Source of the DNA: an uncultured archaeon
Lineage (GTDB): Archaea; Iainarchaeota; Iainarchaeia; Iainarchaeales; 0-14-0-20-30-16
Direction: 5' to 3'
Assembly (NCBI GenBank): GCA_964565125.1
Contig: CAZMCX010000030.1
Location: forward strand, 2,172-8,574
Length of the DNA: 6,403 bases
Under the pieces are notes generated by a model, which made no database searches, was not told the DNA's origin, and saw nothing but the letters and a program-made list of their open reading frames with translations. Position numbers and translations under genes: made by a program. Below, piece after piece: positions 1 through 6,403 of this stretch. Numbering within the stretch: position 1 is the stretch's first letter; every line of letters starts with the position of its first letter.

Positions 1-59
1 ATGGATTTGTTATATTCTGTGTTCTTTTCTCTTAAATATATTGAATCAGTAGTATAATC

Positions 60-224
60 CTAATCTAATTTTGATAGTCCACTCTTTGGTTTTGTATTTA
101 ATTTCTGGATTATTTCTTTTTCTGATAAATTTCTATCTTTTAGTTTTTCCTTGCAATGTTTTGTTAAAAAAAGATGATTATTTTTTGCATATTCTTTTAT
201 TTTTTTGATTGTTTCAGAGATTAT
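60..224 (-). CDS. Possible small ORF (54 codons) with a DUF4258-like motif and no canonical start codon
   Basis: My own minus-strand translation is open between TAA (239..237) and TAG (62..60): KGQT-IISETIKKIKEYAKNNHLFLTKHCKEKLKDRNLSEKEIIQKLNTKPKSGLSKLD*. The H-x3-K..R-N-L-S-x-x-E-I pattern resembles small DUF4258-type proteins from memory. There is no ATG, GTG or TTG in frame. GGGGCA-AACT-ATA (ATA at 224..222) has the same SD-to-start spacing as neighbouring genes. It lies 28 nt downstream of the 253..867 gene on the same strand. Confidence 0.25.
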   Translation of the reverse strand: MISETIKKIKEYAKNNHLFLTKHCKEKLKDRNLSEKEIIQKLNTKPKSGLSKLD

Positions 225-252
225 AGTTTGCCCCTTTTATAATAATTTGACT

Positions 253-867
253 TTACCACAATCCGGTTACAACCAACACAATCCCAGCTGCTAGGCTGAT
301 TATGTGTAATAACAAATAATCCAGGGTTGTTGTGCTACCTAAAAGGACGAACTTGGCGATTACTATTAAGATTAATAAAATTCCTAATCCAAGAATAATC
401 TTCTTGACTATTGCTGTTTTGCCTTGTCCTGGAGAGAAATGCTCGATCTTGTAATCTAAAGTATTAATGTCTTTCTTTTGAAGATCAACTTTCTGTTTCA
501 TATCATTTACAATATCTGAAATAGTTTCGGATTTCTTGTTAATGTTCTGCTCAAACTTATCTTGTTTTCTTGCGGTCTCTTTTACAAAATCATCTGTTTC
601 TGTTGCTATTAGGCTTTTGTTTTTTTCTATTATGTTCTCAAGAATTTTCTTCTCGATCTCTGATTCCTTTTCTTCTAAATAATTAATTGTTTCTTTTTTT
701 GTTTCTGACAAAATCAGATCGAAAGTATTGGCTTCTGACATAAGTAGAAGATTCTTTATTTGGGCTTCATTAACCCCCAAAGATTTTAGAGTCTCAACAA
801 TCTTCTCTTCGCTTTCTCCTTTACTTAACATGTCTTTTATAATCTTAATAATATTTGGTTCAACCAT
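253..867 (-). CDS. Hypothetical membrane-anchored coiled-coil protein: N-terminal small helical domain, long charged helical region, two C-terminal TM helices
   Basis: 204-aa ORF. SD-like GAGGGAT-TGCT-ATG precedes the start at 867. The central region is rich in E, K, I and L with a heptad-like character (EKESEIEKKILENIIEKNKSL..., KQKVDLQKKDINTLDYKIE). Two hydrophobic C-terminal stretches are present (KKIILGLGILLILIVIAKFVLL and LDYLLLHIISLAAGIVLVVTGLW). I recognise no family. Confidence 0.7.
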   Translation of the reverse strand: MVEPNIIKIIKDMLSKGESEEKIVETLKSLGVNEAQIKNLLLMSEANTFDLILSETKKETINYLEEKESEIEKKILENIIEKNKSLIATETDDFVKETARKQDKFEQNINKKSETISDIVNDMKQKVDLQKKDINTLDYKIEHFSPGQGKTAIVKKIILGLGILLILIVIAKFVLLGSTTTLDYLLLHIISLAAGIVLVVTGLW

Positions 868-884
868 AGCAATCCCTCATCTGT

Positions 885-1520
885 CTAACTTACCTTTAAA
901 TCAAAATTTATCTCTTCATCAATACTGTTTGCTTCATTAAAAATATGAAAAAATATCTTGTTTGTTCCTTGTAATTTTGGAATAATTATAAACAAAAACT
1001 TTTCACACTTATCTTTCTCAACGATCTTTGTTTTTTCTGTATTAGTTATTTCGAATGCGCTGTTTTTGTAAATTTCTGCAGTTAATCCAATGTCATTGCC
1101 GGTATTGCAAATTGAAAGAACAATTTCAGTTGAAATGTCTTTCTTTAGCTCTTTGTAACTTATGTTAAAGTTAAGGTAATCAAAACCTTTGAAATCTTTT
1201 AGATCGATTTCTTTGTAGAATTTTTGGACACCTGCAGCATTTACTTCTAAAATGTTTTTCCCTTTTGCAAGGATTATGTTAATTATTTTTTCTTCGTCGG
1301 GATATAGACTAAATACTTCTCCGTTTTTTCCATTTAGAGTTACAAAAATATTTGTTATAATGTGGTTTTGGGTATTAGTTATTTTTAGTTCTAAACTGTT
1401 TTCTTTAAGTTCTGCTTTAACATCTAAATCTTTATTTATGAATAATAAAACCAAGACAGAAATAAGCACAAGAATTATAAAAATTAAGAGTACTCCTTGA
1501 AGTATTTTCTTTGAAAACAT
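885..1520 (-). CDS. Hypothetical N-terminally anchored (signal-anchor) beta-rich extracytoplasmic protein, possibly with Ig/CARDB-like modules
   Basis: 211-aa ORF. The N-terminus MFSKKILQGVLLIFIILVLISVLVLLF is a TM or signal anchor. The rest alternates hydrophobic and polar residues in a beta-strand-like pattern (LELKITNTQNHIITNIFVTL, EIVLSICNTGNDIGLTAEIY, KFLFIIIPKL). The start lies 5 nt downstream of the pth2 stop, and the gene ends in TAG. Confidence 0.7.
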   Translation of the reverse strand: MFSKKILQGVLLIFIILVLISVLVLLFINKDLDVKAELKENSLELKITNTQNHIITNIFVTLNGKNGEVFSLYPDEEKIINIILAKGKNILEVNAAGVQKFYKEIDLKDFKGFDYLNFNISYKELKKDISTEIVLSICNTGNDIGLTAEIYKNSAFEITNTEKTKIVEKDKCEKFLFIIIPKLQGTNKIFFHIFNEANSIDEEINFDLKVS

Positions 1521-1525
1521 GCTAT

Positions 1526-1870
1526 TTAAAGAAGTTTTAATTTATTTATATATCTATCGATTTCTTTTTCTTTTACTGGCCCTATTCCAATACAAGTGTG
1601 AGTATTGGGCTCTACTTGGGTGTGGCCCGCATCAGTTATAAGAACTGTTGGAAATTTCGGTTTTAGGATGTTGTAGAGTTTTAATAATTCGTCTTCACTT
1701 TCAACTTTCAAAACAATTTTCTTTTGGTATGGCAACCAGTCTTCTACTATGTTTTTATCTCGGTTTTTTGCAATTAAAAATGCAGAAAGGGAGGCGTGCG
1801 ATGCCTGCGCAGCAATCTTTCCTTTCCCCATTTTTAAGTCAGATCTAACTATAATAACCTGTTTGCACAT
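1526..1870 (-). CDS. pth2: Peptidyl-tRNA hydrolase, archaeal/eukaryotic type (Pth2)
   Basis: The sequence QVIIVRSDLKMGKGKIAAQASHASLSAF ... VLITDAGHTQVEPNTHTCIGIGP ... INKLKLL matches the Pth2 family hallmarks (VVR.DL.MGKGK.AAQ..HA and DAG.TQ...GT.T...IGP). The ORF-track start at 1990 overlaps the upstream gene (stop at 1893..1895) and adds a basic extension not seen in Pth2. I place the start at the ATG at 1870 (MCKQVIIV...), preceded by AGGATG-TTAT. The ATG at 1879 is an alternative. Confidence 0.9.
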   Translation of the reverse strand: MCKQVIIVRSDLKMGKGKIAAQASHASLSAFLIAKNRDKNIVEDWLPYQKKIVLKVESEDELLKLYNILKPKFPTVLITDAGHTQVEPNTHTCIGIGPVKEKEIDRYINKLKLL

Positions 1871-1892
1871 ATATAACATCCTATTGGCTTTT

Positions 1893-2327
1893 TTATTCTG
1901 GATTCTCTTCGGGCTCATCCTCTGGTTCGTCTTCAGGTTCTTCGTAGTCTTCATCATCTTGCTCAACTTCAGCTTTAACTGCGCCATCAATTGGCATTAA
2001 GTAAGTAATTGTTTTTGTTATTCCGTAATCTCCCCACATGTGACTGAATGAAACTTCCCTGCCGATAGGCAACTTCAATGCCTTGTATCCTTGGAACATT
2101 AATTCTTCTAGCTCACCATTGGTTCTCTTTAGATGAAATGTACTGTTATATCCAATGATTGCATAATTTGAATTAGCATCAAGTAATTTGAATACATTTT
2201 GTTTTGTTATTTTATCAGAATGGAATTCTTCCCCTACGCCGACGTCAACTTCCTCTGTTTCCCTTTCTTTGCTGAAAGGAGGAACCCACAGGTTTTTTAT
2301 TGAATTTACCTGCATTTTTGTTTTCAT
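1893..2327 (-). CDS. Hypothetical small protein: beta-rich core plus polyacidic C-terminal tail, first gene of the operon divergent from ftsZ
   Basis: ORF of 144-146 aa. The C-terminus is EVEQDDEDYEEPEDEPEDEPEENPE. The start is probably the second ATG (2327), because GGGGAT-GATT-ATG matches the local SD spacing, whereas the ATG at 2333 lies inside the SD. I recognise no family. Confidence 0.65.
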   Translation of the reverse strand: MKTKMQVNSIKNLWVPPFSKERETEEVDVGVGEEFHSDKITKQNVFKLLDANSNYAIIGYNSTFHLKRTNGELEELMFQGYKALKLPIGREVSFSHMWGDYGITKTITYLMPIDGAVKAEVEQDDEDYEEPEDEPEDEPEENPE

Positions 2328-2381
2328 AATCATCCCCTCTAGTATAATAAATTTTTTTATTCAAAAAAAAGGCTTTAATCC

Positions 2382-2389
2382 TATATATA
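2382..2389. promoter_or_regulatory. Candidate TATA box (TATATATA) in the ftsZ-divergent intergenic region, possibly serving the minus-strand operon
   Basis: A palindromic TATATATA lies about 55 nt upstream of the minus-strand start at 2327. The region is AT-rich, so this is weakly discriminating. TTTATTATA (minus-strand reading of about 2341..2352) is an alternative. Confidence 0.3.
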
Positions 2390-2454
2390 CCTTTTCTTTT
2401 ATGTATTAAAGAAGATAAGAATTTAAAACTAAGTTGATTTATAATATTTACTTT

Positions 2455-2464
2455 TCTATAAATA
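2455..2464 (+). promoter_or_regulatory. Candidate ftsZ TATA box (TCTATAAATA)
   Basis: An archaeal TATA-like A/T octamer lies about 50 nt upstream of the ftsZ ATG, predicting a TSS near 2486. The alternative TTTATAAT at 2438..2445 would place the TSS near 2468. Confidence 0.4.
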
Positions 2465-2468
2465 TAGT

Positions 2469-2484
2469 AACTACTTGTGTAGTT
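2469..2484. promoter_or_regulatory. Perfect palindrome AACTAC-ttgt-GTAGTT followed by a T6 run, between the candidate TATA box and the ftsZ start
   Basis: Read directly: 2469 AACTAC 2474, spacer ttgt, 2479 GTAGTT 2484, then TTTT. It is either a DNA operator-type site or a 5-prime-UTR hairpin, depending on which TATA box is used. Confidence 0.4.
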
Positions 2485-2510
2485 TTTTATGTTAATTTGG
2501 GGGAATACAA

Positions 2511-3665
2511 ATGAAGAGTCTATTAAACAACGCGATAATAAAGGCAAAAGAAGAAGCCAAGAAGCCGGTTTCAGATAAGAGAGCGAATTCTGCTGTTGAT
2601 GAAGATATTATTAGGGTTTTAGAAGAGTCAAAGGCAAAGATTAAAGTTTTCGGTGCAGGTGGTGCAGGCGGAAACGCAGTAAATAGAATGAAGGAAAGCG
2701 AAATAGATAGTGTTGAACTTATTGCAGTTAATACTGATGCCCAAGCATTAATTAGTAATATTGCAGATAAGAAAATATTAGTTGGAAGAAAATTAACAAA
2801 AGGGTTGGGTGCAGGCTCTGAGCCAAATGTTGGTGAAGCCGCAGCAAAAGAATCAAAAACAGAATTAGAAAAAGAGATTAAAGGTTCTGATTTGGTTTTC
2901 ATTACTTGTGGGCTTGGCGGTGGAACAGGAACTGGTGTTGCGCCGGTAATTGCAGAAATTGCAAAAGAGAATAGTGCGTTGACTATTGCAGTAGTAACTT
3001 TGCCATTTACAGTAGAAGGAAGAGTAAGAACTGCTAATGCTTTAGAAGGATTAAAAAAATTAAGAAGTGTTGTTGACACAGTAATTGTGATCCCTAATGA
3101 TAAGATACTTGAAATTGCGCCGGATTTACCATTAAACACAGCATTTAGGGTTGCTGATGAAGTTTTAACAAATGCAGTTAAAGGAATTGCAGAAATGATC
3201 ACAAAGCCGGGATTGATTAACTTGGACTTTGCAGATTTAAGAACAATAATGAGTCGGGGTGGGGCAGCAATGATTGGTTTAGGGGAAAGTACTCCTGAAG
3301 CAAATTCAACTGATCGGGCGCTATTGGCTGCAGAGAATGCATTAACATCTCCTTTACTGGATATTGATATTTCAAAAGCAAAAAGGGCTTTAGTAAATGT
3401 TGTTGGTGGAACAGATATGAGTATTAAAGAAGCCCAAACTATTGTTGAAGCAGTAGCAAGTAAGATTGATCCCGAAGCACATATAATTTGGGGTGCTATG
3501 ATTGACCAGGAGATGGCAAAAACACAGATTAGGGCAATGATAGTAATTGTTGGTGGTTATTTCCCTTATATTGATGGACCTGTGACAGGAAAGTCTGATA
3601 AAACAAAGTTTAGAGATTCTGATGACGAAGAATTAGATGATTTTGATATAGGCTATACAGGTTAA
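2511..3665 (+). CDS. ftsZ: Cell division GTPase FtsZ (tubulin homologue), probably FtsZ1-type judged from the ftsZ-secE-nusG linkage
   Basis: 384 aa. Contains the motifs GAGGAGGNAVNRM, NTDAQAL and the tubulin signature GLGGGTGTGVAPVIAEIAKE, plus VVTLPFTVEGRVR and the C-terminal peptide EELDDFDIGYTG. The ftsZ-secE-nusG order is a known conserved archaeal arrangement. Confidence 0.97.
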   Translation: MKSLLNNAIIKAKEEAKKPVSDKRANSAVDEDIIRVLEESKAKIKVFGAGGAGGNAVNRMKESEIDSVELIAVNTDAQALISNIADKKILVGRKLTKGLGAGSEPNVGEAAAKESKTELEKEIKGSDLVFITCGLGGGTGTGVAPVIAEIAKENSALTIAVVTLPFTVEGRVRTANALEGLKKLRSVVDTVIVIPNDKILEIAPDLPLNTAFRVADEVLTNAVKGIAEMITKPGLINLDFADLRTIMSRGGAAMIGLGESTPEANSTDRALLAAENALTSPLLDIDISKAKRALVNVVGGTDMSIKEAQTIVEAVASKIDPEAHIIWGAMIDQEMAKTQIRAMIVIVGGYFPYIDGPVTGKSDKTKFRDSDDEELDDFDIGYTG

Positions 3666-3678
3666 AATAAGCAGAAAT

Positions 3679-3712
3679 TAAGTGAGTTGTATTTAAAAAG
3701 ACAATCCACTTA
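3679..3712. promoter_or_regulatory. Imperfect inverted repeat enclosing a TATA-like TATTTAAAAA box; candidate secE promoter, operator and/or ftsZ 3-prime hairpin
   Basis: TAAGTG-a-GTTGT (3679..3690) pairs with ACAAT-c-CACTTA (3701..3712), giving 11 pairs including one G-T, plus a 1x1 mismatch. The loop carries TATTTAAAAA (3690..3699), which predicts a TSS near 3720-3725, just upstream of the hairpin element. Confidence 0.4.
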
Positions 3713-3738
3713 TTAGGTATTAAAAAGTGATGTTATGG

Positions 3739-3783
3739 CAAGTTTGAGTTTATGCTCAAAATCGCAAAAACATCAAACAGGAC
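3739..3783 (+). promoter_or_regulatory. Conserved structured element, copy A (secE leader)
   Basis: CAA-GTTTGA(3742-3747)-GTTT(3748-3751)-A-TGC(3753-3755)-loop tcaaaatc-GCA(3764-3766)-A-AAAC(3768-3771)-A-TCAAAC(3773-3778)-AGGAC. About 38 of 48 aligned positions are identical to copy B at 5219..5266, with the same secondary-structure geometry. Confidence 0.6.
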
Positions 3784-3807
3784 ATCAAAATATGGAATGT
3801 GATTTTA

Positions 3808-3969
3808 ATGGCAAATTTAATTGAAAATTCAAAAAGAGTGTTTACTGTGGCTAAAAAACCAGATAAACAAGAGTTTTGGGGTATTGCTAAGTCAACAGGC
3901 TTAGGGATATTATTTATTGGGCTTGTTGGATTTATAATTTATTTGATATTTCATTTCTTCTTGTTATAG
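3808..3969 (+). CDS. secE: Protein translocase subunit SecE / Sec61-gamma (below the ORF-track size cutoff)
   Basis: My own translation gives MANLIENSKRVFTVAKKPDKQEFWGIAKSTGLGILFIGLVGFIIYLIFHFFLL*, 53 aa. The RV..V.KKP.K.EF..IAK.TGLGI..G..GFII pattern and single C-terminal TM helix are typical of archaeal SecE. SD GTGAT-TTTA-ATG precedes it. It sits between ftsZ and spt5 as in other archaea. Confidence 0.85.
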   Translation: MANLIENSKRVFTVAKKPDKQEFWGIAKSTGLGILFIGLVGFIIYLIFHFFLL

Positions 3970-3981
3970 ATGTGATTATTT

Positions 3982-4419
3982 ATGATGTTTACTTTGAGAA
4001 CAATGTATGGAAGAGAAGAGTTAGTTGCATGTATCCTTAAGAAAAAAGTTGAAGATGAAGGGCTGGCAATTTATTCTGTAATTATGATGCCAAATGTTAA
4101 AAACTACCTTTTGGTTGAATCTGATAATGAAACAACTCTGAAAAGAGCAATCATAGATATTCCTTATGTAAGAAAAACAAATATTACTGTCGGAAATGTG
4201 AGCCAGGAAGAGTTGAAATCTTTGCTAAAGGTTGAGCCTATGATGCAGAAACTTGATGTTGGAATAGTAGTAGAAATAAAGAATGGATACTTAAAGGGAA
4301 GTAGGGCAAGAGTAGTAAGAGTAAACCCAACAAAGGAAGAAGTAACTGTTGAGGTACTTGATGCTGCGGTTAAAATCCCTATAACTATTAAAGCTGAGAG
4401 TGTAAAAATAATAGAGTAA
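3982..4419 (+). CDS. spt5: Transcription elongation factor Spt5 (archaeal NusG), NGN plus KOW domains
   Basis: 145 aa. The N-terminus FTLRTMYGREELVA is the NGN opening, comparable to archaeal IFAVRTT.GQE. The C-terminal KOW is GIVVEIKNGYLKGSRARVVRVNPTKEEVTVEV. SD GTGAT (3972..3976) lies 5 nt upstream of the ATG. Confidence 0.93.
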   Translation: MMFTLRTMYGREELVACILKKKVEDEGLAIYSVIMMPNVKNYLLVESDNETTLKRAIIDIPYVRKTNITVGNVSQEELKSLLKVEPMMQKLDVGIVVEIKNGYLKGSRARVVRVNPTKEEVTVEVLDAAVKIPITIKAESVKIIE

Positions 4420-4453
4420 ATTTGCTTTAATTTCTTCATAAATAAGGCATATC

Positions 4454-4479
4454 TTTATAAACATATATTTGCCTATAAA
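4454..4479 (+). promoter_or_regulatory. Two candidate TATA boxes (TTTATAAA 4454..4461 and CTATAAAT 4472..4479) upstream of rpl1
   Basis: These A/T-rich octamers lie in the 112-nt spt5-rpl1 spacer. They follow a T-rich tract after the spt5 stop (TTTGCTTTAATTTCTT) that could act as an archaeal oligo-T terminator. Confidence 0.35.
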
Positions 4480-4489
4480 TTACCAATAA

Positions 4490-4520
4490 GCCTAGTTTTA
4501 GGCCGTACTGCATATTGCAG
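4490..4520 (+). promoter_or_regulatory. Twin short hairpins in the rpl1 leader; the second abuts the SD
   Basis: GCCTA-gttt-TAGGC (4490..4503) and CTGCA-tat-TGCAG (4508..4520). The SD GGAGG is at 4520..4524, so G4520 is shared by the stem and the SD. The TTG start is at 4532. Confidence 0.45.
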
Positions 4521-4531
4521 GAGGTTTTAAC

Positions 4532-5191
4532 TTGAATAAAAATTTAGTAGAATTCTTGAAAAAAGTGGTAGTAGAGTCTAAACCAAGAAAATTCCCACAA
4601 TCAATAGACGTTAGTATCAACTTTAAAAATATAAACTTTAAGCAACCTCAGAATAGAGTAGAAGTAAATGTTGAAATACCAAAGCCTTTTGGAAAAAAGA
4701 TGAGGGTTTTACTATTTGCTTCAGATCAAGGTGTAAAGAGCGAGTTAAAAGATGTTGCTGAGAAGATAATTGGAATTGAAGAGATACCTAATCTGGATAA
4801 GAAAGCAATAAAGAAAATTGCTGTTGGTTATGATTTATTCTTTGCGGAGAATAAAGCTATGCAAACTGTTGGTAAGTATTTAGGACAGACTTTAGCTCCA
4901 AGAGGAAAAATGCCGAAGTTGGCTTTAGCAAATAAAAACGCAATGTTGGCCCTGATAAACAAGGAGCAAAACTCTATAAAAATAACAAACAAAAAAGGTA
5001 AGTTTTTGCCAACAGTACATTTTAAGATTGGATACGAAAAAATGTCTGCAGAAGATTTGGCAATGAACTTGGGGGCAGCAATGGAGAAATTGATTGCGGC
5101 TTTGCCATCTAAAGAGCAGAATATTAAATCAATTTATGTAAAAACTACAATGGGAACAGCATCACAAGCAGATATTAAGTTTTTCTTGTAA
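4532..5191 (+). CDS. rpl1: 50S ribosomal protein L1 (uL1), TTG start
   Basis: 219 aa. PRKFPQSIDVSINFKNI, VEIPKPFGKKMRVLLFA, YDLFFAENKAMQTVGKYLGQTLAPRGKMPK match the conserved uL1 blocks (F.ES.D..I.L and LG..LGPRGKMP). A strong SD GGAGG lies 7 nt upstream of TTG. Confidence 0.93.
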   Translation: MNKNLVEFLKKVVVESKPRKFPQSIDVSINFKNINFKQPQNRVEVNVEIPKPFGKKMRVLLFASDQGVKSELKDVAEKIIGIEEIPNLDKKAIKKIAVGYDLFFAENKAMQTVGKYLGQTLAPRGKMPKLALANKNAMLALINKEQNSIKITNKKGKFLPTVHFKIGYEKMSAEDLAMNLGAAMEKLIAALPSKEQNIKSIYVKTTMGTASQADIKFFL

Positions 5192-5204
5192 GGTTTAACT
5201 GAGT

Positions 5205-5218
5205 GTGATATTTATGAT
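5205..5218 (+). repeat. Left copy of the perfect 14-nt direct repeat GTGATATTTATGAT (decoy SD plus ATG)
   Basis: Identical to 5276..5289, which is the genuine rpl10 SD, spacer, ATG and next 2 nt. The two copies are 71 nt apart and bracket hairpin copy B. Confidence 0.85.
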
Positions 5219-5266
5219 CAAGTTTGAATTTATGCTCACAAGGTTCGCAGAAATGTCAAACAGGAC
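5219..5266 (+). promoter_or_regulatory. Conserved structured element, copy B (rpl1-rpl10 intercistronic spacer)
   Basis: CAA-GTTTGA(5222-5227)-ATTT(5228-5231)-A-TGC(5233-5235)-loop tcacaaggttc-GCA(5247-5249)-G-AAAT(5251-5254)-G-TCAAAC(5256-5261)-AGGAC. This is the same architecture as copy A. Confidence 0.6.
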
Positions 5267-5275
5267 CATAAAAAG

Positions 5276-5289
5276 GTGATATTTATGAT
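5276..5289 (+). repeat. Right copy of the 14-nt direct repeat; this is the real rpl10 ribosome-binding site and start
   Basis: GGTGAT (5275..5280), spacer ATTT, then ATG at 5285. Confidence 0.85.
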
Positions 5290-6088
5290 ACAAAGAAAAG
5301 GCCATAATAGGCAGTGGAAAGAAAAGCAGTTGGAAAAAGTAACATCAAAGTTTAATGATTATCCTACTATTGCAATTGCTACTGTTGAAGCTTTACCTGC
5401 AGCAATTGAGAGAAAATACAGGGATATTTTAAAGAAAAATGATTCTTGTATATTTGCAATAAAGAATAAGCCGGTAATGAAATTCTTTGAAGAATCAAAG
5501 TTGTCTTTAGGCGATAAAATAAAGGGGACTTCGGTTGTAATTTTATCAAAGAAGAGCCCATTTGAATTATTTGCATTAATAAAGAAAAATGCTGGTTTAA
5601 CTGCTGCAAAAGTAGGATCAGTAGTTGATATTTCTATAGAAGTTCCTGAAGGAGACACAGGGATTGCTGCAGGTCCAGCATTATCTGACTTTAAGGCATT
5701 AAAATTAGATACACAAATAAGAAATGGAAAAATTTTTATTGCTAAGCCAAAGGTTGTTATTGAGCCTGGCCAAAAAGTTGATGAAAAAATAGCTACAATC
5801 TTAAATAAGCTAAAAATAAAACCAATGAAAGTTTATATGAAGATTTTAGGGGTTTACAATAAAACAGAATCATTATTATACTTACCAGAAGCATTGGACG
5901 TTGATTATGACGTTTATAGAGGAAAGTTTGCTAAGGCTTATAACGAGGCAACTTCGGTGGCAATTGAAGCCCGTTATATAGCTAAAGAAATTGTTGATAA
6001 ATTTATTGCTAAGGCATATAGAGAAGCTAAAGCAGTTTCTTTAAAAACTACTAAAGAAGATGGTAAGGCAGAAGAAGTAAAAGGATAG
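5285..6088 (+). CDS. rpl10: 50S ribosomal stalk protein P0 (uL10), unusually short and without the conserved C-terminal tail
   Basis: RQWKEKQLEKVTSKFNDYPTIAIATVEALPAAIERKYRDIL matches the archaeal P0 N-terminus (.EWK..EV.EL......YP...I.....IPA..L..IR). The gene lies between rpl1 and rpl12. I place the start at ATG 5285 (SD GGTGAT 4 nt upstream) rather than the track's GTG at 5276, which lies inside the SD. This gives 267 aa ending ...KTTKEDGKAEEVKG*. Confidence 0.9.
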   Translation: MIQRKGHNRQWKEKQLEKVTSKFNDYPTIAIATVEALPAAIERKYRDILKKNDSCIFAIKNKPVMKFFEESKLSLGDKIKGTSVVILSKKSPFELFALIKKNAGLTAAKVGSVVDISIEVPEGDTGIAAGPALSDFKALKLDTQIRNGKIFIAKPKVVIEPGQKVDEKIATILNKLKIKPMKVYMKILGVYNKTESLLYLPEALDVDYDVYRGKFAKAYNEATSVAIEARYIAKEIVDKFIAKAYREAKAVSLKTTKEDGKAEEVKG

Positions 6089-6112
6089 GAGATTATACTA
6101 AGAGGTGAAACT

Positions 6113-6403
6113 ATGCAATATGTATATGCGGCGATGTTACTGCATTCAGCAAAGAAGGAAATAAATGAAGCTGCAGTTGAAAAGATAATTAACGCTGTAG
6201 GTTTAGAACTAGACAAAGGAAAAGTAAAGGCATTAGTAGAAGCTTTAAAAGAAGTAAACATAGATGAGGTAATTAAGCAAGCATCTACTGTAGTAGCTGT
6301 AGCTCCTGCTGGTTCCGCAAAAGCTGAAGCAAAAGAAGAAGTAAAGGATGATAAGAAAACAGAAGAAGAAGCTGCTGCTGGATTGGGTTCATTGTTCGGT
6401 TAG
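6113..6403 (+). CDS. rpl12: 50S ribosomal stalk protein P1 (archaeal L12)
   Basis: MQYVYAAMLLHSAKKEINEAAVEKIINAVGLELD...VKALVEALKEVNIDEVI... is followed by an Ala/Glu/Lys-rich linker and the canonical tail EEEAAAGLGSLFG*. SD GAGGTGA lies 4 nt upstream of the ATG. The stop TAG is the last codon of the window. Confidence 0.95.
   Translation: MQYVYAAMLLHSAKKEINEAAVEKIINAVGLELDKGKVKALVEALKEVNIDEVIKQASTVVAVAPAGSAKAEAKEEVKDDKKTEEEAAAGLGSLFG

Follow-up and report, generated by a model that had tools for sequence, protein, structure and literature searches.

Two short hairpins lie immediately upstream of the genes for SecE and ribosomal protein P0/L10 in a 6,403-nt stretch of DNA from an uncultured archaeon (hereafter the window), and their near-identity raises the question of what one RNA-like element is doing in front of two different genes. 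The initial annotation proposed an undescribed cis-regulatory RNA, possibly a leader bound by a ribosomal protein. The present analysis supports, with considerable confidence, a different answer, namely that the two hairpins, here called copies A and B, are copies of a small mobile start-site hairpin cassette that occurs within a narrow clade of DPANN archaea. The element is structured, can fold as RNA and is apparently undescribed; it is not a ribosomal-protein operator.

The two hairpins and the start regions around them

The alignment and fold originally claimed for copies A (3739-3783) and B (5219-5266) are confirmed, both copies lie in 5′ leaders on the sense strand, and the match between them is far above chance. 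From the outside inward, the core of copy A consists of a 2x2 loop (AA/AG), a 6-bp outer stem (GTTTGA 3742-3747 with TCAAAC 3773-3778), a 1-nt 3′ bulge, a 4-bp middle stem (GTTT 3748-3751 with AAAC 3768-3771), a 1x1 loop and a 3-bp inner stem (TGC 3753-3755 with GCA 3764-3766) closed by a terminal loop of 8 nt. The replacement of G3748:C3771 by A5228:T5254 is a true double, compensatory change, and the other two differences between the copies do sit in the 1x1 internal loop and the bulge. Copy A has a minimum free energy of −11.8 kcal/mol (z = −4.75) and copy B one of −8.4 kcal/mol (z = −1.42), so that the fold of copy B is not significant by itself. One structural detail had to be corrected: the AGGAC that follows the outer stem had been described as single-stranded, but its AG lies opposite AA in a conserved 2x2 internal loop, and the G after that forms a pair with the C of CAAG. 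Beyond it, a tail with ACAT in copy A and ACCAT in copy B base-pairs with the ATG that immediately precedes the hairpin.

Absent from the first description were the direct repeats around both hairpins (Table 1). The segment GTGATATTTATGAT occurs twice around copy B, identical at 14/14 positions, and around copy A GTGATGTTATGGC at 3727-3739 resembles GTGATTTTAATGGC at 3799-3812. In both cases, then, the Shine-Dalgarno (SD)-to-ATG segment of the downstream gene is present twice, once on either side of the hairpin.

Table 1. Genes of the window and parts of the two hairpin copies, in window coordinates
Feature	Position	Strand	Detail
ftsZ	2511-3665		
Copy A, left (orphaned) secE initiation region	3727..3738	+	SD GTGAT, spacer, ATG 3735-3737, then G
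Copy A, hairpin core	3739..3781	+	CAAG...CAGG; C3739 pairs with G3781
Copy A, tail	3782..3798	+	ACAT opposite upstream ATGG, then A-rich filler CAAAATATGGAAT
Copy A, right (functional) secE initiation region	3799..3812	+	SD GTGAT, spacer TTTA, ATG 3808-3810, then GC; direct repeat of 3727-3739
secE	ATG 3808		
spt5	3982-4419		
L1	4532-5191		
Copy B, left (orphaned) P0/L10 initiation region	5205..5218	+	GTGATATTTATGAT, ATG 5214-5216; exact 14-nt repeat of 5276-5289
Copy B, hairpin core	5219..5264	+	CAAG...CAGG; architecture as in copy A; 4-bp stem ATTT/AAAT, 11-nt loop
Copy B, tail	5265..5275	+	ACCATAAAAAG; CCATAAA pairs with TTTATG of the left repeat
Copy B, right (functional) P0/L10 initiation region	5276..5289	+	SD GTGAT, spacer ATTT, ATG 5285-5287, then AT
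P0/L10	ATG 5285		
P1	6113-6403		

Copies at other genes, sister families and empty sites

A context-free pattern made from the hairpin core, and thus anchored on the family to which A and B belong (family 1), was scanned over short metagenome contigs and matched 40 loci, which represent 22 distinct true copies. All but one of these (21/22) stand just before an ORF start in the orientation of the gene, one of the 21 being cut by a contig end. The sole exception, L155, is inverted, is not flanked by an ATG repeat and lies between a tRNA-Arg gene and a gene start. A third copy from the organism of the window, on a longer contig (L001), precedes a ribonucleotide reductase (RNR) gene and has TGT/ACA rather than TGC/GCA as its inner stem. 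The genes downstream of copies encode SecE, P0, RNR, RpoA′, RpoL, MCM and a PCNA-like protein; the ribosomal proteins S4e, uS4 and L37Ae; and SBDS, a type IA topoisomerase (TopA), a methyltransferase, an FAD protein, and hypothetical and membrane proteins. About 11 sister-family units add to the 22 distinct family 1 copies and include units before S6e and RpoB′, and a family 1 variant (L167b) precedes an Lrp/AsnC regulator. Informational genes (r-proteins, RNA polymerase, MCM, PCNA-like protein and RNR) are in excess among the hosts. The copies come from a narrow clade of DPANN archaea that bears the NCBI label ‘Candidatus Diapherotrites archaeon’, the label given to the FtsZ of the organism studied here. 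A scan of a viral-contig collection returned 0 matches, and a loose pattern, CAAGTTTGAN{20,40}TCAAACAGG, run over a genome collection returned 119 loci that are essentially all chance matches in unrelated bacteria; the sole Pacearchaeota locus among them (L064) lies inside a coding region.

The hairpin structure is under selection. Among 21 distinct family members, 291 of 291 pair cells (100%) are standard pairs, and two stem positions that had been left free in the search pattern covary without exception (AU in 16 and GC in 5 at one, CG in 16 and UA in 5 at the other), with all four combinations present. A covariance model built in part from copies A and B themselves, run with filters off, has its hits in the window at these two copies alone, at 3732-3789 and 5212-5272. 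The same approach uncovered sister families with an equal layout and other stems (GAAG.../...CTTC; GTTG.../...CAAT; GAAA-G-CAATTTG.../...CAAATTG-TTTC), among which compensatory changes (CAATTTG/CAAATTG, CAATTTC/GAAATTG and CTTTTTG/CAAAAAG) preserve one shared shape. Invariant across the four families is a foot that begins with C-G, continues with a 2x2 loop of purines (AA facing AG) and then has G-C or G.U. Outside it, the upstream ATGnnC and GnnCAT together form an outer helix, and the former AGGAC belongs to this foot and outer helix. In agreement with the initial annotation, the hairpin matches no named RNA family, nothing in Rfam overlapping it at E <= 10.

Start-site copies share the layout [SD-spacer-ATG-n(1-2)] - C-AA-GTTTGA-RTTT-N-TGY-loop-RCA-R-AAAY-N-TCAAAC-AG-G - [n'n'-CAT-(C)AAAAT...] - [SD-spacer-ATG-nn] - gene, with a unit size of about 66-75 nt and hairpin ends CAAG...(C/U)AGG. 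The left junction always falls 1-2 nt past an ATG and, at spt5, past the second ATG of ATGATG. The flanking direct repeats are exact in copies B (14 nt), D (15 nt), L156 (13 nt), L158 (14 nt), L168 (22 nt), L148 (23 nt) and L151 (29 nt), and other copies have degenerate ones. The exact repeats range overall from 13 to 31 nt, all of them span the SD-to-ATG segment, and they are longest where the recipient already had a tail, as in the tandem units of L151, L171 and L001. Because the segment is present on both sides, the ribosome-binding site and start codon of the gene remain intact. Between the hairpin foot, where the core ends, and the real ATG the distance is nearly constant (median 25 nt; 25-26 nt in 19 of 28 units; range 18-26).

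Orthologous sites in related genomes are variably filled. In the organism of the window (window and L001), secE and P0 are occupied by family 1 units and RNR is occupied, with spt5 empty. In its closest relative (L130; 89% L1 identity), secE, spt5, P0 and RNR are all empty: secE, P0 and RNR each have a single SD-ATG, and the secE segment that forms the left flank of copy A is present only once. The initial annotation had named in advance the lack of the hairpin in relatives' leaders as evidence against its proposal, and this is what the secE and P0 (and RNR) leaders of L130 show. At 73% L1 identity (L126/L127), secE, spt5 and RNR are empty and P0 holds a family 1 variant between exact 15-nt repeats, GTGATACTTATGATC; at 72% (L171), secE is empty, spt5 carries two tandem units and P0 carries two units of two other families. 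More distantly (L172, L173, L176 and L177; <=55% L1 identity), the P0 site is empty and L1 and P0 overlap or lie 2-6 nt apart. Three lineages have different family members at the P0 start, which has therefore been occupied independently at least three times. On the shortest time scale, L001 and L174 are 99.5% identical over 12.7 kb and differ at the RNR start by one 66-nt unit with an exact repeat of 31 nt at its borders. One strain has either gained the unit or lost it precisely between the direct repeats, and single sites fit both. From the empty orthologous sites and the strain indel it follows that the element behaves as mobile DNA. The selfish repeat that had been mentioned as an alternative to a regulator is thus right as to a mobile, multicopy element and wrong as to copies scattered in nonleader contexts, nearly all of them being at start codons.

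Probable insertion at start codons and other readings of the element

We propose that a unit would insert on the sense strand 1-2 nt after the ATG of the recipient gene, and that the orphaned upstream ATG would be masked by pairing with the CAT of the tail, which would lengthen the hairpin. Targeting may proceed by base pairing or short homology between the cassette tail with its SD-spacer-ATG module and the recipient initiation region, the preferred recipient form probably being GTGAT-N3-5-ATG. The entire cassette (hairpin, tail, SD, spacer and ATG) might then be copied between start regions by template switching or recombination, with crossover points falling wherever the recipient matches, a process that would account for repeat lengths of 13-31 nt.

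Several features of the tails and targets bear on this model. Tails are complementary to their own left flank at 8.04 of 11 positions, against 6.95 for the flanks of other copies (permutation p = 5e-5). L167 and L170, whose cores are nearly identical, carry AA/TT in the former and TT/AA in the latter, and the units at spt5 have the tail CATCAT opposite ATGATG. An SD of the GTGAT type (GTGAT-N3-5-ATG) is found in 15 of 24 left flanks of occupied starts, compared with 6 of 29 other native starts (p = 0.004). The right-hand regions are more uniform than native starts, with GTGATTTT-ATG in 8/24 vs 0/29, and tail-plus-SD strings can be almost identical between unrelated genes, for example in copy A and L133. 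The tail type of copy A (CATCAAAAT...) is common to copies at other genes (L133, L156 and L167b), and copies with perfect direct repeats still show 1-3 mismatches between tail and flank. These mismatches, together with the tail types shared across targets, make the tail look inherited rather than freshly copied. A guide, the choice of donor or selection acting after insertion could each account for the complementarity of the tail to the flank.

Taken together, these clues appear to fit homology- or complementarity-guided copying better than a fixed-stagger transposase cut. An alternative mechanism would be a dedicated structure-specific integrase that makes staggered cuts, possibly with guide pairing; the metagenome contigs are short, and no transposase, integrase or autonomous parent element was found on them, none having a transposase beside the element. 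Fold-back synthesis, in which an inverted copy of the target would be made afresh, would explain the tail but not its 1-3 mismatches beside perfect repeats, nor the CATCAAAAT tails at unrelated targets. Campbell-type integration of a circle bearing one SD-ATG cannot yield the exact native repeats on both sides of copy D.

For the host, insertion of the cassette is probably near-neutral, and the added structured 5′ module may modulate translation or mRNA stability. Folding predicts that in most copies the tail pairs with the orphan AUG (mean probability 0.58; 0.98 in copy B) and leaves the real SD-AUG largely free, the value for pairing with the real AUG being 0.18. A few copies differ (L134, L144, L146, L143 and L133b): in their predicted fold the tail pairs with the real AUG and the SD lies in a loop, and an on/off alternative through tail pairing is therefore possible as a model.

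A further reading is compatible with mobility, namely that the element, mobile in origin, is now functional: the hairpin and foot would bind a trans-acting protein or RNA, the unit would serve as a portable translational switch or mRNA-stability module, and its hosts would form a posttranscriptional regulon of growth genes. The absence of any broken pair in 21 copies and the retention of the foot across four families agree with this, as do the constant spacing of about 25-26 nt to the real ATG, a tail that complements both repeats and in some folds pairs with the real AUG, a host set rich in r-protein, RNA polymerase and replication genes, and the independent occupation of the P0 start in three lineages. 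However, no single copy can be required, since L130 has no unit at the three sites and strains that are 99.5% identical differ in one; conservation of the fold would be equally expected if mobility needs the fold; the alternative pairing is weak, A/U-rich and the predicted ground state in a minority of copies only; and no binding factor is known. We regard acquired function of this kind as possible but rather unlikely.

A DNA-level role is improbable. In this reading a dimeric transcription factor would bind the element as its palindromic operator, or the element would be a mobile promoter with TTTAT in the 5′ arm as TATA box; the reading draws on the location upstream of genes and on the inverted repeat GTTTGA...TCAAAC that flanks TTTATG in A and B. 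The putative TATA box is not conserved among copies or families, however: further family 1 copies carry TTTGTG or TTTTTG at this position, and TTTAT is missing from families 2-4. The spacing of the arms varies with loop length from 5 to 14 nt, and the inner stem covaries, which is not required of a duplex operator. A count of G.U against A.C shows that the exceptions in the core (copy D and the closing pair of family 3) are all of the G.U type on the sense strand and, with the strict co-orientation with genes, this points to a folded sense strand.

The interpretation with which the locus was first described, a conserved cis-regulatory leader of the r-protein and secE-spt5 cluster that mimics rRNA and is bound by L1, P0-P1 or L11, now seems highly improbable. 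It was suggested by the position of both window copies in the secE and P0-P1 leaders, and other hosts (S4e, uS4, L37Ae and S6e) are also r-protein genes. A mimic specific to secE-spt5 and P0-P1 is nevertheless contradicted by the many nonribosomal genes that the same hairpin precedes (RNR, RpoA′, RpoB′, RpoL, MCM, PCNA-like, TopA, SBDS, methyltransferase and Lrp/AsnC), by its absence from the orthologous leaders of close and distant relatives, by the duplicated target around it and its polymorphism between strains, and by the lack of a match to any Rfam leader family at E <= 10. Equally hard to credit is an upstream-ORF or translational-bypass device, in which a leader peptide would be coupled to the real start or ribosomes would hop from AUG to AUG over the hairpin: an SD of its own precedes the upstream ATG, the hairpin has the same ATGnn on either side and the upstream ORF of copy B stops at TGA 5277-5279, inside the real SD, but that of copy A extends to 3822-3824, beyond the real ATG, so that the place of the stop varies, copies A/C read through the conserved nucleotides in another frame than B, which leaves no conserved leader peptide, the upstream AUG is mostly predicted to be paired, and a downstream start with a complete SD makes bypass unnecessary.

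A mobile start-site cassette thus remains our preferred explanation, and it has consequences for these genomes. With tiny, gene-dense genomes, and with L1 and P0 overlapping or abutting in relatives, DPANN archaea have almost no space for selfish DNA; landing on a start codon and regenerating the ribosome-binding site would solve this problem, and we found no description of such a solution. The cassette alters the 5′ leaders of essential genes (P0, SecE, RNA polymerase, MCM and r-proteins) and does so differently in near-identical strains, which provides a natural experiment on archaeal translation initiation as well as a strain-level marker. If targeting is by base pairing, the element is a possible lead to a new insertion mechanism. 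The locus is also a caution for regulatory-RNA scans, as a two-copy hairpin in r-protein leaders with a compensatory change can be a mobile repeat. More tentatively, and as a conjecture rather than an expectation, the units could represent a new class in DPANN archaea of start-codon-homing mobile leader cassettes that are guided by pairing or homology with no fixed-stagger transposase, bring their own SD/AUG module and a protein-recognizable foot, and rewrite the leaders of informational genes, possibly into a hairpin-dependent regulon.

Comparison with known mobile and regulatory elements

A search of full-text literature found no description of such an element, and the combination of targeting to ATG+1-2, duplication of the ribosome-binding site, a target-complementary tail and constant spacing to the start was unmatched in Rfam, viral contigs and the full-text literature. 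By analogy, the element works like a non-autonomous palindromic mobile repeat of the MITE, REP, Correia or RPE type. In common with MITEs it is short, noncoding and multicopy, its arms form a terminal inverted repeat, and its insertions are polymorphic, with empty sites in relatives; it does not have the fixed short target duplication of MITEs (2-10 bp), its exact repeats being 13, 14, 14, 15, 22, 23, 29 and 31 nt long. The Correia/NEMIS MITEs of Neisseria are 100-155 bp long, have a fixed TA duplication, insert in either orientation and are cotranscribed with genes. They resemble the present units in being small, noncoding, multicopy elements with palindromic arms, present or absent by strain, that often lie just upstream of genes and place a hairpin in the mRNA leader. 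In contrast, the units described here are 45-60 nt plus the tail, almost always co-oriented at ATG+1-2, and have SD-to-ATG repeats of 13-31 nt and a target-complementary tail.

REPs are extragenic, lie mostly 3′ of genes in both orientations or as inverted pairs, and have a GTAG head and no target duplication. IS200/IS605 elements, mobilized by HUH Y1 enzymes, insert 3′ of a tetra- or pentanucleotide without duplication, and the site is read by guide pairing within the element. With RAYT-mobilized REPs/REPINs and with PATEs, palindromic elements derived from IS200/IS605, the cassette shares short imperfect hairpins whose structure is kept over sequence through compensatory changes, and its tail-to-target complementarity resembles the in-element guide pairing of IS200/IS605. 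In contrast to both REPs and IS200/IS605, long direct repeats flank each unit, and no RAYT/TnpA gene was seen on the short contigs. Identity with REP/REPIN can be rejected on the co-orientation of 21/22 copies at gene starts, the CAAG...CAGG ends and the long direct repeats.

Unusually long target duplications are known from casposons (14-15 bp), which use a Cas1 casposase, and from CRISPR arrays, where Cas1 integration duplicates the whole repeat; 4 of the 7 exact repeats here are 13-15 nt, the others being 22-29 nt, and the tandem units look like repeat-insert-repeat arrays. The repeats of the cassette span 13-31 nt, its inserts are conserved hairpins rather than diverse spacers, and on the short contigs no Cas1 gene was seen. 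Integron attC sites, with their R''(RYYYAAC)...R'(GTTRRRY) boxes at the 3′ end of gene cassettes, do not fit, since the ends are off consensus, sister families are without GTT/AAC and the location is 5′ of housekeeping genes. Archaeal bulge-helix-bulge introns have two 3-nt bulges with a 4-bp helix between them, and the folds seen here have a 2x2 loop, a 1-nt bulge and a 1x1 loop and no 3-nt bulges; the defining features of a K-turn are likewise missing from them.

The bacterial L10 leader and the L1 site on Methanococcus mRNA are orthologously conserved, operon-restricted rRNA mimics. The hairpins resemble them as structured RNA in the leaders of an L1/P0/P1 cluster, but are missing in close relatives and present before unrelated genes. 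A parallel in lifestyle is offered by the Rickettsia palindromic elements, which insert in frame within ORFs and are translated: in both cases selfish palindromes reside in essential genes of a reduced genome with gene function preserved. The element described here differs in that it stays outside the ORF, by virtue of a duplicated ribosome-binding site and start codon.

Tandem and atypical units of the hairpin cassette

The mobile hairpin cassette occurs as fam1, the family of window copies A and B, and as sister families, among them fam3 and fam4, with other stems. In the ribonucleotide reductase (RNR) leader of L001, the longer contig of the window's organism, two units stand one behind the other, the second of which has the stem CAATTTC/GAAATTG. 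This second unit is missing at the RNR start of L174, a strain 99.5% identical to L001.

Cassette units on the contigs compared
Feature	Contig	Coordinates	Strand	Setting
Two tandem units, fam1 then fam4-like	L001	6587-6652		RNR start, shortly past the end region of the window's contig
fam3 unit	L142	4525-4581		Start of an ORF opening with Rpb2 domain 4
Sole fam1 copy away from a start codon	L155	11349-11411	minus	
Two tandem fam4 units	L134	143-260		

The RNR gene itself (L001 6653-10201) encodes a protein of 1182 aa that includes a LAGLIDADG-domain intein; its counterpart in L126, a relative with 73% identity in L1, encodes 731 aa and is free of the intein (L126 4384-6579). Inteins are also present in the MCM genes of L173 and, apparently, L177. 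Between P1 and RNR, the L126 lineage has an inserted 235-aa ORF (L126 3449-4156), consisting almost wholly of tandem repeats of ~30 nt that code for "GY.A.DLK.."-like units and absent from L001 and L130.

In L155, the fam1 copy and the 3′ end of a tRNA-Arg gene are 31 nt apart. The copy is inverted with respect to the neighboring gene and has 2 additional nt in its stem; a small further palindrome, CAAACAAGTTTG, lies next to the copy. In L134, where the flanking "ATG" of the fam4 pair reads TTTTGG, the two units are probably an old insertion in decay. Copy A contains two identical occurrences of ACATCAAA at a distance of 12 nt (window 3770-3777 and 3782-3789), which together span the 3′ arm and the tail.

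A fam3 unit at a split rpoB gene

In L142, rpoB is split, and the ORF behind the fam3 unit represents its C-terminal half. By supplying a Shine-Dalgarno sequence and an ATG, the element could in principle allow gene splits to arise or stabilize them.

The L1–P0 junction and the surroundings of L1

The strain variant L175 differs from the window at 21 positions; one affects the L1 stop codon at 5190, which is TGA in L175 and TAA in the window. L1 (4532) and the P0 ATG (5285) share a reading frame, and in the public annotation of L175 L1 and P0 are called as a single gene that runs across the element, with a product of 518 aa. Because the intervening sequence, identical in L175 and the window, contains an in-frame TGA at 5225, this fusion appears to be an artefact of gene calling or of the genetic code applied.

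In L172, a 50%-identity relative, HNH/Schlafen-like genes and a gene for a ParE-type toxin (L172 9397-9877) stand directly upstream of L1 in place of the ftsZ-secE-spt5 neighborhood. Many archaea have the L11 gene between spt5 and L1; it is absent from this interval in the window (4420-4531), where L1 starts with TTG preceded by a GGAGG Shine-Dalgarno sequence. L126 and L130 likewise lack L11 at this position and start L1 with TTG behind GGAGG.

What the first reader, a model, noticed from the sequence alone, without database searches (positions are those of the whole stretch)
5205..5289. Hairpin copy B is bracketed by a perfect 14-nt duplication of the rpl10 SD plus start codon, creating a decoy initiation site and a 21-codon uORF
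GTGATATTTATGAT occurs at 5205..5218 and again at 5276..5289, which is the real rpl10 RBS and start. The two copies are 71 nt apart with the hairpin between them. The upstream copy opens a uORF at 5214..5279 (MIKFEFMLTRFAEMSNRTIKR*). This uORF reads through the whole hairpin, and its TGA stop lies inside the GGTGAT SD of rpl10. That geometry is typical of translational coupling or of ribosome-mediated unmasking of a downstream RBS. The same layout also looks like a target-site duplication left by insertion of a palindromic element of about 57 nt exactly at a translation-initiation region. Both readings are unusual. The duplicated bases after ATG are specific to this locus (AT here, GCAA at secE). 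This argues that the duplicated segment derives from the target gene and not from the element.
Basis: seen in the sequence. Interest (0 to 1): 0.7.

Follow-up and report, generated by a model that had tools for sequence, protein, structure and literature searches.

The report
Mobile hairpin inserted at start codon
A 57-base hairpin-forming mobile element has landed two bases after the start codon of a ribosomal-protein gene in a small DPANN archaeon, leaving a copy of the ribosome-binding site and start codon on each side; it belongs to an apparently undescribed family that inserts almost only at gene starts.

Summary
GTGATATTTATGAT occurs at 5205-5218 and 5276-5289, 71 nt apart, around a 57-nt hairpin. 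The upstream ATG opens a 21-codon uORF whose TGA lies inside the real rpl10 Shine-Dalgarno (SD) sequence.

Two close relatives, Ca. Iainarchaeum STB_43 and contig L010, have the rpl1-rpl10 spacer with a single copy of this start region and no hairpin. The STB_43 flanks match the window's, so the window carries a 57-nt insert plus a 14-nt target-site duplication.

A core-only search found about 20 further copies in front of unrelated genes, including secE, nrd, PCNA, MCM, rpoA, S4, S4e and SBDS. All but one sit 1-2 nt after an ATG, in sense orientation. Each is followed by a second SD+ATG with the same post-ATG bases.

The core of copy B is 46/46 identical to the PCNA copy but only 78% identical to the copy at the rpl10 site of another lineage.

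The hairpin is kept by compensatory changes. The uORF stays open through it and ends within -22 to +14 nt of the real start. The peptide is not conserved.

Best reading: a selfish, start-site-specific hairpin element that rebuilds the ribosome-binding site it splits. A regulatory role is possible but untested. The integration enzyme is unknown.

The parts
5205..5218 (+). Upstream copy of the duplicated start region: SD GTGAT (5205-5209), spacer ATTT, decoy ATG (5214-5216) and AT. It is orthologous to the single native start region of the empty sites.
   Evidence: The empty-site alignments with L010 and STB_43 are.
5214..5279 (+). 21-codon uORF (MIKFEFMLTRFAEMSNRTIKR*). It reads through the whole hairpin and stops at the TGA inside the real SD.
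   Evidence: The peptide is not conserved between copies because the frame differs with the 1- or 2-nt insertion offset.
5219..5275 (+). The inserted element, 57 nt (copy B). It consists of the core hairpin CAAG...CAGG (5219-5264), the anti-start arm ACCAT (5265-5269) and an A-rich tail AAAAAG (5270-5275).
   Evidence: The core is 46/46 identical to the copy in front of a PCNA gene in L022/L044.
5222..5261 (+). Conserved stem-loop: GUUUGA/UCAAAC, a bulged purine, RUUU/AAAY, a 1x1 purine mismatch, UGC/GCA and a variable loop.
   Evidence: In 22 copies, 14 pairs are 100% paired. Two pairs show compensatory G-C/A-U changes in 5 sequences each, and 0 of 500 shuffles reach the observed covariation score.
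5276..5289 (+). Downstream copy of the duplicated start region. This is the working rpl10 SD and start codon (ATG 5285-5287).
5285..6088 (+). rpl10 (P0) gene, 267 aa, intact downstream of the insertion.
   Evidence: Pfam Ribosomal_L10 and RL10P_insert.
4532..5191 (+). rpl1 gene. Its stop codon lies 22 nt before the decoy ATG, so ribosomes ending rpl1 arrive at the decoy start region.
3727..3815 (+). Copy A of the same family in front of secE. It comprises decoy GTGATGTTATGG (3727-3738), core 3739-3781, arm plus tail 3782-3798, and the real start region GTGATTTTAATGGCAA (3799-3814; secE ATG at 3808).
   Evidence: The secE sites are empty in L010, L012, L014 and STB_43.

Best explanation
Copy B is one insertion of a small (about 57-62 nt), non-coding, hairpin-forming mobile element family found in Diapherotrites/Iainarchaeia (DPANN) genomes.

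Shown:
- The family lands 1-2 nt after a start codon, always in the sense orientation.
- The target from the SD to ATG+1-2 (about 13-15 nt in clean copies) ends up on both sides of the element.

Inferred:
- A trans-acting integrase or transposase makes staggered cuts about 14 bp apart, and fill-in repair produces the duplication.
- Because the whole ribosome-binding site is duplicated, the gene keeps an intact SD+ATG immediately downstream. This is why insertions into essential genes survive.
- The upstream copy becomes a decoy. In copy B it is predicted to be folded into an extended stem, because the element's 3' arm (..CCAUAAA) is complementary to the UUUAUGAU of the duplicated start region.
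- A ribosome that does start there, or that arrives from rpl1, meets no stop codon in the hairpin. It terminates at the UGA inside the real SD, 5 nt before the rpl10 AUG, where it can re-initiate.

The element is therefore best seen as a selfish insertion that is neutral by design. The decoy start and uORF are by-products that may modulate translation.
For: Empty versus filled sites:
- STB_43 (L10 in the same 90% cluster as the window's) has GAGTGTGATACTTATGAT|ACAAAG with a 21-nt rpl1-rpl10 spacer.
- L010 (L1 89% identical) has a 29-nt spacer.
- The window has the same flanks plus the 57-nt element plus a second GTGATATTTATGAT.
- The secE and nrd sites are also empty in these relatives, but filled in the window's genome.

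Multiplicity and target:
- Searches with core-only patterns, with no ATG or SD in the pattern, found 2 copies in STB_43 and about 20 distinct copies in metagenome contigs.
- All except L038 lie directly after ATG+1-2 nt (TTG in L041). All are followed by SD+ATG and a long ORF.
- The target genes are unrelated: RpoA', MCM, PCNA, S4e, S4, SBDS, topoisomerase and membrane proteins.

Duplication: 39/43 post-ATG bases are identical between decoy and real start (p<5e-5). Perfect repeats of 13, 14, 14, 14 and 15 nt occur in clean copies.

Recent movement: the B core is 100% identical to the PCNA copy and 96% to the S4 copy. It is only 78% identical to the copy at the rpl10 site of L011.

Tandem arrays hold different subfamilies at one start site: L001 nrd, L014 spt5 and rpl10, L031 and L037.

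Hairpin: it is maintained by compensatory changes.

uORF: it is open through the hairpin in 25 of 27 copies and stops between -22 and +14 of the real ATG.

Decoy masking: in B the decoy AUG has unpaired probability 0.01, against 0.39 for the real AUG.
Against: - No transposase, integrase or longer autonomous partner was found in the ~250 kb of related DNA held, so enzymatic mobility is inferred.
- The duplication is imperfect in about half of the copies, mostly in the SD-ATG spacer.
- Downstream start regions are enriched for GTGATTTTATG: 7/16 against 2/26 native starts (p=0.009). This suggests that part of the downstream start region sometimes travels with the element, which a simple fixed target-site duplication does not predict.
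- Decoy SD and ATG are retained even where spacers have diverged. This hints at selection on the decoy, meaning some function.
- Family-wide, the lower accessibility of the decoy AUG is only a trend: 0.25 against 0.42 (p=0.07).
- No expression or translation data exist.
Confidence: 0.8

Rival explanations
1. Host regulatory device. The decoy SD+AUG, relay uORF and hairpin form a translational coupling or switch module. The 3' arm (CAUAAA) can pair either with the decoy start or with the real start. Translation of the uORF, or termination of rpl1, then sets how much P0 is made, and the module has been recruited at many housekeeping genes.
For: - The uORF is open through the hairpin in 25/27 copies and ends within about 20 nt of the real AUG. 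It ends in the SD's UGA in about 10 copies.
- The decoy SD and ATG are retained while spacers diverge.
- The 3' arm is complementary to the post-ATG bases more often than chance: 21/43 against 12.3 (p=0.0012).
- The decoy AUG tends to be less accessible than the real one.
Against: - The closest relatives express the same essential genes (rpl10, secE, nrd) without the module.
- Presence is patchy and lineage-specific.
- The same start site is hit by different subfamilies, and sites accumulate 2-4 modules.
- uORF stop positions show no preferred class: about 10 in the SD, 11 in CATAAAA and 4 inside the gene.
- The peptide is not conserved.
- These features fit a tolerated parasite better than a dedicated regulator. 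The two readings are not mutually exclusive.
Confidence: 0.2
2. The element spreads without a dedicated transposase, by copy-choice or template switching or ectopic recombination that uses the shared SD-spacer-ATG consensus as microhomology. A nascent strand ending in ..TTATGxy re-anneals on the decoy start region of a donor copy. It copies the hairpin and tail and a variable part of the donor's downstream start region, then returns to its own template.
For: - Repeat length is variable: 13-17 nt, and up to 22-31 nt including the tail.
- Downstream start regions are often of a common GTGATTTTATG type unlike the native site. At nrd the native-like GGTGTTCACTATGAT lies upstream and GGTGTGATTTTATGAT downstream.
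- PeSL cassettes of T4-type phages are a precedent for conserved regulatory motifs acting as recombination substrates (PMC2839356).
Against: - Clean young copies have locus-specific repeats of a narrow 13-15 nt, including unusual SDs: B, L011, L039, L040, L046, and L022 (GAGTGA).
- Orientation and the +1/+2 offset are strict in all 27 copies, including subfamilies whose third reading frame is open.
- Both features are more typical of an enzyme.
Confidence: 0.25
3. Local tandem duplication of the rpl10 start region, with a hairpin that happens to lie between the copies. There would be no mobility.
For: A 14-nt repeat at this spacing arises in about 2% of shuffled windows.
Against: The same core occurs at more than 20 unrelated genes in several genomes, each with its own locus-specific repeat. 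The core is 46/46 identical at rpl10 and PCNA.
Confidence: 0.02
4. RNA-level removal or bypass. Either the 71-nt unit is an intron (archaeal bulge-helix-bulge type), or ribosomes hop over it from the decoy AUG to the real AUG, as in T4 gene 60.
For: Identical sequences at both borders would make removal seamless. Matched take-off and landing codons with a hairpin after take-off recall gene 60 and its mobile relatives (10.1101/2022.08.31.505936).
Against: - The predicted structure has a 2x2 internal loop and a 1-nt bulge, not two 3-nt bulges 4 bp apart.
- The real start has its own SD, so no bypass is needed.
- There is no stop codon after the 'take-off' AUG and there can be no nascent-peptide signal at initiation.
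- The gap is read as an open uORF.
Confidence: 0.02

Closest known systems
Prokaryotic MITEs (miniature inverted-repeat transposable elements)
   Same: It is small, non-coding and multi-copy, and forms a hairpin. It shows presence/absence polymorphism between close relatives and is flanked by a duplication of the target.
   Different: MITEs are defined by terminal inverted repeats and 2-10 bp duplications, and they lie mostly in intergenic DNA (PMC11602168). Here the inverted repeat is internal, followed by an 11-20 nt asymmetric tail. The duplication is 13-15 nt or longer. The orientation is fixed and the target is the ribosome-binding site plus start codon. A 2024 review of MITE functions does not mention the terms ribosome binding, start codon or Shine-Dalgarno (PMC10969869).
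Rickettsia palindromic elements (RPEs)
   Same: These are palindromic repeats that invade essential genes in reduced genomes and survive because the insertion is compatible with gene expression (PMC10969869).
   Different: RPEs are about 150 bp, insert in-frame inside ORFs and are translated as part of the protein. This element sits before the ORF and preserves expression by duplicating the start region.
Casposon / Cas1-type integration
   Same: The duplication size matches. The A. boonei casposase gives 13-16 bp, mostly 14-15 bp, at a specific site defined by sequence next to the duplicated segment (PMC5137440). Repeat-insert-repeat arrays arise at one site.
   Different: No casposon-like terminal inverted repeats are present and no casposase gene was seen. 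The inserts are homologous hairpins, not large transposons or diverse spacers. This is a lead from duplication length only.
IS200/IS605 and group II intron target recognition by base pairing (own knowledge)
   Same: A sequence inside the element (..y'x'CAUAAA) is complementary to the flank just 5' of the insertion point (UUUAUGxy), like a guide or EBS-IBS pairing. Insertion is strand-specific.
   Different: Those systems make no target-site duplication. This element has one hairpin and no ribozyme or TnpA-type paired ends.
T4 gene 60 bypass element and its mobile relatives
   Same: It is a short mobile insert with a hairpin, bounded by matched codons, that leaves the host gene functional through a translational trick (10.1101/2022.08.31.505936).
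   Different: Those inserts lie inside the ORF and need ribosome hopping. Here a complete second initiation site makes hopping unnecessary.
uORF termination-reinitiation / translational coupling (own knowledge)
   Same: The uORF stop overlaps the SD, 5 nt before the main AUG. The upstream gene's stop lies 22 nt before the uORF start.
   Different: The uORF is created by an insertion, its peptide is not conserved, and close relatives lack it.
PeSL mobile regulatory cassettes of T4-type phages
   Same: These are dispersed cassettes of an expression signal plus a stem-loop that move or mediate rearrangement through their conserved sequence (PMC2839356).
   Different: PeSLs are promoter-terminator units that shuffle genes by recombination. 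They do not duplicate a start codon.

Membership tests
MITE | Small non-coding element in multiple dispersed copies | tested here: met
   More than 25 copies of 57-62 nt were found in several genomes and contigs.
MITE | Terminal inverted repeats of at least 10-15 bp at both ends (PMC11602168) | tested here: not met
   The inverted repeat starts 3 nt inside the left end. On the right it is followed by an 11-20 nt arm plus tail with no left-hand counterpart inside the element.
MITE | Target-site duplication of 2-10 bp | tested here: not met
   A duplication is present, but it is 13-15 nt in clean copies, 17 nt at L014 spt5, and longer where tails coincide.
MITE | Empty sites in relatives (insertion polymorphism) | tested here: met
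   The rpl10, secE and nrd sites are empty in L010 and STB_43.
MITE | Cognate autonomous element or transposase with the same ends | tested here: inconclusive
   No unpaired half-sites bounding a longer element were found in ~228 kb of loci. Whole genomes could not be scanned.
Casposon-type (Cas1 family) integration | 14-15 bp target-site duplication | tested here: met
   Repeats of 13, 14, 14, 14 and 15 nt occur in clean copies, compared with 13-16 bp in vitro (PMC5137440).
Casposon-type (Cas1 family) integration | Casposon terminal inverted repeats and a casposase gene in the genome | not tested
No casposase was seen in the loci held.
IS200/IS605-derived palindromic elements | Insertion 3' of a fixed tetra- or pentanucleotide without target duplication; subterminal hairpins at both ends | tested here: not met
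   Locus-specific duplications are present, and there is a single hairpin.
REP/RAYT elements | Extragenic palindromes with a conserved 5' GTAG and no target duplication | tested here: not met
   There is no GTAG, and a duplication is present.
Integron attC site | R''/R' boxes RYYYAAC / GTTRRRY, cassette context, no target duplication | tested here: not met
   The arms are RTCAAAC / GTTTGAR, which deviate at two consensus positions. The elements lie in conserved housekeeping operons with duplications.
Archaeal bulge-helix-bulge intron | Two 3-nt bulges on opposite strands separated by a 4-bp helix at the exon-intron borders | tested here: not met
   The predicted and covariation-supported structure has a 2x2 internal loop, a 6-bp helix and a 1-nt bulge.
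Programmed translational bypass (gene 60 type) | Insert inside an ORF; matched take-off and landing codons; stop codon after take-off; nascent-peptide signal | tested here: not met
   The insert precedes the ORF, the real start has its own SD, no stop follows the decoy ATG, and the gap is an open uORF.
uORF-mediated translational coupling | uORF stop within a few nt of the main start | tested here: met
   The TGA at 5277-5279 lies 5 nt before the ATG at 5285. Across the family the stops lie between -22 and +14.
uORF-mediated translational coupling | uORF actually translated, and main-ORF output dependent on it | not testable with these tools
   This needs ribosome profiling, toeprinting or reporters.
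Any Rfam RNA family | Covariance-model match | tested here: not met
   No match was found at 3727-3815 or 5205-5289, even at E<=10. No tRNA or tmRNA was found.

The most novel reading that the evidence does not exclude
The family may be a new class of 'start-site-homing' element. Its CAU-containing 3' arm would act as a guide that base-pairs with the UUUAUGxy of a translation-initiation region. A Cas1/casposase-like integrase making a ~14-bp stagger would then insert the hairpin. The result would be repeat-hairpin-repeat arrays at gene starts that are formally analogous to miniature CRISPR arrays. The decoy start plus relay uORF would be an evolved device that keeps the host gene translated.
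Probability: 0.12. Interest if true: 0.9.

Novelty: new variant of a known kind. Interest (0 to 1): 0.7.

Why it matters
If confirmed genome-wide, this would be a mobile element whose target is the ribosome-binding site and start codon itself, and which survives in essential genes of a tiny, gene-dense genome by rebuilding that site. Four consequences follow.
- It would give a natural set of decoy start sites, relay uORFs and hairpins in front of ribosomal, replication and transcription genes. With matched empty-site alleles, these could be used to study initiation and re-initiation in archaea.
- It would explain start-site mis-annotation and inflated spacers in DPANN genome bins.
- The ~14-bp duplication and strict orientation point to an unidentified integrase.
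- The element is a handy strain-level marker.

Tried and rejected
- **Rfam, tRNA and tmRNA.** An Rfam scan of the whole window at E<=10 gave nothing at either copy. The tRNA/tmRNA scan found none.
- **Conserved uORF peptide.** Rejected. Copies use two different frames (MxKFEF.. or MxSLNLCS..) depending on a 1- or 2-nt offset, and a third frame after loop indels.
- **Selection for an open uORF as the reason for the +1/+2 offset.** Not supported. Subfamilies whose third frame is open show the same offset.
- **Element always carries its own SD, with only ATG+xy duplicated.** Rejected as a general rule, because unusual locus-specific SDs are duplicated: GAGTGA in L022, GGGGGAT in L041, GAGGTAAT in L046 and GATAYTT at rpl10. 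The enrichment of GTGATTTTATG downstream of elements remains unexplained.
- **K-turn / L7Ae site, attC site, BHB intron, IS200/IS605 ends.** The motifs were inspected by eye on the alignment and do not fit.
- **Viral contig scans.** The main core gave 0 hits. The second subfamily core gave 2 hits that are coding sequence in phage contigs and are unrelated.
- **Search for half-sites bounding a longer autonomous element** in 228 kb of loci: none.
- **Chance hits of the metagenome pattern.** L025, L027, L029, L030/32/33, L034, L036 and the Rhodomicrobium locus L008 lack the family architecture and were discarded.
- **The 518-aa 'L1-L10 fusion' protein (P0040).** It is a gene call that reads TGA as Trp across the spacer, not a real fusion.
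- **Literature.** Nine literature searches, several aimed at RBS-/start-codon-targeting elements, and a term check of a 2024 MITE review found no description of such an element.

Full report
**Context.** The window is a conserved archaeal gene cluster. On the minus strand it holds four ORFs, one of them PTH2. On the plus strand it holds ftsZ 2511-3665, secE 3808-3969, spt5 3982-4419, rpl1 4532-5191, rpl10/P0 5285-6088 and P1 6113-6403. The identical FtsZ is recorded in NCBI as a protein of a Candidatus Diapherotrites archaeon (DPANN). The P0 protein clusters at 90% identity with that of Candidatus Iainarchaeum sp. STB_43.

**The observation.** GTGATATTTATGAT occurs exactly twice, at 5205-5218 and 5276-5289. 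The two copies are 71 nt apart with 57 nt between them. The upstream ATG at 5214 opens MIKFEFMLTRFAEMSNRTIKR*. Its TGA at 5277-5279 lies inside the GGTGAT in front of the rpl10 ATG at 5285. That ATG is the true start, because the N-terminus MI(Q/S/K)(R/G)KGHN is conserved from exactly this codon in four relatives. A repeat of this length and spacing arises in 5 of 300 shuffles, so the repeat alone is only suggestive.

A second, 79%-identical unit lies in front of secE at 3727-3815. It has its own decoy (GTGATGTTATGG) and its own real start (GTGATTTTAATGGCAA). Neither unit matches any Rfam family.

**Empty sites.** Orthologous loci were retrieved through rpl1 homologues.
- Contig L010 (L1 89% identical) has a 29-nt rpl1-rpl10 spacer and a 72-nt ftsZ-secE spacer, each with one SD+ATG and no hairpin.
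- The syntenic 20.6-kb region of STB_43 (L050) has a 21-nt rpl1-rpl10 spacer reading GAGTGTGATACTTATGAT|ACAAAGAAAAGG.
- The window reads GAGTGTGATATTTATGAT[57 nt]GTGATATTTATGAT|ACAAAGAAAAGG. This is the same left and right flanks, a 57-nt insert, and a 14-nt duplication of the target.

The secE site, and the nrd site just beyond the window end, are likewise empty in these relatives but occupied in the window's genome. The nrd start there carries two tandem elements.

**Other copies.** A search of one genome per species with a pattern made only of core bases found two further copies, both in STB_43. One precedes a membrane protein gene and the other a 62-aa gene. A core-only scan of JGI metagenomes returned 33 loci. 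About 20 of them are distinct true copies and the rest are chance hits lacking the architecture.

Although the patterns contained no ATG or SD, every true copy but one (L038, next to a tRNA gene) begins 1-2 nt after an ATG (TTG in L041). All are in the sense orientation. Each is followed 15-30 nt later by an SD, an ATG and a long ORF. The genes are unrelated: RNA polymerase A', MCM, PCNA, S4e, S4, SBDS, a topoisomerase, a methyltransferase and membrane proteins.

The one or two bases after the decoy ATG equal those after the real ATG at 39 of 43 positions, against a permutation mean of 16.5 (p<5e-5). Clean copies have perfect, locus-specific repeats of 13-15 nt (L039 13; B, L040 and L037 14; L011 15). 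Longer repeats (22-31 nt) occur where the element tail is also shared, mostly in tandem arrays.

**Evidence for movement.** The core of copy B is 46/46 identical to the copy in front of PCNA and 96% identical to one in front of S4. It is only 78% identical to the copy at the orthologous rpl10 site of the more distant lineage L011. L011 has its own perfect repeat, GTGATACTTATGATC. A third lineage (L014) has two elements of other subfamilies at the rpl10 start and two at the spt5 start. L037 has about 230 nt of nested hairpin modules before S6e. The same start regions are therefore hit repeatedly and independently.

**Anatomy.**
- The element starts with CAAG and contains a stem-loop: GUUUGA/UCAAAC, a bulged purine, RUUU/AAAY, a purine-purine mismatch, UGC/GCA and a variable loop. 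The core ends in CAGG.
- In 22 copies all 14 pairs are standard in every sequence. Two pairs switch G-C to A-U, or C-G to U-A, in five sequences each, and no shuffle reaches the observed covariation. Other subfamilies keep the architecture with different stem sequences.
- After CAGG come 0-3 variable bases, then CAT, then an A-rich tail (consensus CATAAAATATAAG).
- CAUAAA is the complement of the UUUAUG typical of these start regions. The variable bases are complementary to the post-ATG bases more often than chance (21/43 against 12.3, p=0.0012). The decoy start codon is thus drawn into an extended stem.
- For copy B the decoy AUG has an unpaired probability of 0.01, against 0.39 for the real AUG. 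Over 21 copies the means are 0.25 and 0.42 (p=0.07), which is only a trend.

**The uORF.** It remains open through the hairpin in 25 of 27 copies. It ends in the SD's UGA (about 10 copies), in the TAA of CATAAAA (about 11) or a few codons into the gene (4). The stop is always between -22 and +14 of the real ATG. Peptides differ with the frame, so no peptide is conserved. The 1-2 nt offset is also seen in subfamilies whose third frame is open, so it looks mechanistic, not selected.

**Interpretation.** The data fit a selfish, non-autonomous hairpin element that inserts specifically into translation-initiation regions and duplicates the whole SD-to-ATG+2 segment. This leaves an intact ribosome-binding site for the gene, which explains survival in essential genes of a very compact genome.

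The following steps are inferred, not shown: staggered cleavage of about 14 bp by an unknown integrase; target recognition helped by pairing of the anti-start arm; masking of the decoy; and relay of ribosomes by the uORF to the real start.

Three observations are not fully explained by a simple fixed duplication:
- The repeat length varies.
- GTGATTTTATG is enriched downstream of elements (7/16 against 2/26 native starts, p=0.009).
- The decoy SD and ATG are retained where spacers have diverged.

These keep two alternatives alive: a recombination or template-switch mode of spread, and some regulatory use.

**Comparison with known systems.**
- The element behaves like a MITE (small, multi-copy, insertion polymorphism). 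It fails two MITE criteria, terminal inverted repeats and a 2-10 bp duplication (PMC11602168).
- Its duplication length matches Cas1-family casposases (13-16 bp, mostly 14-15; PMC5137440). This is a lead only.
- It resembles Rickettsia palindromic elements in being compatible with gene function (PMC10969869), and the mobile gene-60 bypass inserts in using a translational trick (10.1101/2022.08.31.505936). The mechanism differs in both cases.
- Nine literature searches, several aimed at such elements, and a term check of a 2024 MITE review found no element that targets the ribosome-binding site and start codon.

**Verdict.** The regulatory reading is plausible as a side effect but untested. I rate the finding a new variant of a known kind, with interest 0.7.

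Noticed in passing
L001 6512-6655 (equivalent to about 310-450 nt beyond the window's 3' end): Two tandem elements of different subfamilies precede the ribonucleotide reductase gene of the window's genome. The upstream start region is native-like (GGTGTTCACTATGAT). Both downstream ones are GGTGTGATTTTATGAT within a 31-nt perfect repeat. The site is empty in L010, L011 and STB_43.
   Followed up: partly
L001 6653-10201, compared with L011 4384-6579 and L050 12095-14293: The ribonucleotide reductase of the window's genome is 1182 aa and has Intein_splicing and LAGLIDADG hits. The orthologues in two relatives are 731-732 aa without an intein. This is a second mobile-element polymorphism in the same neighbourhood.
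   Followed up: no
L037 689-916: The spacer between an aIF5B-like gene and the S6e gene is about 230 nt and is filled with three to four nested or tandem hairpin modules of different subfamilies. Each ends in ..CATAAAATAT..GTGATTTTATGAT. This suggests repeated hits on one start region.
   Followed up: partly
L038 11357-11404 (minus strand): This is one family member with no decoy ATG and no duplicated start region. It lies in an intergenic region between a tRNA gene and a divergently oriented membrane-protein gene, and is the only copy not at a gene start.
   Followed up: partly
window 5285-5311, and L010 3204-3230: The native 5' end of rpl10 (ATGATATCAAGAAAAGGCCATAAT in the empty-site relative) resembles the outer parts of the element (ATGAT-CAAG...AGG-CCATAA). 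Its own start codon can pair with the CAU of codon 7. This could reflect a target preference or the origin of the element.
   Followed up: no
window 3682-3709: An inverted repeat (GTGAGTTGT ... ACAATCCAC) with an ATTTAAAAAG loop lies just after ftsZ. It is conserved, with changes on both arms, in L010 and STB_43 (GTGGGTTG/CAACCCAC and GGGTTGT/ACAACCC). It may be a terminator, or a structure that contains a promoter.
   Followed up: no
window 4420-4531: rpl11 is not present between spt5 and rpl1, where many archaea have it (own knowledge). The 112-nt spacer is AT-rich with TATA-like runs. The same gap occurs in the relatives.
   Followed up: no
protein P0040 (ENA), covering window 4532-6088: A 518-aa 'L1-L10 fusion' in the protein collection reads W at the rpl1 stop position and at the TGA inside the hairpin (CAA GTT TGA). 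It is a gene call made with a TGA=Trp code, not a real fusion. rpl1 and rpl10 happen to be in the same frame across the insert.
   Followed up: yes
L043 104-148 compared with L046 779-823: At one orthologous site in two strains, the element and the downstream start region are identical. The flanks differ by 5-10%, and only L046 has a perfect 22-nt repeat. Just upstream, L046 also has TATTTATGA-AG-AAAAAAGAG, which looks like the remnant of a deleted earlier element.
   Followed up: partly
all element-bearing loci: The exact motif GTGATTTTATG is enriched at the real start downstream of elements: 7/16 against 2/26 other gene starts (p=0.009). Neither a simple target-site duplication nor drift explains this.
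   Followed up: partly
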